Positions 1 through 64,000 of a DNA stretch of 64,000 bases are shown here, in pieces (within the stretch, counting starts at the first letter, position 1; the number at the start of each line of letters is the position of its first letter). Source of the stretch: Heterodontus francisci (lineage: Eukaryota); NCBI RefSeq assembly GCF_036365525.1, contig NC_090376.1, forward strand, positions 92,361,914-92,425,913, in the 5' to 3' direction. Below the pieces are notes generated by a model. It ran no database searches. It was not told the DNA's origin and worked only from the letters and a program-made list of their open reading frames with translations. The position numbers and the translations under genes are program-made.

Positions 1-466
1 TCTCCTACTACCCTTACAATCTTTTATTCTCTCTACACTTGAATGACTTCCTGTACCATGATGTCATGGTCAGGTTGCTCATCCACTCTGCAGCCCCCAC
101 TCTCATCCAAACAAGTTGAAAGAACCTCAGACCTGTTGGACAGTCGTAAAGGCTGAGGCTCCTGCACTCCTGCCTTCTGGGACCCCTTACCTGCCTCAGC
201 TGCAGCCACGCTCTCCTGTCCCTGACCACTGACCAAATCAGAAGACCCTATCCTAAGGGGTGTGACCACCTCCTGGTACAAAGTGTCCAGGTAACTTTCC
301 CCTCCCTGATTTGTCGCAGTGTCTGCTGCTTGGCCTCCAGTTCAGTGAATCTGAGCCAAAGCTCTTTGCACTGCAAACACTTACTGCAGATATGTTTGCC
401 CTACATTACACTGGCATCCAGGAGCTCCCACATGCTGCAGCCGTGACACATCACCTGTCCTGCCAT
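1..466 (-). pseudogene. CR1 ORF1 N-terminus (CxxC...CxxC zinc finger, coiled coil, leading toward a GDSL/SGNH esterase)
   Basis: Translates MAGQVMCHGCSMWELLDASVM*GKHICSKCLQCKELWLRFTELEAKQQTLRQIREGESYLDTLYQEVVTPLR..., with one in-frame stop. It ends GTAGTAGGAGA (VVG-D) at the window edge, typical of the CR1 ORF1 esterase start. Confidence 0.75.
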
Positions 467-734
467 CCTTATTGTGTTTCAACTAAATACTTAATTATTT
501 TATCCAATTATTTATTTTATTTTCCTTTTTATGTGTTTTATTAAGCTTACCATTAGTTCCTTTATTATTTTTAACGTTAGGATTAGAATAGACCTTAACC
601 ACTTAGATACTCACCTAATAGCTAGCTTCTTGCCCAGCCAATCACCTACCTGCTTGCTTGTGATGTCACACTCGATTTTCTTTGAAGGACTATTTCTACT
701 GAACTGGATAGAATGGAGGCTAGCCTGTCCCCAC

Positions 735-1390
735 ACACCGCGCTCTTTTTGAAGTGAAGCCTCTCCCTGCACTCCGCGCTGTTTTTGAAGTGAAGGCACT
801 CCCCGCAGTCTGCACTCTTTTTGAAGTGAAGCCTCTCCCAACACGCTGCGCTCTTTCTGAAGTGAAGCCTTTCCCAGCACTCTGCACTCTTTTTGAAGTG
901 AAGCCTCTCCCAGCATTCTGCGCTCTTTTTGAAGTGAAGCCTCTCCCAGCACTTCGCGTTCTTTTTGAAGTGAAGCCTCTGCCAGCACTCCGTGCTCTTT
1001 TTGAAGTGAAGGCTCTCCCAGCACGCGTTCTTTTTGAAGTGAAGTCTCTGCCAGCACTCTGCATTCTTTTTGAAGTGAAGCCTTTCCCCGTACTCAGCGC
1101 TTTTTTTGAAGTGAAGCTTGTCCCAGCACTCCGCGCTTTTTTTGAAGTGAAGCCTCTCCCAGCACTCTGCTCTCTTTTTGAAGTGAAGCCTCTCCTAGCA
1201 CTCTGCGCTCTTTTTGAAGTGAAGCCTCTCCCAGCACTCTGCACTCTATTTGAAGTGAAGCCTCTCCCCGTACTCCGCGCTTTTTTTGAAGTGAAGCCTC
1301 TCCCCGTACTCCGCGCTTTTTTTGAAGTGAAGCCTCTCCCAGCACTCTGCACTTTTTTTTTGAAGTGAAGCTTCTCCCGCCCTCCCTGCT
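735..1390. repeat. Tandem array, ~18 copies of a 36-bp unit (one unit is 33 bp)
   Basis: Consensus ~TTTTTGAAGTGAAGCCTCTCCCAGCACTCTGCGCTC. The ORF track shows the matching 12-aa periodicity (KPLPALCALFEV). Confidence 0.95.
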
Positions 1391-1404
1391 CTTTTCAAAC
1401 TTTC

Positions 1405-1980
1405 GGTGCCAGTTCTCTGCAAGAGCAACTCAGCTCGTCCCAGTCCCCTGCTCTTTCCCTATAGTCCTGCAAATGTTTTCTCTTTAGTTGCTTATCCAAT
1501 CTCCTTTTGAAAGCTCCTGTCCTATCTGCCTCCACCACACACTCAGGTAGTGCATTCCAGATCCTAACCACTTGCTACGTAAAAGAGGTTTTCCTCATGT
1601 TGCCGTTGGTTCTTTTGCCAGTTACCTTAAATCGATGTCCTTTGGTTCTCGATCCTTCCCCCAATGAGAACAGTATCTCTCTATCTACTCTATGATTTTC
1701 AATACTTCTGTCAAATTTCCTGTCAACTTTCTCTTCTCAACCCTAGCTTCTCCAATCTATCCACATAACTCCCTTATCCCTGGAACCATTCATGTAAATC
1801 TTTTCTCTAAAGCCTGAAGTGCGGTGCCCAGAATTGGACACAATACTCCAGTTGAGGCGAAAACAGAGTTTTATATAGGTTCATGATAACTTCCTTGCTT
1901 TTGTACTTTATGCCTCTATTTATAAAAGGCAGGACCTCTCATGCCTTTTTAACCACTTTCTCATCCTGTCTGCCACTGTC
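1405..1980 (-). mobile_element. CR1 3' fragment (RT C-terminus and 3'UTR)
   Basis: Minus-strand LEYCVQFWAPHF motif (plus strand gtgcccagaattggacacaatactccag) and a CR1-type 3'UTR. Confidence 0.85.
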
Positions 1981-2558
1981 AACTTCAGTTTTCTGTAAAT
2001 CTCATGGTAATCAAGTAAAAGCATACTGTATTCTGTTTCACAGGTAGAAGAGAAAGTAAATTTCTTGCTTTCAGATTCTGTTAGACCAAGTGCTTTTTTG
2101 ATCTGTGCTTGCATTGGGCTGAGTACCTTGCCACAAGAAAGACCTTGGAAAATGTAAGCTCTAAAGTCTTGTATCTAGTGTGCATCTGTAGTGTCTGAAA
2201 GCGTCCATCACACTTGCAAGAATCACACATCCACAGTGCCCATCATCCTTACAAGGGTCACGTATCCACTGTGCCCATCACATTGGCATCTGATTACCTC
2301 AAATATATTCCTTTAAAAAGTTTTTTTAAAAATCAGTTACTGAAAGAATAGGCACTGCAGGAAATATGAATAAACAGGTAGGAAACCTAACAAAGCTAAC
2401 CATATAATTCAAAGTGTTCTTTTAAATTAGTTCAAGCAACCATTTCAGTAACTTTAGTCCTTAAAATATATTACTATAAAAAGTTAAAGAATTCACAAAA
2501 CATATCATTAGACTAATCCAAACTGTTGTCTCTGATTCTTGGAAGTGCTTGAAATGAT

Positions 2559-2944
2559 GGGCTGGATTTTATGGGCTCCAATGGGACAGGAACAGAGGCG
2601 GGGGTGGTGGGGTTCCTATAAAATTGTGTCGGATGGCAGAGGGCGGAGTGCCTGTCACCTTACCGATGCCTTCCGATATAGTCCAAGACAGGGAAAGCTG
2701 AGGACGGCCTTCCCGCCCCAGGCCAATTGAGGACCTTAAGGTCTTCCTGCAGTACCGGCAGTGGCCGGTGCTCCCAGTGGCGCTGCCAGTCTTTCGATTG
2801 GCTGGCAGTTCTTGGAGACAGGAGCTCACTCTTCAAAGAGATGGCATCCCCAATGGCGGCGTGCAAATAATTGCCTGCCCATGTGTAATTGCAATGGGGG
2901 TCCTACGGAGGGCCGAGTCAGGGTCTCCCCGCACATTCCAGCCC
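2559..2944. mobile_element. Harbinger-type MITE
   Basis: Ends GGGCTGGATTTT ... ACATTCCAGCCC, the same TIR family as other elements in the window. GC-rich interior; no clear TSD. Confidence 0.6.
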
Positions 2945-4014
2945 ACCGCTGAGATTCAGTCATCAGAACAAAATTCAACTGAATAAGGCTTGACCCTTTA
3001 TCAGAGGACCAGGTTTTGAGTTCTTTTTCATTCCTATAGCTATCATTGTTTATGTGAAACTTCTGTAAACGAAGCTAAATGGATTGCGTGCCAGCACTCC
3101 CAGGGTGCACCTATTATGACGTGCAAACATCCAGCCTGCCGTGCCTGCTGTTTAAGGCTACAGCACTTTTTTTAGTTTAATGAATATGGAACAAGACTTG
3201 CAAAAAGGAACACAAAGCATGCTGTATGACTGACTGGTCTTGCTGTCAATCACTTAAAAAATCCTGATTCAAACTTTTTTTTGAGATGTGTATAACTTTT
3301 CAGAAGAAAGCAGATGATATCAGCAGAAAGCCTATCTATTCACCGTGTTCCAAGGCATTTGTAAGCCTGCTCCCCATCCCTCCATTGATTGAAATCCAGC
3401 AACAACATTATTACACCACATCAACCCTCTCTATTACCTCATCAAAAAATTTAACTGAGTCGGTTAAACACTGTTTAAGATTTGGTGTTTGCTTTAATTT
3501 GATCATAAGACTTAGATCAATTACAATTACAGAATAAGTTGGGAGAGCAGATCTAAAAGGGACTTCCAGCTCAGACTAATGACAAAACCACGTGGGTATG
3601 AGGGTGTTTTCACAAGTTTCACAGACCTTAAGTTTTCCACAATAAGCACAAACTCTTGATACTTAGCAAAGGGCAGTGGTCAGCAGTTGTGTTTGCCATG
3701 GAACACTAGTCCTCGATCTCCAGTTAACTGGACACCTTGTCTCTTGGCTGAAATCCATCTTCTGTCTTCTCTTCTTGATGATGCGCACATAGTGTCTAAC
3801 AAAAGCTTTGAGTTTTATTAATGTTTCTATAAACATCAATGGCTCAGTCAACAGATATTGATTTCCCTTTTTAAATGTAGTGCTTGATCCTGAATCAATT
3901 CCTTTCCCTTGGTATTTGTTTCAAAGATCCACTGTTCTTGCTTGGAGGCTTATAAATGTTTATACTTGTGTCCAAGTTAAATAGATTAACCTCAGCTTTC
4001 ATTATTTGGGAGAG

Positions 4015-5285
4015 ATCACCTAATTCCATGACAATATGAAAGGCACAATTCAGCATAGCGGTGCCTCATCAAACCCCTTTCCTATCCTGAGTGGTGTGAA
4101 ACAGGGCTGTGTTCTCGCACCTACACTGTTTGGGATGATCTTCTCCCTGCTGTTCTCTCATGCGTTCAAGTCTTCAAGAGAAGGAATTTTCCTCCACACA
4201 AGATCAGATGGCAGGTTGTTCAACCTTGCCCGTCTAAGAGCGAAGACCAAAGTACGGAAGGTCCTCATCAGGGAACTCCTCTTTGCTGACTATGCTGCAT
4301 TAACATCTCACACTGAAGAGTGTCTGCAGAGACTCATCGACAGGATTGCGGCTGCCTGCACCGAACTTGGCCTAACCATCAGCCTCAAGAAAATGAATAT
4401 CAAGGGACAGGACATCAGAAATGCTCCATCCATCAATATCGGCGACCATGTTCTGGAAGTGGTTCAAGAGTTCACCTACCTAGGCTCAACTATCACCAGT
4501 AACCTGTCTCTCGATGCAGAAATCAACAAGCACATGGGAAAGGCGTCTGCTGCTATGTCCAGACTGGCCAAGAGAGTGTGGGAAAATGGCGCACTGACAC
4601 GGAACACAAAAGTCCGAGTGTATCAAGCCTGTGTCCTCAGTACCTTGCTCTACGGCAGCGAGGCCTGGACAACGTATGTCAGCCAAGAGCAACATCTCAA
4701 TTCATCCCATCTTTGCTGCCTCTGGAGAATACTTGGCATCAGGTGGCAGGACCGTATCTCCAACACAGAAGTCCTCGAGGTGGCCAACATCCCCAGCATA
4801 TACACCCTACTGAGCCAGCGGCACTTGAGATAGCTTGGCCATGTGAGCCGCATGGAAGATGGCAGGATCCCCAAGGACGTATTGTACAGCGAGCTCATCA
4901 CTGGTATCAGACCCACCGGCCGTCCATGTCTCGGCTTTAAAGACGCCTGCAAACACAACATGAAGTCCTGTGACATTGATCACAAGTAGTGGGAGTCAGT
5001 TGCCAGTGATCGCCAGAGCTGGCGGACAGCCATAAAGGCGGGGCTAAAGAGTGGCGAGTCAAAGAGACTTAGCAGTTGGCAGGAAAAAAGACAGAAGCGC
5101 AAGGGGAGAGCCAACTGTGTAACAGCCTGACAACCAATTTTATCTGCAGCACCTGTGGAAGAGGTTGTCACTCTAGAATTGGCCTTTATAGCCACTCCAG
5201 GCGCTGCTCCACACACCACTGACCACCTCCAGGCGCTTACCCATTGTCTCTCGAGACAAGGAGGCCAAAGAAGAAGAAAGAAGAT
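4015..5285 (+). mobile_element. 5'-truncated RTE-clade LINE (RT C-half, C-terminal zinc finger, AAG-rich tail)
   Basis: GVKQGCVLAPTLF, LLFADYAAL and FTYLGS motifs. Colinear with 14189-15457; several premature stops. Confidence 0.93.
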
Positions 5286-5804
5286 GATATAGGTCTTCAA
5301 TCACCTTGTCTACAAAGATTCATAATATATAGTATAATAATAGTGCTAACATGCTGTGTATGACACAAAACTAGCCTTATCGCTCTTACCAACCCCAGTA
5401 CCAGTTTCAACCACAAGACTCCACTCTTACAGTTGGCCCATCGAGTTCCCTCACCTGCCCCAGGTCCTGGGTTGGGCTGGTCCCAGTTGTCAGATATCAA
5501 ACAACCATCTCACTCCATCCCTGCCAACTTAATACCAGCATCCTTATCCAGTTTTCGTTTCTCCCGTATACTCTGTGCCTGTTCAGTACTTAACTGTTTT
5601 TGATTTACATTAAACATATCAGGATACTTCAGAGAAAGGATTTTCCAAATTACTGCTTTTGTGCATCAGAGCTAAAAATAACATAGCTGTCAGCAGACTC
5701 AAGATGGCAATGTCATATCTAGTCAGTGATGTATCGAGTTTTAAATATAAAAATAACATTGACATCCCTTATTTTCATTTGCATGAATTAAAATAATGCA
5801 ATAA

Positions 5805-5925
5805 GGACATGGAACACAGACTTGAAACATTAACTCTGCTTCTCTCTCCACAGATGCTGCCTGACCTGAGTATTTCCAGCACTTCCTGTTTTTATTTCAG
5901 ATTTCCAGCATCTGTAGTATTTTCT
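5805..5925 (+). mobile_element. Penelope-like element terminal (pLTR) fragment
   Basis: Reverse-complement homolog of 30365-30480. Retains GAAACATTAACTC but lacks the CTGATGA half of the hammerhead. Confidence 0.65.
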
Positions 5926-8149
5926 TCCAACAAATGGTAGATATTACATATCAGATAGCTGGGCAGTAAAGTATAGAACTAGTTGTTCTATCCTCAGAAG
6001 CTTTTATTTACAGAGGCACACTTTACATATTGTGCACCTTGAAGGTCGAACAACCACAGTTTTCAGCCTGCTGGTGCGAGCACAGGTGAATCCCCAGTCA
6101 ATGCCCAACACCTGAATACAATTAAATACCCAATTAATATACAATTAACAGTAGAGAGAGCAGTGTCCAAATTTGGATTGCCAGTCCTCCCTGTAGTCTT
6201 AAAGAATCACATGGATTTGACACGAACAAATCTTGTAAAATTTAAAAAGTTTCATTTACTGACACCTTTTTCTTCCTTAATACAACCTGAAGTAACATTA
6301 GCAACCAGAAGAAAATATTTCCTAATATGAGCAAGTAACTCACTGCAAGTATAAAATGGCATTCTCCTACTCGATTAGCATATTAGCAACCATTGTTAGT
6401 TGTCTAAAAAATTCTGTATGCATTGCTGGATTGAGGATTGCATTATGTTTAATAAGCTGGTGGAACAATGAAGAATGAGGCTCTTAACCAAGTGCATCAC
6501 GCCAATTTAATTGTCTGCTCTTGTTTTCTCATTTCAACCCTTGAGCATTTTTGAATGGGGGATTTTTCAATTCAGTGGTAACAAGTCAGTTCAGTACCTG
6601 GCTAAGCTTAATGACAAATTACAGTGAATTCCATATACTTTGTGCATTTGGTTAAATATTATGCTTTGCTGTGTTAGTTAATTGATCTTCCAAAGTAAGT
6701 TTTTTTTTGTAGATATAAACTGTATTTATCATAAATTTTTGATCCCCTATTTACATAGTACGACAACATAATACAGCATGTTTTGTTTTGATGCCTCTAA
6801 GACTTCTATGTGAGATTGCCAAAGGATTTTCTGTTTCCAATAATGGTGTTTGCTTATGGTAGAGTTTTCTTTTTGCTGAAGTCCTGTTAGTTTAGTGCAT
6901 TTACTGAGGAGGTTACATTACAGGTTTGCCTTCAATTTTTGAAAGGATTGTAGTTGAAGCATTTCTACACATTAATAGTATAAGCCACATACAAATGAGA
7001 ACATTTGGTACTGTACCTTGCAGAGATAATTTCAGTATCTTCTCTTTTTCTAGAAGAGATTTCTCTTTACAACTATAAGGAAATATATTTTTAGAGACAT
7101 TTCTGTATGTAACTATAATTCATCTTTAAATGATCTTAAATTAGAGCAAGGCCATTTAGATATGAAATCAGGAAGCACTTTTTTGCACAGTGTAGTAGAA
7201 ATATAGAACTCTAGACTGGATGTTAGAGCAATTCAGTTGACAGATTTTTGTCAGGTAAGGGTAGCAAGGAATATGGCACATAAGTGGACTTGCGGTACCC
7301 ATCAGCCATGATCTAACTAAATCGTGCAGTAGGATCAAGGGGTTATATGTTATATTCCTGTTTCTCTCCAGTCTTAAACTGCATTTCCTGCTTAACTGAC
7401 CTCACTTCCCTGTACTTCATTCAACTGATTTTTCACCTCCCCTGACCAAGCCCTGAGGTACCAATGGAACATCTACTAATATTAAACAACACATTGCATT
7501 GGGTACAATGCTCCTATAATAAAGCAGAGTATCCTCTAACGTAGTGAGCAATATCATGCATGATTTGCTGGCTTAATTTAATTTTTCGTATCTCTAGATC
7601 CATTTAGCAAGACCATCTAATTTAAAGTACATGCATGCTTTTTGTAGTGTGTTACGGTCTTACTCTGTATCGCAGATTATTTTAAATCACAGGTTTTGTT
7701 TAAACGAGTTAGTGTGATGTGCGCATTTTTATATTTGTAAACTACATTTAAATATTTTTTCTTAATAAATGCTAGCAATAAACATTTAAAGTACAAAACA
7801 GCTAATTTTATTTGAACACAGGAATATATAAAAAATTATTTTAGTTGGAGCAGGGTTGTCTTTACCCTCCTCCAGTGTTTTGACAGTACCTTAATTTGGC
7901 ATTTATTTGTTTTCAGTAATAACTCTTCAGAACCACAAAGGATATGTTTGTAAATGATAACTGAAATGATTTCATGGAAATTGTTTATAATTAGAGTTTG
8001 TTACTTTGTTTATTAACACCTTTATAATTGTAGATCTTAGACAAATCATGGTTGATGTGTGACCATAACTCATGCTCGAACTTAATTGTTACAGTTAATC
8101 AATGATTAAACTTATGACCACCATTTCTTTTGTAAGTGCAGTTGTATTC

Positions 8150-8525
8150 AACCTGGCTTACTTGGCAGCACTCTCACCTCTGTTTCAAAAGGTTGCAGAT
8201 TCAAGCTCCATCTCACGATTTGAATGTATAATTTAGACAGTACTGAGGGAGTGCTGCATTGTTGAGTTGCAAGTGTTCAGATGAGCCATTAAAATAAGGC
8301 CACATTTGTCCAATCACATGGACATAAAAGAACCCGTAACAAAATCAAAGAAAAGTAGGGCAGCATACCTCCCTCAATGAAGAACATCAAGAATCGATTA
8401 CCTAGATTAAATGATTATTCATCTCATTTACTGTTCGTGGGAGCTTGCTATGTTTGCACTTCAAAAGTAATGTATTCAATGTGAATTGCTTTTGGAGATC
8501 CTGAGGTGTTGTATAAATCCAAGCC
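8150..8525 (+). mobile_element. Deu-domain SINE (SacSINE1/AmnSINE-like), degraded
   Basis: tRNA-like head, CAGTACTGAGGGAGTGCTGCATTGT core and CTGTTCGTGGGAGCTTGCT segment shared with 40610-41010. Confidence 0.65.
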
Positions 8526-8689
8526 AGTTATATTTTTCACCTTGCTTGAGTTGACTAGAAATATCGAAAACTGAAATGGACTGCATACTGAACGCCAAAG
8601 TATGCTGGTGACGTGTAACTTCCTGTGAATGGAGCTGGATCTAAATAACAGGAGTCACTGTGTGTGTCACAGGGTTCAGTGCTAGTGTT

Positions 8690-9390
8690 GTTGTGATTTA
8701 CACTGTCTATAAATGGTTTATTTGCAAATGACATCAAAATTGGTGGGGGTAGATTTCAAACAATTAATAACAGGCAAACCAATTGCTATGAAATTTGTTT
8801 AAATTGCGAAGGTGGGCTGATGAGTGACAAATGACATTCAGTGTAGACAAATGCAAGGTCATGAGATTGTATCAAGGAAATAAACTGGGATTATAAAATA
8901 AACAGCTCTAGACTACAGGACACAACACACAAGGGTCTGAAACTTAGCACAGTTTTTGACAGCCGTGAGGAAAGCTAAATGGATCTTGGGGTACAGAGTG
9001 ACAGCACAAACCACAGGAGTGGTAATGGATCTGTATAAAACACAACTGTGGTCACACTTGCAATACTGTGTACGATTCTGGTTGCTGCACTATGACGATA
9101 AAATGTGAGCATTAGAAGCAGTGCAGAAAGAAGGGCAACCAAACTCATACCGAGCTTAAGATAACTGAATTATGAGGAGGCCTTGAAGAGACACAGATTG
9201 TTTATTTTGGAGAAATGAAGATGAGGAGAAAGATTACATTTTTAAGGTCTTTAAGGGAAAAGAAAGATTGTTTGATATTGCCACCAGAATATAACCAGAA
9301 GATGTGAGCTCAAGCTTAGCAGAGGGAACTTGCAGAGACAGTTTAGATTTAACAAGTTTACAAAGAGGGTGGTGAATATGTAGAATGGAG
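8690..9390 (+). mobile_element. Old degraded CR1 RT fragment
   Basis: Remnants of FADDTK (tttgcaaatgacatcaaa) and LQYCVRFW (ttgcaatactgtgtacgattctgg). Confidence 0.7.
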
Positions 9391-9409
9391 AAGAGTTGGA
9401 GAGTTCTCT

Positions 9410-9539
9410 GTGTCCTGAGCAATATCTATCCCTGAACCAGTGCCACCACAAACAGGACGTGGTCACTTATATCATTGCTGTTTGTGGGACTTTGCTGTGT
9501 GCAAATTGCTTGCTGTTTTTCCCAACATTATAACAGTAC
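9410..9539 (+). mobile_element. Deu-domain SINE, left part; the right part resumes at 15468-15545 after the RTE insertion
   Basis: cattgctgtttgtgggactttgctgtgtgcaaattg...ataacagtac continues after the RTE as atacttcaaaaatacttaattggctgtaaag. Confidence 0.7.
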
Positions 9540-10965
9540 CAAGATGGCTCCTGGGCTATAAGCTCCCTAGGAAGCTCCCTTGCTGTTCAACTCTATCCAT
9601 GGCCATCTGCTCCCATTCTTAGTGTTTTCTCCCCCAATCTACCCTCTTAAACTGTTTAAACTCCCCTGGCTCTTTAATCAGTTCATTTTAGCCCTAACTA
9701 CAAGCTAACAGCTAGTTTAATGTTACCTGGGCCCACTACCATCCCCCAGCCATACCTGCTCTTTGTTTTCCTCATTGAGCACTCAATGAAATTGAACGTA
9801 ATCCGGACGAAATTGCAAAGTACAGCTGGTGATACTTTGATCTCCAATCCTGCTGTCTACACCGTCCAGTGTGTCCGCGGCCACGGCGTGCGGTAAGTCC
9901 ATTGTAGAGAAGAAGGAGCAGCGGGACCCTAGGGCAATAAGACTATCACAGAGGGGAAGCCTTGAGAAAAGGTGCCTCGAACACGCAAAAAGCCACGAAC
10001 AGCTCCTCGGCCACAACTTCAAAGCGCCCGCGGGAGTTGGCTTGGAGAGCATCTGCAGCGCAATGTCGGCGTATTCCTGCTGGTACCGGCACCCGAGGAT
10101 GTTGCTCACCTCCTGGAGGACGCGGATGAGCTTTCCCGGCGTCGATGGTGGGAACTGATGAAATGGTTTATTACCTGCACCCCCCTTCCCCCCTTCTCCC
10201 CCCTTCCCCTTCCCAGCTCCACACTCTCAGCTCACCCCCCCACCGCACCCCCCTCGCAACCCCTTCCCAGCTCCCCCCTCGCACCATCTTCCCCCTGCAC
10301 CCCCTTCCCCTGCACCCCCCCTACCCCCTTACAGCCCCCTTCCCAGCTCCTCCTCGCAACCCCTTCCCTCCACCCCTCCCCCTTGCACCCCCTCCGCCCA
10401 CCGGCATCCTCCTACCCCAGTGTAGGGGCCCTAACAACCCCACTGCCTTGTGGGCGTCTCGGGAGAGACCAAGGCTAAGGGAGTAAACCTTAACAGAAAA
10501 TCCGGAGCGGAACCCCGTAGGCGGTCATGTGTCACCTTTGGCATGTTTCCGGCAGTTCCTGCAGCCATACCGGTGCCAAACGTCATTCTCTGCACTCCTT
10601 TGGACCCCACCAGAAAGGCCAAGAGGGGGGTTTTGACGCTTGGGCAACTCTCAACCTCCATACATTCGCCAAGGCATGCGCCATGGAGAGGTCACTCCAT
10701 AGTCGCCTCACAGCGACTGAAACAACACGGAAGGCAGCAGTTACGGGTTACAAGTCCAGCTCAGTTGGCATAGAGATTGGGCACCACTGGTTGCCTTTGT
10801 CAGTGGGAGAGGTCATTGCATCTCACTGGACAGCTACCGCCCACCTCAAACCGGGTAGCCCCCGGTCAATAAGGTTCTGTCCCACCACAGTCCACCTGCT
10901 TCAATGGGTGCTTGGAGCTCAGGGTCATTGCCCGAAAAGTGGACTGCAACACCGCACCAAACAAC

Positions 10966-13900
10966 ATGAAAAAAGGAAAGAAGGTACCAACCCTTTGTTT
11001 TGCAAGCTGGAACGTCAGAACTATGTGTCCTGGCCTGTCGGAAGACCTTGCACAAATCAACCATTCTCGGAAGACCGCCATCATTAACAACGAGCTCAGT
11101 AGACTCAATGTAGACATTGCAGCACTTCAGGAGACATGCCTCCCTGCAAATGGATCTCTAACAGAGCATGACAACACCTTCTTCTGGCAGGGTAGGGATC
11201 CTGAAGAACCAAGACAGCATGGAGTGGGCTTCGCCATCAGAAACTCCTTGCTCAGCATGATAGAGCCTCCCTCAAATGGCTCGGAACGCATACTGTCAAT
11301 CCGACTGCTCACCGCCTCTCGTCCAGTACACCTACTCAGCATCTATGCTCCAACACTCTGCTCCTCACCTGAAGCTAAAGACCAGTTCTACAAGGAACTC
11401 CATAATATCATTAGTAGCATCCCCAACATCGAACACCTGTTCCTGCTGGGGGACTTTAATGCCAGGGTTGGGGCCGACCATGACTCATGGCCCTCCTGCC
11501 TTGGGCGCTATGGCGTTGGAAGGATGAATGAGAATGGACAGAGACTGCTTGAGTTGTGTACCTATCATAACCTCTGCATCACCAACTCGTTCTTTCACAC
11601 TAAACCCTGTCACCAGGTTTCATGGAGGCACCCAAGATCGCGTCGTTGGCACCAGCTAGACCTCATCATCACAAGGCGAGCCTCCTTAAACAGTGTTCAA
11701 ATCACACGCAGCTTCCACAGTGCGGACTGCGACACCGACCACTCCCTGGTGTGCAGCAAGGTTAGACTCAGACCAAAGAAGTTGCATCACTCCAAGCAGA
11801 AGGGCCACCCACGCATCAACACGAGCAGAATTTCTCATCCACAGCTGTTACAAAAATTTCTAAATTCACTTGTAAAAGCCCTTCAAAACACTCCCACAGG
11901 GGATGCTGAGACCAAGTGGGCCCACATCAGAGACGCCATCTATGAGTCAGCTTTGACCACCTACGGCAAACGTGCGAAGAGGAATGCAGACTGGTTTCAG
12001 TCTCATATTGAAGAGCTGGAACCTGTCATAGCCGCTAAGCACATTGCACTGTTGAACTACAAGAAAGCCCCCAGCGAGTTAACATCCGTAGCACTTAAAG
12101 CAGCCAGAAGCACTGCACAAAGAACAGCCAGGCGCTGCGCAAATGACTACTGGCAACACCTTTGCAGTCATATTCAGCTGGCCTCAGACACCGGAAACAT
12201 CAGAGGAATGTATGATGGCATTAAGAGAGCTTTTGGGCTAACCATCAAGAAGATCGCCCCCCTCAAATCTAAATCAGGGGACATAATCACTGACATACGC
12301 AAGCAAATGGACCGCTGGGTTGAGCACTACAAAGAACAAAGAAAATTACAGCACAGGAACAGGCCCTTCGGCCCTCCAAGCCTGCGCCGATCCAAATCCT
12401 CTATCTAAACATGTCACCTATTTTCTAAGGGTCTGTATCTCTTTGCTTCCTGCCCATTCATGTATCTGTCTAGATACATCTTAAAAGACGCTATCGTGCG
12501 CGCGTCTACCACCTCCGCTGGCAACGCGTTCCAGGCACCCACCACCCTCTGCGTAAAGAACTTTCCATGCATATCCCCCCTAAACCTTTCCCCTCTCACT
12601 TTGAACTCGTGACCCCTAGTAATTGAATCCCCCACTCTGGGAAAAAGCTTCTTGCTATCCACCCTGTCTATACCTCTCATGATTTTGTACACCTCAATCA
12701 GGTCCCCCCTCAACCTCCGTCTTTCTAATGAAAATAATCTTAATCTACTCAACCTCTCTTCACAGCTAGTGCCCTCCGTACCAGGCAACATCCTGGTGAA
12801 CCTCCTCTGCACCCTTTCCAAAGCATCTACATCCTTTTGGTAATGTGGCGACCAGAACTGCACGCAGTATTCCAAATGTGGCCGAACCAAAGTCTTATAC
12901 AACTGTAACATGACCTGCGAACCCTTGTACTCAATACCCCGTCCGATGAAGGAAAGCATGCCATATGCCTTCTTGACCACTCTATTGACCTGCGTTGCCA
13001 CCTTCAGGGAACAATGGACCTGAACACCCAAATCTCTCTGTACATCAATTTTCCCCAGGACTTTTCCATTTACTGTATAGTTCACCATTAAATTGGATCT
13101 TCCAAAATGCATCACCTCGCATTTGCCCTGATTGAACTCCATCTGCCATTTCTCTGCCCAACTCTCCAATCTATCTATATTCTGCTGTATTCTCTGACAG
13201 TCCCCTTCACTATCTGCTACTCCACCAATCTTAGTGTCATCTGCAAACTTGCTAATCAGACCACCTATACTTTCCTCCAAATCATTTATGTATATCACAA
13301 ACAACAGTGGTCCCAGCACGGATCCCTGTGGAACACCACTGGTCACACGTCTCCATTTTGAGAAACTTCCTTCCACTGCTACTCTCTGTCTCCTGTTGCC
13401 CAGCCAGTTCTTTATCCATCTAGCTAGTACACTCTGGACCCCATGCGACTTCACTTTCTCCATCAGCCTACCATGGGGAACCTTATCAAACGCCTTACTG
13501 AAGTCCATGTATATGACATCTACAGCCCTTCCCTCATCAATCAACTTTGTCACTTCCTCAAAGAATTCTACCTAGAACTGTACTCCAGGGAGAATGTTGT
13601 CACTGAGACTGCCCTCAATGCAGCCCAGCCTCTACCTGTCATGGATGAGCTGGACGTACAGCCAACAAAATCGGAACTCAGTGATGCCATTGATTCTCTA
13701 GCCAGCGGAAAAACCGCTGGGAAGGACAGCATTACCCCTGAAATAATCAAGAGTGCCAAGCCTTCTGTACTCTCAGCACTATGTGAACTGCTTTGCCTGT
13801 GCTGGGACGAGGGAGCAGTACCTCAGGACATTCGCGATGCCAATATCATCACCCTCTATAAAAACAAAGGTGACCGCGGTGACTGCAACAACTACCGTGG

Positions 13901-15398
13901 AATCTCCCTGTTCAGCATAGTGGGGAAAGTCTTTGCTCGAGTCGCTTTAAACAGGCTCCAGAAGCTGGCCGAGCGCGTCTTCCCTGAGGCACAGTGTGGC
14001 TTTCGTGCAAAGCGATCGACCATTGACATGCTGTTCTCCCTTCGTCAGATACAGGAGAAATGCCACGAACAACAGATGCCCCTCTACATTGCTTTCATTG
14101 ATCTCACCAAAGCCTTTGACCTCGTCAGCAGACGTGGTCTCTTCAGACTATGAAAAAAGATTCGTTGTCCACCAAAGCTACTAAGTATCATCACCTCATT
14201 CCATCACAATATGAAAGGCACAATTCAGCATAGCGGCACCTCATCAGACCCCTTTCCTATCCTGAGTGGCGTGAAACAGGGCTGTGTTCTCCCACCCACA
14301 CTGTTTGGGATTTTCTTCTTCCTGCTGCTCTCACATGCGTTCAAGTCTTCAAAAGAAGGAATTTTCCTCCACACAAGATCAGATGGCAGGTTGTTCAACC
14401 TTGCCCGTCTAAGAGCGAAGACCAAAGTACGGAAGGTCCTCATCAGGGAACTCCTCTTTGCTGACTATGCTGCTTTAACATCTCACACTGAAGAGTGTCT
14501 GCAGAGTCTCATCGACAGGTTTGCGGCTGCCTGCAACGAATTTGGCCTAACCATCAGCCACAAGAAAACAAACATCATGGGACAAGATGTCAGAAATGCT
14601 CTATCCATCAATATTGGCGACCACGCTCTGGAAGTGGTTCAAGAGTTCACCTACCTAGGCTCAACTATCACCAGTAACCTGTCTCTCAATGCAGAAATCA
14701 ACAAGCGCATGGGAAAGGCTTCCACTGCTATGTCCAGACTGGCCAAGAGAGTGTGGGAAAATGGCACACTGACACGGAACATAAAAGTCCGAGTGTATCA
14801 AGCCTGTGTCCTCAGTACCTTGCTCTACGGCAGCGAGGCCTGGACAACATATGTCAGCCAAGAGCGACGTCTCAATTCATTCCATCTTCGCTGCCTCCGG
14901 AGAATCCTTGGCATCAGGTGGCAGGACCGTATCTCCAGCACAGAAGTCCTCGAGGCGGCCAACATCCCCAGTTTATACACACTACTGAGTCAGCGGCTCT
15001 TGAGATGGCTTGGCCATGTGAGCTGCATGGAAGATGGCAGGATCCCCAAAGACACATTGTACAGCGAGCTCGCCACTGGTATCAGACCCACCGGCCGTCC
15101 ATGTCTCTGCTTTAAAGACGTCTGCAAACACGACATGAAGTCCTGTGACATTGATCACAAGTCGTGGGAATCAGTTGCCAGCGATCGCCAGAACTGGCGG
15201 ACAGCCATAAAGGCGGGGCTAAAGAGTGGCGAGTCGAAGAGATTTAGCAGTTGGCAGGAAAAAAGACAGAAGCGCAAGGGGAGAGCCAACTGTGTAACAG
15301 CCCCGACAAACAAATTCTTCTGCAGCACCTGTGGAAGAGCCTGTCATTCTAGAATTGGCCTTTATAGCCACTCCAGGCGCTGCTCCACACACCACTGA
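10966..15398 (+). pseudogene. RTE APE-RT-zinc finger polyprotein, disrupted
   Basis: APE motifs ASWNVRT, IAALQET, LLGDFNARVG and DTDH. RT motifs NYRGISL, FIDLTKAFD and GVKQG. C-terminal CSTCGRACHSRIGLYSHSRRC. The frame rejoins across the CR1 (12330 to 13572, ...EHY|LELYSRE...). There is one in-frame TGA at 14151-14153. Confidence 0.92.
12331..13567 (-). mobile_element. Young 5'-truncated CR1 nested in the RTE ORF
   Basis: Open 379-aa frame 12414-13553 (YMDFSKAFD, GVPQGSVLGP, FADDTK, LEYCVQFWSP). AAAGAAC-type tail. CTAC is duplicated at 12327-12330 and 13568-13571. Confidence 0.95.
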
Positions 15399-16128
15399 CC
15401 ACCTCCAGGCGTTTACCCATTGTCTCTCGAGATAAGGAGGCCAAAGAAAAAAAGAAGATAACAGTACATACTTCAAAAATACTTAATTGGCTGTAAAGGT
15501 CTTCAGGATGTTCTAAGGTCATGAAAGGTGCTGGATGAAAGGTTATTCTTTCTTCCAAAGTGGACCCATTGGACTTTACATGTGGCACATAATCATTCTA
15601 AGTGCATATTTGTGTTCATTACTGAGTGGCTCTATTTGAGTAGCAAAAATTACATAACATGCTGCAACACAAACTTCATCAGCTTCCTTGTATTTGATCT
15701 AAGTGGAATAGCTTGTGTTTAAAAAATTTTGTATAATTTGATCTTATCCATAATGTATGGAAGTTAAGCAGGTTTTTTTAGATAACGTTTGAAATAAATG
15801 GCACACACTGACAAATTGGATACTCTTAATTTCCTGTGGAAATAATTGTTTATTAATCCTTATTTTGATATTGATGATTCGCTCTGATGCAGTGGGTAAA
15901 TCCAAGACACAGTAAACACCGTTTGAAATATAAATTTCCCCCATAAGATTTTTTACCTGCAGATATTAAATTGCTTGATGGCATAATATAGTTTCAGCAT
16001 GCCCCACATATGATCTCTGATCTTTGCTGTGTTAATAGATTGCAAGGTGGGGTAGTTTTGTGCTTTACAGTATCTTAACAGATTTTATTAATTATTTGTT
16101 CTGTGAAAATCTGCTTACTTTTCCACAG

Positions 16129-16233
16129 CTATTGGCATTTCTTCAAGGATTATTCACATTCTACCATGAAGGTTATGAGCTTGCACAGGAATTTGCTCCA
16201 TACAAGCAGCAGCTACAGTACAATCTGCAAAAT
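16129..16233 (+). CDS. ARHGAP42: ARHGAP42 internal coding exon (BAR domain end), 105 bp, phase 0/0
   Basis: ttccacag|...|gtaag. Encodes [35 protein letters not shown], recognised as GRAF3/ARHGAP42. Confidence 0.93.
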
Positions 16234-16627
16234 GTAAGATTTCTTCTATTCCAAAACCATGGCGAAAGGTTGAGATATATTGTGCAGGATAGTACCACAA
16301 TTTAAAAGAAAGGAGGCAAATCAGGAAATCGTGATTCGTGATGCTAAGCTTGGTTTTTAAAAGCCTGAAGATTCTAACAGGAAGGAATAACTTAGAAGGC
16401 AAGGAGTTTTTTTGTATTTAAACTCCAGGGAAGGGATAAAAAAGATTAAGGAACTATGCATTGCCTCAATTTTCACAATGTAAGTTGTAGAGAGGAAGAA
16501 GAATGTGTATGATAGTATATTTGGAACTCAGAAGAAACAAGAGAGGAAAGTTTACTGGAGTACTCTCTACGGTACTATCAATGAAATAGAAAAAAATAAG
16601 AAAAGTTGTGATGGAGAAACAGCAGTC

Positions 16628-16830
16628 AGAATAAAGTCATAGTTTGCTATGTAATCATTCAGTTACGTTAAAAGTTGCTTAGTTTGGGGTACAATTTTTG
16701 CCTTATAACCTTAACCCAAGTAGGTGTTCGAAGGGATGCAGTCTTCCATGTGCCTTTGCTGGTTTTAGTGCTCCTAAGCTGTGCTACCACAGTGGCTGCA
16801 GAATGGCTGGTGGAAGGCTGCTGACTTTTA
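16628..16830 (+). repeat. Local ~200-bp duplication, copy 1 (copy 2 at 18073-18275)
   Basis: Both copies run AGAATAAAGTCATA...GAAGGCTGCTGACTTTTA, colinear with scattered substitutions. Confidence 0.9.
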
Positions 16831-17835
16831 GTGGAGGAGACTGCAGATGGCCTTGGAGGATGACTTCATGCAGGTCTGGACATAAAAAACCTAGCTTCAG
16901 ACTGCATCATCTTGGCATGGGCAATTTATAATTGAAAGGCTCTATTTCTATATTTTTTGTTGCTTCTTGAAGGAACATGGTACATAAACATGGTATTGAG
17001 CAATTCACAGTAGATATTTTTAAAAATTGCACGATTTTCTGGATTTTATATTGCACATAGCTGGTTTATACAAATGTGATACATTTTGATTGATAAACCA
17101 TTATTTCAAAGAAAAGTATCTGGGTACTTGTTTCAAATAGTTCTGAAGTCAGGGACTTTGAATATTTTAGTACTGTAAATCCTACAGTGTACTCAGAATA
17201 TTTATTCAAAAATTTGAATTGCTTCTTTATATCTAGACCTCATTCCAATCAATTGTATGTTTAAGTACGAATATAAAGATATGGAATGGAATGAGGTTGT
17301 TGAGCCCATTGAGTCATTTTCCCTCACAGACCCTGTTTGATTTTCTCAATTGTAGAATCTACTCACCTTTGTTCACCTTCCTTAGAAGGTTACCTATCAC
17401 AAGTAAACTTCCAAGATAAATAAACTGTCTGAAAATTCTCCTTAATCTCCAAAGGTCATTTACCAAAAGTGCAGAATATACAAACATTGGAACTTACATT
17501 ATTCAATTCTGACTTGCTGGACTGCACAGTTGATGCCTTTTTGGTTCCAGCAGAGCAAGGCCATTTTTCTCACTGTTTTGATCATCCATATGTGTACTTA
17601 TCCTGAAACCTGCAGAATCATTCTTTCTTACTGATTCAGTTTCTTTTTTAAAAAACACATTGTAAGTGAATTTTGCTCGCAGATCAGCAAATGAGGTACA
17701 GGAGCTAGTAGTAATAAAATCAAAGGCATATGTATATTATAGTCTTTACTGCAATAATGATTGTTTTGGCCCTCTACTACACCATCTGGGCAAAATAGTT
17801 ACTGCCGCGGTAAAATTCCTGATACTTGTTATGTT

Positions 17836-18918
17836 GGACTGAATTTTGCTGTGAATGACAAACGAATGGCACCAGCTATTTGTTAGACTTACACTTGCCC
17901 ATAGACATTCTATGGGGTTTTTCTCGTCAAGTTAATATCCAAACAGTGCAGCACCTTCTACAGGACATCTGGGACCTGTGTGAAAAGGGCAAGCAACTGG
18001 GTATCTCTTTAGCCAATCATACTGAACAATTTTAATGAGCAGCACAGAGTCTGAACCAAGAAGTGTAAGTGGAGAATAAAGTCATAATTTGCTATGTAAT
18101 CATTCAGTTCAGTTAAAAGATGCGTAGTTTGGGGAACAATTTTCACTTTATATCCTTAACCCAAATAGATGTTCTAAGGGACGTAGTCTTCGGTGTGCCT
18201 TTGCTAGTTTTAGTGCTCCTGCGCTGTGCTACCCCAGTGGCTGCAACATGTCTGGTGGAAGGCTGCTGACTTTTATCGAATTCAATGTCAAATCAGGTAT
18301 GGAAGCCAAAATAAAGAGAGGGAAAGAAAGATTGGATTAAGATAGAGCAACGAAACAGATGGAAAGAGAAAGTAAAAAAAAAAGTCATTTACTTTATCTA
18401 AATCTCAGCACTAATTTACTATTGAAGGTCTGAGACTCCACACATGTAGAAGTTAATGTAGAGTCATAGAATAGTACAGCACAGAAGGAGGCCATTCAGC
18501 CCATCGAGACTGTGCCAGCTCTTTCAAAGAGCAATCCTGTTAGTCTCACTCCCTTACTCTTCCCCATAGCCCTGCAGTATTTTCTCCTTCAATGCCAGAG
18601 AGATTGTCAGTAATTAAGACTTAACAAGGGTACACAGACTGGAATGATTTGAGTTGACTTTCTCTGGTGAATATAGTCTGTACTTAGTCTATGAAGCCAG
18701 TATAGGAACTTCACACCATCAATACATTTGAATGGGATTCAGATGGCGAGTTGCCATTTTTGCTTAGCCTGTGGAAGAGCAGCACATCTTGGAAAGAAGC
18801 TTTTGGATTCTTGTGTTTAACTGCGTATGTGCACTTCCGAGATGTTGCTGTCTGATTTGTGGATAAATAATGGTAAGCGCTGTTTGCCTCACTGTTATTT
18901 TCACAGCAAAATATGGCC
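17836..18918. mobile_element. Non-autonomous TIR element carrying the duplicated segment and a CR1 3' tail (~18458-18592, minus)
   Basis: GGACTGAATTTTGCTGTGAA ... TTCACAGCAAAATATGGCC inverted ends, flanked by TGTT on both sides. Confidence 0.65.
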
Positions 18919-19007
18919 TGTTATTAAATAATTCCATCATGCTTTTGATTGTTTGCAGGATTTGCTTATCAATCAAACCTATTATTCTGCTTTAATTTTA
19001 TCTCAAG

Positions 19008-19137
19008 ACCAGAAATAATTTTGAAAGTACCAGGCAGGAAGTGGAAAGATTGATGCAGAGAATGAAGTCAGCCCCTCAGGATTACAAACCACCTGGCCAA
19101 TGGACAATGGAGGGATATCTCTATGTGCAGGAAAAGC
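19008..19137 (+). CDS. ARHGAP42: ARHGAP42 coding exon (BAR-PH junction), 130 bp, phase 0/1
   Basis: tctcaag|...|gtaag. Encodes [43 protein letters not shown]. Confidence 0.95.
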
Positions 19138-20184
19138 GTAAGTGCACAAAGGCTATTCTTGCTGCTCATTTTCGTACAACTGGCCTTTTAAAAATATAGT
19201 TGTAAGCTTTCTGCCGCCTCTCAAAGTTCTTTTAATTGTATTTCTTTATGCTTTCAAAAAATCTATAAATATTATAACTATTGGTATTCTGGTAGCACCT
19301 GTTCACCTCTAAGTCATGGATTTAATTGTAGTCTAGATTTGAGATGAATATCTTTTCACTCTGCTGGTTAATGGATTATAAATTAAATAAATTTGGTCCT
19401 TCTCAACCATGTCTCAACCATGGCCAAGGGGCCATGTGTCCACAACACTGAATTTTCTCACTATTCAACACAAATTGTCAATCTTACTCAGAAAGGCCAT
19501 AAAGTTAATTTGTATATTAGGAGAAAAATTCATACTGGTTGATTATGCATATTTTCTGGGGTTGGAGTTAAGGCAGGTTGCTGTAGAAGATTAAAGATCT
19601 TTTTAATATATCTGATCTACGAATACTTAATGCTGCACTTGAAAGCCAAAGATAGAAAAGTTCAAATCTCTCAGCACTGAAATTGCTCAGAATAATCAGA
19701 ACCAAAACTTACTAAAAGTGTGAAATAAAAAACATGTGATTCTCACACTACTATTGAACTGTTTGAGCTTTGGAGTTATTTAATACCTTAGGGTCTGTGA
19801 TCACTGAGATATATTGCTTACCATATTGAAGGCAGCTTGAGAAATTCCCCCTTGCCCAAGTGAAAACCTGCCCAAGTAATGTACTGGGTACTGTTATATT
19901 ATTGTGTTTACAAGCCTGGTCAATTTATAAGAAGACTCATAAGCTTAGCCTCCACTCTGCTAATAGAAACACTGCAAAGCAAATGGTGAGTTTTGGTTTT
20001 GGCAAAATCAAGGTCTGTTGAGGTCACAAAAATGTGTTTCCTCTGTCTTCCTAACACTACTTTAATCATGCCTTGCAAAAAAAAAATGTATATGCTAAGC
20101 TGTAGTTTGAGTGAAATGGTTGATGTATGAGTTTTTCTTTTTGTTTAAACGAGGTCATTTAGACTATAATGTACAGATGAGCCA

Positions 20185-20751
20185 CGTTCATAGAATTCCA
20201 GCACAAAAGGAGACCATTTGGCTCTGCCATGCCTGTGCAGGCTCTTTGAAATACTTGTCCAATTTAGTCCCACACCTGTGGTTTTCCCCCATAACTCTAC
20301 AAATTAGTCCTCATAAAGCACATGTCTAAATGCCTTTTCAAAGTTTCTATGGGATCTACTTCCACCATTCAGGTAATGTGTTCAGCCTTCTCTGTGAAAC
20401 AATTCTCATTTCCCTTCCAATTCTTTTGTCAGTTATTTTAAATCTATGACCTCTGGTTCCCAATCCACTTTCCAGAGATACAGCTTCTCCCTATTTGCTC
20501 TATCAAAATCCCTCGTTATTTGAATACCTCTAGTTGGTCTCCCCTTAACCGTCACTGCTCTAACACGAACAATCCCAGCTTCTCCAATTTACCCACACAC
20601 CTTTGGCCCTCAGCCCTGGTATCATCCTGGTAAACCTCCTCTATTCCCTCCCCAAGGCTTTGACTTCCTAATGTGTGGTGGCCAGAATTGGTCACAATAC
20701 TCCATCTGAGGCCAAATCAGTAATTTGTCAAAGTTTAGCATGACTTCCTTG
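20185..20751 (-). mobile_element. CR1 3' part; continues at 27776-28361 after the Harbinger insertion
   Basis: ...catgacttccttg | ttgtttttgtattc... rejoin into the same CR1 segment seen intact at ~1885-1920. Confidence 0.8.
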
Positions 20752-21204
20752 GGGGTGAATTTTATGCAGTCCACTGCAGCAGATTTGGTGGCGTGTGGGG
20801 TGATATAATTAGGCGGGAGGTGTTTTTCTGGATTCCTGATGGCAGGATTTTTAGAGGAATTGTGTCAGCGGCGGGATTGCGACATTCTGGGGATTCCCCC
20901 AGCACGGTGGCAGATTGCAGCTTTGCATTCATTTAAATAACATGCATACTCATTATCCTACGCATAGTTACAGTTTAGACCTACCTGCCAGATTAAGTAA
21001 ATGACGAACGATATTCCTGTGCCACTCGGTTCACGAATGTTTCAACGTGGCTTGCAACAGTCAGATTTGTGCAGTTGAGTCTCAGGACTGTGCTCTTCTC
21101 TCTTTAACTCAGCCGCTAATCTAACACCAGCATTGGAATGGATGTTTGCCTCCAGGCTCAGCACCAGCAGGGGTGAATCATCTCAGAGAATGGCAGCAAC
21201 GGCA

Positions 21205-21505
21205 TGGGCAGGGGCTACATGGAGGAGCAGGGGAGGGTAGTCAGGGAGAGAAATGTGGGGTTGATCAGGTGCATGGAGGTGCAGGGGTGGGGTAGTTGGG
21301 AGGGAAGGGTGGGGTTAATCGGGTGTATAGAGGAGTGGGGTGGGTAGTTGGGAGGGAAGGGTGGGGTTGATTGGATGCAGGGGAGGGTAGTTGGGAGGAA
21401 AGGTTCGGATTGATCGGGCGCATGGAGGAGCAGGGAGGGTAGTCGGGGAGGGAAGGGTAGGGCTGATCGGGTGCATTGAGGAGTAGGGCGGGATGGAGTG
21501 GGTCA
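21205..21505. repeat. Degenerate G-rich tandem repeat inside the Harbinger
   Basis: Recurrent GGGAGGGTAGTTGGGAGGGAAGGGTGGGGTTGATCGGGTGCATGGAGGAG units. Confidence 0.75.
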
Positions 21506-21553
21506 TCCAGGTTGTTGAATGGTTGATGTTGATCGTGAAGATGCATTTTGTTG

Positions 21554-22701
21554 TGTTGCAACCAAGGCGGGAGTAATGCACTGTTACTTCAGTCCCACTA
21601 CTCCACAGGTCATAGCATATCAAAAAAAGTTTCCCACCTACCGAAGAATAGCCAAATTAAACACTTTATTTGTCCCCCAGAATACAGCACACCAAACCAA
21701 GTTTCCTTAAACAACAACATCATTAACTATTTATCAGGAAAGAAATAATAAGTCTTAACTTCGAACGAGATAAATCTATGTATATGCTAAACTCCTTATT
21801 TCCTTCACCCTCATGCACACATACATTTTTTAAAAATGGTTAATCGGGAAAAGGAGTTTTGGCTTAGAGCTGTTTCTTAGGAATTAAAATGAAAAAAAAA
21901 TGATTGAGTTTATCACGTTCTGGTAGAATGTTTTTGGTGCAGTGAGGTGTCCCAGAGTCCAATAGTCAGATGCCACTCAAAGTCTGTCCAGGCGAGGTTG
22001 ATGTCTGTGATGGGTAGGCTTTCAAGGCAATTTGTCTGCAGCAGGCATCACACAGGTCTTTCAGCAGAGTTGCAGCAACCGGTCTGCTTGGGTTTTTAAA
22101 AACAGCAGTCTAGCAGTAGAAGCATTCTTGAGATTTCAGGATCTCCCAAAACATAAGAGGTAACAGGAACCACTCTGGATGCAGGAATTCTTCAGAGACT
22201 GGATGTACTAGGAATGCGCCACCTTTCCAATGCAGAAATTCTTTTCAAGAGATGTAGGATTCCTTTACAGAGAGAGGTAATACTTTTTTGGGTCTTCCTT
22301 TCTTGCTCCAGGCTGGTCAAAGCAAAATTTAAAATGCCTGCTCTTTGTCCAACTCACTGGCTTTCTAAAGGGTCCAAAGTGAAAAAAAAACCTTCCTGAA
22401 CATGGTCAAATGTCCAGACAAAGTGTCTCTTGCCATTCAAAATATAAATGCTCTGAGGAAGGCCAAACCCCTGTGGTTTACTTCAAATTGCCTGCTTTCC
22501 TGACCTTGTACCTGTTCAACTTCCTTTCAAAGCACCCATAAAGTTCATCTTTTGTTATGAACTTCCTTTTAAAACATTGCAGTAATTCCAACTATTTGCA
22601 AGTCTATTGCAGGTCCACGTCTATTGAAAATCCTTTTCAATTTTTTTTAAAAACACACAGAAGTCCAAGATTTTAGTACAAAAGTAAAACCCTTTGCAAC
22701 A
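21554..22701 (-). mobile_element. Solo LTR (probably Gypsy-type), ~1.15 kb
   Basis: Ends TGTTGCAA ... TTGCAACA (TG..CA with 8-bp inverted termini). Flanks GTTG/GATG form an imperfect 4-bp TSD. Minus-strand AATAAA near 21665; no ORF. Confidence 0.65.
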
Positions 22702-23459
22702 GATGGCTGCGAGGGAGCTGGGTGGATTAGATCAGTACCGTGTGAAAATATTTGGCAAGAGCATAAAGGGAGGAATGAGTGCTGTCGACGTTGGAGAGCT
22801 GTGGGTCAAATTGAGGGTACTGGCTAGCAGAGGGAACAGTCAAATGTGGAGGTAAATGGATTCTGTAGGGGGGAAGGTCAAGACTAGTGGGTGGGTATTA
22901 GACAACTTCATATGGAGGGGAACGGGACTCGACAACAATTGTCAGTTTGATGAGAGGAGGTTCAAGGATAAGAGTCGGCATGTCAGTAGTAACGGGAGTG
23001 GGAACGGGGGAAGGGATGGCATGAATACATTGATGATTACACTGTGCATGGTAATGGGGGGAGGCTCAATTGTAACGGGAACATTGGGTGGGTCCAGGGT
23101 GATGGGTTCAAGCTGGAAGGTTGCAGGAGGAGGTTGGAAGGTGGGGAGACTTGCTCTGAATTCCACGCTCACTTTTTTCTCCAGCAATAATGGAAACCAC
23201 GTGCACACGCAAGGATTGCAAGGAGAGTGGGAGAAGGCAAATGACAGTGGGTGTGTCTTCTACCTGGTTGCAATTTGAAGGCAGCTATAAGGGAGCCTTG
23301 ATGTTTCAGCTCACTAGCAACAGAAGTCTGAATCGCCAAGCTCTGCTTATTTATTGTTCAGAAAAGCTACAGTGACATGGGTCTCATATACCCAATTTGT
23401 CTAGTACCTTGGGAAGAAGAACAGAGAGACTAAGGAGGGCTCCTTTCTCTCAAGTCATG

Positions 23460-25551
23460 ATGCCTGAGCGACACGAACGGGCAGAACAGGAAGGTGAGAA
23501 TGCTCTGAATGATAACGTCGAGAAATGGCCTTATTGAAGACGGGCAGTGGCACGTCATCGCATTCTCAGGACAAGGACAAATTACCTTCAAATGTCAGAG
23601 AAGCAATGACAGAGACACCTAAGGATGTCATGTGAAATGGTCACAGAAATTTGTAGGATCCTGCAGTATGACCTGCAGCCGCTCAGCTTCAATGGGAATC
23701 TCATGCCAGTTGCCCTCAAGATGACTGCTGCACTCAATGTTTTCCTCCAGCGGCTCCTTCCAGACATGCACGAGCGACATGTATGGTATCTTGACCCACA
23801 GGTGCATCAAAGAGGTGACCAGTGCCTTTTTTCGATGTGCCAATGATTTCATCTACTTACCTGTAGACGAGGACAGCCAGGCAGCAAGATCTGCAGTCTT
23901 CGGCACCAACACTGGGTTCCCTAGAGTGCAAGGGGTGATCGACTGTATCCATGTGGCCATTAGAGCTCTCTGAAACATACAAAATAGGAGCAGGCCATTC
24001 AGCCCTTCGGGCTTGCCCCGCCATTTAAAAAAGATCATGGCTGATAGTCTAATTCAGTATCCTGTTCCCGCTTTCTCCCCATATCCCTTGATCCCTTTGG
24101 CATTAAGAAATATATCTATCTCCTTCTTGAATATATTTAATGACCTGACCTCCATGCCTTCTGCGGTGGAGAATTCCACAGGCACACCACCCTCTGAGTG
24201 AAGAAATTTCTCCTCATCTTGGTTCTAAATGGCATACCCCGTAACCCGAGACTGTGACCCCTGGTTCTGGACTCCCCAGCCATCGGGAACATCCTCCCTG
24301 CATCTAGCCTGTCTAGTCCTGTTAGAATTTTATAGGTTTCTATGAGATCCCTTATCATTCTTCCAAACTCTAGTGAATATAAGCCTAGTCGACCCAATCT
24401 TTCCTCATATGTCAATCCTGCCATCCCAGGAATCAGCCTAGTAAATCATCTTTGCATTCCCTGCATGGCAAGAACATCCTTCCTCAGATAAGGAGACCAA
24501 AACTGCACACAATACTCCAGATGTGGTCCCACCAAGGCCCTGTATAACTGCTGTAAGACATCCTTGCTCCTGTACTCAAATCCTCTTGCAATGAAGGCCA
24601 ACATACCATTCGCCTTCCTAACTGCTTGCTGCATCTGAATGCTTTCAGCGACTGGTGTACAAGGACCCCCAGGTCTTGTTGCACCTCCCCCTTTCCCAAT
24701 CTATTACCATTCAGATAATCTGCCTTTCTGCTTTTACAACCAAAGTGCATAACTTCACATCTATCCACGTTACACTGCATCTGCCATGCATTTGCCCACT
24801 CACCCAACTTGTCCAAATCACATTGGAGCCTCTTTGCATCCTCCTCACAGCTCACAGTGCCCCCCAGCTTTATGTCATCTGCGAACTTGGAAATGTTACA
24901 TTTAGTTCCCGTGCCCAAGTCATTAATATATATGGGACCAGCCTGCTGTCTTTGTCAATTGCAAAGGCTTCCACTCTTTAAACATACAGTTGGTTTGCGA
25001 CCACAGGAGAAGAATCATGCATGTTTGCGCACGTTTCCCATGGAGCGGCCATGATTCCTACATTTTGAGGAACTGCCAGCTGCCAGCAGTTTTCAAGGAA
25101 CCAGCCGGTGGACAGATGGATCCTGGGTGACAAGGGCTACCACCTTTGTACATGGTTGATGATACCTCTACATCATCCCCAAAGTGCTGCTGAAGAGAGG
25201 TACAATGTCGCTCATGCATCCACCAGTGCCATCATTAAACACATCATTGCCATTCTGAAAATGCGAATTTGTTGCCTTGACCGGTCTGAAGGAGCTCTTC
25301 AGTACATGCCACAGAGGGCGTCACGAGTGATCGTTGTCTGCTGCGCCTTGCACAACCTTGCAATTAGACGCGGCAACATTCTGCAGGCGGAGGAACAGGA
25401 GGCACATCAGTCTTCCTCAGATGAGGATGACTATGAAGAGGGTGAGGAGGAGAAGGACAACAATGACAATGATGCTGTCATCGATATGAGAGCCATGGAG
25501 AGACATGCAGATATCAGGGAGAACCTCATTTATGCACATTTCAGCCAATAA
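23460..25551 (+). pseudogene. Harbinger (HARBI1-like) DDE transposase, split by a CR1 at 23971-24932
   Basis: GFPRVQGVIDCIHVAIRA | WDQPAVFVNCKGFHSLNIQLVCD ... WILGDKGY ... VIVVCCALHNLA, followed by an acidic tail. Frameshifted; the expected third catalytic E position reads K (IIKHII). Confidence 0.88.
23971..24932 (-). mobile_element. CR1 3' fragment nested in the Harbinger transposase
   Basis: KFADDIKLGG, HLEYCVQFWSPY and RRNFFTQRVV motifs. Confidence 0.9.
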
Positions 25552-25989
25552 GCCACATTATCAAGGAACGTTGGGAGGAGAAACATAACACTTCCCCACA
25601 GAAATTCCCTTGTGCATGAGGTCTTATTCATGGCATTTGAAATCATCTATGGGCTGCAATGAATGCGACTACATACCACTGCAAGCAGCATTAAGTTATA
25701 ACTATAGAAAACAAAAGCAAGATATGACAGTATTGGAAAAAGTTATTAATCATCAATAGGAAACAACCATCATTGATGAGTGAAGGCTCAAATTCCAATG
25801 AGATATGGACACTGGACATTTCCTGAGAGGCTTTGCAAACATCATTGCGTTTCTGCCATGGAATGGCAGGTTTATGTCCTGGTAGCCATCTGTAACGGAG
25901 AGTGGATCAAATTTTGCATGAAATAAAAATGTTTCAATACATCTTTGCAATCGTGACAATATGTACAGCACTGTGCCACCTTCGTGATC

Positions 25990-27385
25990 AAGACTGTTTC
26001 AATTTCCTTTTTCTCCCACTCTGTCTAGGTGCTACCCCGAAATTAGCAGCTAAGGTGCAGCCAGTTTGCTCATTGTGCTGCCCCGTTGCTGTGGATGACT
26101 ATGGCGGGTGTCCACTGGGGGAACGGGGCGTTGATGGCACCATCCTACAGGGGGTCTGCAGCACTGGTGCTTGAGTATCCCCTGTGTGCTCGCCTGCTGG
26201 AGGTAAGGGGGTTAATGTCGGGGAAGAGGACGTGACGCCGCTTACTGTGGGAATGTCCTGAGAGGAAGGCCCCAGGGAAGCTGGCACACGTTCATCCTTC
26301 ATCTGGGTGCACAATGGCACCTGCCTGTCTCCCTAAGGGGAAGGAGCACCTGGAGGGAAGTCCTTGTCCCCCTCTCGTTTAGACTGTGCTGCATGGACCC
26401 CACAGCAACAGTGATAGAGTGCAGGTCAAATTGCATACGACTCAAGTACTCAACCAGACTCGCCACAGAGCTCAACAAACTCTTGACTGGGGAAGCCATA
26501 CACTCCAATTCCTTGCACTCATCAGGACAATATGCAAGAATAACCAATGTAGGGGAAAACAACATATACTGCATGAGAAGAGAGTGTTGATGAGTGCAAG
26601 ATGAAAAGCTTTGACAACATGTCTCTATTGTCAACCATTTGCAAGTTCTGTACTACCAAATTACAATTAATTTCCTTCAGTTTTGACTTATGGCTGCAAG
26701 AGCAGAGATGCTATTTCATCCTTACACCTTGTGGCTCCTACTTTGCCATCGCGGCTCGCCCTGCTTTCCCCCCTCTCTCGTGATCTCTGAAGCCTCCTCC
26801 TCAGCTGTGGTCAGCAGCCTGATGTCAGGGCCCCCTCCTCCCGTCTTACCACACACACTGGTTGTGGCTTAGTTTCTCCTGCAACAGACACTGCAGATTT
26901 AATGACGTGGTAAATTGGTAAATGATGCATCACAACCATTGCATGCGTGCATCAACATCACTAGTTCTGCACTGGCTTTTGCACAACACATCCAATCACA
27001 TTAACAATGCCAATCTTAATCATTTAGTAAATGGCATCAAGGCTGCTCATGCTGCATTCAGTTGCATTCCTTGCATACCCTCTGCCTTAAAGATACCTAG
27101 CCATGGAAGAAATCAATGGAGCAGCCTTGCCAGGACTGCTTACCCTTGCTGATCTGAGCAAGTCATTGATACAGTTGCGGCACTGTACCAATGTTCTAAA
27201 AGTTACCCCACTGTTCAAGACCTTCTCCGCTACCTCCATCCAGGCCACCCTGTTGAGGTGGGAGGGTCTTCTGACTCCATCTGTAGGAAAGATCACCTCC
27301 CGACTTTCCCTAACGGCTGGAGGAGAACCTGCAGGGAGGTATCACTGAACCTTAGGGCGGGACGCTGCCTGCTGCTGTCATGTCA
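25990..27385 (-). pseudogene. Harbinger Myb/SANT-like DNA-binding protein gene, multi-exon and decayed
   Basis: RFSDTSLQVLL...EVIFPTDGVRRPSHLNRVAWMEVAEKV...RTLVQCRNCINDLLRSAR, followed by a GTAAG donor. Confidence 0.75.
26513..26665. mobile_element. Short inverted Penelope-like terminal fragment with hammerhead remnants
   Basis: Homologous to 46545-46690. Minus strand GTCCTGATGAGTGCAA; plus strand TTGATGAGTGCAAGATGAAAAGCTTTGAC. Confidence 0.65.
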
Positions 27386-27775
27386 TTTACTTTGGCTGTA
27401 GGAAAAATAAATGATATTAAGTTGGTGGTGAGTTTCACAAAATAAGGGAGACAAAAACATTTTGATTTAAGTGAAAGCTTCAACTAAGTTATTCTGAAGA
27501 TACTTACCTGAAAGGAAGGCTGCTGCTTCTTGATGCTGCAAGCACAGAATGTTTTATATTTGTGGTAATCATGGTGCTTGGGGCAGTGACGGCGGGTTCC
27601 ACCAATGAAAGGCTGCCCCCAGCCGCATGATCCCACGTGTTTCCTGTGCCTGTCGCCGCATGGCTAATTTAAATACAAAATCATGTAGGAAATGGGATTT
27701 TCAGTGGGAGTGGAAGTTACAACAACTTCTGTTCCCGCCGTCTGGAATGCTGTGGCAATGATAAGATTCCACCCC

Positions 27776-28361
27776 TTGTTTTTGTATTCATTGACCCTAT
27801 TTACAAAGCCATGGATCTGGTATGCCTTATTCACAGCCTTTTCCAATTTTTTCTGCCACTTTCAAAGACTTGTGTCCGCATACCCCCAAGACTCTTTACC
27901 TTGTACTCCCCTCAAAATAATACCATTTAGATTATACTGCCTCTCCATGGTTCCTCCCAAAGATCATCACTTCACTGCATGAAATTGCATCTAGCATGTG
28001 TTTGCCCATTTCATCAGTCTGTCTATTCCCTCCTGAAGTCTGCTACTATCATCCTCACTGTTTACTGTGTTGCCAAGTTTTGTATCATCCGCAAAGTAGG
28101 AAATTGTACTCCCTATATCTAAGTCCAGGTTGTTTATACATAACATAAAAGAAATGTTTCTAATACTGATTCCTGAAGGACCCCACTGCATACTTCTCTC
28201 CAGTTAAAAGTTAGGAAAACAACCATTCACCACTACTCTCTGCGTCCTATCCCTGAGTGAATTACTTACCCAAGTTACTTCCATCCCTTTAATCCCAGGT
28301 GCTTTTATTTTGGAAATACATCTGTTATGTAGTACTTTATCAAATACTTTTTGAAAATCCA
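27776..28361 (-). mobile_element. CR1 RT fragment (continuation of 20185-20751)
   Basis: YFADDTKLG and EKAVNKAYQIHGFVNR motifs. Confidence 0.85.
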
Positions 28362-30360
28362 TGGCCACAAAATTTGACTCCATAGCACCCGTAGTTTCAG
28401 TGCTGTGGGTGCTGTTTTAGTTTCATACAGGCGCGTTTTGGGAAGGTCAGTAGCATGGCATTAAAAGCGTGCACTGGAAGTATACAAAATTGGCAGATTG
28501 TAGTATCAGTCAATGTATAGTGCTGATTTAAAGCCAGCGCTGCCATTTTCGGCTTCGCCATTCCAGCTAATGCCCCTTTTAAACACACACAGCTGAACAT
28601 GTATTCAGCAGCAGGAGGGACCCCTCACCAACATTATTTAAAGAGATCGTCACCCACTCTCATGTTCGTTGCTGATTAATTTCTGATGGCTCCAACTTGA
28701 GTTTGTGAAGTGCTTGGTAGTTTCTAGAGTTGCTTAAAGTTGGTGACGTTGACAGGGTGTGGTGCTGCATGTTAGAGAAGGCCTTGGTTCTGGTCAGACC
28801 GCTTGCTTCCAGTTATAGTTACCATTCCCCTTGGTCTGCAGCATGAGAGGGAGATTGTGCAGAAGCAGCATGGATGAGAAGAAGCTGTTCACAGAGAGCA
28901 TAGTGGGAGGAGGGCTCTCAACAGGAGGCCTTATCCACCTAGGATCTTCCAGAAGCATTTCTCTTACCTGCATCCTCAGAGCAGGGCAAGGGCAGCACTG
29001 CCAGTGGCTATGAAGATGACCATTGCCTTGATCTTTTCCACGTCAGGATCCTTCCAGGCTGGAGTAGGCAACATTTGTAATGTCTCTCAGTTCTCCATCC
29101 ACTGCTGCTAAAGGGAGGACATTGACCCTCTTTATTGCCAAGAGAGGGAAGCACATTATGTTTTCTCTGACTAGAGAGAAGCAGGTGGAGCAAGCATGTT
29201 GCTTTGCTGGGATAGTGGGCTTTCCCAAGGTGCAGGGTGCCATTGTGTGCATTGATTGCACACATGTGGCTTTCCAGGTGCCGCATCTAAATGCAGAGAG
29301 ATACCACAACTGCAAAGGGTTCCACTTCCTGAATATACAGTCAGTGTGTGGTCATGCTTAGCAACATTATGCAGGTGAATGCCCACTATCCTGGTAGCAG
29401 TCATTGCATTTATTCTATGCCAGTCCATTGTTCCCTCAGTATTTGAACCACCACATCAGACCAGAGGGTGGCGACTGGGCAGTGAGGGCTATCCGCTTAA
29501 CACCTGGCTCATGACACTCATGTGCAACCCAACCACACATCGCCAGCATGCATATAATTGAGAACCATGCTGCCATGCGAAACATCATAGAGTAGACCAT
29601 TTGGATGCTCAAACGATGATTCCACTGCCTGGACCACTCTGGAAAAACCCTGCATTACTTGCCAGAGCCTCTCCCAATTTCTCGTGGTCTGCTGTGTCCT
29701 GCATAACCTTGCCACCAGGGATACGACGAGAAGCTCAGGAAGTGGAGAAGCAGGAGAAAGTTTTTTTTTTAGTGATACAGCACTGAAACAGGCCCTTCGG
29801 CCCACCGAGTCTGTGCCGACCATCAACCACCCATTTATACTAATCCTACACTAATTCCATATTCCTACCACATCCCCACCTGTCCCTATATTTCCCTACC
29901 ACCTACCTATACTAGGGGCAATTTATAATGGCCAATTAACCTATCAACCTGCAAGTCTTTGGCATGTGGGAGGAAACCGGAGCACCCGGAGGAAACCCAC
30001 GCAGACACAGGGAGAACTTGCAAACTCCACACAGGCAGTACCCAGAATTGAACCCGGGTCGCTGGAGCTGTGAGGCTGCGGTGCTAACCACTGCGCCACT
30101 GTGCCGCCCTAGGGAACCAACACATCCCCTTTATCAGGCTGTCCATATTCCACTGAATATGATACTAAATGCCCAATTTACAACAGTCATACACTTTACC
30201 ACCTTTTTGTTGTTGACCACTCCGGCTTCCTCTTGGCCGCAATGTTGAAATTAAAAGCTACCACAAAGCCACCTATCGAAACCAGATTCATGAAACAAAC
30301 CATCCAATATCCCATACAAAAGTCAACGAATCATCCTTGTGTATTGCCTTAGTGTTGCCC
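28362..30360 (+). mobile_element. Decayed Harbinger element with transposase remnants (~28800-29750)
   Basis: FAGIVGFPKVQGAIVCIDCTHVAF, KGFHFLNIQSVC and GWRLGSEGYPLNTWLMT motifs. Confidence 0.8.
29761..30109 (-). mobile_element. V-SINE (HE1-like): tRNA head, V-domain and CR1-derived tail
   Basis: The minus strand starts GGGCGGCACAGTGGCGCAGTGGTTAGC, has B box GGTTCAATTC, V-domain GTGTGGAGTTTGCAAGTTCTCCCTGTGTCTGCGTGGGTTTCCTCCGGGTGCTCCGG, CR1 tail GGGCCGAAGGGCCTGTTTC, then poly-A. Confidence 0.9.
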
Positions 30361-30364
30361 TTAA

Positions 30365-30965
30365 ATGAAAGCAAAATACTGCAGATGCTGGGAATCTGAA
30401 ATAAAAACAAAATGCTGAAAATGCTTAGCAGGTCTGGCAGCATCTGTGGAGAGAGAAGCAGAGTTAACATTTCAGGTCTGTGACCTTTCATCAGAACTGG
30501 CAAAGATTAGAAATGTAATAGGTTTTAAGCAAGTAAAGAGGGGATGGGGGGGTGGGATAGGGGGAAGAGAACAAAAGGGAAGGTGTGTGATAGGACAGAG
30601 GGCTGGAGAGATAACTGACAAGAAGGTCGTGGGGCAAAGGCAAAGAATGTGTGCTAATGGTGTGGTGAAAGACAAAGCATTAGTGCAGAGAGAATGTTAA
30701 TGACAGAACAATGAACAGCCCTAGCTAAATGCACAAACACGAAAAACCCAGTTTAAGGCAGGCACATGGTAAAAAAATAAATAAAAAAGGGCCAGTCATG
30801 CTCTGAAAATATTGAACTCAATGTTCAGTCCGGAATGCTGTAGAGTGCCTAATTGGAAAATGAGGTGCTGTTCTTTGAGCTTGTGTTGATGTTCACTGGA
30901 ACACTGCAGCAGGCCAAAGACAGAAATGTGGGCATGAGAGCAGGGGGTGTCTGTTGAAATGGCAA
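30365..30965 (-). mobile_element. Penelope-like element 3' end (GIY-YIG C-terminus and pLTR)
   Basis: KLKEQHLIFQLGTLQHSGLNIEFNIFRA* followed by a pLTR containing a hammerhead core. Confidence 0.8.
30461..30500 (-). ncRNA. Minimal type I hammerhead ribozyme motif (Penelope-associated)
   Basis: CCAGTT-CTGATGA-A-AGGTC ACA GACCT-GAAA-TGTT-AACTC. Stem I AGTT/AACT, perfect 5-bp stem II, loopless stem III, GUU triplet. Confidence 0.7.
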
Positions 30966-31418
30966 ACTGCCCAGAATTTTGGCCAGCAATAACTTGTTGG
31001 TTGTGTGCTGTATATGTGAGGAGAAGAGCAGGTTGAGCCTGCAGACATTTGCAGCTCTGTATTATAAATATACCATTACTTGTCGCAGTGATGAATTTCA
31101 TGAGCCTGACTTTACTTCTGGAATCCAAGTAGAATAGAATCCTATTGTTCATTGCCTAATCACCTTAAATGTTTTAGGTTTGAATTTGCAGCTGAGAAGG
31201 TGTTGCTTATTAATTGCATTTTGTGAATTGCTATTTCCATTTTGTTAACAACGTGGATCTAAAATCCTAATTGCTTTCCTTTTTATGAAAAATTCTCCGT
31301 TTTTCAGTTTGGTCTTCAAGCAATAATTGTATTTACAAAAAAGACTTGATGTAGTTATACTGTTACTGGCATTGCTTCATTGTATGCAAACTGTTTGATA
31401 ACAGTTCTTTTTTTTTAG

Positions 31419-31519
31419 GGCCCCTTGGGTTTGCATGGATAAAACACTACTGTACCTACGACAAAGCAACAAAAGCATTCTCAATGACCTTATGTGAACC
31501 AAAGTCAGGGGGAAAATTG
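31419..31519 (+). CDS. ARHGAP42: ARHGAP42 coding exon (PH domain), 101 bp, phase 1/0
   Basis: Poly-T ag|...|gtaaat. Encodes (R)PLGFAWIKHYCTYDKATKAFSMTLCEPKSGGKL. Confidence 0.93.
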
Positions 31520-31609
31520 GTAAATTCAAAATTTTATTTGAAATAAGTGACCAAAAATTAACTTTTTCCTTACTATATTGTCAAGAGATAATCTGTGCCC
31601 ATCTTTCTC

Positions 31610-32735
31610 GCAATGCCGTGTTTGAACAACATTTAATCAGGTTTCAGCCCTACCACAGTACCTGAAACAGTCCTTTTGAAAGTCACATTTTTTGTCTTAT
31701 GTGACTGTGACCATGGTAAACTATCCCCTGTCATCCTTCCTAACTTGCCTGTGGCCTTTCACGTGATTGACCCCACCGTTCTCCTCCATTGTCCAGCTGG
31801 GTGGGACTGCCCTTGCCTGCTTTCATTCCTATCTAATCAGTCATAACCAGCATCACCTGCAATGGCTTTCCTTCTGTTCCTGCACCATTGCCTATGGAGT
31901 ATCCCAAGGATCTACCCTTGACCCCACTCCTTTTTCTCATTCACATGCTACACCTCAGCGACATCATCTGAAAACAAACCAGGTTCAAGATGTGCACTGC
32001 AACACCCTGCTCTATCTCACCAATACTTCTCTTGATTCTTCCACTACCTCAGATTTCTCACGTTGCTTGTCTTACATCCAGTATCAGATCAGTAGAAGTT
32101 TTGGCAATTAAATAATGGGAAGAACGAAGCCAGTATCTTTGGTCCCTCCCACAAACTGTTCCCAAGCCCGGTAACCGATTCCATCCCTTTCCCTGGCCAC
32201 TGTCTGAAGACTGAATCAGACTGTTTGCAACCTTGGTGTCCTATTTGAGCTTAACTGAGCTTCTGGCCCCATATCTTCTCCATCGCCAAGAGCACCTACT
32301 TTCACTTCCACAGAATTGCTTGTCTCTGCGCCTGCCTCAGCTCATCTGATGCTGAAGCCCTCATCCATGCCAATGTTACCTCTAGACTTGGTTTGTTCCA
32401 ATGCTGTCCTGACCAGCCTCCCATCAGCCCTAGAACCCTCCAAGATCACTGCGCTCTTCCAAATCAGGCCTCTTGCACATTCCTGATTTTCATCACCCCG
32501 CGATTCAGCTGCCTAGGCCCAAAACTCTGGAATTCCCTCCCTGAATACCTCTACCTCTCTATCACTCTCCAACTTTAAGTTGCTCCTTAAAATCTACCTT
32601 TTTGACCAAGCTTTTGGTCACCTGTCCTAATACTCCTTAAGTGGCTCAGTGTCAAATTTTGTTTGGTGACCTTGTGAAGCACCTTCAAATGTTATACTAC
32701 ATTAAAGATGCTATATAAATGCAAGTTGTTGCAAT
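31610..32735 (+). mobile_element. L2-clade LINE 3' fragment, degraded
   Basis: GVSQGSTLDP remnant, GPKLWNSLP, and an L2-type tail (gatgctatataaatgcaagttgttg). Confidence 0.75.
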
Positions 32736-33000
32736 GAAAACAAATATGCAAAGGAAGTTTTGTGGTTGCTTAACTTTTCTAGTTCCACTTTTAGTATTTG
32801 GTATTATAAGTGTATGTATTAAGCCTTTTCAACAGAATTAGGATTGTTGGATTTGTAATACATTGGAAAGGCAAGAACAATATAATCCTTTTGTTGGGAA
32901 ATATTGATTTACCTCAATCAATCCATCAAAAAATGGTTCAACTGAAATTGTGCTGTATTTATCGTAAAAATGTCTGACTTATTAATCTGTAATTAAATAG

Positions 33001-33107
33001 AATGGCCTTGTAACAGCTTCAGAAATGTTCAAACTGAAGTTTTGCATTCGAAGGAAGACGGATTCAATTGACAAACGCTTCTGTTTTGATATTGAAGTGG
33101 TGGAAAG
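33001..33107 (+). CDS. ARHGAP42: ARHGAP42 coding exon (PH domain), 107 bp, phase 0/2
   Basis: aaatag|...|gtgag. Encodes [35 protein letters not shown](R). Confidence 0.95.
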
Positions 33108-33309
33108 GTGAGTTAAATTTATGCTGGTCTAACTCCTTAGGTCAATAGGTGTAAATTTTTAATGCATATGAATTGCTGCATCGAAGCAAGCCATTCAGCT
33201 CAAGCAGTCCATGTTGGTGTTTGTTTTCCATTGAGCAGTAATTCTGCCTGTCCTGTTCCTATATCTTTTTATCCTTCTTTCCTTCAACCACTTATCTGAC
33301 CTATTGTTA

Positions 33310-36140
33310 AAAGTCAAACTAGACTCTGGGGTGGGACAAGTGGATCAAGCGTCAGTAGGGGAACATTTCGGGATCAGTGACCATAGTATCATAAGGGGGG
33401 AGTTTTATGCTCTCCTCCACTTCGAGTTTGGAGGTGGGAGAGCATAAAATTGGGCGGGATAGTCCCTTCCACCTTCCCACCTCCACCCAAATTAATTCTG
33501 GGGCGGGAAGGCCTGTGAACAGCCTTCTCACCCACTTAAGGGCCTCACCCTGCCGCTGCCGGAATTAGCCCAGTGCTGAACAGGCCTGTCACCGCACGAG
33601 GAGCACGCCAAGCAAACCTGCGTGGGTTGCTTGCTGGCTGTTGGAGGGTGGGGGGGGTGTCCCTTGTAAAAAGGAACAAAGGACCTGGAATCAGGAAGGG
33701 GAGGTCCTGCTAAGAGCGATCCCCCTCCTCCCCCTGTGAACCCCACCCTGCTAAACCCCTCCCACTGAGGCTTAACTGTGTCCTGCGTCCAGTGCCTTGG
33801 GTAAGTGCTGTACCAGCAGCAGCTACCACCTCTGTGGTGGCACTGCTCAGTGTAAGATTGACCGGCAGCTCTCAGCAGGCAGGATCTCCGCCGCCGAGGT
33901 CCTTGATCCTAGGGAAGACTCGTCACTGACCCTTTAAGTGCCTAATTGGCACTTGATTCAGCGGGTCTTCCCCAGAGGAGGTGACACGGGGCATTCTCCG
34001 GCACTTTGGCCGGTGGTCGAAATCCCCCATCGCTCGAATAAAATCCAGGCCAAGGCTTAAGTTAGCTATAAAAAAGGACAAAGCAGCAATCCTGAGTGGA
34101 AATATTTATTTGGGTGAGGGCCAGTTTCAATGGGGTGAAAACTGATCTAGTCCAAGTAAATTGGATTACAGGCAAAACTGTAATTGAACAATGGGCTGCC
34201 TCTAAAGAGGAGATATTTCAGGTACATTTGTGGTATATTCCCATGGGGGAAAGGTAGGACAAACAAATCCAGAGCTCCTTGGAAGACAAAAGAAATAGAA
34301 AGTAAGGAGACACAGAAAAAAGGTGTGTATGACAGATGTGAGATTGATAATACAATTGAAAACCAGGTTGAATATAAAAAGTTCAGACGGGAAGTGAGAA
34401 AAGAAATATGAGCAGCAAAGAGAGAGAATAAAAAGAGACTGACAGATAAAACGGACTCCATAAGTCATCTTTAGGCATATAAATAATAAAAGGGCAGTAA
34501 AAAAAGGGATAGGGCAAATTAGATAGTAAAAGGGTGGTAAAAAGAGAAGTAGACACAATTAGGAACCAAAGAGAGGACTTACACATGGAAACAGAAGGCA
34601 TGGTTGAGGTATTAAATGACTACTTTGCATGTGTCTTTACCAAGGAAGAAGATGCAGCCAAAGCCATAGTGAAAGAGGAGGTAGTTGAGACACTGGAAGT
34701 ATTAGAAAGGCTGGCTGTGCTTAAAGCTGATAAGTCACCAGGACCTGATGAGATGCTGAGGGAAGTAAGTTTTGTTCAAAAAAGGGTGCAAGGATAAGCC
34801 CAGCAAATACAGGTCAGTCAGTTTAACCTTGGTAATGGGAACGCTTTTAGAAACAATATTCAGAGACAAAATTAGCAATTGCTTGGACAAATGTGGATTA
34901 GTTAAGGAAAGCCAGCACGGATTCGTTGAGGGAAAATCATATTTAACTAATTTGATTGAGTTTTTCAATGAAGGAACAGAGAGGATTGCTGAAGGTAATG
35001 TGGTTGATGTGATGTACGTGGACTTCCAAAAGCTGTTTGATAAAGTGCCATATAATAGGCTTCTCAGCAAAGTTGAAGCCCATGGAATAAAAGGACAGTG
35101 ACAGCATGGACGTGATGTTGGCTGAATGACAGGGAACAGAGGATAGTGGTGAATAGTTGTTTTTTGGACTCAGGGAAGGTAAATAGTAGAGTTCCCCAGG
35201 AGCCGGTATTAGCACTGCTGCTTTTTTTGATCTATGTTAATGACCTACACTTGGGGACTTGGGTTTGCATGCCACAATTTCAAAATTTGCAGATGACACA
35301 AAACCTGGAAGTATTGTGAACTGAGAGAAGGATAGTGATAGACTTCAAGAGGACACAGACAGGCTGGTGGATTAGGCAGACTAATGACAGGTGAAATTTA
35401 ATGCAGAGAAGTGTGAAGTGATACATTTTGTTAGGAAGAACGAAGAAAGGCAATATAAAATAAAGGATACAATTCTGAAGAAGGTGCAGAAGATTGCAGG
35501 ATTGAGTAAATGGTTAATAAGGCACACAGGATTTTGGGCTTTATAAATAGAAGCAAAAAGTACAAAAGCAAGGAAGGTGCAGTGAACCTTTATGTAACAT
35601 TGGTTCATCCTCAACTGGAGTATTGTGTCCAATTCTGGGCACCACACTTTAGGAGGGATGTGAAGGCATTAGAGGGGGTGCAGGAAAGAATTATGAGAAT
35701 GGTTCCAGGGATAAGAGACTTCAGTTACGAGGATAGATTGATGAAGCTGGAGCTGTTCTCTTTAGAGAATAGAAGATTGAGAGGAGATTTAATAGAGTTG
35801 TTCAAAATCATGAGTCTGGAGAGAGTAGATAGGTGGAAATTGTTCCCATTCGCAGAAGGGTGGAGAACCAGAGAACACTGATTTAAGGTGATTGACAAAC
35901 GAAGCAATAGTGACATGAGGAAAAACTTTTCCAAACAGCGAGTGGCTAGGAACTGGAATGCACTGCCTGAGAGTGTGGTGGAGGTAGATTCAATAATGGC
36001 TTTCAAAAGAGAATTGTATAACTAAAGAGAAAAAATTTGCAGGGCCATGCAGGGGCGTGGGACTAGCTGAGTAGCTCTTACAGAGAGCTAGCGTGGACAC
36101 AACTGGCTAAATGACTTCCTTCTGTGCTGTAACCATTCTA
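33310..36140 (+). mobile_element. CR1 (APE end to 3'UTR), decayed and split by a MITE
   Basis: DKSPGPDEM, YVDFQKLFDKVPY, FADDTK and LEYCVQFWAPHF motifs. Confidence 0.9.
33396..34051. mobile_element. Harbinger-type MITE inserted in a CR1
   Basis: GGGGGAGTTTTAT ... ATAAAATCCAGGCC with a 3-bp duplication (AAG); the CR1 sequence rejoins across it. Confidence 0.7.
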
Positions 36141-36732
36141 TAATTAACTTTAGTAGTGCATACCACAACCTCATAACCCTCCATGTAACAACATTTTCTC
36201 TGCTCCCTGTCCTAAATCGCATATTTAATCTTATATCTATGTCCCCTTATTTTAGGCCATTAACTACTGGAAACAATCTGTTTTTATCTATCCTGCCCCA
36301 TGCGTTCATAATTTTAAACAGCTCTATCAAATCACCCTGTAATCGCCTGTAATACAGGTAGTTCCAATTTTTTAAGTCTTCAAATTTGTATTTCCTCATA
36401 CCAGGCAGTATCAAGTGCATCAGTGCTGCACCCTCACTATTCTTTCAATGTCTTTCCTATAGTATGAAGCCCAAAATAGGGAACAATACTCCGACTAAGG
36501 TCTTACTAGGGTTTTATATAGATGCACTATTACATCATTACTTTTATATTCTGCACCTCTTGGTGTAGAACCCAGTATGCCTTTTGCTTTTTTTATGGTC
36601 TTTCCTGTTGTGGTGCTGCTTTTGATGTTTTGTGAACCTGAACCTCCAAATCCTTCTGCTCTTGCATATCACCCACTCTTTCTGCATTTAAATTAGAATT
36701 ATGACATCTTTTTAAATCAAAATGTATGTATT

Positions 36733-37515
36733 GGGCTGGAATTTATACTTCTGCGGCATGAAAACAATGGCGGTCCACACGTCGCGGAGCTGCCACATTA
36801 TTCAGCGCGGTGACTTATTTAAATAGCCGGGGCGGACTACCCACCCCAATGATGTGGAGGGGGCGGGCGGTTCCGTTCCCAGCAATGGCATCAGCTACCT
36901 TTGCGCAGGTGCTGACGCCAATTTTAAAGGGCTTAGAACCCTACATTTCAATTTAAATATTTAAAGGGATATTGATTTTAAAAAATTAAATAAATTGATC
37001 TTGCCCTCTCCCACCACCGCCCCCACAATAACAATAGATTTAATTACCTGCCCTCTCCCCTGCTGCAAAACACTTACCTTGGGAACCTGACCTTCCCCCC
37101 GCAAAGTGCTTCAACTTTACACTTTACCCTTTCCCACCATCCCCTACACCAATGAGATGACTGTGACCCCGCCCTCCCCACATTGGACAACGTACCTACT
37201 ACCCCCTCCCCACCAGTGTTCCAACTCGGATCCCCAGCATGGGAAGCGGGAATGTCGGCCACCAGCACCAATATTGCACCAGGACAGATGGCAGGAGCAA
37301 GAAGGTAATTTATTCATTTATTTAAATTAATTTACATATTTAAATTTGGCTCATCGCCAAGTGGGGCTGGGGAGTGGTGCCAAGAGGCCTCACCACCACC
37401 GGCAATATCGGGCTGGGCCTTCCCAGCATCGAGGCCCGTAGCGAGCTTCTGCCAGAGGCATTTTCCGGCCACCCCCATCACGACCCCAACATCGGGGTTC
37501 TGTAAAATTCAGCCC
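36733..37515. mobile_element. Harbinger-type MITE inserted in an old minus-strand CR1 (~36150-37830)
   Basis: TIRs GGGCTGGAATTTA / TAAAATTCAGCCC and TSD ATT. Confidence 0.8.
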
Positions 37516-38720
37516 ATTGACATTGAATTCCACCTGCCACTTTCTTGTCCATTCTACAAACTTATCAATATCCCTTTGCAGCTTTTTTTACTATTATTTA
37601 CTATGCTTCCTGTTTTAACTTGTGTGAAAATTTGAAAACATTTCTCTAACTCGCCGTATATCCAAATCATTAATGTGCATGGTGAAGGGAAGAGATCCCA
37701 GAATCAAACACTTCAAAACACCATTACCTATTACCAACCACTTTGGAGAAACTGCCCTTCCCCTAATTCTATGCCCCTTCAACTTCCCCAGTAATGTGCT
37801 AACTTCTCCATAATTTTCTGACAGTCTATATAATACCACATCCACTGAATTTCCTACATCCACCTGGGACTGAGAAAGGGATGTTAAATGGCCAGGCGTA
37901 TGGATAGGAAGAGCTAGAGGAGTCCTCACGAATAAGATTAGTAACTGCCAAGATGTGGGGGGAAGGAGAAGGGACTATGGGATAACGGAACATGGATGCC
38001 TGAAAGAAGGAGGAGAGGGGTTTGGCTGGAAGGAGGAAGGGCCAGAGGCAGCGTAATGGATGCCCTAGATTTTAGACAAAAAAAAGTCCATGAGCACCTT
38101 GTATTTAGTTTTGGAGGTGAGACGGGCGGGTGCAGTAGAAAATTGTTGCAGGAGATGTTTTTTTGCAGAGGAGGAGTTTAGAGTTGTTCCCCTCCAGGAG
38201 TAATGAGAAGACTTAGCCATAGAAGGAGGGATTGTAAAACTAGAAGTTATTGAACCTGCTATCCATTGCTTTATATGGTTCAATCGCTTATAAAGTGTAC
38301 TCTACCTTACGGTCAGCATTTTTGAAGCTACAATGTTGGCTGTTGGTCCAGAGATTCAGTGGAAATAGAAGACTGGCTCGGAATTACTTGCACAAAGATG
38401 TCAAAGGAGTAGTCAAGTTCAATCAATTTGATCAATAGGACAGCAATGCCCTCCCCTATAAAGGGGTAGACATTCTCAGTTGGTAAACCCATGAGAATAG
38501 TTGGTAGGTGAGATGGAAAACTTTATACTGGTGCAATTTGGTGAACGGTTGAAAGCAAGGCATTCATTTCAGCAAAGGTAAGAAAGGTTATATTTAAGTC
38601 ATGCTGTAACAGGGTTTGTAATTGGGTATAAATAGTAAAAATTCAATACAGCAACAAAAAAGGAAATTCTTAGAATATTTTCAGTATTTTTAATTTTCTT
38701 TGTTTTTTTTCTTTTTGTAG

Positions 38721-38799
38721 GCATGGCATTGTTACACTCCAGGCTCAGTCTGAAGCAAACAGAAAACTTTGGTTGGAAGCAATGGATGGAAAGGAACCA
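38721..38799 (+). CDS. ARHGAP42: ARHGAP42 coding exon (PH domain end), 79 bp, phase 2/0
   Basis: tttttgtag|...|gtatg. Encodes [26 protein letters not shown]. Confidence 0.95.
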
Positions 38800-40241
38800 G
38801 TATGAGATTTTGTATAAGAGATATAGTCGTCAGTACTGTCTACTGTCATATTCATCTTTATGGTCCACATGTTGTAGAATCCAAAGCATTATCGTGGCCG
38901 TGAAGATCATCTTGGACATCTGGGGTTGGGGGGAGAGGTTGGATGGAAGATATTTACCTATTTCTGGGATCCCTCCTCCTTGCTCCTGTCCCACCTTTGA
39001 TCTTCCAATCTAAGCAGGGCTGGTGCTGCATTTCTGGCTTAGTTCTTCTCTGTGCTTTCCCAGTTGGGTATCTACCCAAGATAGAGAGAAGAAATGAAGT
39101 GATAGGCAATGTTATGTCGTCTTGGTTCATTTAAATGGCATTTGAAGGTACCTGCTCTGGGGGAACCCCCCTCAATCTCAGGGCAACACTAAAGAGTTTG
39201 AGATAGAATGTTATGGGTCTTTGTATCATTTACCTCTGCTTTGCATCATAGAAATAATACTCAGTGCAAAGCAGAGAAAAGTCAGTTCTTTATGCCGTAG
39301 CAAAGCTGTCAGGAAAAAAAGTCTCCTAACCCATCGTTTAATTTGTGTGCTGATCATTTTAATTTTTTGTCCTTCGATTCATCAACCAACAGGAATAGTT
39401 TTTTCCCCAAGTTACCTAATCAAAACCCATCATAATTTTGATTTAGTTGAGAAACCGCATAGGAGAATGTACACATTGCATGACACATTTAAATCTACAT
39501 ACAGTAGACCACAGAATTGCAAAACACAGCTTCTGATTATTTTAACTGTATTTCAAGACTCCAAAATTAATCAGCTGTTCTAAAATTAATTGTTCCAAAC
39601 ACCCAAAAATCACAAAAATTAGTTTTTAAACTTTTCTTATCAAATGGCACAAAACTGTAGTAATTCATAGTGGTAAGGAAACACTGGCAACAAATGGCCA
39701 AATTGCAACTAGAAAATTTGGAAAAGGGAAGCTGACAGATAATAAGTTGTAACTCACTCTGTCCGTGGATCAAAGTGACAGCAATGCATCTCATCCTCTT
39801 GTTCAGTTCTTGAAGTAGTATCAATAGCGTGCTCCATGGTTTATTTTAATGAAGGCAAACTGGATGTTTGGGTGCTGAGTTTGCATTCCAGGTGCCAGTA
39901 CACTTTTTATTATTTATATTAGAAAAGAAAATTTAGTTGGAATACTTCTGTTACCATTTCAGCTCAGTAATGAAATGGATCTATTCATTTTTAATGAAAG
40001 ACATAACACACAAAAAAACAATATTTTGGGTAAATTATTGAAAATGATATGAATGGCCTTCATTCTGAGCATATTGTACAGTAAATAATCTATTCCAGTC
40101 TTAATGTTATGCTTGTAGTTGCTCAATTTGTGATTTTTAGATCAAACTATTAAAATGAAAAATTAATACTAGATATCAAACATTTGGTTTTGGTATTTCA
40201 TCAAAATTGTTAAGTTGTTAATAACATAATTTTTTTTTCAG

Positions 40242-40278
40242 ATATACACTCTGCCTCCTCTTAGCAAGAAAGAAGAAC
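40242..40278 (+). CDS. ARHGAP42: ARHGAP42 small coding exon (PH-GAP linker), 37 bp, phase 0/1
   Basis: ttttttcag|...|gtaag. Encodes IYTLPPLSKKEE; phases fit both neighbouring exons. Confidence 0.88.
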
Positions 40279-40609
40279 GTAAGAAATCTTTTGGTTTCCC
40301 AGAAATATGTACATTTTCACTGTTCCTGGCACACTCTTCTGATAAGGTTTTTAATAAATGACAACTGTTTACTTTAAGTGGAAACAAACAAAATAAGGTT
40401 GTAACTCTACCACGTAATAATCAACTATAAAACACAGTGGCATCGATTATCTGCCAGTACACGCCAAATAATGCAATAGAAATGTGTATTTCAGGCTATA
40501 AAATTCATCCAAATTATTTCAAACCATCGTAGCATATCAAAAACATTTTATTCCTTCCATAAAGTAAATGGATGAAAATGTATGGCCATTTATCAGTCAA
40601 AAAATAAAC

Positions 40610-41010
40610 AAACTTGCATTTATTTAGTGCCTTCCATGTCCTCCGGATATCCCAAAGCACTTCACAATCAACAAATTATTTAGAAATGTAACCACATAGG
40701 CAAATACAGCAGCTAATTTGCATACACCAATGCTCCACAAACAACAATGAGCTAAATGACTAGTTAACCTTTTTCTGGTGGTACTGACTGAGGGATAAAT
40801 GTTAGCCAGAAGAATTTCTCCATTCTTCTTCAAATACTGCCACATGATCTTTTGCTTCCCCCTGAGTAGGCAAAATATGGCACCTCCGACAATGCAGTGC
40901 TCCTGAAGTACTACATTGAAGTACTGCATTGAAGTAACAGCCTAAATGTTTTGCTCAAGTTCCTAGGCTGGAACTTGAACCCATTGCCTTCTGAATCAGC
41001 AGTAGCCAAA
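40610..41010 (-). mobile_element. Deu-domain SINE
   Basis: Plus strand starts cttgcatttatttagtgcc (tail) and ends cttgaaccc (reverse B box); homologous to 8150-8525. Confidence 0.7.
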
Positions 41011-41264
41011 TTGGCACGTGTTCTTTGTTCAAAGAAGCAAATAATCTCCAAAAAAAAAAAGGCATCTTATGGATAAAGCGAATAGGTTCTGTAGCAAGTG
41101 AATACATTTTTGCTTGCATAAAATCCATAACTAGAGTTTTGTTTTTATACCTGGATGGTCCTTTCTCATTTTCTTTCCATCCCCACTTCCAGCCATTGTA
41201 TGCAATTTAATACATTTTTATTCCATGATCAAATTAGTTACGAACAGGATAATATTAGATAACA

Positions 41265-42070
41265 CCAACTAGAAAGATTAGCATTATTGAAAATTGGTAA
41301 GTCACCTTGTCCAGATGAAGTGCACCTTAGGTTGCTGAAAGAAATAAAGGTTGAAATAGCGGAGGCGTTGGTCACAATTTTTCAATCTTCATTGGATACA
41401 GGAGTAGTGCTGGAGGACTGGAGGGTTGCTAATATATCTATTCAAGAAAGGGGAGAGGGATAATCTGCAGGCTATCAGCCTAACATTGCTGGTGGGAATG
41501 TTACTGAAAATCATTATCATTTGGAAAGGCATGGATTAATCAAGGAGATCCAGCATGGATTTCTTAGAGGCAAATTGTGTCCGACTAACTTGATTGAATT
41601 CTTCAACGAGGAAACAGAGAAAGTTGGTCTAGGTAATGGTGTAGATGTATATATGGGCTTTTGGAAGGCATTTGACAAAGTGTCACACAGGAGGTTTATT
41701 AAGAAGTTGAAAACCCATAGAATTAAGGGGAAAATGGTGATAAGGATGCAAAATTGACTCAGTGACAGGAAGCAAAGGGTGGTGGTAGATGGATGTTTTT
41801 CAGACTGGGAAATGGTTTGCAGTGGTGTTTCCCCAGTGGTCTGTTTTGGGTCCATTACTCTTTGCAATTCTTTATACGACCTAGAGTTGTATGTAGGGAG
41901 CAGCACTATAAAGTTTGCAGATGGTACAAAAATTTAACAAAGTAGTACATCATGATGAGGATAGTTATAGTCTTCAGGATGACTTAGACAGAATGGTGAA
42001 ATGGGCAGAAACATGGCTGATAGAGTTCGGTGAGGGGAAGAGTGCAATGCTGCACCTTGGGAGGATTAAT
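41265..42070 (+). mobile_element. CR1 RT fragment, degraded
   Basis: QHGFLRGKLCPTNLIEFF and YMGFWKAFDKVSH motifs. Confidence 0.85.
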
Positions 42071-42329
42071 GTGGAACCACAACTGCAACAGTGGCTGTGA
42101 AGGTGACCATGGTGATGAACCTTTATGCGTCTGGCTCCTTCCAGGCTGGAGTTGGAGATATTTGCAACATCACACAGTTTGTCATTCACTGTTGCGTAAA
42201 TCTCTGTATCCAAAGAGAATTGCTGAAAAAAGAGACATTGACAAAAGATGCAGAGGGGAGATGAGAAGAATTTTGTTTTTACTCAGTGGTATCGGGAGCT
42301 GGAACACTGTACATGAAAAGAGGATGGAA

Positions 42330-43908
42330 GCTGATTGGCTGCTTGCATCAGCAGAGGCCCAGAATCAATACTTTCTAGCACAACTTAAAGCTACTTGCAC
42401 CTCTTAAAGAGGGAGTGTATTGTGGCTGAAGCAGGTGCTGGGAGTCCTGTGTGAGCTGGGAAAGACAGACTAGCTGTACGTTGAGTTAGTAGAAGCCCTT
42501 CCTATTCAGGAATGCAGCAGGTTGTTCAACTGGAGCCTTGATAGCCACATGCGTGCAGTCGATGACCCCTTGCACCTGTGGGACTCCCGCAATGGCCCCA
42601 AATCCAATGACCCTTTGGGTCCAGGGTCCATCCTGAAGCGAACATAGTCACCGGCCCTCCTGTACAAACCATCGGTGAACTCCCTGATACAGCGGTGCAC
42701 TGCTGATTGTTAAACACCACACAGGTCACCAGTGGGTCCCTGGAATGATGCGGAGGCATTGAAGTTAAGAGCTGCAATGACCTTGAGGGCCGCAAGCATA
42801 AGGTGTCCACTAAAGCCCGTTGGCTCTAGTCATCATTCAGCAGTGCACAGAGATGTGTCACTGTCTCTCTGGTCCGCAGTCACCTCTGACACTGGCGCTC
42901 CAACATCTGCAGGTATGTCATGCTGGGCCTGTAGACCTGCTGTCTTCTCTGGCATCGAATGCTGCTGCTGCTCACGTCCATGATCTTCCATGTGGGCTGT
43001 GCCTGCCTGTTGGTACTGCCTCCGGAGGATGTGGCTTCTCATGGCACTTGGATCAAGAAAGACAGGATGGACCAGCCCCACCTGTACGCTGCAGGTGAAC
43101 CCGGTGCCTTCAGTAGGTCAATGGCACCTATCAGGGCAGAGAGTGATGTAAATTGGTGCTTCAACTGCGTTCCATCATCACCTATATGATATGGCATGAC
43201 ATTGCCCATCTTAGCGTTGCAAAAAAGCGGGGCAGCATGAGCATGGTCATGTTACTGACGTTGCGTGGATGCAACCATCGGCCACACAACCTTCAACCCC
43301 GTACCATTTTTGGCCCCTACCCCACACAATGGGGTCATGGAGTGCTATTGCTTCCCCCTTCCCCCAAACAGCATTGGCCGATTGCAGGGTCAGCTCCCTT
43401 CAGCCCCCCGCAAAACGTTAGCGGGTGGAGAGTGACACCCTTTATGGTTGAAGGGCATGGGGTACCTCCCTTCTTTTATGCAGAGTTGTATCCTGGTCAT
43501 TGCAGTCCTACACCCACATCCCTTCTTTCATGCAGAGTTGTATCCCGGTCATTGCAGACCCCCACCCACCTCCCTTCTTTCATGCAGAGTTATAACCTGG
43601 ACATTGAGCCCCGCACCCACCTTCACATGCTCCGAGGACTGCCGCTAGCTTTTCAAGTCTGAGTGCCACACGTCCAAATGAAGATCACAACCTGCTGCCT
43701 GAATCACTGCGGCCTGCTTTTAATGAATGGTAAGTGCCCATCTGCATATTGTAATGTGGGTCCCATCGCTGAGTGGCGGGGGGGGCTGACACGAGGCCGC
43801 ACCGCCGCCACCAAGATCAGGATGGGCCCTGCCCGCGTCGAGGTCGATGGCGGACCTCATCCAGAGCAATCTTCATGCCTCCCCCCCCGCCCCTCTAAAA
43901 TCCAGCCC
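42330..43908 (-). mobile_element. Harbinger element fragment with transposase remnant (~42470-43100)
   Basis: Minus strand AGVPQVQGVIDCTHVAIKAPVEQPAAFLNRKGF. TIR TAAAATCCAGCCC ends at 43908. Internal ~50-bp tandem at 43465-43595. Confidence 0.8.
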
Positions 43909-43911
43909 TCA

Positions 43912-44885
43912 GATGTCATGGAAGGAGGCCATTCAGCCCATTGAGTCCATGCCAGCTTTCTGTAGAGCATGCTGGTCAGTCCCATTCCCCTGTTCTATCG
44001 CTATAGCCCTGCAAGTTTATTTCCCTCAAATGCCCATCCTACCTCTTTTTGAAATCATTGATCGTCTCCGCTTACACCACCCTTGTAGGCAGCAAGTTCC
44101 AGGCGATTACCACTTGCTGCATAAAAAAGTTCTTCCTCATATCCCCCCTCTATCTCTTGCCCAAAACCTTAAATTTGCCCCCCTAGCCATTGTACCATCA
44201 GCTAATGGGAGCAGCTTTTGTTTGTCTACCTTATCTATACTCTGTCATAATCTTGTACACCTCTATCAGATCCCATATACTTGCTAGTCACACTCTCAAT
44301 ATGTCTCGTCACCGTCAAAGATCTGTGCACATGAACCCCAAGGTCTCTCTCTCCCTGCACACTCTTTAGAACTGTGCCATTAAGTATATATTGCCTCTCC
44401 CTATCCCTTCTGCCAAATGCATCATGTCACACTTCTTTGTATTAAATTTCATCTGTCACTTCTCTGCCCTTCTGCGAGCCAATCTGTGTCCTGTTGCAGT
44501 CAATTTGTATCAACCGCACTGTTTGCCACACCTTCAAGTTTGATGTCATGGGCAAATGTTGAAATTTTACTCTGTACTCTAATATCCAAGTCATTTATAT
44601 ATGCATCAAAAAAAGCAGTGGCCCAATCACTGACTCTTGGGGAACACCACTGTCTACCATTGTCCAGTCTGAAAAATAGCCATTTACCACAAATCGCTGT
44701 TTTTTTGTCTGTAAGCCGATTTTTATCCCAGCTAACCTTGACCCTCCTATGAGCCTGAATTTTGTTAACCAGCTTTTTATGTGGTACTTTGTCAAACGTT
44801 TTCTTAAAATCCATATAGACAATACTGGCTACATTCCCTTCATCTACCTTCTCTGTTACTTCATCAAAAAATTCAATTTGATGAG
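43912..44885 (-). mobile_element. CR1 3' fragment with an internal deletion
   Basis: YMDFKKTFDKVPH and FAHDIKL motifs, plus CR1 3'UTR (ggaggccattcagcccattgag on the plus strand). Confidence 0.85.
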
Positions 44886-46099
44886 TCATGCAAAAGGGGC
44901 TTGCAGCATGTCACAGCAGTCCAGCAATCTGTCGTTCATTAGATGACTAGGATTTCTGAGGTACTGCCCTGGGGGAGTGGCAGTGGCTCTATGCAGCACA
45001 AACCTGCTGTCTTCCCACCCTGCTACTCTAACAGTGTCTTTGTCAGTCCGCCAGCCTAGACTGCTGCCACCCATGCCAAAATGGTGCAGTCCACAACTGG
45101 GTCTTCTACGTCTAGAACTACTCGAGATTGTCTTTCAGGGCTTCCACCAGAAGTCAGTAGTCCTCCACCAGCCATGCTGCAACCATTGGGATAGTACCGC
45201 ATAGGAACACTAGGATAGGCAAAGGCACAAGAAAGACATACATTAAAGGAATGCACAAAGCTGTTTTGATGATTTTTGTATGCACTATGGCTTGATTTTA
45301 TTTATAAATTTGGTTTGGAATATGTATTTTGTGGTGGCTTTTATTTTTATATTGTGGTCATGTAGATGCTGCGATGGTCAGAGAAAGGGGCAAAGTAAGG
45401 TGTGGAACTGTTTTTGAATGGAGAATTGGAGTTGCAGTTCCTGGTATAGCACTCAGATAAGTTCTTCAGGGGCAGCCTGGACAGAAAGGGGCTGTCTAGG
45501 TTGCCTCCACCCTTCTTCCTCTTCTACTTCCTCCTCCTTCTTCTCAGCTGCCCAGTGGCAGGGCTGACCCCTCATGATGGCGAGGTTATGGAGCATTCAA
45601 CAGACCACCATGAATCTTGGCATCCGCTTTGCCAAATACTGCAGGGTTCTTCCAGTGCAGTTCAGGCAGCGAAGTGTTGTTTCAGTACACCAATGGTCTG
45701 CACTCACTTTTTGGGTGGCAGCATAGTTTTCATGCATGCTGTGCCTGTATGCCTGGTTTGTGAACAGGAGTCATCAACCATGTCGTCAGTAGATAGCCTT
45801 TGCTGTCCAGTTGCTACCTTTTGGTTTGCTGTGGTGGGTCAGATGACAGAGCAGACGGCTGCAGAATGAAGGCATAATAACTGCTGCCAGGGCATGGGCC
45901 ATTGACCAATATGGTTTGCTGCCAATGGTCGCGCAACAGTGGTTCTTTGTGGGAATGGAATTCTATTCTCTTCCAGTATAGGATATGTGGTACCCACAAA
46001 GCGATGTGTGTGTGGTCAGTGGCATCCTGAACCATAGGAAAGCCTGCAAACCGAGCAAAGCTGCATGCTCGCTCTGCCTGCTTGCCTCTGCCAAAAGAG

Positions 46100-46530
46100 A
46101 ATGAAATGTAATAAAAACAGAAAATGGTGGAAATACTCAGCAAGTCTGGCAGTATTTGTGGAGAGAGAAACAGAGTTAACTTTTCAGGTCTGTGACCTTT
46201 CATCAGAACGGGGAAAAGTTAGAAATGTAATAGATTTTGAGCAAGTAAAAGGTGGGGGGAGGGTGGTAAAAAGAACGAAAGGGAAAGTCTGTAATAGGGT
46301 GGATGGTAGGAGAGATTAAATGATAAGAGGGTTCATGATGCAAGGACAAAGGGAGCGGTAATGGGACAAGTAAAGAAACAAAAGATGTGTCTAGAGGAGG
46401 TGTGGATCAGGATCATGAAAGCTGCCATCTGAAAGCTTAGGAAAAAAGAAAAAGAACAAGAGAGAAAGAAAACCAAACCAGCTAAAAAGGACAGAGGTTG
46501 TGATCTAAAATTGTTGAATGAAATGTAGTT
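46100..46530 (-). mobile_element. Penelope-like pLTR (same family as 30365-30965) with hammerhead motif at 46171-46210
   Basis: Minus strand CGTT-CTGATGA-A-AGGTCACAGACCT-GAAA-AGTT-AACTC. Confidence 0.72.
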
Positions 46531-46534
46531 AGCT

Positions 46535-47195
46535 CTCTTTGAATAGTTGCTTGGTAGTACGGAACTTGAGTATTGCTGAAAAAAGAGACATGCTGTCGAA
46601 GCTTTTTGTTTTGCACTCATCAGGACAGACACAAGAATGTCAAATTTCAAAGGGACCGATAATTTATACTGCATGAGAAAAGGGTGCTGATTGGTTGGGA
46701 AGTCAACTCTGGTCAAGGCGTTGCCATGGAGAATGCACCAGGGAACTATTGTCCCCACGCTTTTGTTTAATTCAAAAAAGGTGCAATGCCTGGACATGTT
46801 CCTTTTGCTTGCAGAGGACAGGTCCCTGCCTATGAATATATGTAGCTTCTAGAAAGTGCAGGCAAGCCACATTTTGGTATTTTCCACTAACAGAATGCTG
46901 CCGTCAAGCCCAAAAAGATGTTCTGCCTACCACACAGCTGAGTAATGTGGTCAATGAATTTCAGTGCCGGTGCAATGCCAGGTACATAGTCTGTATGTCC
47001 TAACAACTGGCGGATCATTTCAAACAGCACGTCTCTTTGGCTGTTCACAAAAGGCAGAGTACTGACTACTCAACCATCTGGTACTTGCAAAATTCAGAGC
47101 ACAAAGTATAACGTTAGATGTGATTCCGCGATTGGAGAGCACTTGCTGAACAATCCTAAGTGTGCTAAGAATTATACTAACAACCAATTTAAGAG
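46535..47195. mobile_element. Second-family Penelope-like element: inverted pLTR (minus) followed by a GIY-YIG fragment (plus)
   Basis: Plus strand ~46940-47040 SNVVNEFQCRCNARYIVCMS*QLADHFKQHV (decayed GIY-YIG), then DSAIGEHLLNNPKC. Minus-strand GTCCTGATGAGTGCAA...AAGCTTCGAC at ~46595-46630. Confidence 0.72.
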
Positions 47196-48940
47196 AGGAA
47201 TAAACTTTCCTTCTTATCATCTTGGAAACCTCTATTAGGTCACCTCTTAACCTTCTCCATTCTGAGAACAGTTTTAACTTTCTAACCTCTCCTCTGAATA
47301 ACTGAAGTCCTTCATCACTTGGAACATCCTGATAAACCACCTGTATACCCTTTCTAATGCCTTTATATCTTTTCTGAAATGTGGTGTCCAGAGTTGTCCA
47401 CAATACTCCAGCTGAGGCCTAACTAGTGATTTTTGAAGTTTTAGTCTGATCTCTGCTCTTATATTCTATTCCTTTGTTTATAAATCAAAGTAACCCATAT
47501 GCTTTTTGACCATCTTACAATTAACTTGTACTGCCACCTTTAAGGATTTGTGTATATGGACACCAAGTTCGTTCTTCTCATCTACACTTCTTAAAATCAC
47601 ACCATTTATTATGTACTATCTTGCCTGCAGGTGGCAGATTTCAGTGAGGATGTCTTTGCTGAAGCACAGACACCTCACACACTATTCCTCGCTGAGAGTC
47701 TGGTAGGATAATTGCTCCTTGTACGTCCTGGGTGGATGTGGCCTCCTGCTGAGAGCCCTTCTCCCCCTCCTCCTCCTCTTTCCATCTGCATGTCCTGTTT
47801 TGTGTGTTCTCCATTCATTCTCCAAGTCATGTTGTATTCCAAGGGGAATGCTTACTATTGTACCCATGTCTGTGAGCAGTTGGTTTGCGCACAAGCCTTG
47901 AAGTTATCAAAAAGTCCTTCAGCGCCTGGCACTCACTCCCTGTATAATTTTGCAACTTGAAACAACTATAGAAAGCACCAATCACTTGTAGATTCATAGT
48001 AACAGCAGAAGAAATCAAACAGCAACTAATCTACAAGTAGTTGATGATCCCTTTAAATAGTGCTGGTGGGGTTCCTTCCTGCTTTTGAAGGTATCTTCAG
48101 TTGTGTGAGGTTAAGAGAAGGCATTAGCTGCAGTGTTGAGGTCTGAAAAGGCATCAAATGGTGTCAAATCAGCATTGCACGCTAAATGATGTCATGATCT
48201 GCTTGCTCTGCACACTTCTGGCACACGTCCCCCATAATTTTGCATATTAGCCATGCATGCCATTTTGGAACTATATGGGCATTAGTAGTGCCCAAAAATA
48301 GCCTCTAAGAAGCCCAATTTCTCCTCTTCACTCCCCCCCCCCCCCACCCACGTTTATCCTATCATGATCGGACTTCGTGAAATCAAAATTTACTTAATTA
48401 AAAAATGCTTGATGAGTCATAGGGGAACCACCACAGTAATTCTTTATAAATGTTTTGAGTTTTTTTGATAAATTTTACTGATGTTGAAACTTTCGTTTTA
48501 ATATCTATTCCATAATGAAGTATTTTAATCTTTTACTGTCAGTTGGCTGAGACTACCGTCAAAGTAAAATTCTGTTGTAGTAAACATAATTTGTGGTTCA
48601 AATAAAACTGTTCATTATCACTGTAATCTTTGGGGGTAAAAAACATTAACTGGCTCTTTTTTTGAATATTTAGCAAGTTCATCATTTATGTTGTATTCCA
48701 TAAAATCTCCAGGCACACACTGCACATGTCGATGTGTGAATTTCAGTAATTAAAAATATAGACTTCGGTTTAAAAATTCTACATAGGTATTTACTGGAGT
48801 GTGATTAAAACCCAAGTTAATGTTGATGACATCTAATTTAAGGTGCATGACTGTAATTCCAATGTGTCTTGTTCTCCTTAATTTACTGATTTAATTTTTT
48901 AATGATTTGTGAGACTAAGGGACTCAATTTTGTTTTGCAG

Positions 48941-49003
48941 TGTACCTTAATGAGCCAGGTTTTAATTTTGTAAAGAAGTGCATTGAAGCTGTGGAGATGA
49001 GAG
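48941..49003 (+). CDS. ARHGAP42: ARHGAP42 coding exon (RhoGAP start), 63 bp, phase 1/1
   Basis: ttttgcag|...|gtatg. Encodes (L)[20 protein letters not shown]. Confidence 0.93.
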
Positions 49004-50941
49004 GTATGTGACTGACTCTTGTTAATACTTGTAAGCAATGACTCCTAAACTGGCAATTATATTCAAATCACAAGTCTATCACCCATAACATTGCACATTA
49101 GGAGTCAAGTCCAAGTGTATTATTCAGGTTGAGCAGTATTGCAGGATGGGGACTTATTGCACCAAGCAGAGTAAGGAGGCAAATGGGAGTGGAGGGGAGA
49201 GAAGGAGCTGCGGATGAAGAGCGGAAAGGGGGAGAGAGACAGCAGGCAGAGAGAGGAATGGTGAGGAGGCTATTGGCAGGATGTGCAACATGGAAAGGGA
49301 AAGTTGATGGTTGAAGACAGATGGAGAGTGGGTTAAGGGGCAAAACCTCTGCACTCAGTGAAGGAGGGGCGTTGTGAGGCCCTCTGGGTTTCTGAACACA
49401 AGATGAATAGGGGCTTCAAAAATATATCAGCGTGGGAGGTGGAGTTTATGAGGTCAGAAAATTGCTCAATGAGTGTGGCTGAGCCCTGACGTTTTTAAAG
49501 GGCAAGGGCACGATTCCAGAGGTATTTATATAGTAAGTGTGGTTGAGGTCTTGAAGATGGTTGTAGCTAGAGTTTATGAGGCAACATTTAACTGCCCAGT
49601 GAAAGTGCAGTGCTCATGCTTGGAGAAATCACTGGCAGCACCTCTGATTTGTGCCTTTACAGGCTATAGCATATTCCATGGCCTGTTGGAATAGGAGAGC
49701 TGCACTGAGTCAGAACACTCCTACCCACCAGCAGAGGGGATGGGGCTAATGGGGATAGTAGAAAGTGTCTTGTGGGTGGGGGGACTATATGATGTACTGC
49801 TGGGGTTGGGGTGGGGTTAACAAGTGAGACAGGAGAGTGATAATATTGCATCTTGGAATATGACAAATATGCTGCATTTGATTAGGTGCTACTGAATTTA
49901 GCCACTTCAACATGCTTGCTATTGCCAGCACGAGGAGGGGGACCTCGAGAATTTCTTTATGGGGTAACTGAAGGAGTCCTTATGTTAAAATACATCGGGG
50001 CTTTGCTAGGCTACATTGAAAGTTTCATGTTGCAGTTTTAATAAAAATTCAAAGTGTTTGTTTTATATTATCAATAATGTTCACAAACAGTTCACAAAAC
50101 ACTTGCCATTAATACTTAGCCTGAGAGTCTGTTCAGTGAGCAAACATATTCTTGCACAGTTCCAGTGCTTGTTTTGGAGCTCACTTTACATGATAGATCT
50201 TTTAAACTTATGAATATCAATGGCAGTATCACCTAAAGACATAACTTTTACTGCAGGTAAATATTGATGATTTTTGAAAGTTTTCAATTGACTGAGCCTG
50301 ATCTAGGAGTTTTCAGTGTAATTTGAAATGGAATGTGTGACCCAACACTGATTAATATGTTAGATGTAATCTCCATATTTTCCACTTTGTTGAATTCTTC
50401 ATCTCTGCCGACTGGTATGTACAATGTTCGACTACCATAAATTAATCATACTTTTAGTTTTTTATTAAAACTGCATAATGAACCTTTCAATGCAGCTTAT
50501 CAAAGCCTTCATGCACAATATTCCACTATGCCAGGTATGTGGTCTCAACTATTTGGCACTTTATATCAGAATGAGTGCCACTCCATGACTGAGCAATAGG
50601 AAGCTTACCTTAGTATTGCAGAAATTCATACTTAATGCTCAATTGTACCTGTTCATTGAGATTCAACACTGCAGCTAGCAGTTTATCAAGAACTGACAAA
50701 ACTTATTTTCTTCCTGCAAGCTGGGATGTGTGAATGTCCAACAAGGCCAGAGATTCCAGTATATTGCCTCTAAAATGACAGCTAAATTAGACTTATTTGT
50801 ATTTGTCCAGCAGCAAACTGTACAGATAAAATATTTACTGTTGCTGGAAAGCAATATCTCTTGAGGGAACATTTTAATTTTCTAATGCAATATTCCATTA
50901 ATGCTATAAACAAAACCAGAAAAACTAAACTGGAGAAATTA

Positions 50942-51178
50942 AAAAGCAAATTCTGCGGATGCTGGAAATCTGAAATTAAAAAAGGCAATGCTGGGAATGC
51001 TGAGCAGGTTTGGCAGCATCAGTGGAGAGAAAAACAAGAGTTAATGTTTCAGGTCAATGATTTTTCATCAGAGCCCTTTCTGATGAAAGGTCTTTGTCCT
51101 GAAATGTTCCCTCTGTTTCTCGCTCCACTGATGCTGCCAGACCTGCTGAGTATTTCCAGCAGTTTCTGTTTTTATATT
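50942..51178. mobile_element. Palindromic Penelope pLTR dimer (head-to-head)
   Basis: Arms are reverse complements about ~51075: TCATCAG at 51065-51071 and CTGATGA at 51080-51086. Confidence 0.8.
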
Positions 51179-51334
51179 AGAAGAAATTAAACGCAAGGAA
51201 TTTTTGATCACGTTCATTGGTTACAAATTGGAATTGAAGATAATGCCATTCAATGTTTCTAATTCACATAAAAGTGCTTGGTTGATTCACATGATTTCTA
51301 CATGTTTGTAACATTGAACAATGTGTACTGTTAG

Positions 51335-51409
51335 GTATTAATGCCATGGGACTGTACAGAATGAGTGGAGTAAATTCCAAAGTGCAGAAGCTAATGAACA
51401 CTGTATTTG
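51335..51409 (+). CDS. ARHGAP42: ARHGAP42 coding exon (RhoGAP arginine finger), 75 bp, phase 1/1
   Basis: ttag|...|gtaag. Encodes (G)INAMGLYRMSGVNSKVQKLMNTVF; the catalytic Arg codon is AGA at 51358-51360. Confidence 0.94.
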
Positions 51410-52195
51410 GTAAGACATATTTTTAATTCTCAAAAGGTTGTTGCATAGAAAATATGCTTACAGCATATTAATCTATATATGCTAGAATTGTATGATTTTT
51501 GATGTCTCTTGCTCTCAAACACAGCTTTAAAATTTTACATAGATTTGTGATCTGTCTCATTTATCCCTCAAATTCCATGATATGTACGTTAGCCATGAGT
51601 AGGTAAAGTTGATTCACTGTAAAACGTTGCCCACAGAAGGAAGTGGATCTGTTTTCCCAAAAAAATAAGCTATAGTACAGAATGCATCTCTTATGTTGAT
51701 TAGTCCACGATATGTGGAATGCTTCAGCTGTTTTGTTTCACATGGCACTATCGCCTTTAAAGCATGAATAGTAGTTGAAGTGCTTTTACAGTCAGGAAAA
51801 TTTCAGCTTCAGCTACTTTTTCTCTTTGAAACATAATAAAAAGTGAAATGAACAGCTGCTTTCTATGTTAATTTTGAATATTTATTCACTCCTTACAATG
51901 GAAGGGTACTCTGACGGAAAGTACAGAGCAATATTTAGTATTGAGCATGGAAATATTTAATTATTATGGCTAAGTATCCAGAAATTTATAACCTGCTGAT
52001 CGTTTTTATCAATATGGGTGTGATCTGAGCCAATGCTGAATAGCCGACATGTTATAGCTCCCAACCAGCCTGAACTATCGGGCATCATTTTGGAGGGGAA
52101 GGGAAGGACGTGAAGTAATTAGCAATGTGGATCATAATTGCTGCTGACAGGATATTTTCCTCAAGATTTACTTGAAAATCATACTGAAAATATTT

Positions 52196-53372
52196 CCATC
52201 TACATGGATTTTAGTAAGGCATTTGACAATGGCAGACTGGTCAGTAAATGAAAGCCCATGGGATACAGGGGAATGTGGCAAGTTGGATCCAGAATTGGCT
52301 CAGGGCCAGAAAACAAAGGGTAGTAGTTGACGGATGTTTTTGTGAATGGAAAGCTATTTCCAGTGGCGTTCTACAGGGCTCGATGTTGGGTCCCTTGCTG
52401 TTTGTGGTATATATTAATGATTTGGACTTAAATGTGGGAGGCATGATTGGGAAATTTGCCGATAACACAAAAATTGACTCTGTAGTTGATAGTGAAGAGG
52501 ATAGCCATAGACTCCAGAAAGATATCAATGGTTTGGTTGAGTGAGCAGAAAAATGGCAGATGGAATTCAATCCAGAAAAGTGTGGGGTAATGCATTTGGG
52601 GAGGGCAAATAAAGCGAGGGAATACACAATGGACGGGAGGCTATTGAGAGAGGTAGAAGAAGTGAGAGATCTTGAAGTGCATGTCCACAGGTCCCTGAAG
52701 GTAGCAGGACAGGTGGATAGAGTGGTGCAGAAGGCATATGGAATGCTTTCCTTTATTGGCCGAGGTATAGAATTCAAAAGCAGGGATGTAATGCTGGAAC
52801 TGTATAAAACGCTGGTTAGGCCACAGTTGGAGTGTTGTGTACAGTTATGGTCACCACAATACAGAAAGGACATAATTGCTCTGAAGAGAGTACAGAGAAG
52901 ATTTACAAGAATGTTGCCAGGGCTCGAAAGTTGCAGCTATGAGGAAAGATTGGACAGGCTAGGGTTGTTTTCCTGAGAACAGAGGAGGCTGAGGGGTGAC
53001 TTAATAGAGGTGTACAAAATTATGAGGGGCCTAGATAGAGTAGACAGGAAGGACCTGTTTCCCCTAGCAGAGAGGTCAATTACCAGGGGGCACAGATTTA
53101 AGGTGATAGAAGAATTAGAGGGGAAATGGGGAAAAACTTTTTCACCCAGAGGGTGGTGGGTGTCTGGAATCCACTGCCAGGAACGGTGGTGGAGGCAGAA
53201 ACGCTCAATTCTTTCAAAAGGTACCTGGACATGCACCTGAAGTACTGTAACCGGCAAGACTATGGACAGGTGCTGGAAGGTGGGATTGGATTGAGCGGCT
53301 AGTTTTCTTTTGACCAGCACAGACATGATGGGCTGAATGGCCTCCTTCTGTGCCGTAATTTTTCTATGGTTC
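52196..53372 (+). mobile_element. CR1 3' fragment
   Basis: GVLQGSMLGPLLF, KFADNTK and LECCVQLWSPQY motifs, plus a 3'UTR ending tttctatggttc. Confidence 0.9.
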
Positions 53373-53822
53373 ATATTCATTATTCACTAAAGAGTGTTGT
53401 TCGGGTTAGCTTTAGCATTTATTCCTATGAATACATGTTTACTGATTTTAGTAAAACTTAAAATGCTTGACACTGCATGCATGTAATTCATGCATGACAT
53501 TGTAAATAATTAATTCCTGTGTTGCATTGTTCTAACTAAATGTAGCAGAAAGGATATGCTATTGTACATGTTAAAATTTTTTTGACTGCTTGGGATAATA
53601 CAGTAATGTAAATTGTACTTGCGTGCAGCACGTAGGTCACGAGGTAAAATTCTGTTGTTATTGGGAATTAACCAGATAAATTGGATAATAGGTAATATTT
53701 TGAAATGTGTGTGTCCAAAATGTATTCTTGGGATGCATATAGTGACACCCTTTATTATTGCTGGCCAGAATGGAAATAATTGGGTAAGCCCCTCTGTCAA
53801 TCATGCCTGAAGACTACCTACT

Positions 53823-54291
53823 AGAACCATAGAAAAGTTACAGCACAGAAAGAGGCCATTCAGTCGATCATGTCTGGGTCAGCTGAAAGAAAAGCCGTCT
53901 ATTCTAATCCCACTTTCCAGCGCCTGGTCCGTAGCCTTGCAGGTTACAGCACTTCAGGTGCAGGTCCAGGTACCTTTTAAATGAGTTGAGGGTTTCTGCC
54001 TCCACCATCGATCCGGGCAGCGGCTTCCAGACAGCCACCACCCTCTGGGTGAAAAACTTTTTTCTCTTGTCCCCTCTGATCCTTCTACCAAGCACCTTAA
54101 ATCTGTGCCCCCGAATAATTGACCTCTGTGCTGGGGAAACAGGTCCTTCCTGTCTACTGTATTTAGGCCTCTCATAGTTCTGTGCACCTCAATTAAGTCA
54201 CCCCTCAGCCTCCTCTGTTCTAGGGAAAACAACTCTAGCCTATCTAATCTTTCCTCATAGCTGCCATTTTCAAGCCCTGGCAACATTCTTG
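53823..54291 (-). mobile_element. CR1 3' fragment, same subfamily as 52196-53372, inverted
   Basis: MLPGLENGSYEERLDRLELFSLEQRRLRGDL; tail agaaccatagaa on the plus strand. Confidence 0.9.
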
Positions 54292-55416
54292 TGTAATTGA
54301 CTGGAATTGATTTTACGCTTGTAATTTGTATTATGTAACTGTGCTCTACTCACTGCGTTTTGCAGGAAAAATACTCAGTTTGTAATGTATAACTATGGTC
54401 CACATTGTATTTTTCTGGAGAAATCACTGTGCTTTTATCGGAAGCAGTTGCTGCGGTTTCAGTCATGAGTACTGTTTACTACAGTTTGTAAAAACATTTT
54501 TGAGAAGTCTTTGTATGTATAGTTTTTTTTTTGTTTTGCTGTGTAAATACATTTTGTTTTCATTGCTGTAAAATACATTGTTTCCAGATATTCCTCGCCT
54601 CCAACTCATTGACTAATACAGTACAACTCATTGGTCCTAGAAAGGAGTGAGCTAAGAATATGTGCAAATGAGTCTTGACTCCAGCATAGAAAGGAGGCAG
54701 TTTGCATATGATATCTTTGGAGTTTCCTTCCCTAAATCCTCTTTCATAATCTATGTTTTTTATGAAAACGTTATGAAAATCACTCTTTTTAATCAAGCTT
54801 ACCCTCTGCCTGCTGGTTTACCATCTGTTTTCCTTAAACTTATCTAAGTGCCTTAGGAAGTTCTTTACATTAAAGGAACTATGTAAATCCAAATGTTTGT
54901 TAGAAATAACAAGAGAGGAGCATTGACCACAGTAGTATTGATGAAAAGGCAAGGTCCTTTGGGAAAAGAGAGATGCTAGTGGTGAACAGAAAAAGAAAGA
55001 CTTGCATTTATATTGCGCCTTTCGCGACCACCGGATGTCTCAAAGCATTTTACTGCTAATGAAGTACTTTTTGAAGTGTATTACTGCTGTAATGGTGGAG
55101 AGAGAGAGAGCTCTGTGAACAACAAATTTTCCTTTTGTGCTGTCTGTGAGCAAGAGAGATGCATCCTCAGATATGCAGTATTCAGGTCTTGGTCAGATTT
55201 TGTGTTAATAGAGAGTTGAGGGTTGTAATGGAAAATGCTGCACATGAAAGAGAAGCCCAGACTACTTCAGGGCAACTTTAGCAAGGGAAGTTAATAAAAA
55301 AAAGTGCCATCAACTACAGCTGCATAATATTCATTGTACTTCAAAAGCAATCATTGTGTGAAGTGCTTTGAGAGGTTTTAATATGAAATGTACTGTGTAA
55401 CTGAAAGTATTTATTA

Positions 55417-56165
55417 CATAGAAACATAGGAGCAGGAGTAGGCCATTCAGCCCATTGAGCCTGCCCTGCCATTCAATATAATCATGGCTGATCATCCACT
55501 TCAGTAACTTTTTCCCACACTATCCTTATATCCCCTTCTGTCATTTGTATTTAGAAGTCTGTCAATCTCTGCTTTAAACATACTCAATGACTGAGCTTCC
55601 ACAGCCCTCTGGGGTAGAGAGTTCCAAAGATTCACAACCCTCTGAGTAAAGAAATTTCTCCTCATCTCGGTCTTAAGTGGCTTCCCCCTTATTTTGAAAT
55701 TGTGTCCCCTGGTTCTAGACTCTCCAACCAGGGGAAACATCTTAGCTACATCTACCCTGTATACCCCTTTAAGTATTTTGTAGGTTTCAATGAGATCACC
55801 TCTCATTCTTTGAAACTCTAGAGAATACAGGCCCAGTTTCCCCAATCTCTCTTCATAGGACAGTCCTACCATTGTGGGAACAAGTCTGGTGAACCTTTGT
55901 TGCACTCCGTCTATGGCAATAATATCCTTCCTAATGTAAGGGGTCCAAAACTGCACACAGTACTCCAAGTGCGATCTAACCAAGGTTCTAAGCAAGACTT
56001 CACTACTCCTGTACTCAAATCCTCTTGCGATAAAGGCTAAAGTACCATTAGCCTTCCTAATTGCTTGCTGCACCTGCATGTTAGCTTTCATTAACTTATT
56101 GACAAGGACACCCAGGTCCCTTTGTACATCTACACTTTCTAATCTCTTACCATTTAAGAAATACA
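55417..56165 (-). mobile_element. CR1 3' fragment
   Basis: 196-aa open frame 55501-56091 (HLEYCVQFWTPY, RRNFFTQRVVNLWNSLP); catagaaacatag tail. Confidence 0.92.
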
Positions 56166-57030
56166 GATCAGACCAAGTGATTTATGTAGAAGCTAAACGG
56201 CTATGAACATAATTTTGGTGGGAGATCATATGATGATAACTTGCTTAGAATTGCGTGTTGCCAGACCCTTTAAAAGCTTTGGAGATGTCTCGGGCAAAGA
56301 TGCATCATTCACCAAAGTAGTCAAGAGCAGAGTCCCATCGGTGCAAACCAACAGCAACAAGATTATCAGTAAAATAGACACTCTGAAAACCATACTGGGG
56401 TGGTGCTCCTGAATTAGGCCTTAGCTTTCAAAGTGATAGATAATTTGAGAGTTAAAAACAGCTTCCATAACTAGAGATAGTATCAAATAACAAGGATGAA
56501 GCTAAATAACTGATTTAATACTTCACACGCAATCTGTTTCTGTTAATCCAAAGATATTCTCTACAGTAAAAAAAAAATCCAATATTTCAAAATAAACAAT
56601 TGAAATAACATAGCACTTTAAGATATTTAGGCACTTAAAAAAAACTGGAGTTATCCAATAATTAAAGTTATGTGACTTTGAATTAATAGGAGTAGTCTTT
56701 ATATCTGTACTTTTATGGGAAAGAAATAAACTAGGATGATGGGAAATATAACAGATAGGAAGAGTGAACTGCAATGATATCCACATTCAGACTTGACCAA
56801 AAGAGGAAGTTAAATCAGGATGACTGGTTGAAGTGAAATTTATTGATCTCTGCATAACCTTTGACCTGCTCTACAATCTTTTGTAGTCCTGCCGCATAGA
56901 AATTTTTGCTTTAGAGATCATTTAGTAAGTTTCATGATTTTTTTGGGATGTGGTAATTGACTCCTTGGGCTTAAATTTCAGTTGCCCATAAAGGCGAGTT
57001 CAGAAGGCGTCACTGGTTCCCGATGCCGCA

Positions 57031-59104
57031 GTGATGGAGTATGTTCCCTCAAAGGGGAAAAGTAGGGCAAATAAATCCAGAGCTGCCTGGATGACAAAAG
57101 AGATAGCGATTAAGGTAAAGAAGAAAAAGTGTGCTTATGACAGATGCCAGGTAGAAAATACTATTGAGAACCAGGCTGAATATAGAAGGTCCAGAGGGGA
57201 AGTGAAAAAGCAAATAAGGGAAGCAAAGGGAGAGCATGAAATGAGGCAGGCAGCAAGTATTAAAGGAAATTAAAGCATTAAAGGAAATCCCAAAGTTTTC
57301 TATAGGCATATAAATAGTAAAAGTGTGGTAAAAGGAGGAGTGGGGCCGATTAGGGACCAGAAAGGGAATTTACACATGGAGGCAGAGGGCATAGCTGAGG
57401 TATTAAATGAATACTTTGCATCTGTCTTTACCAAGGAAGAAGATGCAACCCAGGCAATGATAAAAGAGGAGGTAAGTCAGACACTAGAGGGGTTTCAAGT
57501 TGATAAATAGGAAGTATTAGATAGGCTGTCTGTACTTAAAGTGGATAAAGCACCAGGACCAGATGAGATGCATTCAAGGATACTGAGGGAAGTGAGAGTG
57601 GAAATCCCAGAGACACTGGCCATAATTTTTCAGTCTTGCTTAGTCTCAGGGGTGGTGCCAGAGGACTGGAGAATTGTCAACGTTACACCCTTGGTTAAAA
57701 AAGGGTGTAAAGATAAGCCCAGCAATTACAGGCCATTCAGTTTAACTTCGATATGGGAAAAGTTCTAGAAAAAGTAATTCTGGACAAAATCAATAGTCAC
57801 ATGGACAAATGCGAATTAATTAAGGAAAGCTAGCATGGATTTCTTACGAGAAAATCATGTTTAACTAACTTGCTGGAGTTTTTTGAGGAGATAACAGAGA
57901 GGGTTGATGAGGGCAATGCTGTTGATGTGGTGTACATGGACTTTCAAAAGGTGTTTGATACAGTGCCACACAACAGACTTATGAGCAAACTTGTAGCTCA
58001 TGGAACAAAAATGACGGTAGCAACATGGATACAAAATTGGATGAGTGACAGGAAACAAAGAGTAGTGGTTAATGGGTGTTTTTTGGGCTGGGGGGAGGTT
58101 TGTAGTGGAGTTCTCTAGGGATCAGTGCTGGGACCCTTGCTTTTCCTGATATAGATTAATGACCTAGACTTTGGTGTACAGGGCACAATTTCAAAGTTTA
58201 CAGATAATACGAAACTTGGAAGCATTGTGAACTGTGAGGACGGTAATGTCGAACTTCAAAAGATCATAGACAAGTTGGTGGAATGGGCAGACAGGTGGCA
58301 GATGAAGTTCAATGCAGAGAAATGTGAAATGATTCATTTTGGTAGGAAGAACATGGAGATACAGTACAGAATAAAGGATACATTTCGAAAGGAGGTGCAG
58401 GAGCAGAGGGCCCTGGGTGTATATGTGCATAAGTCATTGAAGGTGGCAGGACAGTTTGAGAAAACAGTCAATAAAACATGCAGTATCCTGGGCTTAATTA
58501 ATAGGGGCATAGAGTACAAGAGCAAGGAAGTTAGGTTGAACTTGTATAAGATGCTCCTTTGGCCTCAGCTGGAGTATTGTGTCCAGTTCTGGGCTCCGCA
58601 CTTTAGGAAAGACGTTGGAGAAAGTACAGAAAAGATTCACGAGAATGGTTCCAGGGATGGGGAATTTCAGTTATGAAGATAGATTTGAGAAGTTAGGACA
58701 GTTTTCCTTGGAGAAGTGAAGACTGAGAGGTGATTTGATAGAGGTATTCAGAAGTATGAGGGGTCTGGACGGAGTAGATGGAGAGAAACTGTTCCCACTC
58801 ATGAAAGGATCAAGAACGAGTGGGCACAGATTGTAGGTATTTGGTAAGAGAAGCAATAGTGACATGAAAAACTTTTTCATGCAGCGAGTGGTTAAGGTCT
58901 GGAATGCGCTGCCTGAGAACGTGGTGGAGGCAGGTGCAGTTGAAGTATTCAAAAGGAAATTGGACAGTTTTATGAAAAGGAAGAATGTGCAGGGTTATGG
59001 GGAGAAGGCAGGGGAATGGAACTGAGGGAATTGCTCTTTTGGAGAGCCAGTGTGGACACAATGGGCCGAATAGCCGCCTTCTGCACTGTAACGATTCTGT
59101 GATT
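57031..59104 (+). mobile_element. CR1 (tether, RT and 3'UTR), decayed
   Basis: DKAPGPDEMH, YMDFQKVFD and LEYCVQFWAPHF motifs; gattctgtgatt tail. Confidence 0.92.
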
Positions 59105-59815
59105 TTCAAAGGGAAGGGGGAGCTGGCAACCTGCACATCTCCAATTAATTGTTTGTTGAACTCATTGTGGAGCTCTTTTGGAGTATGGGGAGCAATGGTT
59201 AGTAATTTTCAAATGGCAAGCACAGGGAAGATGGAATATCTGGGACATGTTTAAGCATAGCTGTTGGGAACACAGCAGGGAGCCATTAGACTGCAGTGTG
59301 AAAAAATTGTACAGAAAGGGACATTTAAGCTCAGTTGCTCATGCAGTGGTACAGAGTTGCCATCGCTAGAGCTGAGAGGCTTGATTTTGTGAGGGCAGTG
59401 TGACTGGGCTCTCGAAAGACACATGAGGCTGCTGGCATGCATGGCCACCTCTAACCATGCCTGCTTAGTTTGGCTCCCTGGAGCTCTTCTTCCAGAAGAA
59501 GGGAAGAGTGCAACTCTTATGTCCGCCACAGCCTCGATCAGGGGCTCAAGGCAGACATCAGAAAAATGTGGGGCTGCCTGGGACAGCAGTCCAAACCACC
59601 GCTTGCCCTCTGCTCTCCTTGCTCATCTATTCCCAAAGGGAACGGAAAGCCCAATTATGGCTGTTGTTTGCTTTTAAATTATCCCTCCGTGCTTAGCTCC
59701 CGCCTCCTGACCTGGCGCCACACCCCTAATTGAACGTTGAGCTTGAATCCGTGCCAATTAGTGGCTGTCACTTTGAAAATTGCATTGCATTACTGACCCT
59801 GATGCGGAGCATACT

Positions 59816-59905
59816 GGCGGTGGCATACAGGTATTGTCACTGGACTAGTAATCCAGAGACCGAGGGTATTGTTCTGGGGACATGGGTTCAAATCCCACCA
59901 CAGCA
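59816..59905 (+). promoter_or_regulatory. tRNA-derived internal Pol III promoter (A and B boxes)
   Basis: A-box-like TGGCATACAGG at 59821-59831, anticodon-like arm CTGGA-CTAGTAA-TCCAG at 59840-59856, B box GGTTCAAATCC at 59885-59895. Confidence 0.7.
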
Positions 59906-62900
59906 GAAGTTGGAATTTGAATTCGATTAATAAATCTGGAATTAAAAAGCTAGTCTAATGATGGCCATGAAACCATTGTCGATTGTTGTAAAAACCCATC
60001 TGGATCACTAATGTCCTTTAGGAGAGGAAATCTGCTGTACTTACCTGTTCTGGCCAACATGTGACTCCAGACCCACAGCAATGTGATTGACTCTTACATG
60101 CCCTCTGAAATGACTCAGCAGGCCACTCAGTTACGAAGTCCATAAAAAGGAATGAAACTGGACGGACCACCCAGCATCGACCTAGGCACCGGAAATGACA
60201 ACGGCAAACCCAGCCCTGCAAAGTCCTCCTTACTAACATCTGGGGGCGTGTGCGAAAGTTGGGAGAGCTCTCCCACAGACGAGTCAAGCAACAGCCTGAC
60301 TTAGTCATTCTCACGGAATCATACCTGACAATGTCCCCAGACACTGCCATCACCATCCCTGAGTATGTCCTGTCCCACCGGCAGGACAAACCCAGCAGAG
60401 ATGGCGGTACACTGGTATACATTCGGGAGAGAGTTGCCCTGGGAGTCCTCAACATCGACTCCGGACCCCATGAAGTCTCATGGCATCAGGTCAAACATGG
60501 ACAAGGAAACCTCCTGCTGATTACCACCTACCGCCCTCCCTCAGCTGATGAGTCAGTACTCCTCCATGTTGAACAGCACTTGGAGGAAGCATTGAGGGTG
60601 GCAAGGGCACAGAATTGTACTCTGGGTGGGGGACTTCAATGTCCATTACCAAGAGTGGCTCGGTAGCACCACTACTGACCAAACTGGCCAAGTCCTAAAG
60701 GACATATCTGCTAGACTGGGTATGTGGCAGGTGGTGAGGGAACCAACAAGAGGGGAAAACATACTTGACCTCGTGCTCACCAATCTGCCTGCCGCAGATG
60801 CATTTGTCCATGACAGTATTGGTAGGAGTGACCACCGCAGAGTCGTTGTGGAGATGAAGTCCCGCCTTCACATTGAGAATACCCTCCTTCGTGTTGTGTG
60901 GCACCACCACCGTGCTAAATGGGATAGATTTTGAATAGATCTAGCAATGCAAAACTGGGCATCCATGAGGCACTGTGGGCCATCAGCAGCAGCAGAATTG
61001 TACTCAACCACAATCTGTAACCTCATGGCCCAGCATATCCCCCACTCTACCATTACCATCAAGCCAAGAGACCAACCCTGGTTCAATGAATAATGCAGGA
61101 GGGCATGCCAGGAGCAACACCAGGCATACCTCAAAATGAGGTGTCAACCTGGTGAAGCTACAATACAAGACTATGTGCGTGCAAAACTGCATAAGCAGCA
61201 TGCGATAGACAGAGCTAAGCAATCCCATACCCAACGGATCAGATCGAAACTCTGCAGTGCTGCCACATCCACTGGTGGACAATTAAACAACCTACTGGAG
61301 GAGGTGGCTCCACAAATATCCCCCTCCTCAATGATGGGGGAGACCAGTACATCAGTGCAAAAGATAAGGCTGAAGCATTTGCGACAATCTTCAGCCAGAA
61401 GTGCCGATTTGATGATCCATCTTGGCCTCCTCCTGAAGTCCCCAGCATCACATGCCAGACTTCAGCCAAGTCGTTTCACTCAGCGTTATATCAAGAAATG
61501 ACTGAAGGCACTGGATACTACAAAGGCTATGGGCCCTGACAATATTCCGGCAATAGTACTGAAAACCTGTGCTCCAGAACTTGCCACGCCCCTAGCCAAG
61601 CTGTTCCAGTACAGCTACAACACTGGCATCTACCCTGCAATGTGGAAAATTGCCCAGGTATGTCCTGAACACAAAAAGCATGCCAAGTCCAACCCAGCCA
61701 ATTACTGCCCCATCAGCCTATTCTCAATCATCAGTAAAGTGATGGAAGGTGTAATCAACAGTGCCATCAATCAGCACTTGCTTAGCAATAACCTGCTCAG
61801 TTTGGGTTCCGCCAGGGCCACTCAGCTCCTGACCTCATTACAGCTTTGGTTCAAACATGGACAAAAGAGATGAACTCAAGAGGTGAGGTGAGAGTGACCT
61901 CCCTTGACATCAAGGCAGCATTTGACCGAGTATGACATCAAGGAGCCATAGCAAAACTGAGGTCAATGGGAATCAAGGGAAAAACCCTCCGCTGGCTGGA
62001 GTCATACCTAGCGCAAAGGAAGATGGTTGTGGTTGTTGGAGGTCAATCATCTGAGCTCCAGGACATCACTGCAGGAGTTCCTCAGGGTAGTGTCCTAGGC
62101 CCAACCATCTTCAGCTGCTTCATCAATGACCTTCCTTCAATCATAAGGTCAGAAGTGCGGATGTTCACTGATGATTGCGCAATGTTCAGCACCATTTGTG
62201 ATTCCTCAGATACTGAAGCAGTCCATGTAGAAATGCAGCAAGACTTCGACAATATCCAGGTTTGGGCTGATAAATGGCAAGTAACATTTGCGCCACACAA
62301 TCTAACCATCTCCCCTTGACATTTAATGGCATTACCATCGCTGAATCCCCCACCATCAACATCCTAGGGGCTACCATTGACCAGAAACTGAACTGAAGTA
62401 GCCATATAAATACCATGGCTACATGAGCAGGACAGAGGCTAGGAACCCTGCAGAGAGTAACTCACCTCCTGACTCCCCAAAGCCTGTCCACCATCTACAA
62501 GGCACAAGTCAGGAGTGTGATGGAATACTCTCCACTTGCCTGGATGGGTGCAGCTCCAACAACACTCATAAGCTCGACACCATCCAGGACAAAGCAGCCA
62601 GCTTGATTGGCACCCCATCTACAAACATCCACTCCCGCCACCACCGACGCCCAGTGGCAGCAGTGTGTACCATCTACAAGATGCACTGCAGCAACGCACC
62701 AAGGCTCCTTGGACAGCACCTTCCAAACCCGACCTCTACCAACTAGAACGACAAGGGCAGCAAATGCATGGGAACACCACCACCTGCAGGTTCCTCTCCA
62801 AGCCACACACCATCCTGACTTGGAACTATATTGCTGTTCCTTCACTGTCACTGGGTCAAAATCCTGGAACTCCCTTCCTAACAGCACTGTGGGTGTACCT

Positions 62901-63018
62901 ACCTCACATGCAGCAGTTCAGGAAGGCAGCTCACCACCACCATCTCAAGGGCATTTAGGGATCGGCAATAAATGCTGGCCCGGCCCGCGACGTGCACATC
63001 CCATGAATGAAAAAAAAA
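59816..63018 (+). mobile_element. CR1/L2-group LINE with one APE-RT coding region and a tRNA-derived 5' head, decayed
   Basis: Head at 59816-59905. APE motifs LLTNIWG, PDLVILTESYL, YRPPS, GDFN and SDH. RT motifs GPDNIP, LDIKAAFD, GVPQGSVLGP and MFTDD. Tail ...GGCAATAAATGCTGGCC...CACATCCCATGAATGA(A)n. Confidence 0.85.
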
Positions 63019-63594
63019 GGACCCAGAAGTATTCCGGGCATTGTTTTCCATCTCACGGAATGAAAATTCAGCCCCTTGTCTTCTCGTGATGTTGCCAAGA
63101 GGCAGCATGTAAATGAGGAAGAAGAAAGAGCCAAGGGTGGATCCTTAGAGGACTCCACATGTAATAGTTTGAGGATGAGAAAGAAAATTGGACATGGAGT
63201 AGAGGCATTGGAGGTGTATGTTGTGATTGTCTGTATTGAAGATTGTAGGAAAGTTAAGGAAGAATGATGCATCATAATCACAGTCACAGAGGCTGGGACA
63301 CTGATTTAATGTATCGTTTCCCAGGACCACAAAACTGTAAACCCCTTCACCTCTAATTCTTTCCTTCCTCCTACAATCTTCAGGTATTTAAAATTCAAGC
63401 TTGACATCATCTGATTAGTACATCCTGATTCATCTTGTCTTTTCCTTCAGTATTTTAATTTTGGTCATGTTCTACACTATGACGTTTGGCCTTTCACATT
63501 GGTTTCAAGATTTTAAAAATGTTACCACTTTTTAAAAAAAAAATCAGTTTGAATGAATATTAGCAGTACCACATAGCTGCTAAGAGAAACACCA

Positions 63595-64000
63595 GCTTGT
63601 ATTTATATAGCACCATTAGCGTAGTAAAACATCCCAAGGTGCTTTACAGGAGCATTATCAAATAAAATTTTGACACCAAGCTTAGTCAAAGAGGAAGGTT
63701 TTGAACTGACTTACAGTTGCAGAAAGAGGTAGAGAAGCAGAGGTTAATTGAGGAAATTTCACAGCTTAGAGCCAATGAACTGAACGTATGGCTTCCAATG
63801 GTGGAGCAGTGAAAGTCAGGGATGCACAAGATCTCAGATGATTCTGGAGCTGGAGGAGGTTGCATTGATAGGGAGGGGCAAGGCCATGGAGGGATTCTAA
63901 AACATGGATGAGAATTTTCAAATCAAGACATTGTTGGACCGAGAGCTAGCGTCGGTCAGTGAGCACTGGGGCGATGGGTGAACTTGGCTTCATGCAAGTT
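63595..64000 (-). mobile_element. L2-clade LINE 3' end
   Basis: Plus-strand cttgtatttatatagcacc...gctttacaggag is the reverse complement of the tail at ~32650-32730. Confidence 0.7.

Follow-up and report, generated by a model that had tools for sequence, protein, structure and literature searches.

The window, a 64,000-nt stretch of the Heterodontus francisci genome (6.0 Gb; contig NC_090376.1, positions 92,361,914 to 92,425,913), contains a decayed full-length LINE next to a truncated CR1. The features of the locus are listed below in window coordinates, with positions in the family majority sequence where relevant.

57031..59104, plus strand: neighbouring 5'-truncated canonical CR1, outside the element, used as a control
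59816..63018, plus strand: decayed full-length Zenon LINE copy; 38 full-length copies aligned, first 400 nt matching published Zenon-1 rows
59816..59904, plus strand: tRNA-Thr(AGT)-derived head, 50 of 68 paired bases identical to the genomic tRNA-Thr(AGT) genes L222/L223
59821..59831, plus strand: A box, decayed in the window copy (majority nt 12-22)
59845..59851, plus strand: anticodon loop with AGT anticodon, identical to the tRNA-Thr(AGT) loop
59862..59881, plus strand: hairpin insert of 20 nt within the variable region of the tRNA, an alignment gap relative to tRNA-Thr(AGT)
59885..59895, plus strand: B box, CpG-decayed in the window copy (majority nt 76-86)
59905..60131, plus strand: body common to the SINE (SINE = majority nt 1-322), with predicted hairpins, kept in 7/7 elasmobranch rows; candidate translation element
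60110..60118, plus strand: AUG-GCC-UAG mini frame, in frame, just 5' of the long frame, mutated in the window copy
60119..62958, plus strand: single APE-RT frame (PF14529, PF03372, PF00078), 975 codons in the majority with the first Met at codon 285, broken here by 12 indels
60152..60154, plus strand: conserved out-of-frame AUG (majority nt 355) opening a 46-codon overlapping frame
60929..60932, plus strand: only TTTT of the window copy, a CpG decay of TTTCG; the majority reads TTTCGA
62945..63018, plus strand: 3' tail common to LINE and SINE (SINE matches majority nt 3223-3294), with poly-A at 63010-63018

A total of 69 loci were fetched around the best genome matches, and 38 full-length one-piece copies, the window copy included, were kept for the majority; a duplicate was excluded, as were 30 copies that were truncated or interrupted. 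The resulting sequence is 3,294 nt long, has sharply defined ends and contains one frame of 975 codons, and the 38 copies diverge from it by 4-7%. Over aligned bases, the window copy shares 94.7% identity with the majority, and it differs by 12 indels. It consists of a tRNA-like head, a body of ~230 nt, an APE-RT frame that is broken, and a terminal poly-A tail. An initial reading of the window, made from the sequence only, had started the element at 59816; the copy alignment places its true 5' end ~6 nt further upstream. The element belongs to an abundant LINE of sharks and rays that lacks ORF1, and this copy of it is dead. A poly-A tail is present at the ends of aligned family copies, and no consistent target-site duplication was found, matches of at least 6 nt occurring in only 3 of the 38 full-length copies. 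Two of these copies sit within related elements, one (L043) in another copy of the same LINE and the other (L062) in the family SINE, both without clear target duplication. In a further locus, a Zenon copy is interrupted by a 493-codon frame (L059:956-2434, minus strand) that we take to resemble a Penelope-type element. Upstream of the window copy, a 123-codon frame on the minus strand (59251-59622) had no Pfam match; we presume a likeness to a fragment of a Harbinger-type Myb/SANT-like protein.

On the sequence comparison, the family is elasmobranch Zenon of the CR1 group, in print since 2026 (PMC13343379). Two 15-16-nt family motifs match the supplement of that paper 6 and 7 times, and the first 400 letters agree by eye; Supplementary Table 2 holds seven elasmobranch Zenon rows (CarCar, HypSab, RhiTyp, ScyCan, SquAca). 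According to the parts of the paper available to us, Zenon is defined by the lack of ORF1 and a poly-A tail, and elasmobranch Zenons are absent from repeat databases. The published elements share the head, body, frame start, ~3.3-kb length, missing ORF1 and poly-A with the present family, with no sequence difference in the material compared. The nearest database proteins are 31-43% identical and mostly 930-1000 aa long on 3-4-kb contigs, and the crustacean names among them agree with the available text of PMC13343379. The main text of the paper has zero matches for tRNA, promoter or polymerase III. The caution that the family might already be described with a Pol II promoter was therefore borne out as to prior description, under the name Zenon, and not as to the promoter, as none is described in the available parts of the source.

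tRNA heads normally mark non-autonomous SINEs. The tRNA-like head with A and B boxes proposed in the sequence-only reading was confirmed, and by the identities listed above it is derived from tRNA-Thr(AGT). ARAGORN called no tRNA anywhere in the 64-kb window, and the sole Rfam match on the head was a sub-threshold tmRNA T-arm; both tools miss it because the 20-nt insert occupies the tRNA variable region. In the published Squalus consensus row, this insert by eye duplicates the anticodon arm. A pattern search combining the anticodon loop and the B box returned seven places, at three of which ARAGORN calls tRNA-Thr(AGT): two real genes and a family copy (L225) without the insert. Both boxes, decayed in the window copy, fit the search patterns perfectly in the family majority and are preserved in published elasmobranch Zenon rows from five species. 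The 5' boundary is sharp and lies 10 nt before the A box in the LINE (33 of 38 copies scorable) as well as in the SINE (16 of 27). In the usual SINE geometry, the Pol III start is positioned shortly before the A box. Since a full-length copy records the 5' end of its RNA, the boundary would sit where a box-positioned Pol III start is expected.

The head-frame junction, proposed earlier for checking across independent insertions, is family-wide. A genome search with the head and frame start gave 40 scored loci, all of which span the junction, and the exact 18-nt LINE-type junction has 14,444 matches in the genome. A junction sample not chosen for similarity comprised 40 of the first 41 places, the skipped one being an already-included full-length copy. 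In this sample, 35 junctions continue beyond nt 500, one ends at nt 414 and four carry short internal deletions; 29 of the 40 extend back into the first 40 nt, and a few resemble local duplicates. Contigs from four organisms cover a family copy in all of its 30 bins, and in each of two of these organisms a single contig bridges the junction. Over the first 400 nt compared, the head, body and frame start occur in 7/7 published elasmobranch Zenon consensus rows from five species, and the head is missing from all three other rows, two from hagfish and one from coelacanth (0/3 positive). These junctions show, at the level of sequence, that the head and the coding frame move together as one unit. 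The head looks like an elasmobranch gain, because the hagfish and coelacanth rows lack it and the lepidopteran short derivative has no tRNA homology. A search of the H. francisci genome for an older headless relative returned the same family.

SINEs with the same head and tail, suggested earlier as possible offspring of the LINE, do exist. Their majority, built from 27 of 29 loci aligned, is ~395 nt long and corresponds to two LINE segments, nt 1-322 and nt 3223-3294, fused directly, each part with 96% identity. The exact SINE junction has 5,813 matches in the genome; both parts were seen at 18 of 20 sampled junction places, and the same joint was present in 4/4 examined contig sets. Further internal deletions that keep the head run from nt 336 to ~3160 (at two loci, each on its own contig), from 360 to 3142 and from 325 to 3154, which indicates that the LINE does shed SINE-like elements. 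The main SINE may be either the child of the LINE or the donor of its head.

The APE and RT region that follows the head was confirmed by Pfam matches, and the family majority contains no ORF1: the frame opens at nt 309 of 3294, with no other long frame upstream. The selection analysis was based on 184 de-duplicated alignments, with CpG sites excluded and shared variants defined as those in 12% or more of copies. Shared variants were 28 non-synonymous versus 31 synonymous with no stops, compared with 2826 versus 899 among rare variants; the amplifying lineages retained a functional protein. By this measure, the family frame is shown to have evolved under purifying selection, which supports the view of the element as an autonomous LINE.

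The main frame has no AUG before the endonuclease, and the first in-frame Met, codon 285, lies beyond it. At nt 386-422, 4/4 non-decay shared variants leave the main-frame amino acid unchanged but alter the one in the overlapping frame; from these small numbers, the Arg-rich N-terminal extension is probably coding, with a non-AUG start upstream of nt 386. Two other starts were considered and rejected. The out-of-frame AUG, present by eye in the main consensus rows of the five published species, would need a frameshift; no conserved slippery site was seen and the shared variants favour the main frame. Read-through of AUG-GCC-UAG was set aside, as this mini frame shares the reading frame in the present family and three of the published rows but, by eye, not in the whale shark and Squalus rows.

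Pol III terminates at runs of four or more T (T4+). The sequence-only reading contrasted the single TTTT of the element, rightly guessed to be a former TTTCGA, with about ten in the adjacent CR1. The counts were reproduced (one versus 10), but under dinucleotide shuffles the window copy has 1 versus 2.7 expected (P=0.22) and the CR1 10 versus 9.1, and the single-copy count was discarded as evidence because it is not significant. In the family majority, no TTTT occurs on the sense strand, and 17 of the 38 full-length copies have no T4 whatsoever. The suggested comparison with codon-shuffled sequences gave a divided answer: T4 alone is not significantly depleted in the majority frame (0 versus 2.07 in synonymous-codon permutations; P=0.09), whereas T3+ runs are, with 4 versus 12.7 expected and 0/3000 permutations as low. 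All four T3 runs are lone Phe codons, and other T3 runs number 0 versus 9.9 expected. Runs of A3, C3 and G3 are normal under the same permutations, and the T-run depletion is specific to the sense strand. Phe makes up 1.8% of the majority protein versus a mean of 4.0% in 101 homologues, three of which are lower.

Other LINE families were compared as proposed. CR1 and RTE majority frames from the same genome (25 copies each) served as controls; the RTE control (L195-L219) is presumably a young RTE-type family, with a 1,074-codon majority frame. T3 runs are at expectation in both (CR1, 31 versus 31.9; RTE, 24 versus 26.8), T4 runs number 9 and 4, respectively, and TTT per kb is at least 5-fold the Zenon value; the RTE frame has near-identical base composition to the Zenon frame yet no T3 depletion. 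Relatives were drawn from 80 metagenome loci, 76 of them with frames of at least 400 codons; these are single copies, 27-41% identical and often 5'-incomplete. T3 per kb ranges from 7.3 to 39.7 in the 76 related frames, again at least 5-fold the Zenon figure of 1.37, and T4 is present in 75 of them. The T3 z-score is -3.4 for Zenon, while the relatives average -0.07 (sd 1.25), with a minimum of -2.9 that the Zenon score exceeds by a small margin. With 19.6% T, the Zenon frame is the T-poorest of all compared (relatives, 21.5-36%). Upstream of the 76 related frames, the box patterns, which do detect the shark head, gave no A-box match and one lone B-like match; the ARAGORN result on relatives (0/54) is uninformative about heads because the tool misses the Zenon head too. 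One headless-looking metagenome frame with a missing 5' end (L323:54-2789, 29% identical) has no T4 in 2.7 kb versus 5.4 expected. The distance, higher T content and frequent 5' incompleteness of the relatives, together with the T4-free L323, weigh against a Pol III interpretation of the depletion.

According to the available part of PMC3141230, human Pol III also terminates at degenerate T-rich signals, and termination of this kind would account for TTT being selected against. In the Zenon frame, the strongest of these degenerate patterns occur too seldom for testing (0 versus 0.6 expected). The CR1 and RTE controls are also mildly depleted in 4-T-in-5 words (P about 0.035), a further point against this interpretation. 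Among shared variants, new TTT accounts for 1 of 21 versus about 11% expected, too few to show purging.

Considering the head, its boxes and the T-run depletion, we hypothesize that the family is an autonomous Zenon LINE with a tRNA-Thr-derived head that is transcribed end to end by Pol III, a reading we consider probable. TFIIIC would bind the A and B boxes of the head, and Pol III would start about 10 nt before the A box, traverse the 3.3 kb for want of a terminator, and stop at the first T-run in the flank. In the weakest step, translation of the uncapped RNA would begin upstream of majority nt 386 and dispense with a normal AUG; the structured body, or re-initiation once the AUG-GCC-UAG mini frame has been read, could assist. 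As in established LINE biology, the resulting APE-RT protein would attach to the 3' tail and insert the element by target-primed reverse transcription, and any internal deletion keeping the head and tail would yield a ready-made SINE. For the scenario in its entirety, that of a self-mobilising protein-coding retrotransposon transcribed by Pol III from a captured tRNA promoter, with a 2.9-kb coding strand purged of Pol III terminators, uncapped AUG-less translation and a SINE arising by a single deletion, hence a natural Pol III mRNA kept across sharks and rays, we see an even chance. The interpretation first drawn from the window is partly supported overall, and none of the three outcomes named as refuting it was obtained. 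LINEs are generally regarded as Pol II-transcribed and protein-coding and SINEs as Pol III-transcribed and non-coding; a LINE with a tRNA promoter would break this division. It would exemplify natural translation of a long Pol III transcript, and new SINEs could arise from it in one step, via internal deletion. It could also yield a cap- and AUG-independent translation element.

Pol II could instead transcribe the element from a promoter in the body or in the CpG-richer nt 300-450, the head being a captured passenger or helper and the T-poverty a product of composition, RNA stability or immune sensing. The low overall T content, the CpG count of nt 301-600 (12, the most of any 300-nt bin, versus 3-11), the AATAAA near the 3' end of the majority and the easier translation of a capped RNA suit this explanation. 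We nevertheless find it unlikely, since LINE copies begin at the same pre-A-box point as the SINE, the A and B boxes are kept across five species, and an RTE of equal composition shows no depletion. Moreover, the depletion is limited to sense-strand T-runs; splice-like and polypyrimidine motifs, whose avoidance was rejected as a cause of the T loss, are not depleted. Somewhat more doubtful still is a split of labour, in which Pol III makes the copied RNA and a different set of transcripts, made by Pol II and reading through or splicing into some copies, supplies the protein. Such a split would account jointly for the presence of the head, the loss of T-runs and the lack of an AUG, and contigs from runs guessed to be RNA are rich in family sequence; however, purifying selection in amplifying lineages is simplest if each source RNA encodes its own protein, and the four synonymous variants at nt 386-422 imply that the element's own sequence encodes the extension. 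The abundance of SINEs with this head could speak for a chance nesting at the window locus, of a SINE with a truncated LINE; this is refuted, since thousands of loci carry the identical junction, as do five further species.

The preferred reading, a Pol III-transcribed LINE, was compared with known systems. R2 sits inside 28S rDNA, is transcribed along with it by Pol I and is released by a ribozyme. The shark element would resemble it as a protein-coding non-LTR element that does not depend on Pol II for its RNA, has no cap and uses non-standard initiation, and would differ in carrying its own Pol III promoter and in being dispersed. The lepidopteran Zenon and Persaeus pair, as described in the available part of PMC6740152, likewise combines an ORF1-less 3.3-kb Zenon with a short element made from its two ends. 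Persaeus has no tRNA homology or Pol III promoter there, whereas the shark short element has a tRNA head with A and B boxes and is, because of this head and promoter, a true SINE by structure; it fits a Persaeus-type SIDE in its joined LINE ends and not in the absence of a small-RNA head or promoter. tRNA-derived SINE2 and bipartite SINEs, in the portion of PMC5786205 consulted, have the same tRNA head with A and B boxes, body and LINE-type tail, but are short and non-coding; the short partner agrees with this definition, unlike the 3.29-kb LINE, which encodes APE-RT in a selected frame. By eye, the body looks different from the published Deu regions of EbuSINE2 and SINE2-2_CM, and this comparison lends no support to identification with the Deu-SINE SacSINE1. 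The same portion of PMC5786205 states that SINEs cannot encode protein, and draws ORF-less bipartite elements only from RTE, Ingi, Vingi and R2. It also supplies a Repbase precedent, RTE-1_DAn and relatives, LINEs of the RTE clade with tRNA-like sequence, compared here by description only. A literature search, with Repbase, Dfam and most subscription papers outside its scope, returned no description of a Pol III-driven LINE or of this head; within the literature searched, none of the four features (head, loss of T-runs, lack of an AUG, linked SINE) appears to have been remarked on.

At the start of the A-tail, at least six of the 38 full-length copies have T4-T8 runs (L033, L046, L047, L049, L054, L066, L081). 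These runs likely arise from slippage, but would supply such copies with a built-in Pol III terminator.
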